From: a virus
Taxonomy: Duplodnaviria > Caudoviricetes
IMG/VR virus record: IMGVR_UViG_3300021255_001366
Location: 59,920 to 123,919 of that record
Strand: one strand, 5' to 3'
Length of the DNA stretch: 64,000 nucleotides
Shown here: one piece after another, positions 1 through 64,000 of the stretch
Layout of the letters: each line of letters begins with the position of its first letter
Position numbering within the stretch: position 1 is the first letter of the stretch
The notes under the pieces: model-generated
Databases searched by the model: none
What the model saw: only the letters and a program-made list of their open reading frames with translations
Told to the model about the DNA's origin: nothing
Position numbers and translations under genes: made by a program

Positions 1-3000
1 CGCATAGATTGTAATTGTTCTTCGTACATTTTTGCACGACTAACAGCATCTCGTTCTAATTCTTGTTCTCCAGATAACTGATACTTCTTCACTTCAATCA
101 TTGCGTTATTGTATTGCTTTAAAGTATCAACATATTTTTTCAATGCTTGCTTGTCTTGTTTTTCTGAAGAATCAGATTGCGCCAATCCACCATTTGATTT
201 ATCAAGCTTACGTGCCTCAATAACGGCTATTTCTTGCAAATTCTTTTTGCGCATCTCTAATAATGTATTAACTTGCGCCTCTGCGTTTGCATTTTCATCT
301 ATAGCCTTGAGTTCTTTTGTTTTTTCTTGATATACAGCTAAAGCAGTTTTCTTTTGTGCTTCTAGTTCTGTTATTTCAGCAGTATTTTTTACAGGATCTA
401 GTTTCGCAATTTGCTTTCGAATATTAAGAACATCTTGGTATGCCGTCTTTTGCTCAGATAACAGATTATTAACATTAGATACTTGAAGACCTTCCTCTGC
501 TTTCTTCTTTGCTTCAGAATTCTGCCTCATTTGCTTATACAGATTCTGACGTTCTTTCTCAATTCTTAATTTTTCTCTTTCAGCCGCAAGGTCGGTTGAT
601 TTATAATCATCAGATTCAGCTACGCTTGTGTAGGCAACCCCGCCCTTTTTATCATATTTGATATTTAATCGTTGTGTTTGTTTTACTAATTTTCCACTCG
701 AATCTTCAACCATGCGCTCTGCTTTAATTAACGCTTGAGCTAAATCATCGTGAGAATCATAGAATCTTTCAATACTAGCAATATATCCATCAACTTCATA
801 TGAACTTATTTCTGCTATAATAGCATTTTCTATTTCTCTTGTTCGTATTTTGGCTTGTTCCGGATCATACTTGTCATCATACGGGACTTTAGTTTTGCTT
901 TGTTTTTTCTTTGCTGATTCAACCTTAGAAGATTGCATATCAGAAACAATGTTGTTCAATGGAGTTTTAAGGTCTTTGTACCAATTTCCATATTCTCCAT
1001 TATTCAACTTTGTTGCTTCTTCTTGTACTTCTTTAGCAGTAAGAGTTCCAGCGTTTACCAGTTCACGAACGGCATCCTCAACTTCACCTTTATGCTTTTT
1101 AATACCTTTCGCATAACCCTCGCCCCACATTTCTCCAAGCGCCTCGGCTACCCTAGAAGGAGAGCGTGAGTCTTGTGCTTCGGCAGTACCTTCGTTTGCT
1201 GCATTAGCTAAATCAGCACCAGCTTGTTTGGCATTTGGTTGTTCGGATTCCATTCCTTCGACATATGATTTTCCTTGCTTTTTACCGTTAGATGAATCTG
1301 GAGTTTCATTGGATATTTGAGGAAGGTCAGGAAGTTCAACTTTATATTTATTAAATAATTCCTTTATATAACTTTCAACTGTATCCTGTATGTTGTTAAA
1401 AGCTTTAACAAAATCATCATCATCTAAACTACCTATTTCTCCTCTGACATTAGTCATTGCTTGCTTAATAAAGTCTTCTTCAGAGATTTGTTTATCCAAA
1501 GCTTCGCGAATAGTATAATCCATTGCTTCAGCAACAGCATCATAATACTTTCCTGTTATTTCAAAATACTGGCGTTCTGCATCTGATGACATAGAAAACG
1601 GTGAAAAATTTGAACTGTCTACTTCAGAACCAATAAGTTTAGAGTAAGAATCGGCAAGAAATGTTGAAAGATAGTGTGCGGATTGACTTTTCATCATCAT
1701 TGAATTATGATTTAAGCCATAACTACCAGTTGACCTTATCATAAACTTCTCGAACTTTAAAACAGAAGAAACTTGTTCATAAGTAGAATCAATATGTTCT
1801 TTTAAAAACAATAATATTTTTTTAAACTCTTCAATTTTATTATTGATTGCTTCATCATTATTAACATTTAATTCTCTAAATTTACCAAAATCATTCAGTA
1901 TTTTAATAAGATTATCAATATTATTTTGCTCATTTTTAAGAGTATCAATTATATTAGTGTCAACTTTACCACCTTTAGACGTAACAATTGATTGAACCAA
2001 GCCATTTGAAAGACTATTATATAAATCAGATAATGGAATAGGAATTTCTCCATTTTCATTTTCTAATTCGAGACCAGCAATATGCGAAATATTTACAAGG
2101 GACTTTACTACACTAGCAATAAGACTGTTTTTTACATTAGACAAATCTATATTCAAAGTTTTGCCTTGCCACATTAGTTCGAACTGCTTACCTATTCCTT
2201 GAGACAAAAATTTATCAAACCACGTTAAATAATCATCTTCTGATAAAGTACCACCTAAAGGTGAAATAGAAGAGTGCTTATGAAATATTTTTGCGGCATT
2301 AGTTGTATTCATTTCATCAGGTAAATTCATCCTATCTAATTTACCTATAAATGAATCTATGACTTTTCCAGTTTCATCAAAAATAGCAAAACGTTCTTCT
2401 AATGAATTATCATTTTTAACTTTCTTTATAAATTCTTCATAAGATAAGCCTATATCAGAAATAACTCTTTTAGTTCCTTGACCTAACTCTTCATATTTAT
2501 CTTGAGTTTCTTTTATTTCTGATTGTAAACGGTCTTGTTGTTCTTCGATTCCCGATGAAAGATTATTTTTATTACTAAACGGTTGTTCAACTTCCTTTAA
2601 ATTTGCCTTATAATTCTCAAGCGTTTCCTTGAATAAAGCCGTAGCCTTTTGTACTCCAAGACGTTTCTTCTCAACGCCTTCCATAACGTTGTCAAAAATC
2701 TTTTGGAGTTCGCCGTCGGAAACTTCTCCGAAATCAATAAGCCCCTTATCTTTTTCCACCTTAATGGCATCAAGGATTTTCTCTCGTTTTGATTTAACAT
2801 TTTGATTATTGGCTTGAGCAGAGGTATTCTCGTTTACTTTTTTTGTTTCTTCTTCGACCTTTGCTATATCTTCTTGCTTAACAACTGGGGTGTTTGCGTT
2901 GTCTTGTTTAGCTTTCTTGTTTGCATCAACAGCAGAAGTAAGCCGCTCATACTCGGCTTGTAAACGTTGTTGTAATTTTGTATTATCTGTTAAATCAGTT

Positions 3001-6000
3001 ATAGACCGAGAACCACCCTGTTCTTTATATTCACTATATTGCTTAATTATATTAGCAAGGTTGCCCTTACCTTTGCTCGTACGTTGATCAAAACTATTCT
3101 TGTCAACAAACGAAAGCATTTTATTAAAAGATTTTTCTAAATCTTTTGTATTCTCTTGTATGCCGTCGGTAACACCTTCCGAAATACTCTTGCCAACATC
3201 TTTTGACGCTTCCTTAATTGGTTCACTTGCTTGTTTTACTATATCACCCATAGAAACAACACCATTTTGAAGCTCTTGTTTTGCTTCTTCCATGGATTGT
3301 TTTACGGCTGGAGCAATACGCTCAAACTCCTCATTAATTTTCTTTATAATGACCTTTTTCCATCCAGGACTCTCGTTAGACGCATTAGTCTGATCAAAGA
3401 TAGTCTTAAGAATACTTGTTTCTCCAGTATTCATATATGCTTTGCTTAATTCTAAAATATTGTTCGCAAATCTAGCAGACGATTCATTAATAATCGAACC
3501 ATCTTTTTTTGTCTTAATCTTCGATTTATCAACAAGTGATCCTGTAATATTTTTTAAAAAATTTTTTTCGCTTGCATCAACTTTTTCAGGGATAAAGTTA
3601 AAGTATTGTTCTGCTTTTTTTAACTCTGCATTAAGTTCAGCGACATGATCTTTTTGTTTTCTCGTTTTAGACGCTATTTGTTCTGCTGGTTTAGATGCGT
3701 CTTTAGCACCTTGTATTAAGTTTTTATAGGCATCATATTCGCTTTTAATCTCATCTGCGTTTTTACTAGATTGAATAAAATTCTTCTTTTGTTCGTTGTA
3801 TATTAATCCGTTTGCATTTAATGTTTCTTCTAATTCTTTCTTACGAATCTCAGATTCTTCTTTTAAAACCTTAACGGTTTCATCATTGCTTTTAATATAC
3901 TCTTTTTGATATTTTGAGATTAATTTAATGGTTTCAAGATATTCGTTTTTAAGTTTTTGAATAGCAGTAATATTATTATTTACTTCTTGTGTATTATCTT
4001 CTAATGCAACAGTATCATTTTTAATATCACTCTGTGCGTTATTACTTTCAGAAGAAATAGAAGTAGTTGTTTTCGGTTTATTTTTTTTCTTAGTATTTGT
4101 GTTTTCAACAGTTGTTGTTGATTGCATATTACCAACATCTACAACAATCGCATTTTCAGCCAATGCTTGTTGCAGTGTTTCAACAAAACCATTAACACTT
4201 GAAATCAACGGAACAACTGGCACCTTTACTGGCTCATTTATTTGACCTTCAATTTCTGATATAAAAGTTGAAGGATCAATTTTGCCATCAATCTTAACTT
4301 TAATTGATTTAATATTCTTAATTTCTGCTTCTATTCTAGAGAGAATATTTGCAACACCAGAATCAGTTACATTTGAAAATATAGCTTGAATCTGATTAAG
4401 ATTCAATCTTATTATTTTAGTTTGTTCAACAACATTATTAATAGCATTTATTAATGGATCAAATGTGCCACTAAACGCCTTGTTATTATCTGCTAATACG
4501 GTTTGTAAATCTTTTAAAGCATTCGTAAATGTAATAAGAAGATTAACATCTTTTTCATCCGGAGTTTCATTTTTCTTATTTTTCTTTGTATCAACTTTTG
4601 TTATTTCCAAAGAATCTAATAATGTTTGAAGAGGAGTAATCTTAGTAGATATTTCTTCCAAACCTTTTGTAAAAGCAGAAGCCCAACTTTGAACTTTTTT
4701 GTCATCAAGCATAACATTAACTTCTTTGGCAAGTGTAGCCAATGAGTCTGTTATATTTAAACTAAATTCCTTTGTCAGCGCCTCAAGCTTCGCTTTTATC
4801 TTGTCTCCTTCTTCTTGAGAAATATCAAATTCAGGATAAAATTTAAAATGTTGTTCTTTAAGAGTTTGTTGTATTTGATTTATATTCTCTGTTATTCTTT
4901 GTTTTGTTTCTGGAAGATTGGTTTTGATATTTAAAACAGCGGCCTTGTCAAATTGCGAACGCATTTTTTGAAACAAATCACTATAATCATTTTTTAATTG
5001 TGGATCATCTATTTTTACGATTTGCGCTTGAATGTTTTTTAACGCCTTATTTAATTCTCCTTGTTCCGCCTTAGTTCCTTTAAATGCACCAAATCTTACT
5101 TGCACTTCAACTGGATGTTGCCCAGAATAAGAATTTAAATCATCAACAAGTCTAATGATATCTGGTTTTAATTTATCAATCGATGCTTCATCTAAAAGTA
5201 CCGGAATCCTAATTCCACCATCTTTAAATTGAAATGTTGTAACCATTTGTTCTGCGGTTTGCCCAAGACCTTTCAATGTTTCAACCATTTCAGATCTCGT
5301 TTCCGCAAGGCTTTTATTAATTGGGCTACTAATATCTTTTAAATGTTCTAACTCACCTGCAATCGAACTAAGATAAAACGTCTTCCCGCCTCTAGAAAAA
5401 TGCATTTTAGAATCTGCAAAAGAATTTTCACCATTTAATTGAACCAATCTTTTTGAAAGTTGTTCAACTTCAACTGCTGTATCTACAATTCGCTTCTGCA
5501 TATTACGAAGCGCAATAGGATCTTTTTGTGTGCCAAGCCTACTTTGAAGTTTTTCTAATTTTTCATATGCATCAACAAGATTATCTTTTAATTCTTTAAC
5601 ATTATTTGATTTAATATTGTTTTTATTATTATCTATATTTATCTTATTAAAACTTTTAATTACTTTGTCTAATTCTTCTAATTCTTTTGTTTCTTTTTTT
5701 ACATCAATTAATTCTTTGAATTCTTTAAAAGAGTCCATAGAAGACTTGGTTTCTTTTTTAAATGAATTTAATTTATTATTAACGTTTTCTATTTTTTTTA
5801 CTATCTGATCATTTTGCTGCCTACTATTTAAAGATTGATTAAACTTTGCAATATCTTGTTCAGCCCCAGAAAGCCTTACTCGGAATTCATCCATTGTAGA
5901 TTCAAATTTTTTTTGAAATCCATCAAACTGAGATGTGTCTATTTTCGAATTTGCAAAATTCTTCAAAGTATTTGAATACTCACCTTGCAAGTCTTGAAGA

Positions 6001-6164
6001 CATTTAATTATAGTATTTAAATCATTAACATAATTACCGCCAATACTAATATTGTCTCCAATTTTTTGTATTCCGCCTAATTCTTTCTGTATATTTTTTA
6101 TTTGATCACTTATATCTGCTATATGTGGTTCAACATTAAGAACCCATTTTATATTATTACTCAT
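1..6164 (-). CDS. Giant tape-measure-like protein, N-terminal >2050 aa, truncated by the window edge
   Basis: ATG at 6164 follows an RBS (gaagggag). The frame was open wherever I translated it (5' end, ~2280, ~1150, positions 1-60). It is absent from the ORF track, presumably because it has no stop in the window. The sequence is K/E/Q/N-rich and coiled-coil-like, with the tape-measure motif SRSPSRVAEALGEMWGEGYAKG near 1110-1170. Confidence 0.75.
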   Translation of the reverse strand, partial: MSNNIKWVLNVEPHIADISDQIKNIQKELGGIQKIGDNISIGGNYVNDLNTIIKCLQDLQGEYSNTLKNFANSKIDTSQFDGFQKKFESTMDEFRVRLSGAEQDIAKFNQSLNSRQQNDQIVKKIENVNNKLNSFKKETKSSMDSFKEFKELIDVKKETKELEELDKVIKSFNKINIDNNKNNIKSNNVKELKDNLVDAYEKLEKLQSRLGTQKDPIALRNMQKRIVDTAVEVEQLSKRLVQLNGENSFADSKMHFSRGGKTFYLSSIAGELEHLKDISSPINKSLAETRSEMVETLKGLGQTAEQMVTTFQFKDGGIRIPVLLDEASIDKLKPDIIRLVDDLNSYSGQHPVEVQVRFGAFKGTKAEQGELNKALKNIQAQIVKIDDPQLKNDYSDLFQKMRSQFDKAAVLNIKTNLPETKQRITENINQIQQTLKEQHFKFYPEFDISQEEGDKIKAKLEALTKEFSLNITDSLATLAKEVNVMLDDKKVQSWASAFTKGLEEISTKITPLQTLLDSLEITKVDTKKNKKNETPDEKDVNLLITFTNALKDLQTVLADNNKAFSGTFDPLINAINNVVEQTKIIRLNLNQIQAIFSNVTDSGVANILSRIEAEIKNIKSIKVKIDGKIDPSTFISEIEGQINEPVKVPVVPLISSVNGFVETLQQALAENAIVVDVGNMQSTTTVENTNTKKKNKPKTTTSISSESNNAQSDIKNDTVALEDNTQEVNNNITAIQKLKNEYLETIKLISKYQKEYIKSNDETVKVLKEESEIRKKELEETLNANGLIYNEQKKNFIQSSKNADEIKSEYDAYKNLIQGAKDASKPAEQIASKTRKQKDHVAELNAELKKAEQYFNFIPEKVDASEKNFLKNITGSLVDKSKIKTKKDGSIINESSARFANNILELSKAYMNTGETSILKTIFDQTNASNESPGWKKVIIKKINEEFERIAPAVKQSMEEAKQELQNGVVSMGDIVKQASEPIKEASKDVGKSISEGVTDGIQENTKDLEKSFNKMLSFVDKNSFDQRTSKGKGNLANIIKQYSEYKEQGGSRSITDLTDNTKLQQRLQAEYERLTSAVDANKKAKQDNANTPVVKQEDIAKVEEETKKVNENTSAQANNQNVKSKREKILDAIKVEKDKGLIDFGEVSDGELQKIFDNVMEGVEKKRLGVQKATALFKETLENYKANLKEVEQPFSNKNNLSSGIEEQQDRLQSEIKETQDKYEELGQGTKRVISDIGLSYEEFIKKVKNDNSLEERFAIFDETGKVIDSFIGKLDRMNLPDEMNTTNAAKIFHKHSSISPLGGTLSEDDYLTWFDKFLSQGIGKQFELMWQGKTLNIDLSNVKNSLIASVVKSLVNISHIAGLELENENGEIPIPLSDLYNSLSNGLVQSIVTSKGGKVDTNIIDTLKNEQNNIDNLIKILNDFGKFRELNVNNDEAINNKIEEFKKILLFLKEHIDSTYEQVSSVLKFEKFMIRSTGSYGLNHNSMMMKSQSAHYLSTFLADSYSKLIGSEVDSSNFSPFSMSSDAERQYFEITGKYYDAVAEAMDYTIREALDKQISEEDFIKQAMTNVRGEIGSLDDDDFVKAFNNIQDTVESYIKELFNKYKVELPDLPQISNETPDSSNGKKQGKSYVEGMESEQPNAKQAGADLANAANEGTAEAQDSRSPSRVAEALGEMWGEGYAKGIKKHKGEVEDAVRELVNAGTLTAKEVQEEATKLNNGEYGNWYKDLKTPLNNIVSDMQSSKVESAKKKQSKTKVPYDDKYDPEQAKIRTREIENAIIAEISSYEVDGYIASIERFYDSHDDLAQALIKAERMVEDSSGKLVKQTQRLNIKYDKKGGVAYTSVAESDDYKSTDLAAEREKLRIEKERQNLYKQMRQNSEAKKKAEEGLQVSNVNNLLSEQKTAYQDVLNIRKQIAKLDPVKNTAEITELEAQKKTALAVYQEKTKELKAIDENANAEAQVNTLLEMRKKNLQEIAVIEARKLDKSNGGLAQSDSSEKQDKQALKKYVDTLKQYNNAMIEVKKYQLSGEQELERDAVSRAKMYEEQLQSM

Positions 6165-6183
6165 AAAATCACTCCCTTCTTAC

Positions 6184-6669
6184 CTAAAACTTCAACATTT
6201 CATAACTGTCACGACGTGCCATTTTTACACCATATTCTTCATATATACTACGATGCGCCTTGATATAATCAAACTTATCTTCAATAATCTGTTCTGGAGA
6301 TGGATACATTATTGGCGCATATCCTTGCAAACTCGCTATACCATGTAAACCACTATAAACTCTGTCAAATACATGTAAAGGATCAGATTCTGATCCGGTA
6401 TAAACATTTGGTATTTCATCAACCAATAATTCAACACCGCCAGTAAAACTATTTCCGTGACTCTTATGATAACGTTTATAAACATATTGAAAATTCCCAT
6501 AACGATCATAATATTTTGGTTTATACGAATAAAACTTATTTATTGCGCTTTGAGTTGTTTCCGTTAATTCATCCGCAATTTTACGTGTAATGTGTTTAGC
6601 AATATTCTTGCAATAATTTTGAATATCACGTTCTAGAGTTTCATACAACTCTTCGATTTTTTTTTGCAT
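6184..6669 (-). CDS. Hypothetical phage protein, possibly tail-associated (YKPKYYDR motif)
   Basis: 161-aa ORF with an RBS, directly upstream of the tape-measure ORF. Confidence 0.5.
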   Translation of the reverse strand: MQKKIEELYETLERDIQNYCKNIAKHITRKIADELTETTQSAINKFYSYKPKYYDRYGNFQYVYKRYHKSHGNSFTGGVELLVDEIPNVYTGSESDPLHVFDRVYSGLHGIASLQGYAPIMYPSPEQIIEDKFDYIKAHRSIYEEYGVKMARRDSYEMLKF

Positions 6670-6776
6670 TTTATATCTCCTATCATATATATAAGTACGA
6701 CAACAAATAACGCCAATTTCTCGTCCTTACACATATATAAAATAGGAGAGGAGTATTAACCCCTCTCCATCAACAT

Positions 6777-6974
6777 CTAGTACCAGCAAATCGTGTCGCT
6801 CAATGAAGAACCTAATGCATCTAATATGCGACTAGCCTCCTTTGGCGATACAGATGATTGACACGTTATAATACTAACCAACCGTTCTTCCGTAATGTTT
6901 GCAAGTGCGACCACTTCCTCTATGGATAAACATTGTTCTTTTAACGTGTCATGGATTAATTTGTTTATGACCAT
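6777..6974 (-). CDS. Small XRE-like helix-turn-helix protein
   Basis: LSIEEVVALANITEERLVSII...SPKEASRILDALG pattern; RBS ggag. Confidence 0.55.
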   Translation of the reverse strand: MVINKLIHDTLKEQCLSIEEVVALANITEERLVSIITCQSSVSPKEASRILDALGSSLSDTICWY

Positions 6975-7009
6975 GATTACTCCTTAATACGCTATACGAC
7001 TATAGCGTC

Positions 7010-7045
7010 AAAAAAAGCCCAAGAGTGATTAGACACCCCTGGGCT
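7010..7045 (-). terminator. Intrinsic terminator
   Basis: agccca/tgggct stem with a poly-A run (U tract on minus), downstream of ORF 7060-7443. Confidence 0.55.
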
Positions 7046-7059
7046 AGTAATCACTCTTG

Positions 7060-7443
7060 TTAATTGCTTCGCATCTGATCCATAAGCTTTTCTACGGCTT
7101 TACGATCTCTATCATCGACAGCCATATCTGCGATGTCTGCTAAGTGCTCAAGCATAATATCTTTGCTATCATTTCTAGAATAACTATTGCCACGAGCATA
7201 ATTATACCCTCTGTTGGCGTAGCTATTTCTTCCATACATATTGCGCATAGAACGACCACGAGCATAACTTCCGTTGTTACCAGAATACATTGCATCTTGA
7301 GACGAGTTCATCTCTTCAATATCCTTGATAATATCCACAAGTTTATCTAACGCCTCAATGTCTTGCATCTGAAGTTTGTCCTTCTTGCCAATGTCGTCAA
7401 TTTCACAATATGCTTTATCGTATATTCTATCTAACGCATCCAT
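7060..7443 (-). CDS. Hypothetical protein with an R/G/Y/N low-complexity centre
   Basis: Contains SYARGRSMRNMYGRNSYANRGYNYARGNSYSR; good RBS. Confidence 0.7.
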   Translation of the reverse strand: MDALDRIYDKAYCEIDDIGKKDKLQMQDIEALDKLVDIIKDIEEMNSSQDAMYSGNNGSYARGRSMRNMYGRNSYANRGYNYARGNSYSRNDSKDIMLEHLADIADMAVDDRDRKAVEKLMDQMRSN

Positions 7444-7457
7444 TGTTAATCTCCTTC

Positions 7458-7892
7458 CTACGCAGTACGCACAATTCTAATATTTGCGTTTTGCATGAGA
7501 ATCGGCTGTGTACTCGTATTTTCTATCGCGATTACATAACAACAGCCACGGGGCACGGCAATCTCGATTGACCGATGAATGTTAAAATATTCTTCAACGG
7601 CCGCAGGAGTAACGATCATTGTACTTGCCGGAATAGGTTCGCCATCGATAGCGAGAGACGCTTGAATCGATTCGACAGTCCCTCCGGTTGGCACAGCAAT
7701 GTTTGCACCGAAGTCAACAACATATCTTGCAAATGTTGCACATGGATTGTTTACAATACCACGCACAGTAAAAATACCAGAGTCATCTCTATGAATAATG
7801 TAACCACGAGTACACGGAGAAGGCTCGTTCGTAAAAGCAGCATTACCACCAGCGATAACTGTCTGCTCTAATGAATTGCTATACTCAGCCAT
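7458..7892 (-). CDS. Hypothetical beta-rich protein, possibly a BclA-C/C1q-like jelly roll
   Basis: Alternating hydrophobic beta-strand pattern, SGIFTVRG and PRGCCY motifs; RBS ggagg. Confidence 0.55.
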   Translation of the reverse strand: MAEYSNSLEQTVIAGGNAAFTNEPSPCTRGYIIHRDDSGIFTVRGIVNNPCATFARYVVDFGANIAVPTGGTVESIQASLAIDGEPIPASTMIVTPAAVEEYFNIHRSIEIAVPRGCCYVIAIENTSTQPILMQNANIRIVRTA

Positions 7893-7907
7893 AATTTACC
7901 TCCATTC

Positions 7908-7941
7908 AAAAAGGTAGCCACCCATAATTAAGGTGGCTACC
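7908..7941 (-). terminator. Intrinsic terminator
   Basis: ggtagccacc/ggtggctacc perfect stem plus an A run. Confidence 0.7.
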
Positions 7942-8002
7942 AAACAAGATCCAAATTGACAATCTCGTAAAACGAGAACATGTTAATTAAATGTAGGGTG
8001 CA

Positions 8003-8719
8003 TTACGCTGCGTATCCACCACAAGAAGTGTAGAAATTTCCGCAGCCACATCCGTTAGGATTTGCAACAACATACGCAGGAATAGGAACTGGAGCAAGAT
8101 ATTTCTCAAGTGCATTTGTCTGCGCCTCGTTATTTGCAATAATAGCAGCGGTCTGTGCGTTCTGTGATGCAGAAAGCTGAGCCATAGTCAGCTGTTGCTG
8201 AAGAGCTGCGATTTGCTCATTCTTTGCATCTATCTTATCTGCACACATCTGATCAAGGATGCGCTGAGTCGAAGCGTTATTTGCCTCAAGTACATCTCTC
8301 AATGCGTTACCAATGGCTGAACGGTCAGCGCAAGCTTCTGTAGCAACAACATACTTTAGGTCGGCTGTTGCTGCGCGATTTTCACAACAACACTGCTGTT
8401 GAGCCATAGCAATTGTATTAATCTGATTAGTCAAATTTGCCAAAGTATTACATCTCGATACTTCAGCGCTGGCGAGTGAATTCTGAATACCGGAAATACC
8501 AGCCATTACAGCAGATTGATCAAAACCGCGCTGTACATCATTAACAACGTACTGGGTTCCACCATTACCTCCACCGTAGCCATTTCCCCATCCGCCATTA
8601 AATGCGAAAAGGAAGAGTAGTATTAACCACCATCCGGAGCCGTTATCTCCAAATCCAAAACCGCCATTACCAGTTACAGCTGCAATATCTGCAGCACTCA
8701 TTTCTGAAGAAAGTGCCAT
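8003..8719 (-). CDS. Conserved phage protein with a Gly-rich N-terminus, one TM segment, a CCC motif and coiled coil
   Basis: GWWLILLFLFAF hydrophobic segment flanked by G/N repeats, QQQCCCEN, C-terminal GCGCG. Probable start MALSSEM follows RBS aaaggag. Confidence 0.75.
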   Translation of the reverse strand: MALSSEMSAADIAAVTGNGGFGFGDNGSGWWLILLFLFAFNGGWGNGYGGGNGGTQYVVNDVQRGFDQSAVMAGISGIQNSLASAEVSRCNTLANLTNQINTIAMAQQQCCCENRAATADLKYVVATEACADRSAIGNALRDVLEANNASTQRILDQMCADKIDAKNEQIAALQQQLTMAQLSASQNAQTAAIIANNEAQTNALEKYLAPVPIPAYVVANPNGCGCGNFYTSCGGYAA

Positions 8720-8793
8720 GATTATTTCTCCTTTCAACAAAAGTCAACATGTTCTATATGTTCATTACGTGCGCACCGTAATTAGAACCTTAA

Positions 8794-9018
8794 CTAAAAA
8801 CGACCACCCATCATGTTTTGAAATTGGGTAGCCGCCTGTGAAAGTTGGTTAAACTGTTGCTGAGACATTTGTCCTGACTGCAACAGTTTTTGAACCTCTT
8901 GTCTAGGATCTCCGTTAAATGAAGACCTAAATTTATTAAATTGTGCCATCATCTGCGCCATTTGATTATTGGGGACAGGAGATTGGCTTCTAAACATATT
9001 AAACAAACTACTTCCCAT
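8794..9018 (-). CDS. Small Q/M-rich hypothetical protein
   Basis: GDPRQEVQKLLQSGQMSQQQFNQL; RBS aggag before MGSS. Confidence 0.65.
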   Translation of the reverse strand: MGSSLFNMFRSQSPVPNNQMAQMMAQFNKFRSSFNGDPRQEVQKLLQSGQMSQQQFNQLSQAATQFQNMMGGRF

Positions 9019-9496
9019 TCTGACGCTCCTTTCTCGTATTATCATTTCTATTCTGTTTCAACTCATTGATAACACGTTCAAATTCGTCCTTAGTAACATA
9101 ACCAAGTTCACGAATTTTTTCTTCAAACTCATCACGTCCAACATACCCGCTCATATCAATATCAGGCATTATTACCTCCGCTTGCTTTTCAGAATCAAGA
9201 GGAACTTCGACAAGCTGATATTTCTTTATTTTTACTGGTATGTTTTCTGATGTTTGAGCAGCGAGATATAAATAATCACGCTCAGAATCAAAAAGAGCCA
9301 TCATTTGACCTGGATCAAGATGATGAGCCATTGCCCCAGCTTCGCCCTGTACCCAAACTATATTTGTAGGGCTTTCTTGTTGGCGTTGTACTGGTGTTTG
9401 GAAAGATTGTTGATAATCTGTTTGCATAGGGTACATTTGTGGTGCCACCATCGGTAATGCACCATACCCAAGATAAGAGGGTTGATTATAAACCAT
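9008..9496 (-). CDS. Hypothetical protein with a Q/P/Y-rich N-terminus (WVQGEAGA motif)
   Basis: 162-aa ORF with RBS aaaggag, part of the 7.0-9.9 kb operon. Confidence 0.65.
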   Translation of the reverse strand: MVYNQPSYLGYGALPMVAPQMYPMQTDYQQSFQTPVQRQQESPTNIVWVQGEAGAMAHHLDPGQMMALFDSERDYLYLAAQTSENIPVKIKKYQLVEVPLDSEKQAEVIMPDIDMSGYVGRDEFEEKIRELGYVTKDEFERVINELKQNRNDNTRKERQNGK

Positions 9497-9532
9497 AGTA
9501 AATATCTCCTTTCAAAAACATCGACATGTTTC

Positions 9533-9913
9533 TTAGATATTTCGCTCAAAAAAATAAATTGGAACTTCATAACCGGAGTCCCAAGAATCGTAATAGTCAC
9601 CATCTGTAACAGTGACAACATGATTGCCCGTCGCTAAAACAAAAATACCGTATGGATTATCATGGCAAAAATCCAATACGGTATAACAATCCGGGCAAGT
9701 ATTCGGAATTATATGACGGGTAAAATTTCTTCCTTGAAGATATGAACTCCATACCTCATTAGCTATCGGAGCATCTCCCATCATAAATCCTTGTGTTGCG
9801 AGTTCGGCATAGGTGCGTTCCCATGTGAACCCTAGAGCCTTAGATAAAGCCCTATAAACACAATCCCCAACACTTTTTTTGTTGGGGTTAGGATTATAGT
9901 ATTGCCACGCCAT
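9533..9913 (-). CDS. Putative papain-like (C39-related) cysteine peptidase
   Basis: GDCVYRA (Cys), NHVV (His) and YYDSWDS (Asp) occur in catalytic-triad order. Confidence 0.55.
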   Translation of the reverse strand: MAWQYYNPNPNKKSVGDCVYRALSKALGFTWERTYAELATQGFMMGDAPIANEVWSSYLQGRNFTRHIIPNTCPDCYTVLDFCHDNPYGIFVLATGNHVVTVTDGDYYDSWDSGYEVPIYFFERNI

Positions 9914-9928
9914 GGCAAATACCTCCAT

Positions 9929-10411
9929 TTATTGTTCTGCGTTAAGCTTATCTATAATTTCATTTACGAGTTCTTCACTGATATGAAGAGACTCCTTAAA
10001 ATTGTAAAGCATCGAGGTAATGCTATATTCATTATCTCTAAAATCATCTAACACCATATCTAAAAGAGTGCTAAACTCAGAATACTCACCCTTAGGAATC
10101 GCATCCAAAATAGGAGAGAGCAACCCGTTTTCTTGAAGTAAGTCATAAGCATCAGTTGCCTTTGTTCCTTCAAATGCAATATCAATATCCGTATAAATAT
10201 CCACTAACCTCATGACAAACATAAGATAACGAGCTGGCGTGTTAATAGATATAAACTTTCTTCCATCAACAGTCTTGTGACAAGTTGCTTCAATAATCCT
10301 ATTGCACTCAGTAAGTTTCTCAATATACGGAACATACTGTTTTTTAATAACCTTCTTAAAATCGAACTTCTGGTTCGATTTAGTCTTTTTAATTAATTCT
10401 TCAATTGTCAT
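9929..10411 (-). CDS. Hypothetical phage protein
   Basis: 160-aa ORF tightly packed in the late operon. Confidence 0.6.
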   Translation of the reverse strand: MTIEELIKKTKSNQKFDFKKVIKKQYVPYIEKLTECNRIIEATCHKTVDGRKFISINTPARYLMFVMRLVDIYTDIDIAFEGTKATDAYDLLQENGLLSPILDAIPKGEYSEFSTLLDMVLDDFRDNEYSITSMLYNFKESLHISEELVNEIIDKLNAEQ

Positions 10412-10413
10412 CT

Positions 10414-10785
10414 TTAATCCTCCTCGATCACATCATACAAGTCTACAAGAATAGCGCTAGGGATGGAGTACTTCATAATTTCATTCGCCTTGATTTTTTG
10501 TAGATTAATGTCAACATCTGTCTGAGCCAATTCATTAATATCAGACGAAAATCTGCGTAATGCGACAACGTCATCTTTAGCAATCGTGTAATTTCCATCG
10601 TCATCTTTACTTCCATATTCTTGTATTTTTTCATTTCGCAAACTCTCAAAATTTTCAACGTGCGAACTACACTGTTTAAGTATTGTTAACATCTTAAATT
10701 TAATGCTTGCATCGAGTTGGATATCATTGCTATCCATTAATACGCGAATAGCATTATTGATAACTAATATATCCTTTAGTTTCAT
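10414..10785 (-). CDS. Hypothetical phage protein
   Basis: 123-aa ORF with RBS aaaggag. Confidence 0.6.
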   Translation of the reverse strand: MKLKDILVINNAIRVLMDSNDIQLDASIKFKMLTILKQCSSHVENFESLRNEKIQEYGSKDDDGNYTIAKDDVVALRRFSSDINELAQTDVDINLQKIKANEIMKYSIPSAILVDLYDVIEED

Positions 10786-11013
10786 ATGTCATTCTCCTTT
10801 TAATCGTAATCACTAAATTAGCGTAATACCATGAATTTAAAAAAGTAACCATCATTGGTTACTATTTCATGCGTATCATCTTCTGTATTATATTTCATAG
10901 ATTTTATCTGAGGATTGTTGTCAATATCTGTTATCTCCTCATATTCTTCTTTACTTAAAACATTGTTGCGTTCGTAAAGAAATTGTTTGATTTCGTGTGA
11001 ATACATACTGCAT

Positions 11014-11490
11014 TTATTCTCCTCCCTCGATCTGTATGGCAGCTTCGCCAATTAGAATCGCATCTGCAACATCGTCATTACACTCTATCTTATATTTATT
11101 TGTAACATATGATACGGAGAAATCTTTAAGCTCTTGCCGCTTAATACCTCTACCGTTAGGAAAACCATCTATATACTTTCGCCAAGATGTCGGCTTTATA
11201 GTTCTAAACTTCTGATTCTTCCGCAAACACCATGCATATGTAACACCTTGAATACGATTAAGTAATGTTTGTACTTTTGGATTGTTGCCACAGTAAGTAT
11301 CCTCAATATACACAACAGTAGGGCGACACTTATTTAGTAAATCCCAAATTGCATCACACATTTTTGCAAGTCTATCATCGGTGTCTGTATTATCAGAAAA
11401 ATCCAATAGAAGAGAAGTAGAATACTTTTTACCTATCCAAATTGACACGCCAGTCTTTTTACTCGAAGCATCTAAAGCAACAAGTGTCAT
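11014..11490 (-). CDS. RuvC-like Holliday junction resolvase
   Basis: LVALDASSKKTG, VVYIED, PTSWRK and DDVADAILIG acidic catalytic motifs. Confidence 0.8.
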   Translation of the reverse strand: MTLVALDASSKKTGVSIWIGKKYSTSLLLDFSDNTDTDDRLAKMCDAIWDLLNKCRPTVVYIEDTYCGNNPKVQTLLNRIQGVTYAWCLRKNQKFRTIKPTSWRKYIDGFPNGRGIKRQELKDFSVSYVTNKYKIECNDDVADAILIGEAAIQIEGGE

Positions 11491-11966
11491 AGGAAGTTGT
11501 TATCCTTTAAACACTTCTGATATTCTTCTTCAATAATCTTCGTTGTTAAGACTGTCTTGTCATTCGGAAACTCTGGATGTTCTTTACAATAAGCATTATA
11601 CCGTGTGATGTCGTCCATTACTTGACTGTACGAGTCCTGCGATTGAGTTGTCCCTCTCCGGATGTCATCTCCAAATCGAAGAATTCTAACTCTTGATTGT
11701 ATTGCCTGTCCTTCATCAACACGGTTTTCTAGCTTATCTATCTTGTCATTTGTTTCCTTTTGGTTTTCCTCTATCTTAGTTTCTATCTTTTCAATCTTGT
11801 CATTCAAATCTTTAATCCCAATAACTGAACGAAGTCCTTTTACTAGCCAGCTCCACGGATTAATCTTTATCTTGCTAATCTCAACGAGAGAGAGTAGAAC
11901 AAGAATTACAATTGCCGCAATCCCTTTATGAGCGACAACAATATCAAGTATTTCATTTAGTGTCAT
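11487..11966 (-). CDS. Holin-like membrane protein
   Basis: N-terminal TM segment (IAAIVILVLLSLVEI), KINPWSW motif, then coiled coil. Confidence 0.55.
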   Translation of the reverse strand: MTLNEILDIVVAHKGIAAIVILVLLSLVEISKIKINPWSWLVKGLRSVIGIKDLNDKIEKIETKIEENQKETNDKIDKLENRVDEGQAIQSRVRILRFGDDIRRGTTQSQDSYSQVMDDITRYNAYCKEHPEFPNDKTVLTTKIIEEEYQKCLKDNNFL

Positions 11967-11993
11967 TATTAGATACCAAGCCCTTTCTTAGTG

Positions 11994-12353
11994 TTAAGCC
12001 TTAGCATCTTCTCCAATGTACTTTTGAATCTGCTCGTTAGAAGAAAGCATCTTTTTAAATTTCTCTAATGCTTCATCTACATACTCGCAGAATTGTTCAA
12101 ACGGCAATGCCATTGCAATCATGGGAAACTTTGCTAAAGCTTTGTCATATACCCACCTGAGTTTCAACATACCAGTTCCGCTACCAAGTTCCTTCTCAGC
12201 TTCCGCAACTGCAAAGAGTAGCCACTCCTTAAACATTGCAATCTTCTCATCTGTAGGTTTCTCCGAAAACTTAACAATAGTTATAATCAATTCAGTTAAT
12301 ACAACAACGAGCAATACAATTAATGCCCAATTATCAGCAATCCATTTAATCAT
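11994..12353 (-). CDS. Holin-like membrane protein
   Basis: N-terminal TM segment and EWLLFAVAEAEKELGSGTGMLKL, a pattern typical of LL-H-like holins. Confidence 0.6.
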   Translation of the reverse strand: MIKWIADNWALIVLLVVVLTELIITIVKFSEKPTDEKIAMFKEWLLFAVAEAEKELGSGTGMLKLRWVYDKALAKFPMIAMALPFEQFCEYVDEALEKFKKMLSSNEQIQKYIGEDAKA

Positions 12354-12651
12354 GATCCGTTTCCTCACTTTCGTTATTCTGATTTTCTAAGTCATATACG
12401 GCGTTTAGATATGTAACACCACCTTCTCTATTCTCAAGAGCAGACTTGGCAGCATAGATGCCAAACCCAACGACCTCCGCAACAATTGCACCAATCAATG
12501 CATTAAGAGGAGAGAAGTCTGGAGTATATCCAGTTGATTTAGAAAATATTACATTCAGTGCAATCATTGCCATCGAAAAAAGTTCAATGATTACACAATT
12601 TATAAATAGAAATACAATAAGTTTCTTAGAGGTTGTTTGTTTTTTGTTCAT
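12346..12651 (-). CDS. Two-TM membrane protein in the lysis cluster
   Basis: Two hydrophobic segments and a YAAKSALEN motif. Confidence 0.55.
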   Translation of the reverse strand: MNKKQTTSKKLIVFLFINCVIIELFSMAMIALNVIFSKSTGYTPDFSPLNALIGAIVAEVVGFGIYAAKSALENREGGVTYLNAVYDLENQNNESEETDHD

Positions 12652-13683
12652 TTATAAATCCCCCAAAGATTTCTGTTCAACGTTTTTAATTCCGTTCTCG
12701 TCAAAATACTTACCAATATTTTCATCAGCAGATATATCTGTGTACAAATTCACCATGTCAGCAGACTCCCAGTTCACGATATCTTGAATAACATTTGTTG
12801 GGATATTATTCTTTGCTAACATAGTGGTAAAGTAATGTCTCATAGAGTGCCAGTAAAAATCCTTACCAAGAAATCTAGTAAAACTATCTTTCCATCCATC
12901 AAGAGTCTCAGCGGCTATTGGTTGCGTCGCGTCGTCTTTACTAGGAAACAACCATTCACTCTCAATACCATTGTCTTTTCTATACTTCATCCATAAGTCA
13001 AGATACGGTTGAAATTGTTTCTTAAGAACATATACTTGAATTCTCTTACCTTGCGATCCACGTCCTTTTGTCTGGATTTTCTCCGGCGTCTTCCATAAAG
13101 AACCAAACAATACATTCTCATCATTAAAATATGAAACCTTAAATCTAGGCAGTTCAGCCTTACGTCTACCAGAATACATTGCAAGTGCAAGACAACACGC
13201 TTGACGATACTTTTCTTTTTCTACAAGATAATCAAGCAACGCCTGTAGCTCGTCATCTTCAAACACAGTCTTTTCCCGCACCGCAACGTTTACAGGAGAC
13301 TCAATCTTTTTAATAACACTTCTATAACCTTCGTACTCTTCTTCTTCATCAAGAATGTTCTCAATATAATTCGAGAGAGAAGAAATAACAGACTTTACCC
13401 TACGAACACGCTTTGGACTCCATCCCCATTCATTAATTGCATGATTTTGAAATCTTGCAAATTCACGCTTCGTAATCTCCGTAAATCTCTTATTATCATT
13501 GTGTTCAAGGTTATACACAAAGAATATCTTTAAATCAGACTCATACTGACTAATTGTATTTGGTGATCTATCAATAGATTTCAAATAATCAAGAAAATCT
13601 TTTGTTAACTCCTTATTTTCAGGAAGAACCTTAGAAAGAGATTCTTCGCTTGTAATATTATTGTAAACAGTCGATCTTCCCAT
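12652..13683 (-). CDS. Tyrosine recombinase/integrase
   Basis: SAM-like N-terminal domain (RSPNTISQYESDL), SGRRKAEL (Arg), HSMRH and catalytic Tyr in MVNLY. Confidence 0.9.
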   Translation of the reverse strand: MGRSTVYNNITSEESLSKVLPENKELTKDFLDYLKSIDRSPNTISQYESDLKIFFVYNLEHNDNKRFTEITKREFARFQNHAINEWGWSPKRVRRVKSVISSLSNYIENILDEEEEYEGYRSVIKKIESPVNVAVREKTVFEDDELQALLDYLVEKEKYRQACCLALAMYSGRRKAELPRFKVSYFNDENVLFGSLWKTPEKIQTKGRGSQGKRIQVYVLKKQFQPYLDLWMKYRKDNGIESEWLFPSKDDATQPIAAETLDGWKDSFTRFLGKDFYWHSMRHYFTTMLAKNNIPTNVIQDIVNWESADMVNLYTDISADENIGKYFDENGIKNVEQKSLGDL

Positions 13684-13697
13684 ATGATTCCTCCTTT

Positions 13698-14822
13698 CTA
13701 CCTTAATAACATCAAAACATTCTCAATGACGTAACAAATGTAATCAATGTCTTTTTCTGTAATCGTTTCACCGATTGTAAATCGCACACACTCCATCGCT
13801 TGTTGCTCACTGAGTCCATATGCTAGAGCAACATGACTCGGTTCATCACTACCAGAGGAACATGCAGATCCTGTGCTTATACAGATATTATGTTCGCTAA
13901 GCAACCTCATAAGAGTATCGCCTCGAACCCCATCAAATCGTATATAGATATTATTGGGCAGCCTATGATTTCTATCACCAACTAAATTTCCACCCATACG
14001 TTCAAGTTTATCCAGCATATAATCTCTATGCGCTTTTAAAACTTGATTGTCCGGCTTGGACAAACAAGTTGCCTCGGCAAGACTTGCGACCAACGGTGTG
14101 GCATAAGTACCGCCGATTAATCCTTGCTCACCAAAAATAACTGGTATAAGTTTGATTCCATCACGAACAAATAAGAATCCACTACCTTTAATACCACCAA
14201 GCTTTTGTCCAGACATTGACATAAGGTCTATGCCAAGTTCTTGCACATCTATGTTGTAATACGGAAGATATTGGGTTGCATCCGTATGAAGATAACAATC
14301 TGGATATTTATGAATAATTTCAGAAATCTCTTTTATAGGTTGAATGACCCCTGACTCAGAATTAGCCATTTGAACAGATACAAGAGTTGAAAAATTCAAA
14401 GCACTCAGTCTCTTGAGTTGACTATCCAATTCGTCCAACTTTAAGATTCCATTACGATCTACATCGAGCATATAATTACCACGCACATTTCCATGCATAT
14501 AATCAGCCACCAACATAATGTCATCATGTTCAACGGCTGAACATAAAAAAGCATTCAATCCACCTCTGCGTAAAAAACCTTGAATTGCAACGCTGTTAGA
14601 CATTGTTGCCCCAGATGTGAAATATATTTCAGCAGGAGAGCAGTTGATAGCGTTTGCAATACGCTCCTTGGAATCGTAAACTATCTCCATGGATAAAACA
14701 CCCATTTGGTGGTTAGAAGATGGATTTGCGTAAAAATTTTTCGCTATTAAATTAAAAAACTCCAAAACTTCTTTCTTTACTGGAGTACTTGCAGCATAGT
14801 CTAAGTAATAACTTTTTCCCAT
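13698..14822 (-). CDS. iscS: Cysteine desulfurase, IscS/NifS family
   Basis: YLDYAASTP, ANPSS, FTSGAT, EH, HTDATQ, PLP lysine in SGQK and catalytic Cys in STGSACSSG. Confidence 0.9.
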   Translation of the reverse strand: MGKSYYLDYAASTPVKKEVLEFFNLIAKNFYANPSSNHQMGVLSMEIVYDSKERIANAINCSPAEIYFTSGATMSNSVAIQGFLRRGGLNAFLCSAVEHDDIMLVADYMHGNVRGNYMLDVDRNGILKLDELDSQLKRLSALNFSTLVSVQMANSESGVIQPIKEISEIIHKYPDCYLHTDATQYLPYYNIDVQELGIDLMSMSGQKLGGIKGSGFLFVRDGIKLIPVIFGEQGLIGGTYATPLVASLAEATCLSKPDNQVLKAHRDYMLDKLERMGGNLVGDRNHRLPNNIYIRFDGVRGDTLMRLLSEHNICISTGSACSSGSDEPSHVALAYGLSEQQAMECVRFTIGETITEKDIDYICYVIENVLMLLR

Positions 14823-14826
14823 GTCG

Positions 14827-15039
14827 TCACCGCCTATCTAACCACTCATGATAAGCGTCATATGTTTTATCCCGGTTAAATACAAAAACGACAATGTCAT
14901 CACCCGTACGATTATCTTTACTCGGGTATATATGTTTTGGCTCTATTCCTTTTGCTCCCCAATAGAATGCAGCTTGTTTTGGATTAACAATAGGAATATC
15001 TCTATCTAAATTAATTTTTATATTCTCATTCATAATCAC
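14827..15039 (-). CDS. Small hypothetical phage protein
   Basis: IVNPKQAAFY...VFVFNRDKT; RBS present. Confidence 0.55.
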   Translation of the reverse strand: MIMNENIKINLDRDIPIVNPKQAAFYWGAKGIEPKHIYPSKDNRTGDDIVVFVFNRDKTYDAYHEWLDRR

Positions 15040-15060
15040 TTGTTACTCCTTTTAATCTTA

Positions 15061-15095
15061 AAAAAAAGGAGGTTGCGAATCATGCACAACCTCCT
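15061..15095 (-). terminator. Intrinsic terminator
   Basis: aggaggttg/caacctcct stem with an A run. Confidence 0.7.
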
Positions 15096-15099
15096 CAAA

Positions 15100-15540
15100 T
15101 TAGTCTTCGTTAATACGATTTATTCTACGCTTACGAGGACGATATTCCCTTGTGGCAACGTCTTCCTCTGACTCGCGTATTAATTCTTCAACCGTAGGCT
15201 CCGGGATAAGTGCTTCCTCTGGTTTTGCATTTGCCTCCACCGCTGAAACAATCTCTGGTTTCTCTACAACAGTTGATTTCTTTCCAAATAATTCATTAAG
15301 CTTCGAAGCAATAGTAGGCTTGAACTTATTGAAATCTGTAATGCCAAATTTGTCGATTACCTTCTTGACATCTTCGGCTTTCTTAATGCCCATGTTGAAT
15401 CCGGATATGGCATTAAATACCTCTTTACACTCTTCGGTATCATACTCAGTCATCCAAGTAGGGTACTTTGCAAACTCACCACAAGTTGGGCAGTATTTAT
15501 ATGTATTAAGGCATGCAATACATTGTCTTTCTTTTGCCAT
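15100..15540 (-). CDS. Hypothetical protein with an N-terminal Zn ribbon, possibly a tail chaperone
   Basis: CIAC...YCPTC; lies directly after the major tail gene. Confidence 0.55.
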   Translation of the reverse strand: MAKERQCIACLNTYKYCPTCGEFAKYPTWMTEYDTEECKEVFNAISGFNMGIKKAEDVKKVIDKFGITDFNKFKPTIASKLNELFGKKSTVVEKPEIVSAVEANAKPEEALIPEPTVEELIRESEEDVATREYRPRKRRINRINED

Positions 15541-15604
15541 CCTTTTTCATCCTTTCAAATAATGGGACTCCATATGTAATTATGGAGTCCCTATGGTTTA
15601 CATT

Positions 15605-16432
15605 TTAGCTAAACTGCTTTGTGTCGTAATCGTCAGAATCCTCTGCAATAGCAATGTAATACAGAATCTGTCCCTTTCCGCAATAATCCTTGAGTGCCTG
15701 GGCGGAGAACGCCTGAGTGCTCTCGGTATCAAACGTAAGCTCTACGTCCGGAGACATCTGGAACTTAGGGAATACGATGTAAAGCGCACGTACAGTCTCG
15801 GTATCACAAAGGTCGGAAACGAGTACACGGAAAGTAGCCTTACACTCCTTCGGGAACTTATCACCAGTCTGATCAACTCTAGCAGCAATCTTATCTGCTG
15901 CTACGGTATACTCGTACTTAATCTGTACGGTATCAGTTGCGTTGGTGGGAAGCGCGATCTTGGTTACGCCAGCATCAACAGTTACTGCATAAGTATCCTC
16001 ACCAGCAGACTCGCCCTTTACATACACCTTAGCAACATCAACTACACCGTTCTCAGAAGTACCATATACCATCAGAGTACCATCAATCGGAGTATCCGGA
16101 AGAGATACGGGAGAATCAGTCTTTGCTACCTGATAGATACGAGGCATAGTTACCTCGGTACCAGTCTTCTTGTCAGAACCAGCCTGAATAGCTGCAAGGT
16201 TCATAGAGAATACTGCATTCTCGCCACTAATCTCTACGGACTTGGAGAGATAATATCTCTTCAGAAGCACACCCTGTGCGTCAGTCTTATCCTTGGTCTC
16301 AGAAGTTGTATTTACAGAAAAGTTAGAAATCTGATCAAGCACAGCGAGAAGCTTATTATCAGACTTGCTCTCGAACCAACCGTCAACTACACGGTCAATA
16401 ACGAGCTGGTCAAAATTTAATACATCTGCCAT
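15605..16432 (-). CDS. Major tail (tube) protein
   Basis: Strong high-expression codon bias, beta-rich 275 aa, position after the head-tail genes, followed by a hairpin at 15563-15591. Confidence 0.65.
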   Translation of the reverse strand: MADVLNFDQLVIDRVVDGWFESKSDNKLLAVLDQISNFSVNTTSETKDKTDAQGVLLKRYYLSKSVEISGENAVFSMNLAAIQAGSDKKTGTEVTMPRIYQVAKTDSPVSLPDTPIDGTLMVYGTSENGVVDVAKVYVKGESAGEDTYAVTVDAGVTKIALPTNATDTVQIKYEYTVAADKIAARVDQTGDKFPKECKATFRVLVSDLCDTETVRALYIVFPKFQMSPDVELTFDTESTQAFSAQALKDYCGKGQILYYIAIAEDSDDYDTKQFS

Positions 16433-16449
16433 TTTATTTCTCCTTTCGG

Positions 16450-17298
16450 TTATTTAACATTTACATCGCCACCATTAGGAGCGAATGATTGTTTAAGTGT
16501 TTTGCCACGCTGAGTTTTGTCAGCGTATTTTTCATCAGAATAAGTCCATTGAAAATTCTTGGACGGAATAGATTTAGTATCCATAAATCCAGACATAGAA
16601 CCTTGCAAAAGAGCAACCGCTTGTTTTTTTCCTTGTATTTGAACCAAAGACTTCATGAACTGATAAATGGTCAATTCATATGCAGATACATATGTATAAG
16701 GGAATTCCTCAGTATTGACCAAAGAAATGATTCCATTATGAAACATGGATTCGTACGGTTTGTCCTTATTCTTATCAGAACGTTTTCTGTCTTCCATGAT
16801 CAGTATCTTCGCAGTAGCTCTGTTTTTAGCCTTACGGCCGCTATGCGTGAAACCAATCATTTCTCTTACATACGGAATAACATCTTTATACATTTGCTCG
16901 TTAAAAATAAATTCGCTTGGCTGATAAGTAACATCGCCAAGCGTTAAAGGTTCTGTATTAGCAAGAACAATCTCTTGCACGTCTTCTTTTTTGTATACAC
17001 ACCTACTTAATGTTGAAAAATCTAAATCTCCAAATATAAGACTTGTATCATCTTTTGAAAATTGTTGAACAGTAGAATAGAAGTACGTCCAGTCATCTAT
17101 CTCCATGAAATCAATTCCCATATCAGCCAATGCCGCCGGGTGATCCCATGCGCATGAGCATATTCCATAGAACACGCTCATAAATCTAGACTCTCCAAAT
17201 TCTTCAATCTGCCCAATCGTAGGCTGATACAACGTCACCTTGTCACCAATTACAATAGGTCTTCCTCTAAGTAATTTAAGTTTATCTATTTCTGACAT
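16450..17298 (-). CDS. Hypothetical tail-region protein
   Basis: 282-aa ORF within the structural operon. Confidence 0.5.
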   Translation of the reverse strand: MSEIDKLKLLRGRPIVIGDKVTLYQPTIGQIEEFGESRFMSVFYGICSCAWDHPAALADMGIDFMEIDDWTYFYSTVQQFSKDDTSLIFGDLDFSTLSRCVYKKEDVQEIVLANTEPLTLGDVTYQPSEFIFNEQMYKDVIPYVREMIGFTHSGRKAKNRATAKILIMEDRKRSDKNKDKPYESMFHNGIISLVNTEEFPYTYVSAYELTIYQFMKSLVQIQGKKQAVALLQGSMSGFMDTKSIPSKNFQWTYSDEKYADKTQRGKTLKQSFAPNGGDVNVK

Positions 17299-17876
17299 TA
17301 ACGCCTCTGACCTCCCCTCCGTATATTGAAGGTTGTGCCATCAGCTCTTGTCATAGAGTTAGGCGAGATACGCTCAAATACAAGAGTTCTTGTTGCATAA
17401 TGATTATCAGTAACACTTGGCTTATCAGACAAAAGCTTTAGCTGAAGCCCGAACTTATTAGTTCCATTGAAAACATCAATTAAAAGAGCTGCGATTAAAT
17501 CATGCCTCGCAGCTCCAATTTCATCTACAACTAAGTCCTTATCATTACACAGTATATAGAAAACTATTTCCTCATATTTGATTGCAGGATTATATCCAGA
17601 AGAAGCCTCAAACATACACTCAAAGCACAAGAAGTGTTTAACCTCTGTTTGTGTCTCCGGTATGATAAAACTAGACCTGATGTTACCATCAGTTCCAAAG
17701 TATTCATCATTCTCCGCCTCAACTTCTTCTAACTCTTTATTATGAAGCAGATACATCAGAGTATCATTATCCAATAGTATCTGCTTAATCATTTCTTTTA
17801 ACCTAACAGTATCCTCATTAGGCTTTTTCTTTAGGTCTATAAGATACTGCTTTTGCTCGGGTGTTAATTCTCGCAT
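17298..17876 (-). CDS. Putative tail terminator/completion protein
   Basis: Position between head-closure and tail genes; RHDLIAALLIDVFN motif. Confidence 0.45.
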   Translation of the reverse strand: MRELTPEQKQYLIDLKKKPNEDTVRLKEMIKQILLDNDTLMYLLHNKELEEVEAENDEYFGTDGNIRSSFIIPETQTEVKHFLCFECMFEASSGYNPAIKYEEIVFYILCNDKDLVVDEIGAARHDLIAALLIDVFNGTNKFGLQLKLLSDKPSVTDNHYATRTLVFERISPNSMTRADGTTFNIRRGGQRR

Positions 17877-17886
17877 ATTGCACCTC

Positions 17887-19083
17887 CTATAGACTGATTA
17901 ATTCAAACTTGATTTCTGCAGTCGCATCCGACCTAGTGTTACGAACTGTAAGCACTTTGTGCAGATACGTTTCATCACCGTTAAACTTAATCTTAATAGT
18001 GTTTGGCGTTTCAGTTGCCAACACAGTTACCATTTCGCTAACATCTGTGTCGTCGATTAGGTACGACCATACGCCAGGTTCTTGGTCTTTAATTAACTCT
18101 CCGCTGTTATAATACTGAATTGTCACAGTTTTATAACCACCATTAATCTTGACTTGCGGTTTGGTGCCTGTATATGTCATCTCCGCATAATTACCATCTG
18201 TTTCGATAGGTAAGATTTCGGGGTCGTCAGGTTCTGTAATCGGTAGATTGCCATCGCCTTTAAGGTCTGCATAAACACCAACCCAATTTCCATCTTGGTC
18301 ATATTCGATTACATCAGTATTCGGATTATACAAATCTTGAACGCAAGTGTAGTGAATAACACCAAGAGGATTGATTCCTTCAACCTTTGATATTTTCCAC
18401 ATAATTGGTGTATCAAGTGGAGGAGTAATACCAAGTCGAAGATTGTAAAATATGGTTTTTGAAGTGTCGTTATATGGCAATATGAATTTACGTTGATTTT
18501 CTACGGACGACATCTTGTAATCGGTCCAGATTCCACTGTTGTAGGAATTCTGGCTTCGTCCAACGCCCCACATATGTTGTTTCTTGCCTTTATACACCCA
18601 CTTGAAATCGTAGTCGCAAAAGAGTACCGACCAATTCGGGAAGTCTCGATTATCAGTATTCGCACTAGCAACAACCAACCATCTTCTGTAAACACCATCT
18701 ACATCAGGTAAATCTACGAACATTCCCACTGGAAATTCAGCTCCACACTTCTTCGCAAACAACTTGTCATAATAAGATATATTACAATGATAGGAAGGTT
18801 GAAACATTATTCTGTAATCTACATTATCCTTATCTAAACTCTGATATGAGTTAATTAAGAATTTAACATCAACTGGAATTTTTGTTTTTGATTTCTCTGG
18901 ATGTAATCCAATGTTTTTATCTTGTTCATCATCATATTCCCAAGAATATAAATAACCAACACAACTAGCAGGATCATCATACCATGTTGCTTCAACTACA
19001 TTTTTTGACTCGACAGTATGGACTCTACCATTAGTGGTAACGCCATTCTGTCTAAGCCGCTGATAGTCACTAAAGTTAAGCAT
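17887..19083 (-). CDS. Putative head-closure/head-tail joining protein
   Basis: Position in the operon; aromatic, beta-rich sequence. Confidence 0.45.
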   Translation of the reverse strand: MLNFSDYQRLRQNGVTTNGRVHTVESKNVVEATWYDDPASCVGYLYSWEYDDEQDKNIGLHPEKSKTKIPVDVKFLINSYQSLDKDNVDYRIMFQPSYHCNISYYDKLFAKKCGAEFPVGMFVDLPDVDGVYRRWLVVASANTDNRDFPNWSVLFCDYDFKWVYKGKKQHMWGVGRSQNSYNSGIWTDYKMSSVENQRKFILPYNDTSKTIFYNLRLGITPPLDTPIMWKISKVEGINPLGVIHYTCVQDLYNPNTDVIEYDQDGNWVGVYADLKGDGNLPITEPDDPEILPIETDGNYAEMTYTGTKPQVKINGGYKTVTIQYYNSGELIKDQEPGVWSYLIDDTDVSEMVTVLATETPNTIKIKFNGDETYLHKVLTVRNTRSDATAEIKFELISL

Positions 19084-19432
19084 CAGCGTTCACCTCCTTG
19101 AGAGGATCGCAAATCTTTTCAACTTCAGCGCCAGCTTCGAGTATTAATTTACGATATGTTTTGAAATCAAATTTGTCTTTTATTATTTTTCTGGCTTCTT
19201 CTAAAAGGCTCAACACAACAACAAGCTCACGAGGTTCTCCGAGCAATTCATTCAAACCGCTCAGTTTTCTCATCACACTTTCATGAGCCGTATCCAAATC
19301 TATATCTGGGTATTTTTCTCTCGTTTCTAAATCCTCTGCAACTAGCATCAGGAAGAAAATTCTTTTGCGAATATACGACTTTGCCTCAGAGAACTGCATG
19401 TCTGCAAATTCTCCGTACTTATGCGCAACCAT
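19076..19432 (-). CDS. Hypothetical structural-operon protein
   Basis: Start and stop overlap those of its neighbours. Confidence 0.55.
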   Translation of the reverse strand: MVAHKYGEFADMQFSEAKSYIRKRIFFLMLVAEDLETREKYPDIDLDTAHESVMRKLSGLNELLGEPRELVVVLSLLEEARKIIKDKFDFKTYRKLILEAGAEVEKICDPLKEVNADA

Positions 19433-19893
19433 TAAACATTACCAAGATAAGAATTATATATATAACCCTTATCACGTAACATTCCACGAACTTTGTTTTC
19501 GGAATCAGTAAGCAATTCACGCATTTGCTGTATGTGTTGCTGCTGACTAAAGAATTTCGACTCCTTACTATTTGTAATCATTTGATGCAAGAGAGTAGTA
19601 GTATTCACCTGAGGTGTTAACCACTCACAAACCATCTGATATCCAAGTAATTCATCTACAAAGTTCTTGTCGTTGAAATCATTAACCGGAGCTTGAAGCG
19701 TATATTCTAATTCGGCAATTTCTTCATCTGCCGAAATTGATTCAAATATTCTATTCACATAAGGCTTGCTAAGTGACGCGAGAAGCCAACCGCGCATATA
19801 CTCATTAGCATCAGCCTCAGAATAGTTAAAGAACTCATAATCCTTAACCTTCATTAGAAAACGAGAATAGATATCGTTATAGGAAGAGGTCAT
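19432..19893 (-). CDS. Putative head-tail adaptor
   Basis: Helical 153 aa, N-terminus MTSSYNDIYSRFLMKVKDY, downstream of the capsid gene. Confidence 0.5.
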   Translation of the reverse strand: MTSSYNDIYSRFLMKVKDYEFFNYSEADANEYMRGWLLASLSKPYVNRIFESISADEEIAELEYTLQAPVNDFNDKNFVDELLGYQMVCEWLTPQVNTTTLLHQMITNSKESKFFSQQQHIQQMRELLTDSENKVRGMLRDKGYIYNSYLGNV

Positions 19894-19910
19894 TCTGCAC
19901 CTCCTTCTAA

Positions 19911-20471
19911 CTAATCTGACAGAAGTTCATTTAACAAACTTAAATCAGTACCAAATGCTTCATCAAGAGCCTTGATTTTGCGAACGCTATCAATCTCTCC
20001 AGAAACAATTTGATTAACAGCCATAGACTTAAGAGAATCTACCGCACCCTTCGGAAGTTTGCTAATAGCCTCCTTCATTTCGTACTCAGGAAGGTCAAGG
20101 ATTTCCTTGATATTCTTAGTACTAAAATGGTCAGAGTAAAACTTCTTCAAAGTCGGATATTCATCAATAAAATCTTCATCCATAATAATGAATCTCGGCT
20201 CGTAAACAGCCTTATCCTTTGATCTAACAAGAGCAACAAGATCACGATATTCAATCTCAGACTCATCATCGTAATCAGAAAACTGATACGGCATTCCAGT
20301 CTTAGTACCAGTGACATATAAAGCTCCATGCGTTACAGAACGACACAAAATACCATCGCTCGGATCGAACTCCTTCTTAGTAGGCTTAGTTGCCACCGAA
20401 GTTTTTTCAACAGTTTGTTTAACCTCTTCTGTTTTAACTTCTGTCTTAGCCATTGTTTTTCTAGCGGCCAT
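19911..20471 (-). CDS. Hypothetical protein downstream of the capsid gene
   Basis: 186-aa ORF with an RBS. Confidence 0.6.
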   Translation of the reverse strand: MAARKTMAKTEVKTEEVKQTVEKTSVATKPTKKEFDPSDGILCRSVTHGALYVTGTKTGMPYQFSDYDDESEIEYRDLVALVRSKDKAVYEPRFIIMDEDFIDEYPTLKKFYSDHFSTKNIKEILDLPEYEMKEAISKLPKGAVDSLKSMAVNQIVSGEIDSVRKIKALDEAFGTDLSLLNELLSD

Positions 20472-20507
20472 AATCTTTTCTCCTTTTATTCTTAATTATG
20501 TATTGTA

Positions 20508-21614
20508 TTAAATCTTCCAGAAACCGAAGTATCTACCAAGAACAAGACCAAAGCCCATACGTCTCTGAACCTCATATGTCTGAAGATCACTGAGATAATC
20601 ACCGCGCTCCATCTTTTCCAAAATCTCGGTATCACCCTCGTCAATCATCTTGATGAACCTACCATTCTCACCAATAACAGGCATGATAAGAAGTTCATCG
20701 GGCTGGAATACATAAGACTGCATTGTCTTATCCTTGAAACGGTTCGGAATCTCAACAAGACGAGTGCCGTCATAGATACCGATATTACCACTATTCATTA
20801 CGGAATCCTTCTGAGCAGAAGCTCCCCAATAAACATCAGCAAGACCATTTACCTGAGACAGACCATACTTCGTACCCATAATGACTACCTCTGCCCCATT
20901 GTTAGCGGCACTTACGTCGCCGACGATGCGGTCGAAGGTTGCCTTAGTAGTAGCATCAAGAGTACCAGTACCCTTGAATCTTGCGGGGAGTGCAGTGATT
21001 GCCTGACCAACCTGAGCGTAAGTCTCTTCCTGAATCATCGCAGTGTAAGAACGAGCAATGTTTGCTACCCATGCAGACCAATCTACATCACCAAGGACAT
21101 AACGATTGATATCTGCACCAATCTTTACTACATAAAGTTCAGTGGGGATAGAGATGGTCTGACGACCACGAAGTCTCTGCAAGATATGATCGTGGTGTGA
21201 TGTTCCAGCCTTTGCGATAGAGAAGAGTGCATCCTCATCCTCAATTACGAAATCTTGTCTATCACCAAAACCAATTACCTTACGGTCAACAAGAGAGTTG
21301 AACCAATCAGACTCCTTGAAGTTTGTGTCGATTACAACATTAATAGTATCCTCGATGATATCAAACCACTCACGGCTGTTATCTCTGATTGCTCTACGAA
21401 CAGCCTTAGCGTCCTTGACATCAGTGATACCCATTACCTGACGAGAAAAGTCGAGGATTTTAGCGTTTGCTTCTGCCTTAGAAATTGTACGACCAGACTC
21501 AGAGTCGAAAAGCTCACGACCAAGAGCTACGTCTTGCATAAGATTACTCATTGAATCATAGTCAGTGTCCATAGCTGCGAATACAGCCATTGTATGCTCA
21601 TTAAATCTCTTCAT
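20508..21614 (-). CDS. Major capsid protein
   Basis: About 368 aa from MKRFNEH (RBS aggagg), strong codon bias, follows the protease and decoration genes. Confidence 0.75.
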   Translation of the reverse strand: MKRFNEHTMAVFAAMDTDYDSMSNLMQDVALGRELFDSESGRTISKAEANAKILDFSRQVMGITDVKDAKAVRRAIRDNSREWFDIIEDTINVVIDTNFKESDWFNSLVDRKVIGFGDRQDFVIEDEDALFSIAKAGTSHHDHILQRLRGRQTISIPTELYVVKIGADINRYVLGDVDWSAWVANIARSYTAMIQEETYAQVGQAITALPARFKGTGTLDATTKATFDRIVGDVSAANNGAEVVIMGTKYGLSQVNGLADVYWGASAQKDSVMNSGNIGIYDGTRLVEIPNRFKDKTMQSYVFQPDELLIMPVIGENGRFIKMIDEGDTEILEKMERGDYLSDLQTYEVQRRMGFGLVLGRYFGFWKI

Positions 21615-21639
21615 GATTGTTATTCCTCCTTTCCTCGAA

Positions 21640-22116
21640 TTACTGTACAACGTACTTGCCGCCAGCATACTTTACAGCCTTGCCAGCAACAGGAGTACCC
21701 TGGAATGCTACATCGTTAAGACTTACAAGATCACCAAGATGAAGCTCTAATCCCTGAGTTACATCGCTAGTAGCATTGTAAAAGAGACCTTCATCACGAA
21801 GTTCTTGCTCAGGATACTGGCTAATAGGAGCGTTATATACGAAGAATACAGGATCAGCGGGAAGAGTAGTGAATTCTACATACCAACCCCCCTCGGAAGA
21901 TGCCTCTCTAATAACGCCTTGAACTGCGTTGTCTGTTACTGCAGCAGCTTTATACTGCTCAAATGAAACATAAGCACCCTTGCTTGCAATCTGACCATTG
22001 TCAGTGTTGGCTTGCATAACAAGGTTAATAACATGACCATACTGACCCATTGCCGAAGCTACAAAGCTAGGAAATGCAATCACATGGTTATTGTTTTTAC
22101 TAATATCAATTGCCAT
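21640..22116 (-). CDS. Putative capsid decoration/stabilising protein
   Basis: Biased codons; lies between scaffold and capsid genes. Confidence 0.5.
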   Translation of the reverse strand: MAIDISKNNNHVIAFPSFVASAMGQYGHVINLVMQANTDNGQIASKGAYVSFEQYKAAAVTDNAVQGVIREASSEGGWYVEFTTLPADPVFFVYNAPISQYPEQELRDEGLFYNATSDVTQGLELHLGDLVSLNDVAFQGTPVAGKAVKYAGGKYVVQ

Positions 22117-22228
22117 GATATTTCTCCTTTCATACAAAAAAAATAAGACCTCAGTATAGAGGTCTGTTTTTGTCTTATTTTTTCAACAAGGACGGGCGGT
22201 AATTATCCGTCAAATCCTCAATGATTTA

Positions 22229-24019
22229 TTACTTACTAAATATTCCACCGTATCTAGACTTAGTTCCGGTAGACTTCTTGCTTGGATTACCAAACAGTTT
22301 TATACCTATCATAGGCTTCTGCTCATTTTCAGCCGATGAAAACTCAATCTTGTGAGACTTCGCAAAATCAAGCAACAGACTATCAAGCTTTTCAGTAATC
22401 TCTTCCTTGCTCATAGCAAAGTAAGACTCACGCTTAGACAATTCCTTGAACGCATCAGTATCACGAATCTGATCATAATCAGTATTAGCAAATACCTCAA
22501 GTTTCTCAGGCTCTGCCTCGTACTGCTGAAGCTTCTCTTCAATAGAAGAGTAGTTAGCCTTCATCTGCTCAAGTTGCTTCTTCTCATCAGCAGTAGCAAA
22601 GAGCATAAAAGTTTCAACCCTATCGCCTACAAGAGAATAAACATCTTTCTTTACAGCATAAGACTGACGATAATGCTTGTTAGCCCACCAATCATGGAAC
22701 TCAACAATCTTAGAATCCTCAATGACATCGCAGTCAAACCATGCTCCATCAAGTTCGCCATATGTATCATTAACAAGCGTAGTAAGAGCATTAAGCTTTT
22801 CCTTAAGGCTTACAGAAAACTCTTTCTTCTCACCGTTAACATTTACGGTATAGTCAATAGAGTAGTAGTTGACATCCTCCGGGTCTTCAGCATCAGCACC
22901 ATTATCCTCAGCAGACTGAGTATCAGTAACTTCAGGCTCTGTCGGCTCTTCGGGTTCGTCCTCAGAATCGTCATCATCTTTCTGATCGTCATCCTTGTTA
23001 TCATCATCTTGCTGATCGTCGGAATCGTTATCGTCTTGCTGCTGATCATCATCGTCATCGGACTCATCGTCCTTATCTATGAGAATTTCAGAACCATCAT
23101 CTTCAGACTTCTTCTTTTTCGGAGTCTCTTCAAAATCAGCTGTTGCATCCTGTAAAGGAGTATCTTCGGTAGATTCTTCAGATGTGATTTCTTCTTCCTC
23201 AAAATCTTTCTTCATCCTATTTTCCTCCTTTCTTTCAGAATTGGATATATTGAAACTATCTAACTTTTTGTTTAACTCAGATAGTAGTTCAATTAATTGT
23301 TTATCATTAGACAAAACACTATTTTGTTCAGCGCTAAAAGATACTATGTCTGCACGACTACCAATCATACCTTCTTGAATTTCATCGCCATTTTTTCGTT
23401 TGCCTAACAACGTTGAACCAGCAACATAAAAACTTTTTAAATCAAGATAATTTTCTTTGGCGTTATATGCAAGTTCATCAATTGATAATTCACAACTGTT
23501 TTTCGTACCATTTTTTTCTCGTATAATGTCAGATGCTTTTGTGTATTCTTCTGCAATATATCCATATGCGCATACATAATCCTTATCTAAAGCATCATCG
23601 TGTTCCCAAAATGGTTTTTCTGAAGAAAACGATCCAACTTGTTTTTCAATATAATTAATCTCATGTTCTCCGTTTTCATTTTCAACTATTTCCATTTCGT
23701 GCGATTCAAAATCCCATGTCCCATCATCTAACTGATGTATTGCTGCCATAATAGGTCTGTCAGAAATTGTCGCAGAAGCCTTTACCGCTGCATCATGAGA
23801 TACGTAACTTCTATTACGATTAAGCCCTTCATGAAATAATCTAAATTTAAGTTTTAACATACCTCTGTGATTATCATCAGTAGAATTCTCGATTTCAAAA
23901 GTGGTAGGAACTTGAACGGCTAATTTATAACCAGATTCTTTGGAACTAAATCTTGCAAAATTATTTTCCCTACAAAACTGTACCAAATCATCAATGGTAA
24001 GTAATCTTTTTTTTACCAT
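22229..24019 (-). CDS. Prohead protease/scaffold fusion
   Basis: N-terminal protease-like domain (FHEGLNRNRS, NSCEL), long acidic D/E linker and coiled-coil C-terminus; lies between portal and capsid. Confidence 0.7.
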   Translation of the reverse strand: MVKKRLLTIDDLVQFCRENNFARFSSKESGYKLAVQVPTTFEIENSTDDNHRGMLKLKFRLFHEGLNRNRSYVSHDAAVKASATISDRPIMAAIHQLDDGTWDFESHEMEIVENENGEHEINYIEKQVGSFSSEKPFWEHDDALDKDYVCAYGYIAEEYTKASDIIREKNGTKNSCELSIDELAYNAKENYLDLKSFYVAGSTLLGKRKNGDEIQEGMIGSRADIVSFSAEQNSVLSNDKQLIELLSELNKKLDSFNISNSERKEENRMKKDFEEEEITSEESTEDTPLQDATADFEETPKKKKSEDDGSEILIDKDDESDDDDDQQQDDNDSDDQQDDDNKDDDQKDDDDSEDEPEEPTEPEVTDTQSAEDNGADAEDPEDVNYYSIDYTVNVNGEKKEFSVSLKEKLNALTTLVNDTYGELDGAWFDCDVIEDSKIVEFHDWWANKHYRQSYAVKKDVYSLVGDRVETFMLFATADEKKQLEQMKANYSSIEEKLQQYEAEPEKLEVFANTDYDQIRDTDAFKELSKRESYFAMSKEEITEKLDSLLLDFAKSHKIEFSSAENEQKPMIGIKLFGNPSKKSTGTKSRYGGIFSK

Positions 24020-24035
24020 TTTTATTCCTTTCTTG

Positions 24036-24944
24036 TTATATGTATTTCCATATATAACCATTAATAATACAACTTCCTTTTAAAATAGCATTTCCTATAG
24101 TTTCACTATTTAACTCTTCTTTGACGCTTTTTAATGACGGAAAAACTTTAATCAAATTATTACATAAATCAAACTGTCCAACAGATTTTCCTCTCTTTTT
24201 ATAGTCAACAGGATATTTATCAAAACAATCTCCTTTATATCTATAAACAAAACCATCAATATTATATTTATATCCGCCACAACAATCTCGTATTTTTCTA
24301 CGCATTTTTTTATCATCAGTAATTTTATTTATACATTCAAAAGATTGTAAGAAATTCCCATTTAAATCATACATATCAACACCTTTATTTTTAAAAATCA
24401 TATCTGTCTTGCATTCTTCGCCAGCATACGACCACAAATATCCTGCAACAGAACCATTTCTATCTCCCCTACAACAATGACCAATCGATGCCTTATCAGC
24501 TCCTACAGATTGAGCTGCAAGAGTAATAGATTCAAATTCTTTTATAAATATACCATCCAACGAATATTGCCACACTGGAATACCTTTGTAACCATAATCA
24601 TCTCCTCCGGCAGAAATATTATATCCATACATTGAATTATTTGACTTATATTTTTTTATATAGTAGCGTTCAAATTTTTTTAACATCATTACCAAATGGT
24701 TTAAGTCAACATCATTAAGTTCCTTCAATACCGAACACGAAAAATGTTCAGTACCAAGATCTCCAATTATTAAATCAAATGGAGTAACGTCTGAAACTTT
24801 AGTTTTTTTATGAGCTTTTAAATGTTGTTGAAATCTTTTCTGTATAGTCTGCCTTGTTTGTCCTATATAAACCTTATTGTTAATATCATTACAAATAATA
24901 TATATATAACCTTCCCACAAGCCAGTCTCTTGATTATATGCCAT
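24036..24944 (-). CDS. GIY-YIG homing endonuclease with NUMOD1-like repeats
   Basis: GYIYIICNDINNKVYIGQT, RFQQH, ERYYI, YGYNIS, and three repeats of the form V.QY.LDG.FIK.F.S. Confidence 0.85.
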   Translation of the reverse strand: MAYNQETGLWEGYIYIICNDINNKVYIGQTRQTIQKRFQQHLKAHKKTKVSDVTPFDLIIGDLGTEHFSCSVLKELNDVDLNHLVMMLKKFERYYIKKYKSNNSMYGYNISAGGDDYGYKGIPVWQYSLDGIFIKEFESITLAAQSVGADKASIGHCCRGDRNGSVAGYLWSYAGEECKTDMIFKNKGVDMYDLNGNFLQSFECINKITDDKKMRRKIRDCCGGYKYNIDGFVYRYKGDCFDKYPVDYKKRGKSVGQFDLCNNLIKVFPSLKSVKEELNSETIGNAILKGSCIINGYIWKYI

Positions 24945-25037
24945 AATTAATCTCTCCTTTCTTAAACAAAAAAAGAAGAGCGGGAATACAGCCCACCCAA
25001 AAGAGCAAAATCGAAAAACAGTCGAAAGCTCTAAAAA

Positions 25038-25259
25038 TTAATTCTTTATATACTGAACACCATAAAAGTCATTAAACAACAATTTATTTGTGGTCGTATA
25101 CTTTACTTTTTTCTTTTCAAAAAACGTCTTATTAATCTTTAAACGCTCCTCGTCATTTAGAAAATACCAGCACTTACCATCTTGACCAACGACGCTAAAG
25201 CCTTCGTCTTTAAGCAACATAGCAGTACCAAGATCATCTGTTAATATGAATTTATCCAT
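25038..25259 (-). CDS. Small hypothetical protein
   Basis: Likely real start MDKFILTDD after an aagga-type RBS; the upstream part of the tracked ORF lies in hairpin-rich sequence. Confidence 0.5.
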   Translation of the reverse strand: MDKFILTDDLGTAMLLKDEGFSVVGQDGKCWYFLNDEERLKINKTFFEKKKVKYTTTNKLLFNDFYGVQYIKN

Positions 25260-25289
25260 GTCATCATCCTTTTCTTCATATAAAAGTCC

Positions 25290-25976
25290 CGTAGCCACAT
25301 GCATATGACTACGGGCAATTTGTCGGGACACACCCGACGGACAATCTAAAATTCCATCCGCCAATACCCAAGAGCGAAGAGTAGTTTGAGTACATAACTC
25401 AGGTACAAACATTCGCAAACCGACCTTTTATATTGCGGTAATCGGTCTCCGCATGGGTTCTGTTTGGTTTTAAATTAACGGCTTCGTCAGCCAAAAGTTG
25501 TATGGTTATCCGATATTGCAGTGTTTTACAGATTCGTCATCTAACCACACGAACACCTCTCGAAACGTGCCTCCTCGGAATAGGGCTACACCAGTACCAT
25601 CACGCACCTACGTGTTTAGGTCTTTTCGTTGACCACTTATATTGGTTTAATGTCTCAATACCGACAATAAAAACCCACCGTTGTAGCATAGGTCGTGGAA
25701 CACCTACCGTACCATCCTTGGGTATAACCCTCACACTTTCCTTGCAATCGGTAAATGACTATAAAGCTTCTCACTTGAATTTTAAGGTGGACGAGATTTC
25801 CCACCAGTAGAGTTATTGCGCATTAAGGTTACTTTGCTTACCTCGTTACTGTCGGTTGAGGTTGCCGACTCCTATATCAAACCACTGATTAACCTGACTC
25901 AGTAGTCGAATCCTATAGTGGAAGCGACGGCTTCCACATAATAATATATAACCCGTCACAGCATTGCCATGACGGG
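25290..25976 (-). ncRNA. Candidate large structured ncRNA (ROOL/GOLLD-sized)
   Basis: About 700 nt with no credible ORF, more than 10 visible hairpins, and a possible closing helix between 25908-25915 and 25347-25354. Confidence 0.55.
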
Positions 25977-26007
25977 CGCATCTCATTCGTCTTAACAAAC
26001 GAGCAGC

Positions 26008-27618
26008 TTATCTATTTCGTGAACGTTCACCTTCCGGCGAAAGTTCTTCAGCTGGCTTTTCCGGGGCGCCTTCTCCAACTTCTCCTTTTTCACCATCATT
26101 ACTTGTAGTATATGAGCTTTGAAGAGGGTATTGCATTAAGTTTTGTAAGCCTAACACTTGTGTTTCAAATAATAGACTTGCCATAGTTTCCTTTTCTGAG
26201 AAACCAAGAAGAGTGCCATAAGCCAATCTATAAGAATAACTATATTGGTTTGATTCTAATAACGCATTTCTATAATCATCCTTAGTAAAAATTGTAACTG
26301 GCATTAAATGAATAGGACAGTAGTTAGAAACATTCAGCGCTAATTGCAAATTAATCCAAGCATTAATCTGAGGCAATACACTACTTAACACATAAGCAGA
26401 TTCTGATTTTAAAGCCGCATTAATTAATGCAGAGTTGTTAACCAACTTATTTCCGTTTAACAATGCTCCAACACCACCAGCCGAACTCAAGATTTGTTGT
26501 TGCGAATTCTCAACTCGATTTACATCGTCAGATACATTATCAGAAAAATCGATTGTCTTAAGTTCATCTCCGGGAATAACAGCGCTTGATACGCCATCTG
26601 GTATTGCGTTGTCGGCTGCTATTTTAAAATAATCTATAGCCAAATCAGGTGTGATTTCAAACTCATCTGGACTCTTTGCAGAATTCATGACCTTAAGCGG
26701 CATATAAATCATTCTATAAAAACTGAGTTTATCTGCACTGGACTGCACATCTGCCAAATCATTAAGATTGGCAAGTCCGAGTAACATCGGAAGCAGTGGG
26801 GGAATAATAGCGTCCATTAAATCAGTTCGAAACTTAACCACAAACGAATACTCTGCTGGCACATGAACATACTTAACGCCAGTTTTATCGTATTCGTCCC
26901 ACATAGAAGATAAGGGTTCGCCTAAATATTCTATTAACGCTTGGCGTTGCGCCGATTTCCACTTGCTCATATCGAGTGCCATGCCGTAACAAGATGAATC
27001 ATTAACCGTATAAATACTATCGATAATAGCCTCATTAGGATCAATTCGCCACATAAACGAACCAGTGTCATCATGGAAAAACAAGTTAAATGAAACGTCC
27101 TCAATCCACATATTAACAAGAGGGGTGTTCATAATATTCTCCAAACCAACCTTATCCATAAAGTCTATGGTAGACTGAAACTGTTTCAACGCCTTAGTAG
27201 CATCCATTCCCTTAACAAATGAATACGGTGGCTCTATGCTACGACAATCAAGGCAATACATATCTGCATATGCGTATATCATCTTTTGATATATTGGAGA
27301 CCTATAAAAAAGATATCTACTAGCGTTAATCAAATTCTTTGAATTTGCATAAATATTACCAGTAAGATACCCTTTGATAGTGTTTTTATCTGTGCTTGTC
27401 AAAGAAAGGGTAGCGGCATTTTTAGTAATATCCCTAATAGTCTTCATTACCTTTTCTTCTTTAGCATTCGCATAATGTTTCATTTGTTTTTCTTCTTCAA
27501 GTTTAAATGTTTCTCGAATTGCAGCTACAGATTGATTCGGTTTTCCTACATTGCCATTTACTGTAGCTACCTTTTCTTTTGAGACGCTACTTGCGTCAAT
27601 ATCTTTTTTCTCCGCCAT
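26008..27618 (-). CDS. Portal protein
   Basis: 536 aa directly after the large terminase; helical, with a SSYTTS...GAPEK C-terminal tail. Confidence 0.75.
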   Translation of the reverse strand: MAEKKDIDASSVSKEKVATVNGNVGKPNQSVAAIRETFKLEEEKQMKHYANAKEEKVMKTIRDITKNAATLSLTSTDKNTIKGYLTGNIYANSKNLINASRYLFYRSPIYQKMIYAYADMYCLDCRSIEPPYSFVKGMDATKALKQFQSTIDFMDKVGLENIMNTPLVNMWIEDVSFNLFFHDDTGSFMWRIDPNEAIIDSIYTVNDSSCYGMALDMSKWKSAQRQALIEYLGEPLSSMWDEYDKTGVKYVHVPAEYSFVVKFRTDLMDAIIPPLLPMLLGLANLNDLADVQSSADKLSFYRMIYMPLKVMNSAKSPDEFEITPDLAIDYFKIAADNAIPDGVSSAVIPGDELKTIDFSDNVSDDVNRVENSQQQILSSAGGVGALLNGNKLVNNSALINAALKSESAYVLSSVLPQINAWINLQLALNVSNYCPIHLMPVTIFTKDDYRNALLESNQYSYSYRLAYGTLLGFSEKETMASLLFETQVLGLQNLMQYPLQSSYTTSNDGEKGEVGEGAPEKPAEELSPEGERSRNR

Positions 27619-27632
27619 TACGCGTCTCCTTT

Positions 27633-29678
27633 CTATTTTTTAGTTGCTATACCACCGCGGATTTGGGCGGTGAGTTTGGAAAGTAAATCATTTGTATTGT
27701 TTTTTGGTTTAGAAAGCAATAGTTTTCTACGCTCTTCCATCAATGCATATCCCATGAGTGCAGCTGTATAGGCACGATCATCGTGCATTTTATTTGCTTT
27801 CTCAGGCGTTAGTTCAAAAGAATCTTTACCAGAATCTCTCTTTTTACGAACCATATTGACAAGTTCTTCTTTCATTGCGTCTATATTTGCAAGACCAATT
27901 TTATCTTTCCAATCAAGCTTGATTGTTTTAGTATTTACAGATTGAACCTTACCAAGTTCTTCTTGCATTTTTTCCTCAAACTCTTTTTCATTTAATTTTT
28001 TTTTCTTCAACTCTTCGGCAATGCGTTCTTTTTCTTTGTCCAATTTTTTTTGGTCTATATCAAACACAGTAAGATAATCCTTATTGTCATATGTACTCGT
28101 AAAACTAATTTTATCTTGGGTAAGCATTTCAATTAATGCTTCATACATTTCTGATTTATACTTTGATGGACTCATAAGATGAATCTTATCAACAGCATTT
28201 GGAAAACGACTTACGTATTCGGAAGAAAACTCCTTATCAATAAGCCCTCTATGCATCATCCCATCAGCAGTTTCCCAATCAGACATAAGATAATCGGCTA
28301 TATTTACACCGCCTCCACCTGAACCAGCGTCAATCCAAATACCGACTATATTGCCATAAGCATCGGCTCCGGCATTATAATCAAGTATCATCTGCTTTAA
28401 ATATTCAACTTGATCTGGTGTTCTCATTGGCGATTTGATTTTTTTACCAACGTCTAATAAATTGACTCCATTGACTATTCTAGCTCGCTTATCTATTGTT
28501 CCATCCTTTTGTATATAATCATAGAACTCAGCAACAAGTATAAACGAGTTGTCCATCTGTCTAGCTGGATCATAAAATAATCCATATTTTTTATCACCAG
28601 TTTCGTTGCAATGAATAGGTTTACGAGTCTCCTCATTTCGAGTTATAACACCACGTTTAACAATTGCATCAGAACCAGCTTCAGTAGTAAACTGACAATA
28701 ATACTCACGTCTTGCCTTTTCCGGATTTGTTCTCATTTCTGATTCAACTGTTGAACGAGTTAAAAGCGGAGCAATTGTTTTGCCGTGTAATGTAGGTTTA
28801 AAAGCCACTTCACAATCTATATGCAATACACAATAATCTGGATCTCCCATTATTTGACGCTTAGACCAGTCTCTATATAGTGCATAATATTTTGTATCAG
28901 TCGAAGAAGCAGAACTAATCAAGAACTTTTGATTTGGTATATTTGTTGCAAATGTTCTTTGACGAATAGGGTCAATAGATCTACCATTTGAATCCTTTCC
29001 TGTTTTAAAACTCTTATTGACAATTGCAAACGCAGAATATACATTAATCATTTCTTCCGTAAGAAAAGCCGACTCATCAAAAATTATAGATCCACGTTCT
29101 CCTCTTTTGGCATCTATATTACTATTAAGTGTCTTTGTTGTTGATCCGTTATATGTACTATATGTAAATCCATTAGAACCATGACTAAATCCATCGCCAC
29201 TAGCATTTGGAATTACAATTTCATCTTTAAATAGTTTTCCAGTAGAACCTTGGAATTCATCAATATTATCATTTGCTAATTTTTCTAATGTTACGAACGT
29301 TTGCTCTGCTTGTGAGCCAGAACCACTAGCTATATAGCACCAATAGTTACAAAACAAACTATCTTTTGACATTAATATCACATCAATAGTTGTTGACTTT
29401 CCAATACCACGACTAGCCGTAACCAAAACATTTGGACAATTCCAAGCCCTTTGAATAATAAGCGCCTGACAATCTAGCATCTCAATGTTATACATTAAGT
29501 CTATCCATTTTAAAGGATTACATTGAAAATACTTTTGCATTCTAGATATTTCTAATAACGCTTCTATTTTTCTTGTAGACATTGGATAATCTATAGGCTT
29601 TACAAATATTCCATAGTCCTTGTAAAAGTCTTTGTCATACGGCAAATCCATATCATTCGGAAGAAGTATCTTGTTCAT
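27633..29678 (-). CDS. Terminase large subunit
   Basis: Walker A ASRGIGKST, Walker B IIFDES, ISSAS motif III, and nuclease acidic motifs YDPARQMD and HDDRAY. Confidence 0.9.
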   Translation of the reverse strand: MNKILLPNDMDLPYDKDFYKDYGIFVKPIDYPMSTRKIEALLEISRMQKYFQCNPLKWIDLMYNIEMLDCQALIIQRAWNCPNVLVTASRGIGKSTTIDVILMSKDSLFCNYWCYIASGSGSQAEQTFVTLEKLANDNIDEFQGSTGKLFKDEIVIPNASGDGFSHGSNGFTYSTYNGSTTKTLNSNIDAKRGERGSIIFDESAFLTEEMINVYSAFAIVNKSFKTGKDSNGRSIDPIRQRTFATNIPNQKFLISSASSTDTKYYALYRDWSKRQIMGDPDYCVLHIDCEVAFKPTLHGKTIAPLLTRSTVESEMRTNPEKARREYYCQFTTEAGSDAIVKRGVITRNEETRKPIHCNETGDKKYGLFYDPARQMDNSFILVAEFYDYIQKDGTIDKRARIVNGVNLLDVGKKIKSPMRTPDQVEYLKQMILDYNAGADAYGNIVGIWIDAGSGGGGVNIADYLMSDWETADGMMHRGLIDKEFSSEYVSRFPNAVDKIHLMSPSKYKSEMYEALIEMLTQDKISFTSTYDNKDYLTVFDIDQKKLDKEKERIAEELKKKKLNEKEFEEKMQEELGKVQSVNTKTIKLDWKDKIGLANIDAMKEELVNMVRKKRDSGKDSFELTPEKANKMHDDRAYTAALMGYALMEERRKLLLSKPKNNTNDLLSKLTAQIRGGIATKK

Positions 29679-30999
29679 CTGTAACTTCCTCCTCTACATT
29701 ACCAAACACAGAATATATTTCTTCTAAATTCTTGTATTCTATATCTGGACATATATTTTTTTCATCAAGGAAATCTTTTAAATCTAAATTTTCACGCAAC
29801 AATATTCTGTTGATTTCCTTATATTGGTCACGTTCTTGTCTCAAAGACTGATTCATAACCCTCATTTCAGCAACCATATCAGACCACTCTGATTCATCAA
29901 GGGCAAGCTGTTTCATAATTGATGCATCGCTTAATTCTTGAACTTGTTGCATTCCTCTGCATGTAGCAATGTCAAACCCATTAACTTCAGCACCACGCAA
30001 ATTCAAATCTTTGATTCTTTTTAATTTTCCAGTCCATGTGTTTTCTCCTTTAATAGAGTTTTTGCTATTTTTTAAAGAAATACAACTTTGTTCTGCAAGC
30101 TTGGTTACGTTCATGGTTATATTCTTTTTCATTTCTTGCAACGCCTTAACAGTTGCGATATTCTTTTCAGCATTTCTTGGATCTTGAACCAAATCTGCAA
30201 TCATATCATCAATCTGATTTATCTGTAAAAATCCTCTAACAATACTAATAATAGATGAGGTTCTCATCATGTCATCATTGCCATTTTCATCAGAATCTAA
30301 AAATCCAATAAGTTGAGAATACAAAAACGGCTGATCAGCCAATTTCTCCTTTTCAAAAGGTAAATATCCAAGTAGCCTCAAAGTATCATTTTTATTCTTT
30401 TCAAATTGTTCAAGTATTTCTTGGTCTTTTGGCAATGCATCCTCAATCATGTCATTGAGGCTTAACATACCTCCTGTATAATTATCAGAATCTCTATAAG
30501 TCATAGTATAGTAATTTTGCATTGCTATATTTTTAATATAACTAGTCCATACATTAGACTTCGATTTACCAGTGGCTTGATTTGCCGCTTCAAGTAATGA
30601 CGCATCCCATACTGAATCAAGCATAGGTTTGTCAAGAAAATAACAAGCATCATCAACAGACTTCTTTGTTGGCTGTTGTTTTTCGCCATGTACCGTTGGC
30701 AATGCAATATCTGCCGCACACTGCTTACAACCATCGGTTATTCCGCTTGCACAGTTAGGAGCAGTCGATGAATAAAAATCTAACTTCTTTTTCGGCTTAT
30801 TACAATGTTGGCACGTATAATACTTTGATCCAACTCCAAGAGCTTCTAAACATTGGAGCTGATCCTTATCTTCAAGTTGTTCAAATAGTTTTTGTATTTT
30901 ATCTATTTGTTCTTTTATATCTCTAAGTCCGGTAATTTTGTCACTACGAGTATTTGTAGTTGACTTCTGACCGACTTGCTTCATGGTTTTCGTAGCCAC
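29653..30999 (-). CDS. Zn-finger protein overlapping the terminase start, possibly a small terminase/packaging factor
   Basis: CQHC...CKQC; translational overlap with the large terminase. Confidence 0.45.
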   Translation of the reverse strand: MATKTMKQVGQKSTTNTRSDKITGLRDIKEQIDKIQKLFEQLEDKDQLQCLEALGVGSKYYTCQHCNKPKKKLDFYSSTAPNCASGITDGCKQCAADIALPTVHGEKQQPTKKSVDDACYFLDKPMLDSVWDASLLEAANQATGKSKSNVWTSYIKNIAMQNYYTMTYRDSDNYTGGMLSLNDMIEDALPKDQEILEQFEKNKNDTLRLLGYLPFEKEKLADQPFLYSQLIGFLDSDENGNDDMMRTSSIISIVRGFLQINQIDDMIADLVQDPRNAEKNIATVKALQEMKKNITMNVTKLAEQSCISLKNSKNSIKGENTWTGKLKRIKDLNLRGAEVNGFDIATCRGMQQVQELSDASIMKQLALDESEWSDMVAEMRVMNQSLRQERDQYKEINRILLRENLDLKDFLDEKNICPDIEYKNLEEIYSVFGNVEEEVTDEQDTSSE

Positions 31000-31189
31000 A
31001 AATTCACCTCTTCCTTTTAATCATAAAAACGGGTTCGCCTTAGGTATTTCTCCGTTCGGTACATCCCCGTGTCGTGATATTTTTTATTTTCGCCTTTCGC
31101 ATTAAGACTTTCGAGACGCATCTCTACTTATCACATGTCCGCAATCATCTGTCTTTCACTGCCTATCCGAAGAATAGCAGAGGGCATAT

Positions 31190-31263
31190 TGCTACGTCTC
31201 AGAGTTGGACTGAGTTAACCGTGCTTATGAGGCACAGTGAGATATCCGACCTCCCACCAGCTA
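31190..31263 (-). tRNA. Degenerate tRNA with CAT anticodon (Met/Ile2), possible pseudo-tRNA
   Basis: Anticodon arm gtgc-ctCATaa-gcac, T-arm ctcag-tccaact-ctgag; acceptor stem pairs poorly. Confidence 0.45.
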
Positions 31264-31396
31264 TATATAGAACACATCGGCTCATTACCCCTGTACACTG
31301 GGAACACAACCGACCACTTACGGATAATACATGTATTATCCTTTTCGCAGGCTCTCGTTCTATTTGCGCTAAGCATGATTTAATGTGTTTGCCCAT

Positions 31397-31465
31397 TGAA
31401 AATGTAGGATTCGAACCTCGCCCCTACAGCCCAAGTGTAGTGTGCTACCATTACACCACATTCTC
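31397..31465 (-). tRNA. tRNA-Pro(TGG)-like
   Basis: Acceptor gagaatg/cattttc, D-arm tggtgtaatggtagcac, anticodon arm ctaca-ctTGGgc-tgtag, T-loop ggttcgaatcc; no encoded CCA. Confidence 0.7.
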
Positions 31466-31761
31466 AAAAAAACAGCATGGGATTATCTAGTACTCCCACG
31501 CCATGTACACTAACTAGAATCCGCCCCCTCTCTACCTTTAGGGAGGCAGCTATTGTCATAAGATTGTTGCCAATAAATGGTGTTGTTTTTTTCTTAGCTT
31601 TGGCTAAAGATTTGCTTCCAAATTCTTCATACCATTCTGGCGAATCCTTTGGAAAAACATTCTGCTAAAAATCTATAACATCACTTTTAGTCATCACTCC
31701 GGAGTTACACCGAATTAACCATGATTATGAACCACAGTAAGATACCCAACCTCCCGCCAGC

Positions 31762-31795
31762 TAAAAAAAAGAGGGCGGGGATATACCCCGCCCTG
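31762..31795 (-). terminator. Intrinsic terminator
   Basis: agggcgggg/ccccgccct stem plus an A8 run. Confidence 0.75.
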
Positions 31796-31814
31796 CTCAA
31801 ATAGGAGGGCGATC

Positions 31815-32999
31815 CTATGAGAGATCAACCGGATAACAAGCCTTTACACCATTATCATCAACGATGCAAACCATTTGTGAAGGATGTCCACAAATGCGCT
31901 TTGAAACAGTATAGTCATCGTTAGTATCAGAAAATGTGCCACTGCGAACAATCTTTACTCCTGCAATGTCGTCATAAGAGCAGTGGTGTAAATGCCCATA
32001 AAAAACAGCGGTAGGCTTATAGCCAAGTAACATAACAAGCTTGCTAACCCCCGCCTCTGAATATTTATCAAAATCTCCGTGCACAAGACAATACTTGCAT
32101 CCACGGATTTCTACCATGCCAATTGTAGGATCTATTTCGTTGTCAATAATTCGGATGTTTTGGACGTGAGACAATTTAGCCTTCATATACCAAGGGATTA
32201 AATCGTCTAATCGTTCCGCACGAAGAACGTCGTCTTTTAAACCAATCCTAGAGTGATTACCTCCAACGCTTGCAACGGTTACATTGCTAAAGTTCTTCGA
32301 CAATTCGTATACAAACGCAGACAGTAATTCAGAAACCTTTTGTACTTGTTGAACTGCGTTTTCACGGTTCTCAAGTTGTACGGAGTGATGTATGTTACCG
32401 GAAATCAAATCGCCTAATAAAAACACATAAACATTCTCGCATCCGCCACCAATATCAACAACTTCATTTAAGTACTTTTCTAATCTATCTTTAACAATAT
32501 CCGAGTTGTATGTACCAAATGTATTCTTAATATCTAATCCAAGATGAATGTCTGAGACGCACACAATCATATCCTTTGAAGACTTCTTGCGAATGGGAGA
32601 GTAGTTGTTAAACTGAACACGACCACTTTCACGTAAAGCGGCCTCAAACATCGCAAGATTTTCTTCGGCTCTTGCAGCTTCGCGACACTTCTTATTGATA
32701 GCCGTACGTTCATCTGATAACTTTTGTTTTTCTCTCTTTATTTCAAGAAGTCTATCTGCAATTTCATCATTACCAACTGGACGGTTCTTTTTCATCCATT
32801 CATATACTGCAAACCCGCCAAACAGAGTGCCTGAACTTTTCCGCAACACATCTTTATTCCAAGGAAGATTGTATTTATCTTTAATCTCGTCCCATTCAAG
32901 ATCTTGAAATCCATTCAATTTGTCTGAGATATCATCTAAGCAATTCTGATATTGTTCTTCTGTTAATCCCAACTTTTCAAGTTCTGCTTGAAAATTCAA
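31815..32999 (-). CDS. Calcineurin-like metallophosphoesterase with an N-terminal helical domain
   Basis: SDIHLG, GDLISG, GGNHSR, HGD and GHLHH motifs. Confidence 0.85.
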   Translation of the reverse strand: MNFQAELEKLGLTEEQYQNCLDDISDKLNGFQDLEWDEIKDKYNLPWNKDVLRKSSGTLFGGFAVYEWMKKNRPVGNDEIADRLLEIKREKQKLSDERTAINKKCREAARAEENLAMFEAALRESGRVQFNNYSPIRKKSSKDMIVCVSDIHLGLDIKNTFGTYNSDIVKDRLEKYLNEVVDIGGGCENVYVFLLGDLISGNIHHSVQLENRENAVQQVQKVSELLSAFVYELSKNFSNVTVASVGGNHSRIGLKDDVLRAERLDDLIPWYMKAKLSHVQNIRIIDNEIDPTIGMVEIRGCKYCLVHGDFDKYSEAGVSKLVMLLGYKPTAVFYGHLHHCSYDDIAGVKIVRSGTFSDTNDDYTVSKRICGHPSQMVCIVDDNGVKACYPVDLS

Positions 33000-33194
33000 T
33001 TACTTCACCACCTTAATATCTATGTCAGACTTAGCACTAGCAGATATAGTAAAGGTTGCACCTTCTCCAAATAGTCTATGGAGAAGCTCGATGATGTTAA
33101 CTTCGTGCTGATCATCATCAAGAATTCTATTACCATCAAGATATACGTCCTTGATTTTTAAGGAACGGCTTGTAATTTCATTCGCTTTAATCAT
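33000..33194 (-). CDS. Small hypothetical protein
   Basis: RBS present; abuts the phosphoesterase gene. Confidence 0.55.
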   Translation of the reverse strand: MIKANEITSRSLKIKDVYLDGNRILDDDQHEVNIIELLHRLFGEGATFTISASAKSDIDIKVVK

Positions 33195-33553
33195 ATCCGT
33201 TTAATCCTTTCTGTAAAAATGATTACCTACCCCTAACCACTAAATACCACACCCTAATCGGGCAAGACTACGGAATAACACTCCGCCAAAATACCACCTC
33301 GGTAATCTATCTATCTGTCTTCTGTTTATCTAAAAGTTTAAATACCTTCGGACACTCCCTAGCATAGTAGTGTCTTCTATGAATGGTTGCCATAATGTCA
33401 TAGTGCCAATAACAACCATGTTTTGATAAATAATCCGCTTGTTTCTTAGTGATTTCTATCACGTATATTTCACTTCTTTCTTTGTTATATTTTTTAGAAA
33501 ACAAGTGGCGATACCTCTAGGACAGAAGTACCGCCACTTGATAGAACGCTATT

Positions 33554-33835
33554 TTAGCGTAAAGCGTCTTTGTATTTTGTACCAAACTTTGCCTTCGGCT
33601 TATGATGAGGTGCTACAATGACCGCATCTCCGGTTCTAGGATTACGCTTCTTTGTCTCTGGTACGTATGTAGCAGTCAACGTCACGCCAGGGAACACAAT
33701 AACTGCGTCGTCATTCTTGATAATATCAAGCGCAACATCAGATGCAGCCTCAAGCACAGCCTTGATATCTTTCTGCGCATAACCAGTTTCCTTTGAGATA
33801 AGCTTCACAAAGTTTGCGTTATTAATCTTTTCCAT
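33554..33835 (-). CDS. HU/IHF-like histone-like DNA-binding protein
   Basis: FVKLISKETG...RNPRTGDAVIVAPHHKPKAKFGTKYKDAL. Confidence 0.85.
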   Translation of the reverse strand: MEKINNANFVKLISKETGYAQKDIKAVLEAASDVALDIIKNDDAVIVFPGVTLTATYVPETKKRNPRTGDAVIVAPHHKPKAKFGTKYKDALR

Positions 33836-33851
33836 TTTAATTTTACTCCTT

Positions 33852-34151
33852 TTAATCTTCAAAAATCGTTTGTGCTATCTTAGCACCATCAGCATCTAGT
33901 AATCGTGTAACAGGAGAATACATCTTCTTTGTTTCTCCATCCTTAGTTGTAACAGTACGTTCCCTACCCTTACATTTCTCGTTCTTGCACACAAGTACAT
34001 TAGTTCCTGAAATGTAGGTGAGTGGTTGCTTGCACACCGGACAAACACCACCAAACTTCTCGCGCTGTTTCTTTAACTTGTTCTCATCCTTGGTGCGAAG
34101 AGTAACAGGGTCTAATCCAAAATACGTCTTCGCGAAATCATTAATCGTCAT
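33852..34151 (-). CDS. Zn-ribbon hypothetical protein
   Basis: CPVC...CKNEKC. Confidence 0.55.
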   Translation of the reverse strand: MTINDFAKTYFGLDPVTLRTKDENKLKKQREKFGGVCPVCKQPLTYISGTNVLVCKNEKCKGRERTVTTKDGETKKMYSPVTRLLDADGAKIAQTIFED

Positions 34152-34386
34152 TCGATTTCATCCTTTCATGCTGTAACAGCTTAGTAGTCGGCACAAACAT
34201 TATATGGCCGCCAGTTTGATTCAATGTACCAAGTTTCGGAATATAGAAACTACCATCTTTAAATAACGCTAGTATTAATTCGTCAGTAAATGACCCTATG
34301 ATGTTCTTTACCCGATTCGTCGGTACTTGATATTGCTTTGATAACTTTTCAGCTATCGCATCCATTTTTGTTTTATTCCAACCCAT
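34141..34386 (-). CDS. Divergent HU-like protein
   Basis: IAEKLS...ILALFKDGSFYIPKLGTL...FVPTTKL resembles the HU fold without the arm. Confidence 0.45.
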   Translation of the reverse strand: MGWNKTKMDAIAEKLSKQYQVPTNRVKNIIGSFTDELILALFKDGSFYIPKLGTLNQTGGHIMFVPTTKLLQHERMKSNDD

Positions 34387-34490
34387 ATTTCCCCCACTTT
34401 CTCATCATTATCGGCATACGCCATTTCGGAATCTTTGAAAAAACCTTTTATAAAATAAGGAATTTTTTCTTTGATTCCGAAATAACTCTT

Positions 34491-37094
34491 CTAGGTGTTC
34501 CCTTTTTTGAAGCACTGCAACAAACATTTAGGGTTTAAATCGTATAACGTCTTGAGTAAAATCGCTCTGTTTTGACTCAATCGTGTTTGCAACTGTTCAC
34601 GGTTCTGCTTAATACTTGGAGTAATAGCAAAGGCTCTATTGATCAGCCATGACATTAATCCAACATAATTCTTCGATAACGTTATTCCTCTTAGTGCATG
34701 AATCAAATCGTCATAGTCGGAGCGAAGTAGTAGATACTCATCGTTGTTATGCTCCTTATTCATGTCGTAAATCATCAGTTCTTTAATAAACGCCTCGATG
34801 AAAGCTTCAACCTTCTTCGATGTCTTACGAGGTGTTTCATTTGTGTGGTTAATAAAAAACTCCTTAATATCTATAATGTCACGATTGGACAGTTGTTTGT
34901 TCTTCATTGCATATACGGAATTCATAGGACACACAATGTTAGGATTGACCTTGCTCCGTTTACTAGGATTTACCCCGGCAAAGAATGCTGGATAACCAAG
35001 AGACTTAATGTTCATTTCTTGTTTGATACGTTGAATCTCGGAGTGGATGTCAACATCAAAACTCCTTTTCGCATTGTCAATAGCACATTGAGCCAGAACT
35101 GCCAAAATGGCAACGTGATCTTCAAAACTTCTTCCGAAATCATTGTATGTATAACTCAATCCTATCTGCGCAACATTAGACGATTCACCTATATCTAATT
35201 GTGCGGCGGATAATTTATTGTCTACGATGGAGAAGTCTTTCAAAGTATTGTCATAAACATTCTTCTCCTTTGGAATATTATTAACAATCGTCTTATAATT
35301 GTTATAACAATGCTTTGCATGTTCAACTATTTCTATTTGATTGGTTACGTAAAAACTGTCAGAATCCTGATCTGATCCATTGTTAAGATCCTGTACATCC
35401 GTACCAATCATGTTAACTGCTAATATTTGTTTCCCGAAGTTAAAATACTTATCCCAGTAAGTATGATATTTGTTATGCATATACCCTAATGAATTACGAC
35501 TATTAAATGGACTTCTGAACTCCGCTAAATACTCTCCATCATCAAATCTTGCCGTCCAACACTGTATGCATCCATCCTCGTGTTCAAACGTCGGATCTTT
35601 CAGAGCATCTTCGCCAACTGCATGCATTAACATGCCGTAAGGATTACCAACAATAACAAGATTGTCGCCGTTCTGTAAGATGTGACCTTGTTTCACATCT
35701 GCAACATAAGCGGCTATCTTGCGGTTGCGTCGTTCCACGAAGTAATCACATTTCACAAACTCCGGATCTTGTTCGCACAATGCAAGCAGCACATCGTTGT
35801 CATTACTGAAGTTACTTGTCCTTCGCAAGAAGTCAAAATACACACCATCATCTGTCTTGAGCTGATAAATATAATCCTTGGTAGGAGAGAGTACATCCTC
35901 GATTGTATTGATATCCAAAGCGTTCACCATCTGATAACTCATTCGTTGCTTTGAACCATACTTACTTTCATGAGCAGTTTTAACAATACCGAAGTATGCG
36001 CCATTATCCCAAACCTTCTGACACCAGTATTCATAGGCAACGTCAAACTTTACCCACTTGATAGCGTTCTCTGTTGTTATCATCTTTACTTCTTTAGCTA
36101 AATGTTTATTTCCCCACATATCGGTAACAGTAGCAGTTTCATACTTGTCTCCAAAATAATCCTTAAAGTATTGTTGTATTCTTGTGCAAAAGGCAGCAGC
36201 TTTAAAGAAATGTTGCCGAAGTAACACATAGCCATTACCCCAAGACGGAAAGATGCTTTCGTCAATCAACGCTTGTCCATCAAACAAAACATTCTTCACT
36301 TTATAATTGTCTATGTGCTTTACATAGCACTGTTTGTTTTCATCGGTTTCAACGCTCAACACATTAGTAGTAAAGAATGAATCAACGTCTTTAACAACAA
36401 GCACTTGCTCCGGCGGTATGTGTATTCGACCCTCTATTGTACTTGTTACGAGAGAAGAGTAAGCACCAATCTCTACAATCGGAGCATTCTTCTCCGGTAT
36501 TTCCAATCCCATCCATAAGAAGTCGTGTGCTTTATCATATAGTTCCTCTCGAATAAACATACACTTGCCAGCCTTGGCTTTACCGGGTGTTCGGTATAAC
36601 ATCTTATAATGGACTACATCGTATCCATTAACTTTCTTGTCCTTACCGAACTTCGGATACTTGATATCAATACCATTGATATAGAAATGCTCTCGCAGTT
36701 TCTTACGACTGATACGCTTATACTTATCCTTATTCTCGTCTACTTGCTGATACCGCCTTTCAATCCATTGTTTTGTTTTGGTTGTCTTTTCAATCTGTGA
36801 CTGAATCCCAGAACCCTTTGCCTTCTTTCTATCAACACGGTTCTGTTGTGATATCTTTTTCAACCTCCCCTTCTCAAGATCATAAGACGTAGATCCATAA
36901 GAGAAGTTCACGCAGATGACGTCGCGTGTAAAATCATTCTTCGTAACACGAAGCCCATTGTCCTTGAGAAAATCCAAAAACAAACTGTTCGTTAACATGG
37001 CGGGTGTTGTGTCATAAAACTCCCGCACTCCAAGATTAACATCATAGATACTACCAGCCTCATAGTTGTTAATCTTAAAACCGTACTGTGACAT
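34491..37094 (-). CDS. YonO-like single-subunit RNA polymerase (RdRP-like, double-psi barrel)
   Basis: About 870 aa with DGQALID, LLRQHFFKAA, FRSP, metal-binding GSDQDSD (DxDxD) and AIDNAK; upstream of HU and the late operon as in SPbeta. Confidence 0.8.
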   Translation of the reverse strand: MSQYGFKINNYEAGSIYDVNLGVREFYDTTPAMLTNSLFLDFLKDNGLRVTKNDFTRDVICVNFSYGSTSYDLEKGRLKKISQQNRVDRKKAKGSGIQSQIEKTTKTKQWIERRYQQVDENKDKYKRISRKKLREHFYINGIDIKYPKFGKDKKVNGYDVVHYKMLYRTPGKAKAGKCMFIREELYDKAHDFLWMGLEIPEKNAPIVEIGAYSSLVTSTIEGRIHIPPEQVLVVKDVDSFFTTNVLSVETDENKQCYVKHIDNYKVKNVLFDGQALIDESIFPSWGNGYVLLRQHFFKAAAFCTRIQQYFKDYFGDKYETATVTDMWGNKHLAKEVKMITTENAIKWVKFDVAYEYWCQKVWDNGAYFGIVKTAHESKYGSKQRMSYQMVNALDINTIEDVLSPTKDYIYQLKTDDGVYFDFLRRTSNFSNDNDVLLALCEQDPEFVKCDYFVERRNRKIAAYVADVKQGHILQNGDNLVIVGNPYGMLMHAVGEDALKDPTFEHEDGCIQCWTARFDDGEYLAEFRSPFNSRNSLGYMHNKYHTYWDKYFNFGKQILAVNMIGTDVQDLNNGSDQDSDSFYVTNQIEIVEHAKHCYNNYKTIVNNIPKEKNVYDNTLKDFSIVDNKLSAAQLDIGESSNVAQIGLSYTYNDFGRSFEDHVAILAVLAQCAIDNAKRSFDVDIHSEIQRIKQEMNIKSLGYPAFFAGVNPSKRSKVNPNIVCPMNSVYAMKNKQLSNRDIIDIKEFFINHTNETPRKTSKKVEAFIEAFIKELMIYDMNKEHNNDEYLLLRSDYDDLIHALRGITLSKNYVGLMSWLINRAFAITPSIKQNREQLQTRLSQNRAILLKTLYDLNPKCLLQCFKKGNT

Positions 37095-37111
37095 AACAAC
37101 TTTACTCCTTC

Positions 37112-37462
37112 CTACTTGATTAACTTCCATTCCCCAGGAAGCGTTTCTATCATAAGACCATAGCAACACAGCCGTAAATCTGCATCAATAGAAGCGAAGT
37201 AGTCAAGGTTTAAATCCTCAATGCCATATACATCCATGGTCTCTTCTTCAGGATTTATCACAGCTGCCGACATGCTGTTATCAAAATGGATCATGAAAAC
37301 AGCACTGTTACGGCAACTGCAAGCATCAAGTACTCCTTGCGCAAACAGATAGACGTCGTCGGGATCTTCGAACTCTATCTTGTTTGACCTTACTTCCGAA
37401 AACAGACTGCGGTAACGGTTAAGCCCGTATGTCGCATAGTCTTCGATACGAATCTTAAACAT
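37112..37462 (-). CDS. Hypothetical protein
   Basis: ORF from MFKIRIED in the same operon. Confidence 0.5.
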   Translation of the reverse strand: MFKIRIEDYATYGLNRYRSLFSEVRSNKIEFEDPDDVYLFAQGVLDACSCRNSAVFMIHFDNSMSAAVINPEEETMDVYGIEDLNLDYFASIDADLRLCCYGLMIETLPGEWKLIK

Positions 37463-37698
37463 TAAATACCCCCTATGTACACGCCACCACCAAGATACCA
37501 TTCGTCTTCGTGAGGGTCATACGCCAACTCTTTAGTTGGAGCATACATGATATCATGGTTTCCGGACAAGATGTTCACGGCATCACCATCAATGGTAATA
37601 GAGAAGTCCTTGTAAACGTGTTTTTCTCTGTTGACTGCACCCTCCGCAAAAACGTAGATACAGTCTTGATCTTCGAGCCAATCAAAGAATCTTTGCAT
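37462..37698 (-). CDS. Hypothetical protein
   Basis: RBS ggagg, 78 aa. Confidence 0.55.
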   Translation of the reverse strand: MQRFFDWLEDQDCIYVFAEGAVNREKHVYKDFSITIDGDAVNILSGNHDIMYAPTKELAYDPHEDEWYLGGGVYIGGI

Positions 37699-37750
37699 CC
37701 AAATACCTCCATTTGTTAAAATGTTACAATAAATATTATGAAAATTTGGG

Positions 37751-37780
37751 TAGACATACCCCTTGACAGTGATATATAAT
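37751..37780 (+). promoter_or_regulatory. Sigma-A-like promoter
   Basis: TAGACA-N18-TATAAT. Confidence 0.45.
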
Positions 37781-37829
37781 CAGAAGTGCCAGGTGGTACG
37801 TATGTATTGTATGGCAAATAGCATTTGGC

Positions 37830-37868
37830 AAAAGGGCTGCGGCTTTCCTAGGGCAAGCAGCTCTTTTA
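37830..37868. terminator. Bidirectional intrinsic terminator
   Basis: aaaagggctgc...gcagctctttt. Confidence 0.65.
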
Positions 37869-38127
37869 TTTGTTTACATCTTATATCCGAATCTTACAGA
37901 TGTCAATGAGGTTTGATAGGTTTTGATAATTTGTATATTTGCCAATCCATAAACCTCGAAACTTCATACGTGACATTATGCAATCTGCACAATTCGAACG
38001 GCTGTTCTATAATTATATTAGCATCTACATCTTCAGATTTCAACCACTTTTTATAGTTAAATCTCTTACTCATCAACAATATATAGTATACAATAAATCA
38101 CAAGGTTTTAAACAACGAACCATATAA

Positions 38128-38424
38128 TTATGACTCGGCGGTAAGCGCCTTATACAAATCCTCAGGTGTTTCAATTCGAAGTTCATTATCATTTACTGTT
38201 ACTGTGAAGCCTTCGAAGCATGCTTCATAACAATAGTACGAAATCCATCCGTTCGTATCTTTCATTACGATAGTTAATACGTCTAATAAGGCTTGGCAAC
38301 AATCTGGTTTGTCGACGTAGAAGTATGGGAGATTGTACTTCTCCCGGATATTATGAATGTCTTCGTCAAAGTCCCAGTTGTTTTTTAGTGCGTTGATAGC
38401 ACTAATGAATAACTCGAGTGTCAT
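38128..38424 (-). CDS. Hypothetical phage protein
   Basis: WISYYCYE...IETPEDLYKAL; overlaps the stop of the rep-like gene. Confidence 0.6.
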   Translation of the reverse strand: MTLELFISAINALKNNWDFDEDIHNIREKYNLPYFYVDKPDCCQALLDVLTIVMKDTNGWISYYCYEACFEGFTVTVNDNELRIETPEDLYKALTAES

Positions 38425-39308
38425 TGGTTTTTCCTCCTTTTTAAATCGAATAAGTTAAATGCAAACTGAAGATCATCATTTCTAGATCCCATATATAGTA
38501 TATACGGATTTATGATATAGCCAACAGTTTTATTATCTTCGACAACACTACGGAATAATGGTAACCCATTAATCTTGAAAGAACCAAGTGAGTTCTTAAA
38601 AGTTGTTCTAGACGTGTTACTTCTGCCACATATTTTACATATCTCGCTCATATGTAATGGTTGCAGTTTTTTAAAATCGCGTTCTGCAACAGTATCTTTT
38701 GTACATATCACATTATTGTATTTATTTATGTATTCTAATAATGGTACTATTTCTCCTAGCATGGCGTGATGTCTTGGAGTTGATATGTCATATAATTCAC
38801 GTATTCCGTTGTCAAACATACGAGATGAACTGCCCTTAAACTGTTCTGGCATCTGAAAGTTACGTATATAATAATAAAGGTTGGCGACATAACAATCTTG
38901 ATTTTCTATTAGAAGACCAAGTTCAATCATGCGGCTTATTTCACTTGACGCTAATTTACGATCCATTCTTAATATTCGAACTATGTCTTTATGTTTCATT
39001 GGTTTATCTCTATAAAAAAGTTTCCCAATATCATTAGCATAGGTACATATATACAAATACCTGAATGCAAGAGCGGTGTCTCCGTCTATTTTTTCTATGA
39101 GCCGTTTATAGTGTAAAAAGTAAAACTCACCAAGAATGTTTTCTACTTCTAGGTGCAGCTTTTGTTTTTCTTCTTGATGGCGGAAATAATCTCTGCGTCG
39201 TTTTCGTTCAGCATCTTGCTTCTCAACCATTTCTCTTGTGTAAATTTTAACATCTGCATCATTTTGGATTTCTCCGGTAGATAAATCTACTGCAATTAAC
39301 TTCTTCAT
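38421..39308 (-). CDS. Putative replication initiator (RepL-like, tandem winged helix)
   Basis: N-terminal VDLSTGEI, two HTH-like segments, YVANLYY and YIINPYILYMG motifs; iteron-like repeats upstream. Confidence 0.5.
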   Translation of the reverse strand: MKKLIAVDLSTGEIQNDADVKIYTREMVEKQDAERKRRRDYFRHQEEKQKLHLEVENILGEFYFLHYKRLIEKIDGDTALAFRYLYICTYANDIGKLFYRDKPMKHKDIVRILRMDRKLASSEISRMIELGLLIENQDCYVANLYYYIRNFQMPEQFKGSSSRMFDNGIRELYDISTPRHHAMLGEIVPLLEYINKYNNVICTKDTVAERDFKKLQPLHMSEICKICGRSNTSRTTFKNSLGSFKINGLPLFRSVVEDNKTVGYIINPYILYMGSRNDDLQFAFNLFDLKRRKNQ

Positions 39309-39342
39309 TTTTACTCCTTTCTTATGTTAATCGAACATATGT

Positions 39343-39396
39343 GTGATATCTAAAACCCCCAAAAATCGGCTTAGGTGGTATCTAAAACCCCCAAAA
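39343..39396. repeat. Two 22-bp direct repeats (iteron-like)
   Basis: gtgatatctaaaacccccaaaa at 39343 and gtggtatctaaaacccccaaaa at 39375; one mismatch, 32-bp period. Confidence 0.8.
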
Positions 39397-40002
39397 TTGA
39401 TTTTTTGCGATGTTCATTTTTCCTTTTCGTTAAAAGGGAAAAATAGGATTTTCGACATCGCTCCCCTTATGTATATGTAGTATGGCTCTGGAGATGAGTT
39501 AGAATATCGCCCCCCCTATATTAATACTACGCTATAGTTAATACTTGGTCTTATCGTTAAAACGGGAGGATACGTTCACTGTAGCTAATGATACTGGATT
39601 TTGCATTATAAGTCAATAACATTTTTATCACTTGCCACATGACCGGAGGTCAGTGGCATCGTCACCGCCGATCAAAGATCGGTGTGACGAAATGGGTATT
39701 ACGATATGACTGCCGAGTTATGGATAGTCTTTAGTTTTATTACATATAAAGGGGGATAGAGGACGAGATTTTATGGTGGTGTGTTGGTGAAACACCTCAA
39801 CAAAATCCGCTAACCAGGCGGGTTTCAAGCGTTTTTTATAGCCGGCAGTAAAGGTGGATAAAATGTGCATTTTTCACACCGCACAATCCAAAAGCCGATT
39901 TGCAAAAAAAATTTTTGTGTTTTAAATTTGGCACAAGGTCAAGTCAGATTGACCGAACACACATATCGCACCGCCCCACGTAGGGCATGAAAGGAGTAGC
40001 TT

Positions 40003-40467
40003 ATGAAAGCACAGAACACACACACACTCACGATTAATGGCAAGAACTATGCCCTCACGAACGAGGGCGCACACCTCGTAGAGGTGCTTCTCGCAACCCT
40101 CGGATCCGCACCCGTATCCGAGCCTACGCCCAAGGCTCATACTGCGGTCGCTCAGCCTACGGCTGAGAAACTGCCCTTCAAGAAGGCGGATGGCACGGTC
40201 ATCTACGGCACTGCGAAGCAGATTGCGAATTGGACACGCTACCGTGAGCACGGGGACAAGCGCACGGACGAGCAGAAGGCTCTCGGTGAAGTAATCAAGG
40301 CGAATAAGGCGAAGGAACCCGAGCGCACCCGAGCACTCGAGAAGGCTCTCGGCTTGAAGCCGAACACCCTCAAGAACACCGCTTGCACAGCGGATGAGTG
40401 CAGAGCACTCGGATGGAAGGGTACACGCAAGGAGCTGAAGGCTATCAAGGCTAAGATCCGCGCCTAA
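40003..40467 (+). CDS. First early gene; basic K/A/T-rich hypothetical protein
   Basis: RBS aaaggag, GC3-rich codons, followed by a terminator. Confidence 0.75.
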   Translation: MKAQNTHTLTINGKNYALTNEGAHLVEVLLATLGSAPVSEPTPKAHTAVAQPTAEKLPFKKADGTVIYGTAKQIANWTRYREHGDKRTDEQKALGEVIKANKAKEPERTRALEKALGLKPNTLKNTACTADECRALGWKGTRKELKAIKAKIRA

Positions 40468-40476
40468 CACACGCAA

Positions 40477-40508
40477 GGGGGCATCCGCAAGGATGTCCCC
40501 GGTTTTTT
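40477..40508 (+). terminator. Intrinsic terminator
   Basis: gggggcatcc-gcaa-ggatgtcccc hairpin followed by a T run. Confidence 0.75.
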
Positions 40509-41470
40509 GCGTCAACGGTTTTCGTTGCGGTTCGATTCCGCAAGACGCATTTCGGTAGCACAGCCGTCTGAGCCGTACGTGGTTGAGGCTTTAGGGAACG
40601 ATACCTAGAGTGGATTCCACGGCGGTTTGGTGAAGTGTGTGAATAAAACCGTGATATGCCGTAGAGATTGGACAGTCGCACCCAAGTAATAGGCGAAGCG
40701 TCACGGCAAGCCGAAAATGCAAGCGTAGGCTTAGTTGCGGTGGGTAGATAAACCTACTCCCTCACCGTAGCAAATCATAGCCGAGAAGGTGGTGAGCATG
40801 GCGAAGCCGTACACGTAAGGGGCTGGTACCCTTACACAGTAGCCGAAAGTTGGGTAACCAAGCAAGTAGAGTGTTGCGTCACGAAGCAAGCAGAGGTTGG
40901 CAAGCGATGGATGAAGTCCGAGAGGGCAGACAAGGCAGTAGGAGCTGCACCTAGTGCATCGGGGTTCGCAGAGGGCGACGCAAGAAGTGGTGGTCGCATG
41001 AAGCATAGCAAGCAAGGATGACTAGGATCAAACATAGTGGGATACGCCCCAAAAGGTGACACGCAAGTCCCGACCGAGTATAGAACTCGGTTCCCACTAT
41101 CATAAAAGGTGTGCGTGAGCGAGTAGATACTACCGAACGAGGGTATTTGCCATACATGGTTATGAGGCATGTAGCACCGTGACGGCACGACAAGAATAAG
41201 TCCGTCACTGCATAGGCGTATAGAGTAGTTCGGCAAGTCTACAAGCGGTAGCGACATCGGCAAGGGTTTCGGGTACAATCCCCCGAAGTAATTCCTACAC
41301 TTTGGGACTGCGTGAACAGTCCCCGAAATATGACGAGAAGTCAAGGAGTCGCACAGAGGTCGGCTTCGGGTAGCAAGAGTGTTGCCCGATGTGAACGGTT
41401 CGAGTCCGTAGCGATTCCATTGAGCGACAGTTGGATTATCGTAGACACCTACGGTGGTTCGACTGTACGA
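40508..41470 (+). ncRNA. Candidate giant structured ncRNA bracketed by tRNA-like elements
   Basis: About 1 kb with no plus-strand ORF, GC-rich, many GNRA-capped hairpins, T-loop hairpins near 40527 and 41395, and a closing helix 40549-40555/41323-41329. Confidence 0.55.
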
Positions 41471-41646
41471 CAATGAGGTTTTGTTACTGTCAGTCGTAGA
41501 CAGTAGCACCGTACCCACGGCGGTTTCGATGGGAGAACAGTGAGGTGAACAGTGATAACAGTGAGTGATGGTATCATCCGAGTAGGCGGAGTGGTAGTAG
41601 GTACTACGAACGAGTACCGCTACGAGATCAACGAGGGGGTGATTGT

Positions 41647-43002
41647 TTGTTTAGCGTAGAGGTTGCGATTGCTAATCAGTACGCTTGTCAGACCATCATA
41701 GACGCCGACAAGCAGTTCGAGAAGAGTTGTGCATTGTGTTGTAATACACCACGGTGTTTGCACACTCCTTGTGAAACTTGTAGAGTACAGCAGATGCACG
41801 ACTATGTAGTAGCGATGATGAAGAAAGAGGTGGCATAGCATGAACAGAAGATTCGCACTGACAGCGGTTAAGGATTTACTTGCACACAAGGAGACACTTG
41901 CAGCTTACTACCGCAACAAGATTAAGATGGCAAAGACCGAGAACGAGGTGTCACGGATTCTTGCAGAGGTACGCGAAAACTTGTAGTTGACAGAGAGGAG
42001 TAAAAATGTTATGTATGTAATGGACGGCAAGCCGTGTACACGTAGAGCGCTTCACAAGGTGTACAAGAACACGGCAAAGGGCAATGCTAGAAACTTCACT
42101 TCGTGGTTACTTGACATGAAGTGCATGGGTTATGTGATGGAGGTGGTAGCATGAGAACATACACGGTAGACGTAACGGACTATGATGGCTATAAGAGCAA
42201 GCAGATGAACATCGTCGAACTGATGACGTTTTATGCGAATGAGATCGACAAAAGAGAGTACCCGGTTTTCGAGGTATGGTTCAATGACATGAAGCGTTGC
42301 GGTTTGGTGGCGTAGGAAGGAGTAAAAATGAAAGCGAAATTAAGATTGCTCTTGGATACCATCGAGCATCCAGAGAAGTATGATTGGTCGTTCTTTGATG
42401 ACTTGTTTTGCCTTATAGGCAAGGGAACTGTTGCCTTGTTTTTGACGTACATCATCATGATAGCGTGTTTACTGATTCATGCGTAAGCGAAAGGAGAAAG
42501 CGAAATGGAAAAGAAATTTGGAGTTGTTAGCATCGAAATGGAAGATTTTATCGAGAAGATGAATGAGATGTTTGAGGCAAACTCATGCACATGGAATAAG
42601 CGTGTGGCTGTTGACTACGCAAAGAACTGCAACGTTGTTGTGGTAAAGGTGTTAGGTAACGTAGCCACAATGGACGTCAGCGCCCTTACCGACTATGGCG
42701 TTATGCTTGCCATCATGGACAAGGTAAGGGAAATGTACGGAGAGTAGTAAGCGAAAGGAGAAAACACTATGCTCGACTTAGCAAGGGAACTCGTTAAATT
42801 TGCATACGGATTCGATCCGTATGAGTGGTGGGATAACTACGACACCTTAGAGGATGCCGTAACGGAAACGTGCCGTATGCTTTATAGTAAGCCACATCGC
42901 AAGGGAATTGCGTCGGCTTTGAAGTGCATAGTGGAGTGGCATGATGACGACGAAACAGCAAGCGAAGCGGTAAAATTGTACAGAGCAGTAATGGCTCTGT
43001 AA
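41647..43002 (+). other. Cluster of short early genes (including 42151-42315, 42505-42747, 42769-43002)
   Basis: Successive 40-80 aa ORFs, most with GGAG/GAGG RBS. Confidence 0.6.
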
Positions 43003-43026
43003 CGGAAAGGGAAAGGTAGTGATATT

Positions 43027-45135
43027 ATGGCAAGATTCAAAGTTGGCGACATGGTAAAGATTCGTGAAGGATTAAAAGGGGACAACACATATGGCTACTT
43101 GTATTTTCACCCGGACATGGAACAGTTTTGCGGAAAGGTTGGTAGAATCACAGGAATTTACAATGATCACTATATAATCGACGGATGTGACGATTGGACT
43201 TTTAGCGACGACATGGTAACAGAAGTGTTTGAAATCGAGGTAGCACTTCCCGAAACGCTTATGAAAAAAGATCAGCCGTACACGTTAAGCGAAAGCGAAG
43301 CGGAGTACCTTACGGCAAAGGGAGAAGAACTTCTCCAGAACTACGGCTATGACACTGACAATATTGGCGCCGTGTATGACGAATGGGCACGAAACAAGGG
43401 GTGGCTTATCAACCTTTTCAAGCGAAGCGAGGAATATGTAGACGGCAAGTTTTACATCTACAAAAAGGCACAGCCGTTGCTTCGTCCGGTTGATAAGAAT
43501 GCGGTAAACGAATTTGTACTTTGGGCAAAAAACACGATTAGAGATATCGCAAAGCAAAGGGAGATTAAGTTCGGATTCTTTACATACGCAGAGATGGAGA
43601 GGATGGCTGATGCGTACTATAACCTTTCTGACAAAATACCGTACGGAGCTGTTTATAACGGAATGACGAGAGATATGTACCACGGAGAATATCGTCGTGT
43701 TACAGCAAAGCTCAGCAGCGTAAAGGGAGAACATTTCAGAGGAGCGTTTGTATCCGCAGATGATTACAAATCATTCACTTCGGCATATAAAGTGTTTTGT
43801 GCCCTTGAGGAAATTGTAGGCAGAGTACCCGATCCGTCCAAGTTAGATAATGATTTTGTCACTGCGGTGTTACAGTATAACGACTATACACTCAAAGCGA
43901 AACCGTCCGTTGGTATGAGCACCACGAAGTTCGTCGGCAAGGTAATGCGTGAACTTGGAATGGATAAAATTGTAGACTTGCAGAAAACAACATGGGTTGA
44001 TGAAAACACCGGAGAAGTGCACGAGCGTGTAAGGGATATGGGATACAACAAGTACCGCGCAATGCTCGGTGACGCAATCAATCCGTATACATACGACAGA
44101 GATATTGTTATCTCTGTTAACCCGATTGACTATTGGGCTATGTCCTTTGGTACTGACTGGGCATCATGTCATACGATTGATAAGCGAAACGACAGAAACA
44201 TGAGCAACACTTACAACGGAATGCATAGTTCAGGAACGGAAAGCTATATGCTTGATAGTTCTACGTTCGTAGTGTATGTCGTACCCGATGGTGAGTGGCT
44301 TGAGCGAAACGGAGAAGAGAACATGGACGTTGAACTTCGCAGTAAGTTTAAGAGAGTTATGTTCTCTATGGGAGAGGATAAGTTACTCGAAATGAGAGTA
44401 TATCCGGACGGTAGAGATGGTGGTGATTCAGGACTTGCAACGCAGCTTAGAAACATCGTACAAAAGGAAATTGCAAATCTGTATAACACGGACAATATGT
44501 GGACACTCAAGAAGGGAGCTGACGAGTGCCGTTCCGTGACAACAACATACGGAACTCACTACGCAGATTATAACTGCTGTAATGATTGTAACGTATCATA
44601 TCTCCGTAGAGTAGATGGTCTGCTCAACACAAAGAGAATCGTCATTGGACACAATCCGATTTGTCCCGGATGTGGAAACGAGCACACCGAGCAAGAAAAC
44701 ATTATGTGCAACGAATGCAACGGAAATTCACGCAAGTGTCCTCATTGCGGTGAATATTTTAGCGAAGATGGATATACGATGCCAGACGGCACAGAGTATT
44801 GCTCATATGAATGTGCAGAAAATGACGGTTGGGTTTGGTGTGACAACATAAACGAATATGCAAACGAAGATGATTCAGACGTACATTACTGCGAACAGTG
44901 CGATACTTGGTTTTATAACAGAGGCGACGCAGTTTATGTAGACGGAAATTGGTATTGCGATGATGATTGCGCAAGCCGCGCTGGATATGTTTGGTGTGAA
45001 TATGATAATGAATATGCACACGAAGACGACGTCATTTTTATTGAAGAATGCGGTGAATACTTCGTGAACGAGGAATCAGCAAGGGAAGCTGGTTACGTCT
45101 ATGACGAAGACGCAAGCGAATGGATTGCGGCATAG
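43027..45135 (+). CDS. Multidomain protein: SH3/KOW-like N-terminus, NPIDY-MSFG-WASCH domain, tandem CxxC Zn-ribbon repeats
   Basis: FKVGDMVKI N-terminus, core shared with 46872-48194, many CxxC pairs at the C-terminus. Confidence 0.7.
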   Translation: MARFKVGDMVKIREGLKGDNTYGYLYFHPDMEQFCGKVGRITGIYNDHYIIDGCDDWTFSDDMVTEVFEIEVALPETLMKKDQPYTLSESEAEYLTAKGEELLQNYGYDTDNIGAVYDEWARNKGWLINLFKRSEEYVDGKFYIYKKAQPLLRPVDKNAVNEFVLWAKNTIRDIAKQREIKFGFFTYAEMERMADAYYNLSDKIPYGAVYNGMTRDMYHGEYRRVTAKLSSVKGEHFRGAFVSADDYKSFTSAYKVFCALEEIVGRVPDPSKLDNDFVTAVLQYNDYTLKAKPSVGMSTTKFVGKVMRELGMDKIVDLQKTTWVDENTGEVHERVRDMGYNKYRAMLGDAINPYTYDRDIVISVNPIDYWAMSFGTDWASCHTIDKRNDRNMSNTYNGMHSSGTESYMLDSSTFVVYVVPDGEWLERNGEENMDVELRSKFKRVMFSMGEDKLLEMRVYPDGRDGGDSGLATQLRNIVQKEIANLYNTDNMWTLKKGADECRSVTTTYGTHYADYNCCNDCNVSYLRRVDGLLNTKRIVIGHNPICPGCGNEHTEQENIMCNECNGNSRKCPHCGEYFSEDGYTMPDGTEYCSYECAENDGWVWCDNINEYANEDDSDVHYCEQCDTWFYNRGDAVYVDGNWYCDDDCASRAGYVWCEYDNEYAHEDDVIFIEECGEYFVNEESAREAGYVYDEDASEWIAA

Positions 45136-45144
45136 AAAGGGAAG

Positions 45145-46107
45145 GTGGACGATATGAGAAAGTTTAAGAACATCTGCAAGAAAACACAGGACGAATTGAA
45201 AATGTATCTCGAGAATGTGCTTTGTAAGACCTATCCGAAAAGCGAGGTGATAAACGGAGATGGGTTCTTATACGTCAAAGGAAGCGATCCCGTACTTGTA
45301 ACCGCTCACATGGACACCGTACACAAACAGAAATGCAAAGACATCAAAGAGATAAAGAAAGACGGAAAGAAAGCATTGTGGTCTCCACAAGGAATAGGCG
45401 GTGATGACAGATGTGGCATATGGATGATCGTTAAGATGTTAAGCGAAACGAACTACCGACCTTCGGTACTGTTTTGTGAGGACGAGGAAATCGGTGGCGT
45501 AGGCAGTAGCAAATTTTGTCGCACCGTTTACGTAGACGAATTAAGGGAACTCAAGTATTTGATTGAACTTGATAGAGCACACGAAAATGACGCAGTGTTC
45601 TACAACTGTGGCAACAAAGAGTTTCAGAAATACATTATGGAAACGACTGGACTTGAAAAGGAATATGGTTCTTTTTCTGACATCGGACATCTTTCTCCAG
45701 CTTGTGACAAGGCAAGTGTAAATATTAGTTGTGGTTATTATAACCAGCACACACTCGAAGAATACGTTGTGTTTAAGGAGTTGAAGGCAAACTATGACAA
45801 GGTGCTGAAGTTGATGAAAGATTTGGACAACGCAAAATCATATGACTATCAAGAAGATAGACCGATTTATTCAAGCATTTGGGATGGCTTGTATGACTAT
45901 ACGCATCAGTATAGCGGTATCAAAACATGGGACGACGAAGACGAAACATATCATTTCACATGTGTTGAGTTTTGGTTTTACGACAAGAAGGGAGATGAAT
46001 GTTACGACGAATACTGCGGAAGTTCGGTAGAGGAATGCGTAGGTATGTGGGCGATGGATCACCCGGATTTAAGTTTCAGCGATATATACGACTATAACGA
46101 GTTATAA
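45145..46107 (+). CDS. M28/M20-clan zinc peptidase
   Basis: AHMDTVH, GGDDRCG, EEIGGVGS, ELDR and GYYNQHT metal-ligand motifs. Confidence 0.85.
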   Translation: MDDMRKFKNICKKTQDELKMYLENVLCKTYPKSEVINGDGFLYVKGSDPVLVTAHMDTVHKQKCKDIKEIKKDGKKALWSPQGIGGDDRCGIWMIVKMLSETNYRPSVLFCEDEEIGGVGSSKFCRTVYVDELRELKYLIELDRAHENDAVFYNCGNKEFQKYIMETTGLEKEYGSFSDIGHLSPACDKASVNISCGYYNQHTLEEYVVFKELKANYDKVLKLMKDLDNAKSYDYQEDRPIYSSIWDGLYDYTHQYSGIKTWDDEDETYHFTCVEFWFYDKKGDECYDEYCGSSVEECVGMWAMDHPDLSFSDIYDYNEL

Positions 46108-46125
46108 AAGAAAGAGGTGGCGTAA

Positions 46126-46875
46126 ATGCAAGTATTAGTGTTTACAAGCGACAGCGAGTACAAATGGAAAACAGTTAAGGATATTTGTGATGATAACGTA
46201 AAAACAAAAGATGGCGCAAGGTATTGTTGGCTTAACGTACTCGATGTAAAGAATGACATACGATCAACACGTCCATATAAGTGTAGAAATTGCGGAAAGC
46301 GATTCAAGACTATGGACGACTTCACAAAGCATGTCGAAAAAGAAAAGGCAAGCGCAGATTGCGCTAAATGTCCTTATGCAAATTACAGAGATGATATGTT
46401 GATAAGCGAAAAGATTAAAGCCAACGCGGACGGTACATATACAAAGATAAGAAAGACAGTTTGCAAACTTGACTGCAATCTTAGTTGGAGCACAAGAGGA
46501 AGGTCTATTAGCGAAGTCAAAGAAAGGAATATGTGTAAGTATTACAAATGCAACGAAGGGACATTGAGAAAAGAAACACCATTTAAGCCATTGTCTAAGA
46601 AAATGCTTACAATACAAGCGTTGTCTGACAAATGGAAGTTGTGCGAAATGGAGAACACATATAGATATAAACGTAGCTGCTTGTATGCACACCACAACGC
46701 AGTTGGTGTAATTGATATGTTTATTATCATGAAGAGAGGTGACTATGAATATGTAAAGTATGCAAATAAGAAATTATATAAATACAGATACGGTTGGCAA
46801 GAGGTTCCGTTGTCTTGTTACGGAGCTACTACACAAGAAGGCGTTGAAGATATAGAAAGGATGATGAAGTTATGA
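46126..46875 (+). CDS. Cys-rich hypothetical protein with a C2H2-like finger
   Basis: YKCRNCGKRFKTMDDFTKH and CAKCPY. Confidence 0.6.
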   Translation: MQVLVFTSDSEYKWKTVKDICDDNVKTKDGARYCWLNVLDVKNDIRSTRPYKCRNCGKRFKTMDDFTKHVEKEKASADCAKCPYANYRDDMLISEKIKANADGTYTKIRKTVCKLDCNLSWSTRGRSISEVKERNMCKYYKCNEGTLRKETPFKPLSKKMLTIQALSDKWKLCEMENTYRYKRSCLYAHHNAVGVIDMFIIMKRGDYEYVKYANKKLYKYRYGWQEVPLSCYGATTQEGVEDIERMMKL

Positions 46876-48194
46876 TTACATGGGAAGAAGCGAAAGTTGA
46901 TAGACAAGATATGATTCGCAAAGTCGTTGATTTGCTTAACGAGTATAATCATACCGCAACGGAAAATGGTGTCGGAACAATGCTTGACACGTTCTGGACA
47001 AACAAAAACGACATCATCGAGAAGATGGTGACGCATCCTGACTACAACGGGAATCTTCAAATTGTGTTTACCGAACCGTTTGATAGAGATGTTAACTCTT
47101 ATGAAACACGAAGATTTGTTGAAAACCTTTTAACCGCACTTAAAGCAAGAGATAAAATTGTAAACGAAAAGAATGAAAACGGATTCACAAAGAATGAAGC
47201 CATAAAAATGCAGACAAGAGATTTGCCAAAGATTATTAAAACAACGGACGTTATAAGTCTAGAAATGAAACCGATAGAGAGTTTAGGTGAGTTTGTCTAT
47301 GATAGCATTGTAGAAAATTGGATAACAAGAGCGTCAAGAGGTAAATTTGATACTACGGTGGCTTTAGTTAACTGCTTTAAGTATTATACGAAGGCAACTC
47401 TTGACGAAACCATTGTAAATGATATTAAAGACATATGTCCAGCTATTAACGTATCAAGCGGAATGAAAACAAGTAAGGCATTATGGAGAATCCTTACTTG
47501 GGCTGGCTTGAACGGAAAAGAAGAACAGAGTGTGTTTACTCCATACGGAGATATGATTAATCCTCTTAGAAGGGATTTGACCTTCGTTCTTTCGGTTAAT
47601 CCGATTGATTATCTCAAAATGTCATTCGGAAACACATGGGCGTCTTGCCACACCATAGACAAACTGAACACAAGAGGAATGAGTAATCATTACTCAGGTG
47701 CATATTGCGGCGGAACTATTAGTTATATGCTTGATGGAACTTCGATGATATCTTACACAATAACTGAAACGGATAAGGTAAACCCCGAGAATTATGACAA
47801 GGTGTATCGCAATATGTTTCATTGGGACGGAGACGGAACTCTTGTGCAAGGAAGGGTATATCCGCAAGCCAAAGACGGAGCAACTGATTTATATAAGAAA
47901 ATCAGACTTATAGTGCAGAGAGTAATCAGTATGATGCTCGATGTACCACACATAAGCGAAGGCAACGGAAATGATACATGGGTAAAACCGAACAACGCAA
48001 GAGAAATGAATTTCATTGAATCTCGTGGTGCTCACTATCGTGATTATAATAATTACGAAGACTGCAACGTAAGTAAGATGCGCAATAAAGATAGAGCAAC
48101 GCATATGGTGATTGGACACAATACAATTTGTCCTAGCTGTGGACACGAACATAGATGTGGTTCTGAGTATATTGTATGTAGTAATTGCCGTTAA
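46872..48194 (+). CDS. Paralog of the 43027-45135 core domain
   Basis: SVNPIDYLKMSFGNTWASCHTIDK, SYMLD, RVYP, HYRDY and IGHNTICPSCGHEH. Confidence 0.75.
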   Translation: MITWEEAKVDRQDMIRKVVDLLNEYNHTATENGVGTMLDTFWTNKNDIIEKMVTHPDYNGNLQIVFTEPFDRDVNSYETRRFVENLLTALKARDKIVNEKNENGFTKNEAIKMQTRDLPKIIKTTDVISLEMKPIESLGEFVYDSIVENWITRASRGKFDTTVALVNCFKYYTKATLDETIVNDIKDICPAINVSSGMKTSKALWRILTWAGLNGKEEQSVFTPYGDMINPLRRDLTFVLSVNPIDYLKMSFGNTWASCHTIDKLNTRGMSNHYSGAYCGGTISYMLDGTSMISYTITETDKVNPENYDKVYRNMFHWDGDGTLVQGRVYPQAKDGATDLYKKIRLIVQRVISMMLDVPHISEGNGNDTWVKPNNAREMNFIESRGAHYRDYNNYEDCNVSKMRNKDRATHMVIGHNTICPSCGHEHRCGSEYIVCSNCR

Positions 48195-48527
48195 GAAAAG
48201 AGTGGATAATAAGGAGGATGTGCTTATGCGCAACAAAAAAGAAAACAAAATCATAACAGAAACCATTAAGTTCCTCGTAAGTGGAAAATTCAGCGAAAGA
48301 AAACCTTATCTAAAGGATTTCTATGGTAAAGGAGTTGAGATGCATGGGTACATCTTTTCTAAGGAAGGATGGAATTGGGTAGTAGCAAAGCCAACAGATA
48401 TTGATTCTGGATGCAAGGGAGAGCCGTTAGTTAAGGTAATTCCGACGCTTACAGAAATAAAAAAGATTCCAATTGTGTTAAATACACAATCATGGACATA
48501 TATTTAAGTAGTTAGGAGGTAAGCGAA

Positions 48528-48812
48528 ATGAACAAATACCTTGTAATCTATGAATATCTAAGTGAAGAAAGAATTGCGGAACCAGTAATAGAAACCGCAA
48601 ATCAGATTTTCGACAAGATGGATATGTCTGATTGTTACGACATTGAAATCAGACGATTAATCTTAATTGATGGATATGAGTTAACCGAATGTAGTTTTTA
48701 TGGAACATGGCACAACGGAAACGATCCACTTCGAATGGAGATAAGAGCAAAGATTCCGAGAACGCCTGAACAGATGGAACCGTTTGATGTTGGCTATGGA
48801 ACAGACCATTAG
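48528..48812 (+). CDS. Hypothetical protein
   Basis: RBS aggagg, 94 aa. Confidence 0.6.
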   Translation: MNKYLVIYEYLSEERIAEPVIETANQIFDKMDMSDCYDIEIRRLILIDGYELTECSFYGTWHNGNDPLRMEIRAKIPRTPEQMEPFDVGYGTDH

Positions 48813-48827
48813 AAAGGAGTGGTAAAA

Positions 48828-49187
48828 ATGAAAAGGGCATTGCGAGTAGGAATCTACAAAAACCGAAGTAGCGATTGTAGTAACGGTGGTATTTCATCCA
48901 AGTTTGACGACATTCTAGTTCTCTGTGACGAAGGGAACTATGAAGTCGATCTCGACAATCCGCCCGGAAATCTGTGCGTACTTGAGAAACGTATACTGTG
49001 GGGCGAGAAGCACTACTACATAAGACCATACGCAAAGGCAAACGGTGTTGGTTGGATGTATGGCGGTTGCATTGTAGAATCAAGCGATGGTAGATGGGCG
49101 AGATTGCTTGGAGAAAAAACTGGGCGACCGTTACACTTGCACGATAGAACGGAAACGCAAGCAGAGTATGACGCATTAAGTAGTTAG
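48828..49187 (+). CDS. Hypothetical phage protein (DCSNGGISS, WMYGG, PLHLHDR motifs)
   Basis: ORF with an RBS. Confidence 0.6.
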   Translation: MKRALRVGIYKNRSSDCSNGGISSKFDDILVLCDEGNYEVDLDNPPGNLCVLEKRILWGEKHYYIRPYAKANGVGWMYGGCIVESSDGRWARLLGEKTGRPLHLHDRTETQAEYDALSS

Positions 49188-49220
49188 GAAGATTAGAAAA
49201 ACAGAAAGGAGCTGTGATGA

Positions 49221-49550
49221 ATGAAGATTGTAGTTGATATTTCAGAAGAAGATTTTAAAGCATTACCGGATTGTGATTGGGGTAGCGAGGTCATGGCTAA
49301 TGTATTGGACGCAGTTGAAGATGGCATTGTATTGCCTAAGAATCACGGTAATATGAATGTTTACATGTATGACATTTGGGATGGCGACAAGGGAATAATC
49401 TTCGCTAACACCGAGGAAGAAGCAAAAGAAATCTACACCAGAAACTATGACGAACCGATACATGACGGAAACTACGATTCACACACTTGTCAGATTGACT
49501 TTGTGTGCGAAGTACCAAGCAAACCGAAGATTGTGTTTATGTTTGATTAA
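49221..49550 (+). CDS. Hypothetical protein with an MKIVVDI-type N-terminal module
   Basis: N-terminus resembles those of the ORFs at 60473 and 60762. Confidence 0.6.
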   Translation: MKIVVDISEEDFKALPDCDWGSEVMANVLDAVEDGIVLPKNHGNMNVYMYDIWDGDKGIIFANTEEEAKEIYTRNYDEPIHDGNYDSHTCQIDFVCEVPSKPKIVFMFD

Positions 49551-49567
49551 GAAAGGAGAATGAAATT

Positions 49568-49825
49568 ATGGCAATTAAGAAGAGTGGTAAGGCAAATGAC
49601 AGCTTTAAGTACGAGGTGATTGAGAAGTGCGGAGTGATCAGCGAGGGTAAGAACGGCTGGACTACGGAGCTCCGTTATATCGCCTGGAACGATGGCGAAC
49701 CCAAGTATGATATTCGTTCTTGGGTAACCAACGAGGACGGAACAGAGAAGTGCGGTAAGGGAATCACCTTAACTGGGGAGCAGCTTGAGAAACTTGGCGA
49801 ACTGATTAAGAAAATGGAGGGTTAA
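49568..49825 (+). CDS. PC4/YdbC-family ssDNA-binding protein
   Basis: GWTTELRYIAWNDGEPKYDIRSW...GKGITLT. Confidence 0.85.
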   Translation: MAIKKSGKANDSFKYEVIEKCGVISEGKNGWTTELRYIAWNDGEPKYDIRSWVTNEDGTEKCGKGITLTGEQLEKLGELIKKMEG

Positions 49826-49828
49826 GAC

Positions 49829-50143
49829 ATGGTAAGAGTTTTTACAAAAGCAGACAGCAGACCTTTGGCAGATGGAGAAACCTATGAAAACAAGTTTGTA
49901 ATTCTCAAGGTAGATCAGTTTAAGCCAGAGTATCAGAACGCACAAAATCAATTGTTCTATGCAACTGGTGGTTTCGGATGTCATCCAGATAAATTGGGTG
50001 GTAAGGTGTTTGGGAAATTGTTTGATGAACCATATGCTACACGAAGAGAATACATCTACGGTGTGGCAACTGAGGAATCCATTAAAGAGTGGGAAACTTT
50101 ATACGGAATATCAAGGGATGTTTTTACAACGAAGGGGGCGTAG
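49829..50143 (+). CDS. Hypothetical protein (ATGGFGC motif)
   Basis: ORF with an RBS. Confidence 0.6.
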   Translation: MVRVFTKADSRPLADGETYENKFVILKVDQFKPEYQNAQNQLFYATGGFGCHPDKLGGKVFGKLFDEPYATRREYIYGVATEESIKEWETLYGISRDVFTTKGA

Positions 50144-50146
50144 CGC

Positions 50147-50416
50147 ATGACCGAAAAGTTCATAGCAAAAGCTGTAAAGGGAAGAGAGTTCCTCTTCTCT
50201 TTATCCAGCGCAATCGCAGTACCAAAGACAAGCGCACAGAAAATCGCTGACACCTTGAACAACTTAAAGTATAGGCTTGGCGAAAACGAAGTGTGGCATG
50301 TGTACGACAATGATTCATACTACAACGATTATATCTCTGACGAAATCAAGAGATATAGCAACACCAAGATGAAGGTATACAGATATAGGGGGGTGATTAC
50401 ATGGAGCGAATTTTAA
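50147..50416 (+). CDS. Hypothetical protein
   Basis: ORF within the early array. Confidence 0.55.
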   Translation: MTEKFIAKAVKGREFLFSLSSAIAVPKTSAQKIADTLNNLKYRLGENEVWHVYDNDSYYNDYISDEIKRYSNTKMKVYRYRGVITWSEF

Positions 50417-50495
50417 TACTCGCAAGCATCTTGTGTGCTGAATCAACAAAGGAAATGAAGGAAGCAATCGACACGCTTAGAAAGGAGAATTAATT

Positions 50496-50777
50496 ATGAA
50501 CAAGACAGTGAGATTTACAGTTAAGTACAACGAGGATTTTGAGAGAACACCGATTGAGGTATTGGATTTACCGCAGAAGGCAATCAATGTATGTGGTCGT
50601 AACAAGTTATTTACCATCAAGGATTTGATGGACAATTGGAGTCGCCTTGACAAGTTGAGAACTTGTGGCAAGACAACTTCAAAGGTACTGAGAAATGCAT
50701 TTATCAGGTTCTATCTTGAGAATGCAACCGATGAAAAGCAACTGAGATTCTTAGACGAGGTGAGCGAAGCGGTATAA
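50496..50777 (+). CDS. Stand-alone RNA polymerase alpha-CTD-like protein
   Basis: TPIEVLDLPQKAINVCGRNKLFTIKDL...LDKLRTCGKTTSKVL matches the alpha-CTD pattern IEELDLSVRxxNCLxxxxIxTxxDL...LxKxxNxGxKS. Confidence 0.7.
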   Translation: MNKTVRFTVKYNEDFERTPIEVLDLPQKAINVCGRNKLFTIKDLMDNWSRLDKLRTCGKTTSKVLRNAFIRFYLENATDEKQLRFLDEVSEAV

Positions 50778-50839
50778 ATGTAAACGGTTTCGGGTATGGC
50801 TCATGGAAGTCATACCCAAGAGAAAGTGAGGCAAAGCAT

Positions 50840-51798
50840 ATGACAATCAAGATGTTAAAGGAAATGATCAAGGACTTGCCGGATGATGAAAGATTATATC
50901 TTGATAATGGTTTTGACGTGTTCGATGGAGACGAAGTGTTAGATCTATGTTGTCTTGAATCTCCACAAGGAGAGCATAGAGTGTTAGCGAGAACAAGAGA
51001 TGATTTTGATACATCGGTCGTAATAGACGGAATGCTTGAATGCGCAAGCGAAACAAATATGAATGAGCAAGACTTTTGGATTTATGTTGACGCACTTGGT
51101 TACAAGCCAGAGGATTTCGAGAATGAACAGTGGGCAAGGGAACAACTTAAGAACTATGGTTTACTTTAGAAAGGAGTAAATATGGAACTGTACTACGCAA
51201 TTATGAACATCGTTGATTATCTTGCTAAGAACGGAAACGATTCAAAACTGTATGAAATCCTTGATACGCTGCTTGCCATGACGGATCACACGATTGAGGA
51301 TATTGCAGATGCAAACGATTGTGGTGGATGCTCCACTTGGAATGAGTTGGTAGATGGAATAAGGAAACTGTTTGAAACTGGGGAAAGGAGTTGAGCGTAT
51401 GACAGTAAAAGAATTCTTAGATCGCATAGAAGATTATAACACTATTATTACAGTAAAGGCGGTGATTGATGATGAATGGAAAGTAGTTAGCAGTACCCCT
51501 GCTACTATGATGGGCGTTCCAGATGATGTAATGGAAAGCGAGATTATATCGTGGGGAGTATATGATGGGAAGATAATGATAAGAATATAAGGGAGGTAAT
51601 GATATGAACGGTGAATTATTTGCAAGAGTGATTATAAGCGAAACAGAACGTAAGGCAATTGAAAATGCAATAGTCGTTATGAATGAAGTTGCAGATGCTT
51701 ATAGAAAGACCGGATTGGAAAGTGTTCGGTTCTTAATTGACGACTTAAACGATGGTATCTCGGCACTCAAGGGAGTGCTCGAAGGATTGTATTACTAA
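50840..51798 (+). other. Four small hypothetical early genes (50840-51169, 51182-51394, ~51399-51590, 51604-51798)
   Basis: Consecutive ORFs, each with an RBS. Confidence 0.6.
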
Positions 51799-51829
51799 TC
51801 AAAGTAAGATTTGAAAGGAGATATTAAAA

Positions 51830-52459
51830 ATGAGTTTGTGGACTTATATAGATGGAACAATCACAGTAGAGCCAATGGGAAGAACACAAGCTGAGAAAAG
51901 ATATATTCTTGAAACGGTTTTAAATCATCTTCCTTTAGTGACCGGGTCTGAGAAAGATATGAATGTATATATCATTCAAAAGAACGGAACTAATTCCTCC
52001 AGTTCGTGCGATGAATATGGAGAACATACAAACAATCTCGTTAACCGATATGGATGTCATAATCGTGAAACAGGATGGCTTTATATTCAAAGCGAATATG
52101 TCTTGGTGGTTAACGGAAATTTTCGCGATAGGGAATTTGATGAGACATTTCGTGAATTTATGAACTGGCTCTGTAGATTGGCTAAACGAGTTTCAATTAA
52201 CGATATCTTGGTAAGGATTCAGGGTCTGGACAAACAGTATATCATAAACGATAACTGCGGTTGGGATTCTCCTTATTCACAAATGAAAGAGTACCCTAGT
52301 TGGTGTGAAGAGTCGAACGGCGAGCCTTGTTGGGCGGAACACTTAATGTGGGATAGGGCTAAGGATAGTGATTATCCAATGTTGCTTGCTTACAAGTATT
52401 TCGCTGATCCAGAAAATGATGCTGAAGTAGAACGCAGAAGAGAATTTAAAAACAAATAA
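51830..52459 (+). CDS. Hypothetical protein (cassette 1)
   Basis: 209 aa, MSLWTYIDG...LPLVTGSEKDM...GNFRDR. Confidence 0.7.
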   Translation: MSLWTYIDGTITVEPMGRTQAEKRYILETVLNHLPLVTGSEKDMNVYIIQKNGTNSSSSCDEYGEHTNNLVNRYGCHNRETGWLYIQSEYVLVVNGNFRDREFDETFREFMNWLCRLAKRVSINDILVRIQGLDKQYIINDNCGWDSPYSQMKEYPSWCEESNGEPCWAEHLMWDRAKDSDYPMLLAYKYFADPENDAEVERRREFKNK

Positions 52460-52493
52460 AAACAACATTTTATAAAAAAAGGAGATAATAAAA

Positions 52494-52652
52494 ATGGAAG
52501 AGAAAAAGAATTTTGTAACGGCAGAGGGAACATTCAAGTACTATGATGAAGTACCCGCACTTATTGTTGAAGGGAAGAATTTTGAAAAGACATTCTACGA
52601 TAATGAAGCAAGAGAGTTGTTTAAGACACTAATTGGCATAACAAATAAATAA
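52494..52652 (+). CDS. Small hypothetical protein (cassette 2, 52 aa)
   Basis: Read by eye: RBS aaggag, MEEKKNFVTAEG...GITNK*. Confidence 0.6.
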   Translation: MEEKKNFVTAEGTFKYYDEVPALIVEGKNFEKTFYDNEARELFKTLIGITNK

Positions 52653-52678
52653 AAAACGAATATTTAAGGAGGTAAGAA

Positions 52679-52849
52679 ATGACTAACAAAGAAGCGGTGG
52701 AAAACAATAACGTTTTATTGTTTGAAGCAGAAGATTGTACCGATCCGATGTGGGAATATGTAATAGAAATACTGAAAGAAAATATTCCAGGATTCAATGT
52801 TGGATATGGTAATGGAAATTGGATGGCATTTGCTATACCAAAGGAATAA
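52679..52849 (+). CDS. Small hypothetical protein (cassette 3, 56 aa)
   Basis: Read by eye: RBS aggagg, MTNKEAVEN...AIPKE*. Confidence 0.6.
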   Translation: MTNKEAVENNNVLLFEAEDCTDPMWEYVIEILKENIPGFNVGYGNGNWMAFAIPKE

Positions 52850-52886
52850 AACGAACTTTAATGGAGAAAGTGAGGTAGAAAAATAA

Positions 52887-53117
52887 ATGTATATATATGG
52901 TATCTTATTAAATAATTTAATAACGCATAATTTTTATACAAACGATAGCTATCCTCCAGAAGAATATATGAAATTCTATGATGAGCATGTTGATGAAGTT
53001 GAAGACTTGTTTTGTGATCATATACCGTTGTCGATGGAAGAATATATCAAGGATATATATAGTAATTATGGGCTTACGACTATGACTATTTGTACTGAAG
53101 AAAAAGAAATCAAATAA
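52887..53117 (+). CDS. Hypothetical protein (cassette 4)
   Basis: In the ORF track; bounded by repeats. Confidence 0.55.
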   Translation: MYIYGILLNNLITHNFYTNDSYPPEEYMKFYDEHVDEVEDLFCDHIPLSMEEYIKDIYSNYGLTTMTICTEEKEIK

Positions 53118-53144
53118 ACAAAATTTTTGAAGGAGGTAAATAAT

Positions 53145-53372
53145 ATGGCAAAGTACAGAGTTTGTGTAGAAAGTATTGATTATCTTTATATTGATATTGA
53201 AGCAGATACACCGGAAGAGGCAAAGGAATTTGCTGACGAGTATGTAGATGGTGGAGATTTTCATCACAACGCAACAGATGTTGGTTGGAGATATACTGAA
53301 ACAATAAAACTTAAAGATGATGCAATAGTAGATTATAACATAAAGAAATTTATGAAAGAATTAAAAAGATAA
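53145..53372 (+). CDS. DpnD/PcfM-like small protein (cassette 5)
   Basis: KYRVCVES...IDIEADTPEEAKEFA. Confidence 0.55.
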   Translation: MAKYRVCVESIDYLYIDIEADTPEEAKEFADEYVDGGDFHHNATDVGWRYTETIKLKDDAIVDYNIKKFMKELKR

Positions 53373-53399
53373 AACAAGGTTTTTAAGGGAGGCGGTTGT

Positions 53400-53678
53400 A
53401 TGGATAGAGATTATGGGTTTTATGAATTAGGACTTGGAACTCGTACTGATGAGACAAACCCTGATTATGTGTGTAGAGGATTGTGGGATTCTGAATACAG
53501 CATAGTGATTAAGGCAGATCATTCACCAGATTTTGAAGAAGCCGAGGAGTTTATAAGGGAAGATTTAAAACGGCTTAAATATGACGGTGTGTATTCAATA
53601 ACAGAAATCACAGAGGACGAGGTATATAGTTTCTTTGATACGAGTAATATAGATAATTGGAAAGTGTTGAGAAGATAA
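53400..53678 (+). CDS. Hypothetical protein (cassette 6)
   Basis: ORF with an RBS, bounded by repeats. Confidence 0.6.
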   Translation: MDRDYGFYELGLGTRTDETNPDYVCRGLWDSEYSIVIKADHSPDFEEAEEFIREDLKRLKYDGVYSITEITEDEVYSFFDTSNIDNWKVLRR

Positions 53679-53705
53679 AATAATGTTTTTAAGGGAGATG
53701 ATTAT

Positions 53706-54020
53706 ATGGTTATAGACAAAAAATTCTTTGATGAATGTTTCTGTCCTGTACAAGGAATTGGAAGAGTTTGTTTAAGAGGAGATAAGAGCATTCCTAAATT
53801 TCTTGAAGATTATGGTAGAGAAAAAGACGGAAACGAGTACGATTCGAGTTGCTTTAGTATAGACATTATGATTGAAAATGAAAAGCCTATTGGCGGAGTG
53901 ATCAATTATATGGCAGAACACGAGATGTGGAGCGAAATTCCTTGTGATAATTATATAGAAGCGTTCGATTATTATAAGGCAAATACAACTGACAGAACAT
54001 GGAAAGAAACCATAAAATAA
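53706..54020 (+). CDS. Hypothetical protein (cassette 7)
   Basis: ORF with an RBS, bounded by repeats. Confidence 0.6.
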   Translation: MVIDKKFFDECFCPVQGIGRVCLRGDKSIPKFLEDYGREKDGNEYDSSCFSIDIMIENEKPIGGVINYMAEHEMWSEIPCDNYIEAFDYYKANTTDRTWKETIK

Positions 54021-54042
54021 CTTTTTCAAAGGAGGTGGCGAT

Positions 54043-54264
54043 ATGTTTAACACATTATCTAATGGAGATTATTGGTATTACGAATGGGAAGATGGTGGTA
54101 AGGGAATTGTGAAAGCAGACAGTTCTGAAGAAGCAGAACGCAAAGTAAGAGAATCGTATAAGAAACATGGATATGAAGATACATCTGAAGAAGTATATAT
54201 CTATGAAATATGGCAGAAACCTTTTGAAGATTCGCCGGATGTAATAGAAATATGTGAACAATAA
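54043..54264 (+). CDS. Hypothetical protein (cassette 8)
   Basis: GIVKADSSEEAERKV; bounded by repeats. Confidence 0.6.
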   Translation: MFNTLSNGDYWYYEWEDGGKGIVKADSSEEAERKVRESYKKHGYEDTSEEVYIYEIWQKPFEDSPDVIEICEQ

Positions 54265-54283
54265 AAGCAGAGTTTGAAGGGAG

Positions 54284-54568
54284 ATGAATGGAATGTATAA
54301 AGAGGAAGTTGCTTTAAGATTTGGGTATCCTTATGAACGAATTGATGAAGCAAAAAAACTTGAAAGGTTACTTGATAGTAAGGAAATTAAATTTCTATTC
54401 TATGAAAGTAACGGATATTGGAAGCATGAATTTGTGGTTAGGCGGTCTGCTGGTTATACATGGAATGAGATAATGGGACTTATTAACTCTGTATATGCAC
54501 CCTCAAATTATAAAAAAGAAAAAACGTGGTTTAACAATGATGAAGAGGAAATTGTATTTTGTAACTAA
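54284..54568 (+). CDS. Hypothetical protein (cassette 9)
   Basis: ORF with an RBS, bounded by repeats. Confidence 0.6.
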   Translation: MNGMYKEEVALRFGYPYERIDEAKKLERLLDSKEIKFLFYESNGYWKHEFVVRRSAGYTWNEIMGLINSVYAPSNYKKEKTWFNNDEEEIVFCN

Positions 54569-54638
54569 TAAAAGTTGAGTTTGATTGAGATTGAACCGGA
54601 CGAGTTGTATGAACTCTTAGAAGGAAAGGAGTAAAAAT

Positions 54639-56211
54639 ATGGTCAAAGATAAGATGATTGGTGTTGTTATTAGACATGACTTTAATGATTATGAGATTAT
54701 GCTTACGGATTTTACGAAGGAAGATGACAAAAAGTTATGGGATATAATTTCGGATTACTCAGATGATGGTATTTGCGGTCAGCGAGGTGATCGACATTTA
54801 ACATTAGAGGATTGCAACGTAGCCTGGTTGGAAGAAACATGGCAACCGATGTACAGAAATACAGCAAATCATTTTGATATTGTTGATATCTCAATAATCT
54901 TTAAGAGATATGTTGAGATTAACGGAACTCATAAAGGATTTGAGGAGTATGTTAATAGCGGCTTTATGAATGGAAATGAAAAGGAATATGAGGAGGTATA
55001 AAGATGGAGAGATATATTTCAGATTCAAAGCCAGTCTACACAAGAGAAGTAGCCAAAGACATTGTTGAGTTGTTCGAGGACTTGCTTGACAAACACAACA
55101 TCGACATTCCGGACGAAGACAGAGAATGCGGAGATGATGACCAAGCGAGATTGTTCGGTACAACTTGGGACACTCTAGTGACAGATGTAGAGTGTATGAT
55201 TATTGAACTGATGGAAAGAACGGGAACAGACTACAAGGCAGACAAGTACAACGAAGGCAATTGGATTAATTAGGAGGTGTTCATATGGATTTAATGCTTA
55301 AGAATATGTTAGGTCAGTTACAGGTGTTGACACAGTGCGGTGGTATCAGAAGTTACTACGACAACGAAGCTCCAGAGGAATATCAGTATAAGGATTCTAC
55401 AAAGGTACATAACTTCTTGAGTATTTGCGAAGAAGTTGCTGGTGAATTATTAGACGAGGATATTAATCAGGCAGAATGGTTAATCACACAGTTCTGCTTA
55501 GGAGTATTATTTGAAGAGGCACACAACCATCGCTTCCCTTGGCTTGAAGAGGTTACACATCTCTGCTTAGAGTATATGGACATTGATCTCTCAAACACAG
55601 AGAGAATTGATGAAATTCCCGAAGAGATTATAGAGATTGTCAAAAAAGAGATTGACAAGGAAGAAAAAGAGGTAAACGAAACAAAGACATACAGAGTGAG
55701 CGTAGGAATTACACAGACCGGATACTACGATGTAGAAGCAACATCTAAAGAGGAGGCGAAAGAAAAGATAAAGAGAATGACATACGAAGATTTAATCGAA
55801 GACCTTGAAGATGTAGACATTGTCAACGGAGAAGTGCTTGATGTTTGGACAAACGACGATGACGAGTAAGGAGGAATAAAAAATATGGAATATACTTTTG
55901 TTACAGTAAAGCAGATGGCGGATTGGTTGAGAGCATGTAACAACGGAGACGAACTTGGTTTTACAAATGATGAGAAAGAAGACATCGAGGTAAACGGAGA
56001 ACCTACCGGATGGTACGGAGTAACAATTGTTGATCTGTTTGATTATCCAACAGTGGTGTTTGGATATTATGGAGGAGGCGCTATTTGTTGCGGTAGTATA
56101 AACGAATCGTTTGAAGATATGATTATTACATTCTTCAATCGTGAGTTTGACATCAAGTTAACTGAAGACTCGTTGGTATGTGTTGATGCGAATGATTATA
56201 GAAAGGAGTAA
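54639..56211 (+). other. Four acidic hypothetical genes (54639-55001, 55004-55273, 55285-55869, 55885-56211)
   Basis: Consecutive ORFs with RBS; 55285-55869 ends in a DpnD/PcfM-like module. Confidence 0.6.
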
Positions 56212-56218
56212 AAATAAT

Positions 56219-56689
56219 ATGAAAACATACAAGATGTTTAGATTAAAGAACGGAAGTCTTTATCCTTTGTTTGTTAACGCAAACAAAGAAACGCCAATTG
56301 GCGAATGGATAGCGGCCGAGGTTGGAGAAAAGAAAGATGATACACACGTTAAGTCTCGCCTTGGTGCACTGTCGCTTCGCCCCGGATGGCATTCAACGGA
56401 AACGCCATTTACAGATTGGATTGGTGAGAGACAAGAAGATGGAACTCTCGCACAGAGAAAAGATTGTGTATGGTGCGAATGCGAAGTTGAAGGAAATCAG
56501 TTGGAAGTAATTGATAGATACGGTTCTAGAGAGCTGCTTGATGGATGGTACTTCTTCAAAACTAACAGTAAGCAGAAAGAACCTTGGATTATTAGTAACA
56601 AACTTAAGGTAAACAGAATCCTTAGCAACAATGAGGTCGCAGATATTTGTAGAAGTAAAGGAATTGAACCACAGAAGTTAGCACAGTAA
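56219..56689 (+). CDS. Conserved phage hypothetical protein (LYPLFV, LSLRPGWH, VWCECE motifs)
   Basis: ORF with an RBS, followed by a terminator. Confidence 0.65.
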   Translation: MKTYKMFRLKNGSLYPLFVNANKETPIGEWIAAEVGEKKDDTHVKSRLGALSLRPGWHSTETPFTDWIGERQEDGTLAQRKDCVWCECEVEGNQLEVIDRYGSRELLDGWYFFKTNSKQKEPWIISNKLKVNRILSNNEVADICRSKGIEPQKLAQ

Positions 56690-56692
56690 ATG

Positions 56693-56720
56693 AAGCCCGC
56701 GGAAAGCCGTCGGGCTTTTT
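56693..56720 (+). terminator. Intrinsic terminator
   Basis: aagcccg...cgggcttttt. Confidence 0.65.
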
Positions 56721-56737
56721 GATTAGGAGGAAAAATT

Positions 56738-57583
56738 ATGAACAACGTAAAGCAGACCAAGAAAAAATTTGAGGAACTCAAGGGGCTTATCTTAGAGAAA
56801 GCAAAGATTAAGAAAGGAACGGCAACAGACAATGTAAAGCTTGGCAACATGGGATCATGGGCAATGTTGTTTGGTAGTTGTGAATGGTACATCCCGGAAC
56901 TTGATGTAACTGTGAAGGGAACTTGCGGAGAGCATTGTGGAGGGTGTTTTAATCCGCAGAATCCCAAGTGTTCTACTTGTTACGTAGCTAAGTCGTACGT
57001 TAAGTACACTAAGCGAAACGCAGATGGTACTGTTGGAGATATTCAGAAGAACAAATGCTCTGTGAAACTTGGTCACGCTTACAGAACTATCGCAATGACA
57101 ATGTTTAGAAAGGATTTACTTCTTTCACTTGATGCGCAGCTGACAAAGATGAAAAAGAAGTTGAATGTTGTTCGCATCAATGAGAGTGGAGAGTTCACTT
57201 GCTACGAAGATCTGGCAATGTGGTGCGAGTTAGCAAAAAGACATCCTGAAACAATCTTTTATGTATATACAAAGAACTATAAAGCTGTACGAAAAGCGTT
57301 GATTAACGCAATTGTTCCGAGCAATCTCTTCATTAACATCAGTGTTTGGCATCAGTTCGGTATTGAAGAGTACCTTGAAATGAAGGATCATCCACAGATT
57401 AGAGCATTCGTACTTGTTGATGATGAGTGGTCAAAGGAAAAGTACTACTCTAAGGGAGTTGAAATTACGAGTATGTGCGGTGCTTATGATGAGAATGGAA
57501 AGATGAATCACGCAGTAACTTGTGATAAGTGCAAAAAATGTTTTAGCAAAAACAATAAATGTACTGGATGTTACGAACACTAA
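56738..57583 (+). CDS. Gp88-like (radical-SAM-related) Cys-rich protein
   Basis: GTCGEHC...CYVAK, RINESGEF, FYVYTK, NLFINIS and CDKCKKC. Confidence 0.65.
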   Translation: MNNVKQTKKKFEELKGLILEKAKIKKGTATDNVKLGNMGSWAMLFGSCEWYIPELDVTVKGTCGEHCGGCFNPQNPKCSTCYVAKSYVKYTKRNADGTVGDIQKNKCSVKLGHAYRTIAMTMFRKDLLLSLDAQLTKMKKKLNVVRINESGEFTCYEDLAMWCELAKRHPETIFYVYTKNYKAVRKALINAIVPSNLFINISVWHQFGIEEYLEMKDHPQIRAFVLVDDEWSKEKYYSKGVEITSMCGAYDENGKMNHAVTCDKCKKCFSKNNKCTGCYEH

Positions 57584-57859
57584 GCGGTAAAATTAAAAGA
57601 AAGAGGTGTGAAAAATGAAAAGATACAGATGTGTTGATAAAAACAAAAAGGAAAGGAGCGATCCACATGAAAGCACTAAGACTTAAGATACACACGGACA
57701 GTAGAAAGTATGGCTTTAAAGTTGGCGATGAATTCATGGTTATAAGGAAAATAACCGGAGATTGTGTAATCATTATGCCAGATGATAAAACTCCAAGCAT
57801 AGTGATGGACGATGGAAAGATAAGAAAATATGGATACTTAAGATAAGGAGAACTAATAC

Positions 57860-58174
57860 ATGAATAAGGAAAACGTTAAACTTGTTGCGAAATCTGGAAA
57901 AACGGAGTTTGAAAGAGCCGATATGCTGATGCGCAGTATGTCGAAGTTGTTTATCGAAATGCTTGATTACAAGTATGCATATGATAATTACGAAGGTAAT
58001 AGAGAAGAGATTTTAAAAGACCGAACAATGGCGATTAAAAATGCAATGGCTGTTGTGCTCTCAGATGCTGAGATTTATATGTATTTACTAGGAATAACGG
58101 AATTGACAAAACAGAAAGCAAGTGGTAGAATTGATAAAGTAGCAAGATTAATTGAAAAGAAAGCGGGGGTGTAA
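57860..58174 (+). CDS. Hypothetical helical protein
   Basis: ORF with an RBS. Confidence 0.55.
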   Translation: MNKENVKLVAKSGKTEFERADMLMRSMSKLFIEMLDYKYAYDNYEGNREEILKDRTMAIKNAMAVVLSDAEIYMYLLGITELTKQKASGRIDKVARLIEKKAGV

Positions 58175-58177
58175 TAT

Positions 58178-58585
58178 ATGCTATTTGGATGGTTATTTGG
58201 AGCTGGAGTTATGGCTGGCGGATACGCAAAAAATGAATGGAAAAGAGCTGGAGCTAAGTCAGATGGTAAAGATATGTATACTGATATTAGTGGAATAAGG
58301 AGATATACGAATTCTAAATTGCCGTATGATCGAGATTATGAGAATTATAAAAAATATGGAACATTCCATCCAGATTTAGCAGAGGAGAATAATTCATTCA
58401 TTAAGTTTTGTAAAAAACGAATTAACGAAATTGAAACAAGTGAGAAACCAGATGAAGTTCTTATAGGTTATTATCACGAACATATCGAAAAAGAAATGGA
58501 GAAGTTAAGAAAACAGAGACAGTTCATGGCTTCTTTAGACGATTTGACGATGAAGCGTCTTCGCAAACAAGGATATGAGATATAG
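58178..58585 (+). CDS. Hypothetical protein with a hydrophobic N-terminus
   Basis: MLFGWLFGAGVMAGG. Confidence 0.55.
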   Translation: MLFGWLFGAGVMAGGYAKNEWKRAGAKSDGKDMYTDISGIRRYTNSKLPYDRDYENYKKYGTFHPDLAEENNSFIKFCKKRINEIETSEKPDEVLIGYYHEHIEKEMEKLRKQRQFMASLDDLTMKRLRKQGYEI

Positions 58586-58592
58586 TTAGGAG

Positions 58593-59120
58593 GTGTTTAA
58601 TTTGAAAATAGGCATATATGATATTATAAATAATCCATTACCTGAATTATTGTTAGAAAGAGAAATTACAGTAAAGAAAAGCGATTTTGAAACATGCTCA
58701 AATATAGTAAATCTGCTTAATAAAGAGTTAAAAATGAATAAACTTCACTCTGAACACATGTATGCTTTGGCGTTAACAATGGCTAATGAACCTAGGGGAA
58801 TTCTATTGTGCGGTGTAGGAAATAGCGAAGAAGTTCTTTTTAACAGCAGAGGATTAGCAACAGGCTTGTTACTGCTTGGAGCTGAACAGTTTATGGTCTT
58901 TCATAATCATCCAGGGTGTTCAAAGATTATATCAGATGGAGATAAAGATATCACAGAACGTATGGAAACAATAGGGAATTTATTGCAAATTAGATTCATT
59001 GATCACCTAATGATTACAAAAGGATATTATGCATCATGTAAAGATGTGTGTGATGATGATATCTCATATGATTTGGTTAAGGACATCTTGAATAAATGGC
59101 AAAATGGGGAGGTGTTGTAA
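58593..59120 (+). CDS. radC: RadC-family JAB domain protein
   Basis: EHMYALAL, FHNHPG..IS..D and FIDHLMI. Confidence 0.85.
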   Translation: MFNLKIGIYDIINNPLPELLLEREITVKKSDFETCSNIVNLLNKELKMNKLHSEHMYALALTMANEPRGILLCGVGNSEEVLFNSRGLATGLLLLGAEQFMVFHNHPGCSKIISDGDKDITERMETIGNLLQIRFIDHLMITKGYYASCKDVCDDDISYDLVKDILNKWQNGEVL

Positions 59121-60149
59121 ATGAATGGAAGACTAGAAAATAGTTTACAAATTCATAAGAAAATCGAAAATGAAATTCAGAATCTTCCGGAGTTTGTACT
59201 TGAGTGGTACTTTTATCTTAAGGCAAATAAAAAATCTGCTACAACGTGTCTTGATTATGTTCGTAAAGTTCGATTGTTTTTATCAACAATTAATGGAGAC
59301 ATTATAAATATCAAGCCTGACGATATTAAATCAAGTCATGTTACAAAATATTTCATTGACATTCAAACAAAAAGTGTGGTTGTCAACGGAAAAGAAACGA
59401 TTGAGTACACTTCGGATTCATATAGACAAACAGTGTGGTCATGCTTAAATAATCTGTTTGATTTTCTCGTAAGACAGGGATATATCGAATATAATCATAT
59501 TAAAAGGAGTAAAATTGAACGACCTAAGAATAAAGATTTAGCGAGAATAAACAGAAACAGAGTGCTTCTTGATGATGACGATTTTAGAGATATTATTGAA
59601 GCCGTTCGTAATGGTGCTGGATCTAATAAAGCAAAGGGATATCAGTATAGGTATCGCAACAGAGATTTATGTATGCTTAACATATTCATGTCTACTGGTA
59701 TAAGAAAGGGGGCATTAAGAGCAATCAATATTGAAGATATAGATATGGAGAAACGCACACTTACTGTTGTTGATAAGGGAGATATTATTCATGAATATGG
59801 ATTGTCTCAGATGACGATTGACTTTATTAACGCATGGCTAAAAGATAGATATTGGTTAAGTGGACATGATACCAATGCTTTATTTGTATCAAAAGAAGGA
59901 AATAGAATTTCGCAAAATGGAATTGACAAGATTGTTGCGAAGTATTCACAAGAAGCATTGGGGCATAAGATTAGTCCCCATAAATTGAGATCTGGATTCA
60001 TCAGCATAGTGCAAAGTAAAACGCATGATATTGAATTTGCCCGTAGAGCTGCCGGACATGCAAATGTTACAACAACACAGCGATATATTGTTACTGATAA
60101 TACAGAGAGTTTACAGGCAAGTGAAATGATTGCAGATATTCTTGACTAA
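59121..60149 (+). CDS. XerC/D-like tyrosine recombinase
   Basis: RD..MLNIFMSTGIRK, VVDKG, ALFVS, SPHKLRS and GHANVTTTQRY. Confidence 0.9.
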   Translation: MNGRLENSLQIHKKIENEIQNLPEFVLEWYFYLKANKKSATTCLDYVRKVRLFLSTINGDIINIKPDDIKSSHVTKYFIDIQTKSVVVNGKETIEYTSDSYRQTVWSCLNNLFDFLVRQGYIEYNHIKRSKIERPKNKDLARINRNRVLLDDDDFRDIIEAVRNGAGSNKAKGYQYRYRNRDLCMLNIFMSTGIRKGALRAINIEDIDMEKRTLTVVDKGDIIHEYGLSQMTIDFINAWLKDRYWLSGHDTNALFVSKEGNRISQNGIDKIVAKYSQEALGHKISPHKLRSGFISIVQSKTHDIEFARRAAGHANVTTTQRYIVTDNTESLQASEMIADILD

Positions 60150-60168
60150 CAAAGGAGTAAAAACAAAC

Positions 60169-60369
60169 TTGAACTACACAATTAACTATTTTGTCTGCCC
60201 CGAATGTGGTCACGAGATTCCCTTGCCGAGACGGAAATCAAAGGTAAGGGAGCGTGGTCACATCAAGGATTTATACTGCCCGTGGTGTGGCAAGGTACAA
60301 AAGACAAAGGAAATAAGACTAAACAGATCAGTTGTTAATTTAGCCGGAGAGGTGGTGGAGTATAAGTGA
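60169..60369 (+). CDS. Small Zn-ribbon protein
   Basis: CPECG...RERGHIKDLYCPWC. Confidence 0.6.
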   Translation: MNYTINYFVCPECGHEIPLPRRKSKVRERGHIKDLYCPWCGKVQKTKEIRLNRSVVNLAGEVVEYK

Positions 60370-60472
60370 AGATGGAATTAAACGCAATGGAAGCAATTGC
60401 AATAGCAGATAGAGCATAAGATTTTAGGAAACATGTTAGGGAAGCTATAGAAACAAAACGAGAGGTGATCTA

Positions 60473-63400
60473 ATGCAGATTGTAATTGATATATCCGACA
60501 AGAAGTACAAGTCGATATGTGACCATTTTATGTTCATGCACGAAAACGAAGTTATGTTTGCGGTCAAGGAAGGCATACCGCTTCCTGAATTCCTCGATAA
60601 AATCACGGCAGAGATAGTAGAAAAATATAGTGACTGTGATATATGCACGTTCTATGAGGATTATGATTACGATGAAAATGATATATCTGAATATCGGGCA
60701 GTAGGGAATATAACGGATATTATTGATATTATCGACAAGTACAAAGAAAGCGAGGTACCGGATGCAGATTGTGATTGAGATAGACGATGACGATTATCAA
60801 TTCATTAAAGACACAGAGTTTGAAAATTATGTAGTAACTCAGCATCTGTATGAAGCAGTTTATGAAGGCAAGTCACTTCCCAATAAAGAAGAACTAATTA
60901 ACGCGCTAAATTATGACAGAAATCAATATAGCAAAGGATATAAAGATGGGGTTAACGATGTGCTTGATAAGATAAAAGCTGAATTTATATCTTTGTATCC
61001 TAAGAATTACGCAGGAGAACCTGAACTTGGTGGTTTAAGTTGCGTATTTTCACTCAATAAGGTGTTTGAGATTCTTGATAAGTACAAAGAAGAAAGTGAG
61101 GTGGAGAAATGAATACAATAGAAATAATGGATTGCGGAGAAATTAGTTGTGAATATTGTAGCAAAGATAAATGTATTTATATGACTGATAACAAGGCAGA
61201 AAGTGAGGATAAATAATGACATTAAAAGAAGCACAAAAACAAAATAAATTTGGAGACGTAATGACTCTTGCAGAGTTTAGAAATAATGTAAAATCAGGAT
61301 GCTTTATCCCGGATGACGGCATTGGATATCTTCATGATGGGGAGAAACAGACAGGCATCTCTGTTTGGTCTATCGACATATTTAATTCAAAATATGATTC
61401 ATATCCGTACGTATGTTGGTACAATAAATAACTTGTGAGTTGGAAAAGGAGTGATTTACAATGATTTTTAGTTTTAATCAATGTACTATAGATCCTGCAT
61501 GTTTACCGCTCAGAGACGAAGAAGGCAATATTATTGTAGATAGAGTAACTGATAAAGAAAGAAACATGACAGATAAGCGAATAAAAGAAACCATAGAAAG
61601 ATACAAACCTGTCACTTTGCAAGAACACGATGCAGAGCCAAGAAAACTAAAAGCTATTCTTGATGTGGAAACAAATGACATTTATATCCTTAAAACAACA
61701 AAAGGATTTGCAGAAAGCATGAAGATGACTATTGAGGACAGAGATGATGATGCAGAAAGAGAGAAAGAATGGTATTCAAATTGGGAATGTGATGATGAAA
61801 TAATCTGTCCTTATTGTGGCAAGAAATATGAGCCGTCTTATGAGGAAACATATATAGGCGGCGAAGAAGTTGATTGCTACCAAGAAGGTGAACAAGGCGA
61901 GTTTACGTGTGATAAGTGTGGAAAGAAATTTAGCTTATCAGCAGAATCTAAGTGGGAATATACCACAGAAACCATTGATGGAGAAATGACCGAGGAAGAA
62001 CACTATGATTTGGAAAAGTAATGAATAGGAGGATTGAGATGAAGAAATTTGAGATGAGAATGGTGCGATATATTAAGGTAGAAAGTGAGGATAAGGAATG
62101 AGGTGGACAACATTCTATTATGACTTAATAAGAGAACAAGTGTCGGCGTTGAAAGTGCATGAAAATAAAGAAGTAGCACTAAAGCACTTCAATGCTAACT
62201 GTAAAAACTATTTTCAACTTAATACCCAATTCAAAGCTGATAAACTTCCTGCAACATACGGGTATCCCATGAGAAAGTATTACGGCATATCGGCAACGGC
62301 ATTTAAGAAAATGTTTGGTATTAGCGTGGATGAAGCATTGAAACAAGCAAAAAGTGAGGAGTAGATATGGTAGCAATTAAAGATATGGAAATGCCAAAGA
62401 ATTGTGAAGAATGTAAATTATTTCATTTTTATCTCGATATAAATGGAGTAATACACGATATTTGTAAATATGGAAATATGGAGATGTGTGGAGATTTGAA
62501 AAATAAAAGAAATGATTCTTGCCCTTTAATTGTGGCAGAAAGCGAGGATCAGGAATGAAGATAAAACAATACTTTGATTATGATCCTGCATGGGATGAGA
62601 TAGCTGATGAATTTGCCAAAAATGAGTCAGTGTATCAAGCACAAGCTCTTAATAGAATTGGGCTTAGATTCAAAAATTGGGCTAAAAATGGGAATAATAC
62701 ATCGACGTATATGCAGCTATTAGAGATAGCAGAAGATTTGGATGATGATGGACGATGGTTTATCAAAACATTATGCGAGTACATGGAAGGCTAGGAAGAA
62801 AGTGAGGGAGAAGCATGAGTTGGGGTATAAGCGAAAATGCAAGCGAAAAAGAAAAACTAAAGGCAGAAGTTAATGATTATTTTCACGGCTTAAATGCAGT
62901 AGGAAAGATAGATTATATCGGATATAGCAAATTATATGATGCGTGTATGCCTATTCTGGATGAATGCTATGACCGAATTAAGGCAGAAAGTGAGGGGTGA
63001 GAAATGACCATAACAAAGTATGACGGAGTGGCTATATTACCAAAGCGTTGTGACATATGCAATCGTCTGTTTTGGTTAGAGCCATACAACACATTCTATA
63101 AAATCGTTGGAATAGACGGCTTTCCCCTTAAACATATAAAGTGTAAGGATTGCATAGACAAGGAGAAAGTGAGGGATAAGAAATGACACATCAATATATG
63201 GAAATTAAAATAAAAGAATTAGAGAAACGAATCGATGCTTTAGAGAAAGAGCATTGTGAGTATAAGCCATTCACTATTGGCGAACTGGACGAGGATATGC
63301 AGAAATTGTTTAGATCGTTTCAGGATCAAAAGGTATTAGATTCTGTCATACCAGATCAAGAGCCTTGTGAGAATTGTATCAGTAGACAGGCTGTAATCAA

Positions 63401-63719
63401 TACTATCCACAAGACTATTTATGGATTCTTTGATGTAGTCGATGATGATTCAGAAGAACCTATAAATGACAAAGATAAATTATTGTTATCTATAAATAAA
63501 GGTATATCAAATGCGGTTAAAGCATTACCACTCGCTATACCACAACCAAAGATGGGGCGGTGGATGTTAAAAAGAATATTCCCAACGAAACTTTATGACG
63601 AACACTTAAATGAATATGAGTGTTCGGAGTGCAGTCGGGGAATAAGATGCACGGAAAGTCAATTAGTTAATTATCCATATTGCCATTGCGGTGCAAAGAT
63701 GCAGGAGGTGAAGGAATGA
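60473..63719 (+). other. Array of small accessory genes, many ending in (A)ESE, including Zn-ribbon proteins 61461-62021 and 63183-63719
   Basis: Consecutive ORFs with GAAAG(T/C)GAGG junctions; CPYC/CDKC and CSEC/CHCGAKM motifs. Confidence 0.65.
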
Positions 63720-64000
63720 CAGATAGAGAAAAGGCAATAGTAATGGCTTATACGGGAAAATGTATGTTGGCAGGTGATAAATTACAGATATTTTACAAGT
63801 ATGTTGAGGATATAATGGGCAGACCAATATGGACGGATGATATTGGATGGCTTGAAGATGAGATAAAGGAAAAATCAAAAGCCGATTTTATGGTATTATG
63901 TGCGGATGAACAGACCGAATGGATTCCTGTAAGTGAAAGGTTGCCAAAGCCGGGTGAATATGTCGGTGATGTCGCAAAATATTACCTTGTGCAAAATGAG
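63716..64000 (+). CDS. Hypothetical protein with a DUF551-like WIPVSERLP module, truncated by the window edge
   Basis: Read by eye: MTDREKAIVMAYTG...EWIPVSERLPKPGE. Confidence 0.6.
   Translation, partial: MTDREKAIVMAYTGKCMLAGDKLQIFYKYVEDIMGRPIWTDDIGWLEDEIKEKSKADFMVLCADEQTEWIPVSERLPKPGEYVGDVAKYYLVQNE

What the first reader, a model, noticed from the sequence alone, without database searches (positions are those of the whole stretch)
25290..25976. Candidate ROOL-sized structured RNA between portal and prohead protease
Seen: about 700 nt of non-coding sequence inside the head operon with many stems. On the minus strand these include ggc-tgacgaa-gcc, agat-gacga-atct, ggtc-aacgaaaa-gacc, ggtgg...ccacc, gtcgg...ccgac, gtggaagc...gcttccac and gtcggg-tgtgt-cccgac. 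The recurring (U)GACGAA loops suggest tertiary contacts. A possible closing helix (25908-15 with 25347-54) spans ~570 nt, and strong hairpins bound both sides. Inference: a late-expressed large ncRNA, either a ROOL/GOLLD relative or a new class. Co-transcription with the portal raises a speculative packaging or assembly role.
Basis: partly seen in the sequence, partly recalled or inferred. Interest (0 to 1): 0.72.

Follow-up and report, generated by a model that had tools for sequence, protein, structure and literature searches.

The report
Modular pseudoknotted RNA locus after portal gene
The gene-free 750 bases after this rumen phage's portal gene encode a real, conserved folded RNA of a kind not yet catalogued: a 206-base double-pseudoknot core followed by swappable small RNA knots. 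It is not a ROOL or GOLLD relative, and it most likely acts on a host factor, possibly as decoys against RNA-controlled suicide defences.

Summary
Window 25260-26007 (minus strand) is a 748-nt non-coding gap between the portal gene and a small head-operon ORF. It is GC-enriched, hairpin-dense and bounded by terminator-like hairpins.

It is not ROOL, GOLLD, a group I intron, tmRNA or any other Rfam 15 family, even at E<=10.

A 206-nt core (25672-25877) recurs in 19 distinct rumen/gut phage contigs, including an Eubacterium ruminantium phage contig. Its ten helices, two of them pseudoknots, are 96.8% paired, and 19 of 48 pairs show compensatory changes (0/500 shuffles reach this).

Downstream lie modules built mainly of compact H-type pseudoknots with A-rich loops. 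These modules are shuffled or replaced between phages. The core stays 70-88% identical in phages whose portals are only 33-36% identical.

One relative carries the element between two tRNAs, about 360 nt from a true ROOL, so it is a separate class.

Sister arrays, including the closest relative (portal 84%), carry toxin-less abiF antitoxin motifs. One has a loop identical over 22 nt to the E. ruminantium AbiF leader.

Best reading (about 0.4): a trans-acting RNA array aimed at host factors, probably anti-defence decoys. No toxin partner was found for this window's own modules or for the core.

This scan noted the same RNA class earlier on other genomes.

The parts
25951..26007 (-). Two hairpins directly after the portal stop codon. 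The second (25951-25977) is terminator-like.
   Evidence: this sequence is not shared with relatives
25880..25937 (-). Window-specific 5' module of two hairpins (25918-25937 and 25880-25907). At 25902-25917 it holds an 81% copy of the first 16 nt of the core.
25672..25877 (-). Conserved 206-nt core with helices P1 to P7 and two pseudoknots. P1 25851-25869; P2 domain 25806-25850; P3 25786-25805; P4 25734-25757; P5 25720-25730; P6/P7 25683-25713. PK1 pairs the P3 loop (25792-25796) with 25769-25773. PK2 pairs the P7 loop (25695-25698) with 25675-25678.
   Evidence: alignment A3 of 19 distinct homologues; RNAalifold; pair counts 96.8% paired, 19/48 compensatory, 0/500 shuffles; model R1 scores 165-233 bits in 22 full-length hits
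25614..25666 (-). Module A: an H-type pseudoknot (25640-25666) plus hairpin unit a (25614-25634) followed by UAAAC. The counterpart of the first knot in L025 gives a sub-threshold GP20-b (RF03003) hit.
   Evidence: compensatory changes in both stems among relatives
25501..25613 (-). Module B (~113 nt). It contains hairpin b (25530-25542) enclosed by a covarying 6-bp helix.
   Evidence: 92-96% identical in L020 and L025, 81-82% in longer collinear HSPs with L036 and L038, at different distances from the core; found only in core-bearing arrays in IMG/VR
25480..25492 (-). Hairpin unit c with an ACGAA loop, followed by an A-rich tract.
   Evidence: a 75% repeat of unit b with its flanks
25356..25465 (-). 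Module C (110 nt): a closing helix (25454-25458 with 25366-25370) and two H-type pseudoknots (25419-25452 and 25379-25406).
   Evidence: 93-95% identical in L016, L017, L020 and L022, 540-1215 nt into their arrays; compensatory changes in L019 in the closing helix and both knots; found only in core-bearing arrays
25281..25338 (-). 3' end: a hairpin (25322-25338) and a terminator-like hairpin (25288-25315) with a U-run, just before the ribosome-binding site of the small ORF.
   Evidence: window-specific
26008..27618 (-). Portal gene (context; upstream neighbour in 17 of 19 loci).
25038..25259 (-). Small conserved head-operon ORF (73 aa; context). It is also present in relatives that lack the RNA.

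Best explanation
The gap encodes, in the same sense as the head genes, a composite non-coding RNA locus. It opens with window-specific hairpins. A 206-nt core follows, folded into ten helices including two pseudoknots; this core is a new RNA family confined, as far as searched, to phages of rumen/gut Clostridia. After the core come interchangeable modules (A, B, C and small hairpin units) built mostly of compact H-type pseudoknots with A-rich third loops. The locus ends in a terminator-like hairpin. Shown: the fold, its conservation, its modularity and its fixed position. Inferred: the RNAs act in trans on a conserved host factor rather than on the phage head. The most likely job is anti-defence. 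Under this reading the locus is a plug-in array of RNA decoys that mimic the RNA antitoxins of host abortive-infection toxins (type III-like systems such as AbiF). The mimics would keep those toxins bound after the phage shuts off host transcription. The constant core is either a decoy for an unidentified widespread target or a platform that stabilises, expresses or processes the array. Confidence that this is a real, new structured-RNA locus is about 0.95. Confidence in the decoy function for this window is about 0.4.
For: Structure: 96.8% of cells are paired, 19 of 48 pairs have compensatory changes, 0/500 shuffles reach this, and slid controls pair only 34-46%. Both pseudoknots covary. Distribution: one copy per phage in 19 distinct contigs, 17 of them directly after the portal gene. 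No Rfam family matches. Host-directed rather than head-directed: the core is 70-88% identical, and modules B and C are 92-96% identical (local HSPs), in phages whose portals are only 33-36% identical. Arms-race style turnover: the closest relative, L039 (portal 84%), shares the core but none of the 3' modules. Decoy evidence in sister arrays: the last module of the L039 array is an abiF-type hairpin. Its 22-nt loop is identical to the leader of the Abi_2 gene of E. ruminantium, and its stem is fully compensated. Similar motifs occur in the arrays of L017 and L035 (sub-threshold) and at L002:52-88 (44.4 bits, over the cut-off). No Abi_2 gene is present in these phage records, nor among the L039 ORFs scanned. 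The abiF RNA is an experimentally shown antitoxin of AbiF (PMC12373285). The geometry of the window's units (short stem 1, very short first loop, 5-bp stem 2, A-rich loop) matches the H-type knots of type III antitoxins such as CptI of the related Eubacterium rectale (PMC4627078).
Against: No module of this window, and not the core, was linked to any toxin. There were no abiF, drum or ToxI-like hits at E<=10. There were no credible matches in 400 Lachnospirales genomes, in 150 Lachnospiraceae genomes by covariance model, or in 72,556 plasmids and 50,697 phages at E<=1. The units are single copies, not the tandem repeats of true type III antitoxins. Modules B and C were found only together with the core, which also fits a single composite RNA. 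Expression and processing are untested. H-type pseudoknots are common folds, so the geometric match is weak evidence.
Confidence: 0.4

Rival explanations
1. One large ornate RNA in the manner of ROOL or GOLLD. Core and modules would fold together into a single ~600-nt particle (possibly self-assembling) with a still unknown phage function.
For: In L028 the element fills exactly the 580 nt between two tRNAs, so RNase P/Z processing would release one ROOL-sized RNA. It sits in an RNA island with a true ROOL, a tmRNA and more than 12 tRNAs. Modules B and C were never found without the core. The whole gap folds better than shuffles, z = -3.3.
Against: Array length runs from about 430 to about 1300 nt downstream of the core. 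Module order and content differ even between close relatives. No conserved long-range helix joins the core to the modules or the 5' end to the 3' end. There is no sequence or model similarity to ROOL or GOLLD.
Confidence: 0.2
2. A cis-acting element of the head operon. The core would bind host RNA polymerase or RNases to promote read-through (put/EAR-like antitermination), or to control processing, stability or translation of the downstream head-gene mRNA.
For: The position between the portal and the next head genes is fixed in 17 of 19 loci. Terminator-like hairpins lie on both sides. High conservation despite portal divergence fits binding to conserved host machinery.
Against: The L028 copy lies among tRNAs, not head genes. 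Phages with equally distant portals (L004-L012) have no gap and no core. The variable modules are unexplained.
Confidence: 0.15
3. The core is a new self-cleaving ribozyme that cuts at its own 5' edge and frees the array from the portal mRNA.
For: Conservation begins abruptly at the invariant UAGGAG. This lies 0-5 nt after the portal stop in L030 and L040, and directly after a tRNA in L028. About 66 positions are invariant, and the architecture is a double pseudoknot, as in HDV-like and glmS ribozymes.
Against: No match to any ribozyme family in Rfam. No test of cleavage was possible. Several relatives have further modules upstream of the core.
Confidence: 0.08
4. A packaging or assembly RNA that binds the portal or prohead (pRNA-like).
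For: It is adjacent to and co-oriented with the portal gene.
Against: The RNA does not co-vary with the portal: 85-88% identity against 33-36%. L028 has it away from head genes. There is no similarity to phi29 pRNA in Rfam. Related phages lack it.
Confidence: 0.04

Closest known systems
ROOL RNA (Rfam RF03087; PMC5737381, PMC12286853)
   Same: A large phage-associated non-coding RNA of rumen origin with several pseudoknots. One copy (L028) lies in the same tRNA island as a ROOL and is of the same size (~580 nt).
   Different: No sequence or covariance-model similarity: no hit at E<=10, against 287 bits for the true ROOL next door. Only 206 nt are constant and the rest is mosaic. The usual site is after the portal gene, not beside tRNAs.
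GOLLD RNA (Rfam family; PMC12286853)
   Same: A large phage-borne structured RNA of unknown function with a variable part and a conserved part.
   Different: No model match. This element is much smaller, and its variable part consists of exchangeable small knots.
Pseudo-ToxI of Pectobacterium phage PhiTE and type III antitoxin RNAs (ToxI; CptI of Eubacterium rectale, PMC4627078)
   Same: Compact H-type pseudoknots of about 30-45 nt with an A-rich loop. A toxin-less copy carried by a phage is the proposed mode of action. (PhiTE is cited from my own knowledge and the scan's notes, not re-read here.)
   Different: Here the units are diverse single copies, not tandem repeats of one unit. They are attached to a 206-nt core. 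No cognate toxin is known for the window's units.
abiF RNA motif (RF03085) / RCd22 antitoxin of AbiF (PMC12373285)
   Same: Toxin-less abiF motifs end the sister arrays of L039, L017 and L035 at this same locus. The L039 loop equals the E. ruminantium AbiF leader over 22 nt.
   Different: The window's own array has no abiF motif.
GP20-b RNA motif (RF03003) and drum RNA (RF02958) of Weinberg et al. 2017 (PMC5737381)
   Same: Sub-threshold hits inside sister arrays. GP20-b scores 27.6 bits on the L025 counterpart of module A. drum scores 26-33 bits in L017, L020 and L035.
   Different: All are below the curated cut-offs. None is reported in the window itself. Neither covers the core.

Membership tests
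ROOL (RF03087) | Match to the Rfam covariance model at or above 99.1 bits | tested here: not met
   No hit at the gathering score or at E<=10 on 24900-26300. Positive control: L028 269-900 scores 287 bits.
ROOL (RF03087) | One conserved ~580-nt architecture (six multistem junctions, three pseudoknots; PMC5737381) | tested here: not met
   Only a 206-nt core is conserved. The 3' part is mosaic and runs from 430 to 1300 nt.
GOLLD | Match to the Rfam covariance model | tested here: not met
   No hit in the window, the rest of the genome or 20 related loci.
Group I intron (RF00028) | Model match, and interruption of a host gene | tested here: not met
   No hit in the gap, while the model finds an intron elsewhere in this genome at 54 bits. 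The portal is complete and ends at the same stop codon as in L002.
Type III antitoxin RNA (ToxI/CptI/TenpI) | Tandem direct repeats of one unit | tested here: not met
   No tandem repeats. Only dispersed repeats of 16-21 nt, 75-81% identical.
Type III antitoxin RNA (ToxI/CptI/TenpI) | Located directly upstream of its endoribonuclease toxin gene | tested here: not met
   The neighbours are the portal, a 73-aa ORF and a GIY-YIG endonuclease. No Abi_2 gene in the whole phage genome. ToxN/CptN/TenpN were not searched in this phage genome.
Type III antitoxin RNA (ToxI/CptI/TenpI) | H-type pseudoknot of about 36-45 nt with an A-rich loop | tested here: met
   PK1 and PK2 of the core, the module A knot and the two module C knots all show compensatory changes. 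Geometry as described for CptI.
Type III antitoxin RNA (ToxI/CptI/TenpI) | Binds and inhibits, and is processed by, its toxin | not testable with these tools
   Needs co-expression and biochemistry.
abiF RNA motif (RF03085) | Model match / conserved loop sequence | tested here: not met
   Window: none. Sister arrays: L002 44.4 bits; L017 26.6; L035 22.1. L039 is 22 nt identical to the host AbiF leader.
phi29-type packaging RNA (pRNA) | Model match; co-evolution with the portal/connector | tested here: not met
   No Rfam hit. RNA 85-88% identical where portals are 33-36% identical.
tmRNA / tRNA | ARAGORN or Rfam detection | tested here: not met
   Only tRNA-Pro at 31395-31467.

The most novel reading that the evidence does not exclude
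The 206-nt double-pseudoknot core is a new functional RNA (catalytic, or binding a conserved host factor). It would serve as the fixed platform of a phage 'RNA anti-defence island': a hot spot after the portal gene into which phages plug and swap small RNA knots, some copied from host antitoxin RNAs with their promoters, to disarm several RNA-controlled abortive-infection systems at once.
Probability: 0.25. Interest if true: 0.85.

Novelty: new variant of a known kind. Interest (0 to 1): 0.64.

Why it matters
The core is a well-supported, complex RNA fold with about 66 invariant positions and two covarying pseudoknots. It is missing from Rfam and from the papers searched. It is kept nearly unchanged across phages whose structural proteins have diverged almost beyond recognition. 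That degree of constraint points to an important interaction with the host. If the array reading is right, phages of rumen Clostridia carry exchangeable libraries of RNA decoys against RNA-antitoxin-controlled suicide systems. That would extend the single known pseudo-ToxI example into a general, modular counter-defence strategy. It would also give a direct way to find the toxins and RNAs involved. If the reading is wrong, the core is still a new candidate for the small group of large bacterial/phage RNAs with 'sophisticated' but unknown biochemistry.

Tried and rejected
1. Rfam 15 on the window, the rest of the genome and 20 related loci. Nothing covers the element.
2. RNase P idea. Short motifs recalled CR-I/CR-V, but it was dropped: no RNase P model hit at E<=10, and in L028 the RNA starts at the core with no P1-P3.
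3. tmRNA/tRNA: none.
4. Group I intron with the nearby GIY-YIG gene. Rejected: the portal is intact and there is no model hit, although the model finds an intron elsewhere in the genome.
5. Hidden coding. The ORFs in the gap are not conserved. Variation is compensatory in stems, and many indels are not multiples of three.
6. BLAST of the element against 400 Lachnospirales genomes. Only the E. ruminantium phage contig matched; the other hits lie in unrelated sequence and look like chance.
7. Core model on 150 Lachnospiraceae genomes. Two hits of 16-19 bits with large deletions, the one checked inside an ORF; treated as chance.
8. Plasmids and GenBank phages at E<=1: no match.
9. A second weak model hit in the window (6283-6469, 20.8 bits) lies inside a 161-aa ORF and is probably chance.
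10. The invariant start of the core tested as a phage promoter motif. It occurs only twice, both times inside the gap.
12. Identity of the 610-aa downstream protein: nothing beyond phrog_3313.
The coordinates were then read by hand.

Full report
WHAT IS THERE. The window is the second half of a complete 123.9-kb phage genome with direct terminal repeats. On the minus strand the order is: a 681-aa ORF, unannotated here, at the position where L039 has a large-terminase gene; the portal (26008-27618; phrog_2739, 8e-61); a gap; a 73-aa ORF (25038-25259); a GIY-YIG/NUMOD1 homing endonuclease (24036-24944); and a 610-aa protein of unknown function (phrog_3313).

The gap, 25260-26007, is 748 nt long. 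Terminator-like hairpins close both ends. GC rises to 42-47% against 30-40% in the flanks. The minimum free energy lies 3.3 sd below shuffles.

WHAT IT IS NOT. Rfam 15 finds nothing in the gap at its curated thresholds, or at E<=10 with permissive filters. That excludes ROOL, GOLLD, group I and II introns, RNase P, tmRNA, pRNA, riboswitches and known ribozymes. The library does work on this material. It finds a group I intron elsewhere in the same genome. It also finds a textbook ROOL at 287 bits in a related contig.

RELATIVES. The portal protein and short conserved motifs were used to scan IMG/VR, JGI metagenomes and GTDB genomes. These scans recovered 19 distinct copies of the element. One copy lies on a 47.7-kb phage-like contig assembled with Eubacterium ruminantium ATCC 17233, which gives a host lead. 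In 17 of the 19 loci the element follows a 490-550-aa portal ORF and precedes a 560-650-aa ORF. More distant relatives of the window's portal (L004-L012, 33% identity) have no gap and no core.

THE CORE. A stretch of about 206 nt (window 25672-25877) is constant in all copies (alignment A3). RNAalifold plus inspection gives ten helices. Two are pseudoknots: the P3 hairpin loop pairs with a segment about 20 nt downstream, and the P7 hairpin loop pairs with the 3' end. On A3, 96.8% of cells form standard pairs and 19 of 48 pairs carry compensatory changes. None of 500 column shuffles reaches any of the five measures. Sliding the 3' partners by 1-3 columns drops pairing to 34-46%. About 66 columns are invariant. 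A covariance model of the core (R1) scores 165-233 bits on every full-length copy and finds exactly one copy per phage, including in the whole genome of this window.

THE REST IS MODULAR. Downstream of the core the window carries module A (25614-25666), module B (25501-25613), a small hairpin unit (25480-25492), module C (25356-25465) and two terminal hairpins. These modules recur in other phages at 92-96% local identity, but at different distances from the core and in different company. Module C, for example, starts 540 to 1215 nt into other arrays. Array length downstream of the core start ranges from about 430 to about 1300 nt. Some relatives also have one or two other modules upstream of the core. 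The window's own first 130 nt and last 95 nt are unique to it.

Most modules resolve into compact H-type pseudoknots. These have a 4-6-bp first stem, a very short first loop, a roughly 5-bp second stem drawn from the hairpin loop, and an A-rich connecting loop, often UAAA(A)C. Compensatory changes occur in both stems among relatives. In relatives the first of them carries a different loop that pairs with a matching downstream segment. So these loops more likely form second stems than long-range tertiary contacts.

The proposed 570-nt closing helix can form. Both of its arms lie in window-specific sequence, so it has no comparative support.

A SEPARATE CLASS FROM ROOL. In L028, part of a 130-kb phage contig, the element fills exactly the 580 nt between two tRNA genes. 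It begins with the core immediately after the upstream tRNA. It lies about 360 nt from a true ROOL, in an island with a tmRNA and more than a dozen tRNAs. This shows that it is an RNA gene in its own right and distinct from ROOL. It also keeps alive the reading that core plus modules can be released as one ROOL-sized RNA.

WHOM DOES IT TALK TO? Portal identity to the window is 84% (L039), 72-75% (L002, L022, L030, L037) and only 33-36% for L017, L020, L023, L025, L036, L038, L040 and L042. Core identity across those last eight phages is still 70-88% (85-88% in L017, L020, L025 and L038). L038 is collinear with the window through core, A, B and C at 82%. Conversely L039, the closest relative, shares the core but none of the 3' modules.

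An RNA that bound the portal or prohead should diverge with them. This pattern instead fits an interaction with a conserved host component. Together with rapid cassette turnover, it is what accessory counter-defence loci look like.

A DIRECT LINK TO RNA ANTITOXINS, IN SISTER ARRAYS. Notes from earlier agents of this scan on a related 142-kb phage proposed that such arrays are antitoxin decoys. I treated this as a lead and tested it independently.

- E. ruminantium encodes an Abi_2/AbiF protein.
- The hairpin directly upstream of that gene shares a 22-nt identical loop with the last module of the L039 array. The 7-bp stem is fully replaced by a compensating one, and even part of the upstream -10 region is shared.
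- The same motif ends the arrays of L017 and L035 (26.6 and 22.1 bits to Rfam abiF, sub-threshold). It also occurs at L002:52-88 at 44.4 bits, over the cut-off.
- No Abi_2 gene is present in the phage records that could be searched, including this window's complete genome and the 95%-complete 142-kb phage, nor in the ORFs of L039.
- The abiF RNA has been shown experimentally to neutralise AbiF by direct binding, like a type III antitoxin (PMC12373285).
- Sister arrays also give sub-threshold drum and GP20-b hits. The 2017 survey noted a compelling association between drum RNAs and particular nearby protein genes, and a possible relationship of those genes to DUF3800 genes (PMC5737381).

LIMITS FOR THIS WINDOW. 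None of the window's own modules, nor the core, could be tied to a toxin:

- no Rfam antitoxin-type hit;
- no credible match in 400 Lachnospirales genomes by BLAST;
- no core match in 150 Lachnospiraceae genomes by covariance model;
- no match in plasmids or GenBank phages at E<=1;
- no tandem repeats.

Modules B and C were found only in core-bearing arrays. Expression could not be examined. The decoy function is therefore an inference from sister arrays, fold class and evolutionary behaviour. I put it at about 0.4.

The main rivals are a single large ROOL-like RNA (0.2), a cis-acting element of the head operon (0.15), a self-cleaving core (0.08) and a packaging RNA (0.04).

VERDICT. It is wrong that the RNA is a ROOL/GOLLD relative, and probably wrong about a single 600-nt fold and a packaging role. 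The same RNA class was noted earlier in this scan on other genomes (e1-5759594 for the core; e1-5824104, -108 and -117 for the array reading). My analysis agrees with the core description. It adds an independent host-phage test of the decoy idea and the contrast between portal and RNA divergence.

Noticed in passing
window 24036-24944 (-): A free-standing GIY-YIG + NUMOD1 homing endonuclease gene lies between the small head ORF and the 610-aa gene. It is absent at this position in L002.
   Followed up: partly
L058:18536-18975 (-) = genome 58,536-58,975, just outside the window: Group I intron at 54 bits (Rfam cut-off 50) in the same phage genome. The host gene was not examined.
   Followed up: no
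L028:269-6487: RNA island of a 130-kb phage contig: a true ROOL (287 bits), a tmRNA, at least 13 tRNAs, and this element between two of the tRNAs.
   Followed up: partly
L002:52-88: abiF RNA motif above the Rfam cut-off (44.4 bits), 5 kb upstream of the portal in a phage fragment with no Abi_2 gene. This is a second orphan antitoxin site outside the array.
   Followed up: partly
L063:1310-1375 versus L039 array 655-720: The phage abiF-type module shares with the E. ruminantium AbiF leader both the 22-nt loop and about 10 nt around the presumed -10 box. This suggests capture of the host locus together with its promoter.
   Followed up: partly
window 25902-25917 (-): An 81% copy of the first 16 nt of the core lies 41 nt upstream of the core, at the start of the window-specific 5' hairpin. 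Its meaning is unknown. It is not a genome-wide motif.
   Followed up: partly
window 6283-6469 (-): Weak full-length hit of the core model (20.8 bits) inside a 161-aa ORF. Probably chance.
   Followed up: partly
window 31395-31467 (-); L056 9631-12957: tRNA-Pro in the window and three more tRNAs in the first 13 kb of the genome.
   Followed up: no
L039:658-2604 (-): In the closest relative, the large ORF after the array (648 aa) carries a CBM_5_12 carbohydrate-binding module. Its relation to the window's 610-aa protein was not checked.
   Followed up: no

Follow-up and report, generated by a model that had tools for sequence, protein, structure and literature searches.

To our knowledge, few large, structured RNAs have been described from phages, ROOL and GOLLD being examples, and no function is known for them. 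The ends of a larger RNA can be formed through a tRNA-like module that it carries, as in MALAT1/mascRNA-type end formation, where the module is cleaved by RNase P. ROOL and GOLLD are structured RNAs of 500-800 nt from phages and prophages and are often located beside tRNAs (PMC12286853). The early lncRNAs of phage K, a Kayvirus of Staphylococcus, are abundant, and one of them is transcribed from an early promoter of its own (PMC9241854). Theta ribozymes adjoin phage tRNAs (PMC10879173). In plant mitochondria, the t-elements are tRNA-like structures that retain a T-arm with the consensus GGTTCRANYCC and an acceptor stem; they do not decode, and they lie at transcript boundaries (Forner et al. 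2007, PMC1920247), where they direct 5' cleavage by RNase P and 3' cleavage by RNase Z (PMC1920247). In the bacterial Y RNA YrlA, a 7-bp acceptor is the decisive feature that makes it an RNase P and CCA substrate (PMC4201824). Here we compare these systems with a non-coding locus near the start of the early arm in a phage genome.

The window, i.e., the whole stretch of 64 kb (64,000 nt) analysed here, is the final part of a 123,919-bp IMG/VR virus record with direct terminal repeats. The late arm occupies the minus strand up to about 39.3 kb, and the early arm occupies the plus strand from about 40.0 kb. An 892-aa late-arm protein matches phrog_8308, and we take this protein to be a YonO-type RNA polymerase. 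With it as the anchor, we collected related loci, 36 in IMG/VR and 4 in GTDB genomes. Those from GTDB are L002 (= L044), on a phage-like contig of Eubacterium ruminantium ATCC 17233, and loci in three MAGs, one of Lachnospiraceae, one of Sedimentibacter and one of Bacilli from goat rumen. The phage, a rumen phage with a YonO-type polymerase, has its relatives in Lachnospiraceae and related Firmicutes. On the plus strand, the order of features is P0001, a terminator, a first tRNA-like element (TLS1), a core of about 795 nt, a second tRNA-like element (TLS2), a 20-bp hairpin, a promoter/leader region and small early ORFs.

P0001 (40003-40467, plus strand) is the first early gene and encodes 154 aa, with a GC3 of 0.69 and a conserved C-terminal half. 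Fifteen homologs with 38-64% identity were found in Logan/ENA assemblies, one of them encoded by a contig of 146 kb, and no Pfam or PHROG family matched. The AlphaFold model has a pLDDT of 75 and matches no PDB fold. The gene is absent from all 36 related loci, and neither P0001, nor its alignment, nor the neighbouring 295-aa and 702-aa proteins had a match in IMG/VR, JGI metagenomes or GTDB genomes. Directly behind P0001, a terminator scan found an intrinsic terminator (40477-40509, plus strand) with a 10-bp stem, a GCAA loop and a U-tract, which is present in both the MFE and the centroid structures.

An earlier note, made from the sequence alone, had described about 1.1 kb without a plus-strand ORF at this site. 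Such a gap exists, but it runs about 225 nt beyond the end given there: it spans 1,179 nt (40468-41646), from the stop codon of P0001 to a closely spaced series of seven small ORFs that opens at 41647. No plus-strand ORF within it exceeds 54 aa. Each plus frame has 18-25 stop codons of all three kinds, and roughly 19 per frame are expected from the base composition. Stop-codon recoding was rejected, because each plus frame has many stops of each of the three kinds and no single reassignment opens a frame. The gap is non-coding.

The additional 225 nt consist of a hairpin and of a leader homologous to phage L003. The 20-bp hairpin (41425-41469, plus strand) lies directly 3' of TLS2 and was identified by folding, with a local z of -5.2 for 41401-41520. 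At its apex, positions 41434-41461 match the part of Lachnospiraceae metK that codes for KIIVDTYGG with 96% identity; a decayed metK gene was rejected, because the similarity to MetK ends at 8 residues. The leader of the small-ORF early operon (41493-41646, plus strand) contains three RAACAGTGA repeats, an extended -10-like element TGGTATCAT (41569-41577) and a Shine-Dalgarno sequence GAGGGGG (41634-41640). Positions 41493-41619 align over about 130 nt with positions 5644-5519 of L003 (nhmmer E 4.6e-5), TGGTATCAT included, and a search of JGI metagenomes with the leader pattern recovered L003 alone.

The two T-loop elements that the earlier note had placed just outside the core are both borne out, by folding, by a relaxed tRNA search and by the acceptor stems of the relatives. 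TLS1 (40508-40549, plus strand) is a 42-nt minihelix with a local folding energy of -15.6 kcal/mol. The acceptor comprises 6 bp and an A-A mismatch, the mini-hairpin 3 bp, and the T-stem, which bears a TTCGATT loop, 5 bp; there is neither a D arm nor an anticodon arm. TLS2 (41345-41419, plus strand) is a 75-nt cloverleaf-like tRNA mimic that ARAGORN calls at exactly these coordinates at the 80% threshold. It has a 7-8-bp acceptor with one G-U pair, a D-like arm and a T-arm with a TTCGAGT loop; a long stem with a 4-nt loop takes the place of the anticodon arm, and CCA is not encoded. Both T-arms satisfy the GGTTCRANYCC consensus (GGTTCGATTCC in TLS1 and GGTTCGAGTCC in TLS2), and GGTTCGA occurs three times within the 1.1 kb and four times in the whole 64-kb window. 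For a t-element-like mimic, an acceptor of about 7 bp that stacks on the T-stem is expected; TLS2 has 7 bp, including one G-U, at an offset of 0, and TLS1 has 6 bp plus the A-A mismatch. As canonical tRNAs, defined by a cloverleaf with a 7-nt anticodon loop and either at least 29 bits or a default ARAGORN call, neither is recognised: ARAGORN makes no call at default settings, and Rfam RF00005 gives no hit at E<=10. ARAGORN made 18 calls at the 85% threshold vs 3 at default on the 124-kb genome, so that the relaxed call of TLS2 is weak by itself and the comparative data decide.

Upstream of the polymerase gene, the early-arm strand carries a canonical T-arm in L002, L003, L012 (two copies), L017, L018/L020, L021/L039, L023/L040 and L024. 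The 7-bp acceptor stems that abut these T-arms have completely different sequences from phage to phage, and yet nine of the ten independent elements form 7/7 acceptor pairs (at least 6 of them Watson-Crick). This criterion was reached at 4.4% of 4,000 random control positions in a best-of-150 search, giving a binomial P of about 6e-12. The T-stem and the internal hairpin show compensatory changes between L021 and L023. The insert between acceptor and T-arm varies from 11 to 77 nt, producing minihelix, three-way and four-way forms. An 18-nt T-arm is identical between TLS2 and L023/L040 in the syntenic place, and exact 20-mers of the two T-arms of the window had zero matches in IMG/VR. Synteny of the slot is established for L002-L004, where it lies between the 295-aa gene and the small early ORFs (joined in some loci by the 702-aa gene); in the remaining loci, the element lies on the early-arm strand upstream of YonO. 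As judged by sequence comparison, ten independent tRNA-like elements lie at or near this early-arm position, showing that a family of predicted tRNA mimics is conserved there.

These data support TLS1 and TLS2 as genuine tRNA mimics of the acceptor/T-arm kind recognised by RNase P and RNase Z, at which cleavage would be expected. They are probably derived from tRNAs, because the early-arm T-arm element of L031 is a real tRNA with the anticodon UUA and similar mimics also occur within the late-arm tRNA islands of the phage group. Two other origins were considered and rejected. A decayed tRNA array does not fit, as the other GTAGC sites lack the acceptor/T-arm geometry, and an attP core copied from the 3' end of a host tRNA would need no covarying complementary 5' acceptor strand. 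No gene for a CCA-adding enzyme was found in the phage genome.

Between the two elements lies the core (40550-41344, plus strand), about 795 nt of purine- and GC-rich sequence. Compared with 40 shuffles, its plus strand has a fold z of -3.76 and its minus strand one of -3.18, and seven 795-nt coding controls from the same genome range from +0.84 to -1.56 (-0.55 +/- 0.9). For comparison, the covariation-validated cores of L021 and L023 have z values of -2.6 and -2.3. When the elements are included (40506-41425), z is -4.29 on the plus strand and -2.71 on the minus strand, and over the whole gap (40468-41646) the plus strand is favoured by 79 kcal/mol in absolute energy. The core is thus shown by these folding calculations to have an unusually stable predicted fold, which makes it a candidate structured RNA, and it may be one functional RNA.

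The internal organisation predicted for the core differs from that proposed earlier. The ensemble has 20 local helices with p>0.8 and spans of 4-108 nt, which group into about 8-10 domains of roughly 120 nt or less. The sequences of the 7-bp helix proposed to close the whole region are indeed complementary, but their pair probability in the ensemble is 0.006-0.011, and a single closed domain is not supported. The sole predicted long-range interaction is a cross-pairing of the TLS1 T-arm with the TLS2 T-arm, which we regard as an artefact, since the two T-arms resemble each other. Of the several GNRA loops suggested, just one is a true GNRA tetraloop (GAGA, about 40916-40927). GCAAG occurs 13 times in 40510-41646 (12 times in the core), about 9-fold above the rest of the window; this enrichment was not seen in the cores of the relatives. 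The collection of homologs that the earlier note had called for returned none for the core in any collection searched: Rfam gave no match at E<=10, blastn gave none among INPHARED phages, and blastn and nhmmer gave none in the 36 related loci and 4 bacterial genomes. A search of 401 Lachnospiraceae genomes found the metK match of 26-28 nt only and no match to the core.

In the related phages L021/L039 and L023/L040, ORF-free stretches of 0.7-0.8 kb have a tRNA-like element as their 3' end, and their cores share 64-67% identity over about 590 nt. RNAalifold predicted 198 pairs in the L021/L023 core, 33 of them with compensatory double changes. Between L021 and L023 (columns 130-760), 102 pairs are unchanged, 9 are changed on one side, 29 are doubly compensated and 2 are broken; when the partners are slid by 1-3 columns, 0-4 are compensated and about 100 are broken, a contrast that is inflated because the structure was derived from the same alignment of two lineages only. 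The ratio of 29 to 2 is hard to obtain without selection, suggesting that the L021/L023 core is under structural selection. Its consensus has long-range helices spanning about 230-250 columns, and it matches no Rfam family.

Other lineages hold other occupants. L002 has a 1.3-kb ORF-free slot that ends in a tRNA-like element and starts with a Pistol ribozyme (RF02679), located 27 nt past the upstream gene and scoring 65.6 bits against a gathering score of 34.5. L012 has a core of about 600 nt with a tRNA-like element on each side, the same layout as in the window, and the upstream ORF extends at its end into the 5' portion of the first of these elements. The 1.4-kb slot of L024 closes with a tRNA-like element. 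No two of the cores of the window, L002, L012, L024 and L021/L023 could be aligned with each other. Comparative sequence analysis thus shows that the slot of related phages holds a covarying RNA of about 600 nt in one lineage (L021/L023) and a cassette opened by a Pistol ribozyme in another (L002). These patterns are best explained if the phage group has conserved the slot together with its 3' tRNA-like element, the core being a fast-evolving or swappable occupant.

For the window, we propose that the gap holds an early RNA cassette that would be transcribed and cut out by RNase P and RNase Z, a reading to which we give an even chance of being correct. Transcription from the early promoter would pass the terminator and enter the cassette. 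The RNase P of the host would cut the 5' side of each tRNA-like element, and RNase Z, or 3' trimming, would cut the 3' side. This would yield a P0001 mRNA ending in the terminator hairpin and a stable core RNA whose ends are defined, and the two tRNA-shaped pieces would be small by-products. Our best guess is that the core RNA would act in trans as a stable RNA in host takeover, as a decoy, sponge or scaffold. The GCAAG repeats may be putative binding sites, perhaps for the basic P0001 protein. Expression of the core would need either read-through or an unrecognised promoter, because a strong terminator lies upstream and no good sigma-70 promoter was found between the terminator and the core.

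A different, rather unlikely explanation is that only the tRNA-like elements and the leader are functional and form mRNA ends as t-elements do, and that the core is a spacer, e.g., left-over acquired DNA that is still GC- and purine-rich like the early region. In its favour, L003 carries a tRNA-like element directly behind a 213-aa gene, followed by the leader, and has no core. Because L003 has both parts without the long core, TLS2 and the leader are a conserved, independent module and not a mere end-piece of a giant RNA. A spacer would also account for the unalignable cores of the relatives and for the 120-nt local windows, which have strongly negative z values at the flanks (terminator, TLS1, TLS2 and hairpin) and mixed values near 0 in mid-core. 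The base composition points the same way. The GC-richness noted earlier is real, with 0.52-0.55 in the gap vs about 0.37 genome-wide, making it the highest-GC kilobase of the whole phage, but it is not specific to an RNA: GC3 is 0.69 in P0001 and 0.51-0.62 in the small early ORFs, as against 0.27-0.40 in late genes, and GC is also raised in the first early genes of the relatives L004 and L002. Since the GC and purine bias is regional and extends to the silent codon positions of the neighbouring genes, GC-richness is weak evidence for RNA structure. However, the z of the whole core (-3.8) lies well away from the range of the coding controls, structural selection on the syntenic L021/L023 core is clear, and at least five lineages with tightly packed genomes retain an ORF-free core of 0.55-1.3 kb at the slot.

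The region might instead be a chain of independent small RNAs or modules that are released or act separately, the tRNA-like elements being two of these modules. This would agree with the purely local character of all high-probability helices in the core, which form about 8-10 domains, and with the finding of tRNA-like elements in the tRNA islands of the phage group as well. However, no internal processing signal, promoter or terminator was found within the core, and the L021/L023 consensus contains long-range helices, so that we consider a chain improbable. The minus strand of the core also folds stably (z -3.2), an observation that counts against our cassette reading.

It is quite unlikely that the region is a long leader that acts in cis on terminator read-through or on the expression of the small early ORFs behind it. 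The region does sit between the terminator and the operon, and its 3' 150 nt are the conserved leader with repeats and the extended -10-like element. However, a 0.8-kb leader that is unconserved between relatives would be unusual, and no known leader or riboswitch family matched. Moreover, the small-ORF operon probably has its own start, because the conserved promoter-like element lies downstream of TLS2.

The earlier note had named a conserved minus-strand gene as a finding that would speak against an RNA, and the candidate is a 228-aa ORF (40832-41518, minus strand). As a probe, it found no homolog among 5.8 billion proteins, a collection in which the ORF itself is absent. Its GC1/2/3 are flat at 0.50/0.52/0.53, purines make up 0.46 of codon position 1 vs 0.61-0.81 in real genes, and Glu and Lys account for 0.4% and 1.3% of its residues. 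Given the lack of homologs and of a codon-position signal and the odd composition, and because the complement of a purine-rich strand can be expected to contain a long open frame, we judged the ORF to be spurious. The cumulative GC skew turns at about 39.3-39.6 kb, which we do not tie to the gap, since the turn coincides with divergent promoters about 1 kb upstream. A minus-strand protein gene, despite only 3 stops in 378 codons of its frame, or a DNA-level origin or packaging site, despite the skew turn, is thus very improbable, as the former has no homologs, no codon-position signal and an implausible amino-acid composition, and for the latter no iterons or AT-rich unwinding element were seen.

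Taken by itself, the window supports a modest claim: a well-supported non-coding locus with real tRNA mimics and a candidate RNA of about 0.8 kb. What is new is that YonO-type rumen phages have a conserved slot in the early arm, that a tRNA mimic and a Pistol ribozyme are interchanged at its 5' boundary, and that its cores are unrelated. Our cassette reading can be extended, tentatively and with more doubt than confidence, to the whole group. The early arm of YonO-type rumen phages might then have at its head a dedicated slot for fast-evolving, unrelated, large structured RNAs that would be released at tRNA mimics through the tRNA-processing enzymes of the host, or by a Pistol ribozyme, and would act in trans during takeover, e.g., as decoys for host RNA-targeting defences or RNA-binding factors, and the GCAAG-rich 795-nt core of the window would represent a previously unseen class, possibly partnered with P0001. 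If this is true, unrelated structured RNAs share a common logic of processing signals plus swappable cargo, and RNA processing in bacterial viruses is linked to the organellar principle of tRNA punctuation. L002 lies on a contig of the culturable strain Eubacterium ruminantium ATCC 17233 and may be an inducible prophage there, in which case the idea can be tested directly.

Among known RNA families, the closest candidates do not describe this locus. The Rfam covariance-model search proposed earlier (GOLLD, ROOL and introns) was run and matched no family at E<=10. ROOL (RF03087) had no hit in the window at its gathering score (99.1 bits) or at E<=10, and as a positive control it was detected at 265-273 bits in L025, L035 and L038, in the late arm beside tRNAs. 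GOLLD (RF01998) had no hit at E<=10 on either strand of 40300-41750. Group I and group II introns, RNase P RNA, tmRNA and known self-cleaving ribozymes had no Rfam match in the window at E<=10, and ARAGORN in tmRNA mode at default settings found nothing. A Y RNA (YrlA)/Ro60 system was rejected: the YrlA model had no Rfam match, and Ro60/TROVE (PF05731) is absent from the 124-kb genome, positive controls being included.

As proposed, the locus would work like tRNA punctuation or t-elements in combination with a large phage ncRNA of the kind of ROOL or GOLLD, or of the phage K lncRNAs. The core lies in the early arm, whereas the ROOL RNAs of the relatives lie in the late arm beside tRNA islands. 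The lncRNAs of phage K belong to an unrelated phage family and are supported by transcriptomics, whereas the candidate RNA of the window is predicted from sequence. The Pistol ribozyme of L002 occupies the 5' boundary that TLS1 holds in the window, which itself has no ribozyme match. As in MALAT1 and YrlA, a tRNA-like module adjoins a larger, here candidate, RNA, but unlike in the YrlA system, the phage has no Ro60 gene. TLS1 and TLS2 resemble t-elements in having the T-arm consensus and an acceptor stem. However, t-elements are organellar and flank mRNAs, whereas the TLS elements belong to phages and bracket a long non-coding core, from which they would be cleaved, and their shapes extend from a 42-nt minihelix to a four-way cloverleaf.

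Four short motifs recur in the ORF-free stretch that heads the early arm. Between positions 40510 and 41646 of the window, GCAAG occurs 13 times, about 9-fold above the remainder of the window, and GTAGC, AGTAG and ACAGT are present in 8 copies each. This enrichment was not found in the cores of the related loci, and the relatives whose cores lack it also lack P0001, the 154-aa first early gene. Base composition changes along the early arm (40003-43002), where GC3 falls from 0.69 in P0001 to 0.51-0.62 in the small early ORFs and 0.36-0.48 in the later early genes; the late genes have a GC3 of 0.27-0.40. Raised GC was also observed in the first early genes of the related loci L004 and L002, and the immediate-early DNA seems to be compositionally distinct in the group of the window phage.

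The leader ahead of the small early ORFs, which is conserved with the related locus L003, contains three RAACAGTGA direct repeats (41532-41565) just upstream of an extended -10-like element, TGGTATCAT (41569-41577). The repeats and this element may form a regulated early promoter. On the minus strand of L004, a run of G-tract repeats of the GGGGATTTGGGG type was found upstream of the first early gene (8740-8800), and three palindromes of the type GGTCTAG-N3-CTAGACC follow that gene (7530-7600). These palindromes look like operators.

The apex of the hairpin 3' of the tRNA-like element TLS2 (41434-41461) has 96% identity over 26-28 nt, in sense orientation, to the segment of the SAM synthetase gene metK that codes for KIIVDTYGG. 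A metK-type match was obtained in 3 of 401 Lachnospiraceae genomes, with a best per-genome E-value of 1.3e-5, and no MetK similarity was found around the apex beyond the 26-28 nt. The likeness could reflect chance, a recombination scar or mimicry of host metK RNA.

Further tRNA and tRNA-like elements were located elsewhere in this genome and in a relative. Two non-tRNA acceptor/T-arm elements lie outside the window in the other half of the phage genome (G000 9955-9993 and 12859-12956), one of them between tRNA-Gln and tRNA-Ile. In L031, the early-arm strand has a canonical T-arm upstream of YonO that is part of a real tRNA of the ochre-suppressor type (anticodon UUA; 5926-5996, minus strand; Rfam tRNA, 53 bits); in other relatives a tRNA mimic is found there.

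Several known RNAs were identified in the relatives. In L002, which is a phage-like Eubacterium ruminantium ATCC 17233 contig, a Pistol ribozyme (4975-5050, minus strand; 65.6 bits) sits at the 5' boundary of the ORF-free early slot, and a HEARO RNA (8360-8574, plus strand; 132.9 bits) lies directly after the 291-aa gene adjoining the polymerase gene. Group I intron matches of 69-77 bits lie inside the YonO-like polymerase gene match of L025 (11963-12212), L035 (11678-11925) and L031 (11646-11859), where this gene match is longer; introns appear to interrupt the polymerase gene in some relatives. ROOL is absent from the window phage; genuine ROOL RNAs (265-273 bits) are present in L025 (15111-15709), L035 (15108-15706) and L038 (14093-14684), each in the late arm and adjoining a tRNA island.

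What the first reader, a model, noticed from the sequence alone, without database searches (positions are those of the whole stretch)
51798..54632. Integron-like single-gene cassette array in a phage early region
Seen: ten consecutive gene junctions each carry an ~18-bp imperfect palindrome with a 6-bp variable spacer. The copies are ATCAAA-GTAAGA-TTTGAA (51798), ATAAAA-ACAACA-TTTTAT (52456), AAAAAA-CGAATA-TTTAAG (52651), AATAAA-ACGAAC-TTTAAT (52845), ATAAAC-AAAATT-TTTGAA (53114), ATAAAA-CAAGGT-TTTTAA (53369), ATAAAA-TAATGT-TTTTAA (53675), ATAAAA-TAACTT-TTTCAA (54012), ATAAAA-GCAGAG-TTTGAA (54261) and ATAAAA-GTTGAG-TTTGAT (54568). Each overlaps the upstream stop codon, and all but the last run straight into the next RBS. 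They enclose nine unrelated single ORFs that look more AT-rich than their neighbours. I did not see the motif at flanking junctions. After the last copy comes what reads like an orphan gene tail (LIEIEPDELYELLEGKE*), as expected at a breakpoint. Known: tyrosine-recombinase core sites are inverted arms around a 6-8 bp spacer. Inference: these are recombination sites for capture or shuffling of promoterless accessory (possibly anti-defence) genes, perhaps by the XerC-like recombinase at 59121.
Basis: partly seen in the sequence, partly recalled or inferred. Interest (0 to 1): 0.88.

Follow-up and report, generated by a model that had tools for sequence, protein, structure and literature searches.

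The report
Address-labelled gene-swap joints in a phage
A short AT-rich motif sits between the small accessory genes of this SPbeta-like gut phage; related phages keep each copy, with its own six-base centre, in the same order while the genes between copies differ, so the copies mark where single genes are swapped.

Summary
All ten sites are where stated. The motif (ATAAAA-N6-TTT-N-A, then the ribosome-binding site at fixed distance) occurs 23 times on the + strand, against 3.7 in shuffles. A second array lies outside the window.

The "variable spacer" is not variable between phages. In 13 further contigs, each copy keeps its own six-base centre in one fixed order, including in phages whose portal proteins are only 35-38% identical. 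The genes between copies are mostly unrelated. Genes shared at 88-100% DNA identity end on the motifs.

The phage is SPbeta-like. The same dyad is enriched 12-32-fold in cultured SPbeta, phi3T, Goe14 and SPbetaL4, where homology blocks also tend to end on it.

Best reading: these are fixed joints at which single promoterless genes are exchanged, most likely by short-homology recombination. It is not an integron. There is no attC-like fold and no integron-type integrase, and the sites stay in place while the genes move. Tyrosine-recombinase action is neither shown nor excluded. A conserved DNA-binding protein may also use the dyad.

This scan found the same motif family earlier on two other genomes (e1-5759587, e1-5824111).

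The parts
51798..51815 (+). Joint J1 (left arm variant ATCAAA); abuts the stop of ORF 51604-51798
   Evidence: The same centre stands first among the shared joints of G001, L012 and L013.
52456..52473 (+). Joint J2; stop codon inside the left arm
   Evidence: the same centre in 8 other loci, same rank
52651..52668 (+). Joint J3
52845..52862 (+). Joint J4, a near-copy of J3 with a 5-nt centre in the better register
53114..53131 (+). Joint J5 (left arm ATAAAC)
53369..53386 (+). Joint J6; used as the search pattern for the metagenome scan
53675..53692 (+). Joint J7; left end of a 95.8% identical shared cassette
54012..54029 (+). Joint J8; the upstream stop lies in the centre
54261..54278 (+). Joint J9; left end of a cassette shared at 99.7-100% with other phages
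54568..54585 (+). Joint J10; last copy, with no SD behind it in this genome
   Evidence: In L014 and G002 it is followed by a normal SD and ORF.
51830..54568 (+). Nine cargo ORFs between the joints: 51830-52459, 52494-52652, 52679-52849, 52887-53117, 53145-53372, 53400-53678, 53706-54020, 54043-54264 and 54293-54568
   Evidence: The only family hit is a weak DpnD/PcfM match for 54043-54264.
54581..54636 (+). Remnant 3' end of a gene whose 5' part was replaced; the joint lies at the TTT of J10
   Evidence: X6 record 26 and its loose end keep the frame open upstream
59121..60149 (+). Xer-like tyrosine recombinase with the catalytic residues intact. It is only a candidate; no link to the joints is shown.

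Best explanation
The ten sites belong to about 20 junction elements of a 124-kb SPbeta-like temperate siphovirus from ruminant gut. Each element has the same layout: the stop codon of the upstream gene, ATAAAA, a six-base centre, TTT-N-A, and the ribosome-binding site of the next gene. The elements form a fixed scaffold. Every copy has its own centre (an 'address'), and related phages carry the same addresses in the same order. The promoterless small genes between them are exchangeable cargo.

Shown: cargo differs between phages slot by slot. Recently shared cargo ends on the elements. Cargo can also move to another slot without taking the address with it.

Inferred mechanism: co-infecting or prophage relatives recombine within the 15-25 nt of identity that a joint offers. 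Identical centres give the longest match, which keeps exchange in register. Different centres on neighbouring joints hinder deletion between them. Rarer crossovers in the arms alone move cargo between slots. The enzymes are probably general phage or host recombination functions; the phage encodes an AAA_24/Sak4-like protein and a PD-(D/E)XK exonuclease. A dedicated integrase is not required by the data. Why the arms are conserved from Bacillus SPbeta to rumen phages is not explained by exchange alone.
For: Enrichment and coding-strand bias. Fixed logo and fixed spacing to the SD over 116 sites. Thirteen other contigs all keep the canonical order of up to 11 addresses; the chance of this under random order is about 1e-34. 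The phages are distant: portal 35-38% and capsid 59-65% amino-acid identity. Array 2 shows the same collinearity. Slots hold different cargo; for example the J6|J7 slot has 8 cargo sets in 9 loci. Same-slot sharing runs from core to core at 95.8-99.7% identity, and cross-slot sharing is bounded by the centres at 81-92%. Seventeen of 34 segment ends lie within -5..+30 nt of a core. Contigs from other samples share single cassettes at 97-100% in otherwise unlike contexts. In cultured SPbeta, phi3T and Goe14 the dyad is enriched 12-32-fold, and block ends fall on it 6/48, 9/52 and 11/60 times against about 1.2 expected. Recombination genes are present.
Against: Fifteen to 25 nt is very short for homologous recombination, and no enzyme was tested. 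Exchange alone does not explain two things: why the centres stay identical across phages this divergent, and why the arms are conserved across the whole SPbeta-like group. A at +16, which neither the stop codon nor the SD explains, points to dyad recognition by a protein. Some boundaries lie at the SD, at the start codon or inside ORFs rather than in a core. Only 10-18% of block ends in the cultured phages are on dyads. The metagenome loci were retrieved with J6, so its presence in them is by selection.
Confidence: 0.55

Rival explanations
1. The dyad is first of all a binding site for a conserved phage DNA-binding protein. It would be an operator-like or silencing site at gene ends, comparable to stoperators. 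One candidate is the ParB/DndB-like second repressor SroE/YopQ, whose targets are unknown. Recombination at the sites would then be a by-product of their conservation.
For: Partial dyad symmetry that the stop codon and SD do not explain: A at +16 in 93% of sites. In SPbeta the arms are fully symmetric and the distance to the SD varies, so the element is not simply part of the ribosome site. The dyad is conserved from Bacillus and Staphylococcus phages to rumen phages. This phage has the SroE and SroF homologues directly after array 2. The literature reports SroE as a second repressor with unknown mode of action (10.1101/2025.11.27.690993).
Against: A common binder does not explain why each copy keeps a different centre that is conserved between phages. 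The known SroF/MrpR boxes are different sequences (SPBRE, and the 26-bp phi3T box) and are not enriched here. The ten MrpR ChAP-seq peaks were assigned to promoter regions, not to these gene-end dyads (PMC10516654). No binding data exist for the dyad.
Confidence: 0.25
2. The sites are core sites of a phage tyrosine recombinase, and the six-base centres are overlap regions. Sites with different centres cannot recombine with each other, whereas same-address sites in two phages can. That would be a natural form of recombinase-mediated cassette exchange.
For: The geometry fits: two short inverted arms around exactly 6 nt. Same-address exchange looks like the more recent and more common process. 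Cross-slot boundaries fall exactly at the edges of the centre. Tandem same-address flanks occur around single genes, as expected from insertion of a circle. An Xer-like recombinase with intact catalytic residues lies a few kb downstream of array 1 in G000, G001 and G002.
Against: The arms are only 5-6 bp and the right arm is degenerate, whereas typical recombinase arms are 9-13 bp. Homologues of the recombinase in 80 other loci have no such sites. SPbeta has the dyads, but its YopP aligns with Lys where this recombinase has the second catalytic Arg, and shows only generic similarity. Some boundaries lie outside the core. Every boundary pattern seen is equally expected from crossovers in the only shared letters. 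The genome has three other recombinase-fold genes with other likely roles.
Confidence: 0.12
3. The motif has no role of its own. It is the usual look of a stop codon, an AT-rich spacer and a ribosome-binding site in an AT-rich Firmicute phage, or it is only translational punctuation.
For: The left arm contains the stop codon, and the right arm sits just before the SD at fixed distance. U-rich tracts upstream of an SD can aid initiation (general knowledge).
Against: Six-fold enrichment over dinucleotide shuffles. None to two hits in 80 bacterial loci, many of them AT-rich and SD-using. Tight junctions elsewhere in the same genome lack it. Centres are conserved copy by copy in fixed order across distant phages. 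In SPbeta the dyad stands at variable distance from the SD and also between convergent genes.
Confidence: 0.05

Closest known systems
PeSLs (promoter-early stem-loops) of T4-type phages (PMC2839356, PMC4122927)
   Same: Both are repeated intergenic motifs flanking single ORFan genes in plastic regions. In both, insertions, deletions and replacements between related phages end on the motifs. Exchange is attributed to homologous recombination between copies, with no dedicated integrase found.
   Different: PeSLs are longer composite elements with a sigma-70 promoter and a stable terminator hairpin. These joints have neither and instead combine a stop codon and a ribosome site. As far as I read, PeSL copies are not described as carrying slot-specific centres kept in order across distant phages. 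The hosts and phage types also differ (Firmicute SPbeta-like siphoviruses).
Integron gene cassettes (attC, attI, IntI)
   Same: Arrays of promoterless, mostly single-gene units of unrelated function, bounded by imperfect palindromes.
   Different: attC sites are 57-141 bp, fold as single strands and travel with their gene (general knowledge). Here the sites are 15-18 nt, do not fold and stay in place while genes move. No IntI-type integrase is present.
Heterospecific lox/FRT variants used for recombinase-mediated cassette exchange (engineered systems; from general knowledge)
   Same: The same arms with different 6-8 bp spacers define addresses. A cassette between two different addresses can be swapped with another that has the same flanks, and neighbouring sites do not delete against each other.
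   Different: That is an engineered use of Cre or Flp with 13-bp arms. No recombinase is linked to these sites, the arms are much shorter, and cargo also moves between addresses.
Stoperators of mycobacteriophage L5 (from general knowledge)
   Same: Many copies of a short site in short intergenic spaces within co-directional operons, often at stop codons.
   Different: Stoperators are one asymmetric 13-bp consensus bound by the repressor. These sites have a variable but address-conserved centre, and no binder is known.
SPBRE / SroF (MrpR, YopR) boxes of SPbeta-family phages (PMC10516654; 10.1101/2025.11.27.690993)
   Same: They occur in the same phage group, are AT-rich repeated intergenic elements, and are bound by a recombinase-fold protein. 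This phage encodes the homologue.
   Different: The sequence differs: a palindrome with ATACA/TGTAT arms in SPbeta and a 26-bp asymmetric box in phi3T. There are about 10 copies at promoters, all alike. SPBRE is not enriched in this phage. SPbeta carries the junction dyad in addition.
Linker or boundary sequences proposed for modular exchange in lambdoid phages (Susskind and Botstein 1978; HK620 boundary sequences; from general knowledge)
   Same: The idea that short conserved sequences at gene boundaries guide exchange of functional modules between phages.
   Different: Those were sporadic and disputed. Here there is a dense, quantifiable scaffold with address-specific centres.

Membership tests
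Integron | IntI-type integrase (tyrosine recombinase with the integron-specific insertion) | tested here: not met
   NCBIfam: the best models are XerS, XerA and XerC, all far below their cut-offs; no integron-integrase equivalog is reached. PDB relatives are XerA, XerD and XerH.
Integron | attC site: 57-141 bp imperfect palindrome that folds as a single strand, with the conserved R-box core | tested here: not met
   The conserved core is 15-18 nt of A/T only. Predicted folds are 0 to -2.9 kcal/mol, mostly no better than shuffles.
Integron | The recombination site travels with its cassette | tested here: not met
   The same gene families occur with different flanking centres, and centres keep a fixed order in 13 of 13 loci.
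PeSL-type regulatory cassette | Sigma-70 early promoter plus stable stem-loop terminator in each copy | tested here: not met
   No promoter-like or terminator-like site at any joint: 22 promoter-like sites in 10 kb against 32 expected, none at joints. No stable hairpin.
PeSL-type regulatory cassette | Gene insertion, deletion and replacement between relatives ends on the repeated motif | tested here: met
Tyrosine-recombinase core site | Two inverted binding arms (usually 9-13 bp) around a 6-8 bp overlap region | tested here: inconclusive
   The spacer is exactly 6 nt, but the arms are 5-6 bp, and only 4-5 of 6 positions are complementary across 116 sites.
Tyrosine-recombinase core site | Binding and strand exchange by a cognate recombinase | not testable with these tools
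   The only data are co-location of an active-looking Xer-like gene in three phages and absence of the motif near 80 homologues.
SPBRE / SroF box | Sequence match to the box bound by MrpR/SroF | tested here: not met
   SPBRE was derived from three ChAP targets. It has 7 near-matches here against 11 for the control. The phi3T box is unrelated.
Stoperator-like operator | Many copies in short intergenic spaces of co-directional operons, at stop codons | tested here: met
Stoperator-like operator | Bound by the phage repressor, blocking transcription | not testable with these tools
   No binding or expression data. No RNA run that holds the stretch was listed.

The most novel reading that the evidence does not exclude
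The joints are a natural cassette-exchange system. A phage-encoded enzyme (a tyrosine recombinase or an unknown nuclease) acts on the dyad, and the six-base centre works as an address that restricts exchange to the same slot in another phage. SPbeta-like phages would then share an ordered, addressable pool of accessory and counter-defence genes.
Probability: 0.12. Interest if true: 0.95.

Novelty: new variant of a known kind. Interest (0 to 1): 0.75.

Why it matters
Phages renew their small accessory genes, many of them counter-defence genes, very quickly, and how they do so without wrecking neighbouring genes is poorly understood. Here a dense scaffold of 15-nt joints, each with its own conserved address, survives across phages that have diverged almost beyond DNA recognition, while the genes between them turn over. 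That is a concrete and quantifiable rule for single-gene exchange. The same dyad occurs in SPbeta and phi3T, which are genetically tractable in Bacillus subtilis and already known to form hybrids. The mechanism can therefore be tested directly with marked crosses and dyad mutants. The joints also give a practical handle for delimiting accessory genes in metagenomic phage contigs, and possibly for slot-specific engineering of large Firmicute phages.

Tried and rejected
- DNA search of 51000-56000 against INPHARED phages: one weak 186-bp hit, no use.
- The search for related loci with the 209-aa ORF found nothing. With a GP88 alignment the chosen peptide patterns were poor and returned only L002.
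- RNA level: no RNA holder was listed for the stretch, so expression could not be examined.
- Only contigs, not raw reads, could be laid. Excised circles and rare in-sample rearrangements could therefore not be sought. Parts of the stretch without cover in X2, X3, X4 and X6 say nothing.
- Hairpin idea (RNA or attC-like single strand): rejected.
- Promoter or terminator in the joints: rejected.
- MrpR/SroF operator idea: the SPBRE I derived from three SPbeta ChAP targets, and the published phi3T box, do not match and SPBRE is not enriched here.
- Co-occurrence of recombinase and motif: 80 loci with homologues (up to 36% identity) lack the motif. This is weak evidence, because these are distant homologues.
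- Paralogy of cargo (an array made by tandem duplication): only two weak pairs by blastp; not pursued with profiles.
- Inverted repeats around the fibre-tip genes noted by another reader: my repeat scan of genome 33500-40000 gave nothing clear; not followed further.
- The published phi3Ts replacement ends at 102,694, and a dyad lies at 102,689-102,706 in record PP526178. I could not verify that the two coordinate systems agree.
Full report
**Setting.** The window is the second half of a 123,919-bp contig with a roughly 107-bp terminal repeat and 37.7% G+C. The + strand gene block that holds the finding runs from about window 42500 to the end and continues into genome 1-35000. The structural genes lie on the - strand.

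The phage is SPbeta-like. Genome 6909-8108 is a homologue of YopQ/SroE (25% identity, E 3e-17). Genome 8101-9036 is a homologue of the recombinase-fold master repressor YopR/MrpR/SroF: Pfam MrpR_N_CB scores 40.8 bits against a cut-off of 27, and the PDB relatives are 8A0A, 8BJ6 and 9RD5. The capsid protein is about 25% identical to those of large Bacillus and Lactococcus siphoviruses. Runs that hold pieces of the stretch are ruminant and other animal gut metagenomes.

**The observation.** Each overlaps or abuts the upstream stop codon, and nine are followed by an SD and a start codon.
- The pattern occurs 23 times on the + strand, against 3.7 +/- 1.5 in dinucleotide shuffles.
- A strict 23-nt form with the SD gives 8, 11 and 7 hits in this phage and two relatives. 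All are on the coding strand. There are none for the reversed control and none in a 4.1-Mb MAG.
- Eighty bacterial and archaeal loci, many AT-rich and SD-using, gave 0-2 hits each. The motif is therefore not the ordinary look of an AT-rich junction.
- Other junctions in the same genome are tight overlaps without it, and gap lengths are bimodal with a second peak at 25-35 nt.
- G+C drops by 5-10 points inside the array.
- A second array of about eight joints lies at genome 3708-6711, outside the window.

**Anatomy.** Over 116 junction instances from this phage and its relatives the logo is A-ATAAAA, six variable letters (the third is A in 78%), TTT-N-A-W, then R-GGAG-G at fixed distance. A at +16 (93%) is explained by neither the stop codon nor the SD, and it completes a partial dyad (T.AAA / TTT.A). 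The outermost and third pairs are complementary in only about 40% of sites. Predicted RNA folds are negligible. There are no promoter-like or terminator-like sites at the joints.

**The key result.** Two IMG/VR relatives were found through the neighbouring GP88 gene (L001 and L002 = G003 and G001). A third (L004 = G002) was found through the letters of one joint. G002 shows no blastn similarity to the window. The portal proteins of all three are only 35-38% identical to this phage's, and the capsid proteins of G001 and G002 59-65%.

Despite this, the joints recur with the same six-base centres in the same order. Seven of the window's ten centres are collinear in G001 and six in G002. Array 2 behaves the same way. 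The conserved block is exactly ATAAAA plus the centre plus TTT. The upstream letters are unrelated C-termini, and the letters just downstream vary.

A metagenome scan with J6 returned 13 loci, one of them a duplicate of G001. Together with the IMG/VR relatives, all 13 loci that hold two or more canonical centres keep them (up to 11) in the one canonical order. If order were random the chance would be about 1e-34.

The ORFs between equal centres are mostly unrelated and differ in number and length. The J6|J7 slot holds 8 different cargo sets in 9 loci, and the J2|J3 slot holds 7 in 7.

**Boundaries at nucleotide resolution.** Two kinds of sharing appear.
- *Same slot.* Identity runs from the first base of one core to the TTT of the next, with unlike flanks. 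The J9-ORF-J10 cassette is 99.7% identical to L014, and 100% identical to a contig from the probable source sample. The J7-ORF-J8 cassette is 95.8% identical to L016.
- *Different slot.* The shared unit is the right arm, SD, ORF, stop and left arm, and the flanking centres differ. The 209-aa ORF sits between J1 and J2 here but between the J2-type and J3-type joints in L015, at 88.5% identity. The 75-aa ORF (91%) lies on different sides of J6 in this phage and in G001.

Same-slot pairs are more alike (95.8-99.7%; one pair 89%) than cross-slot pairs (81-92%), so in-register exchange looks like the faster process.

Seventeen of 34 ends of shared segments lie within -5..+30 nt of a core, where at most about 12% is expected. 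Some ends lie at the SD or start codon, or inside ORFs.

In a contig of run X6 the same frame continues upstream as an intact ORF. The joint in this genome sits on the TTT of J10, at a six-letter match to the usual right arm.

**Extension to cultured phages.** The same dyad (ATAAAA-N6-TTTTA) is enriched in SPbeta itself (27 forward hits against 2 for the control). It is also enriched in phi3T (24), Goe14 (24), SPbetaL4 (32) and a Staphylococcus SPbeta-like phage (12), with controls of 1-2. In SPbeta it stands at gene ends, with a stop codon in or just before the left arm. The SD follows at variable distance, and several copies lie between what look like convergent stops.

Ends of homology blocks between SPbeta, phi3T and Goe14 fall within 25 nt of a dyad 6/48, 9/52 and 11/60 times, against 1.1-1.3 expected (P <= 0.0005). 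One 99.97% block begins and ends on dyads. I found no description of this dyad in the SPbeta papers I read.

**What it is not.** It is not an integron. There is no IntI-type enzyme and no attC-like site, and the sites do not travel with the genes.

It is not a PeSL in the strict sense, because it has no promoter and no terminator hairpin.

It is not a known SroF/MrpR box. The element shared by three MrpR ChAP targets in SPbeta is a different palindrome with about eight copies, and it is not enriched here. The phi3T box is a 26-bp asymmetric sequence bound by a monomer.

**Mechanism.** The joints are exchange boundaries; that part is well supported. How the exchange happens is inferred.

Short-homology recombination is the simplest reading. 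The joints are the only letters shared between otherwise unlike neighbours. Equal centres give 21-24 matching letters, while unequal ones give about 15 split into two arms. The phage encodes an AAA_24/Sak4-like protein and a PD-(D/E)XK exonuclease. PeSL exchange in T4-type phages is attributed to the same kind of process.

Every boundary pattern seen would also arise if a tyrosine recombinase cut at the edges of the six-base centre. An Xer-like enzyme with intact catalytic residues sits a few kb downstream of array 1 in three phages. Tandem equal-address flanks around single genes resemble circle insertion.

Against that reading, the arms are very short. Homologues elsewhere lack the motif. 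In the alignment, SPbeta's YopP has Lys at the position of the second catalytic Arg. The genome also has three more recombinase-fold genes with other likely roles.

Conservation of the arms from Bacillus to rumen phages, together with the dyad symmetry, suggests that a conserved protein also reads the site. SroE/YopQ is a ParB/DndB-like second repressor with unknown targets, and it is one candidate. The persistence of the centres is best explained by constant turnover. Cargo observed today arrived through intact joints, and a double crossover at outer joints restores inner ones.

**Cargo.** Of 114 array ORFs from 13 loci, only four match a Pfam family: an HNH endonuclease, a Lar-type restriction-alleviation protein, a DpnD/PcfM-like protein (window 54043-54264) and an IBR zinc finger. 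This fits an accessory, partly counter-defence pool but does not prove one.

**Earlier notes of this scan.** Two follow-up reports on other genomes describe the same motif family with the same reading. I reached the collinearity and boundary results from my own calls. The additions here are the second array, the SroE/SroF context, the exclusion of SPBRE, the read-level cassette sharing, and the presence and breakpoint association of the dyad in cultured SPbeta-family phages.

Noticed in passing
L102:3708-6730 (genome coordinates, outside the window): A second array of about eight joints with their own centres. These are collinear in G001 and G002, again with unrelated cargo. One 52-aa ORF has its homologue in a different slot in G002.
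   Followed up: yes
L102:6909-9036: Homologues of the SPbeta lysogeny genes yopQ (sroE, ParB/DndB-like) and yopR (mrpR/sroF, a recombinase-fold repressor) lie directly downstream of array 2. The phage therefore belongs to the SPbeta-like group and is probably temperate.
   Followed up: yes
NC_001884 (L104-L111), PP526178, OL580764, OQ921344, NC_029119: The dyad ATAAAA-N6-TTTTA is enriched 12-32-fold in cultured SPbeta-family phages and marks a significant share of their homology-block ends. It is not annotated in the SPbeta record, and I found it in none of the papers I read.
   Followed up: yes
window 59121-60149, window 12652-13683 (-), L103:13806-15011, L102:8101-9036: The genome has four tyrosine-recombinase-fold genes: an Xer-like one with intact catalytic residues, a second Xer-like one in the structural block, a classic phage integrase, and the MrpR-like repressor. 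The substrates of the first two are unknown.
   Followed up: partly
window 51830-52459: A 209-aa ORF with no family is conserved at 52% amino-acid identity in G002 and 88% DNA identity in L015. It occupies a different position relative to the joints in each phage. A second 209-aa family (F24) occurs in L011, L013 and L016.
   Followed up: partly
window 58602-59120: A RadC-like JAB-domain gene lies directly upstream of, and abutting, the Xer-like recombinase gene.
   Followed up: no
L102:2513-3700: An RNA-ligase-like gene (PHA02142 OB-fold plus RNA_ligase domain) immediately precedes array 2.
   Followed up: no
array ORFs of L007-L020 (alignment A3): Among 114 cargo ORFs, one matches Lar (restriction alleviation) and one an HNH endonuclease. 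The rest are ORFans.
   Followed up: partly
PP526178 102689-102706: A dyad lies where the published 's' fragment replacement of phi3Ts is said to end (102,694 in the authors' phi3T coordinates). Whether the two coordinate systems agree was not verified.
   Followed up: partly
window 56738-57583: The GP88-family gene is 82-86% identical in amino acids to those of G003 and G001, although the portal proteins are only 35-38% identical. The early region has been exchanged more recently than the structural genes.
   Followed up: partly
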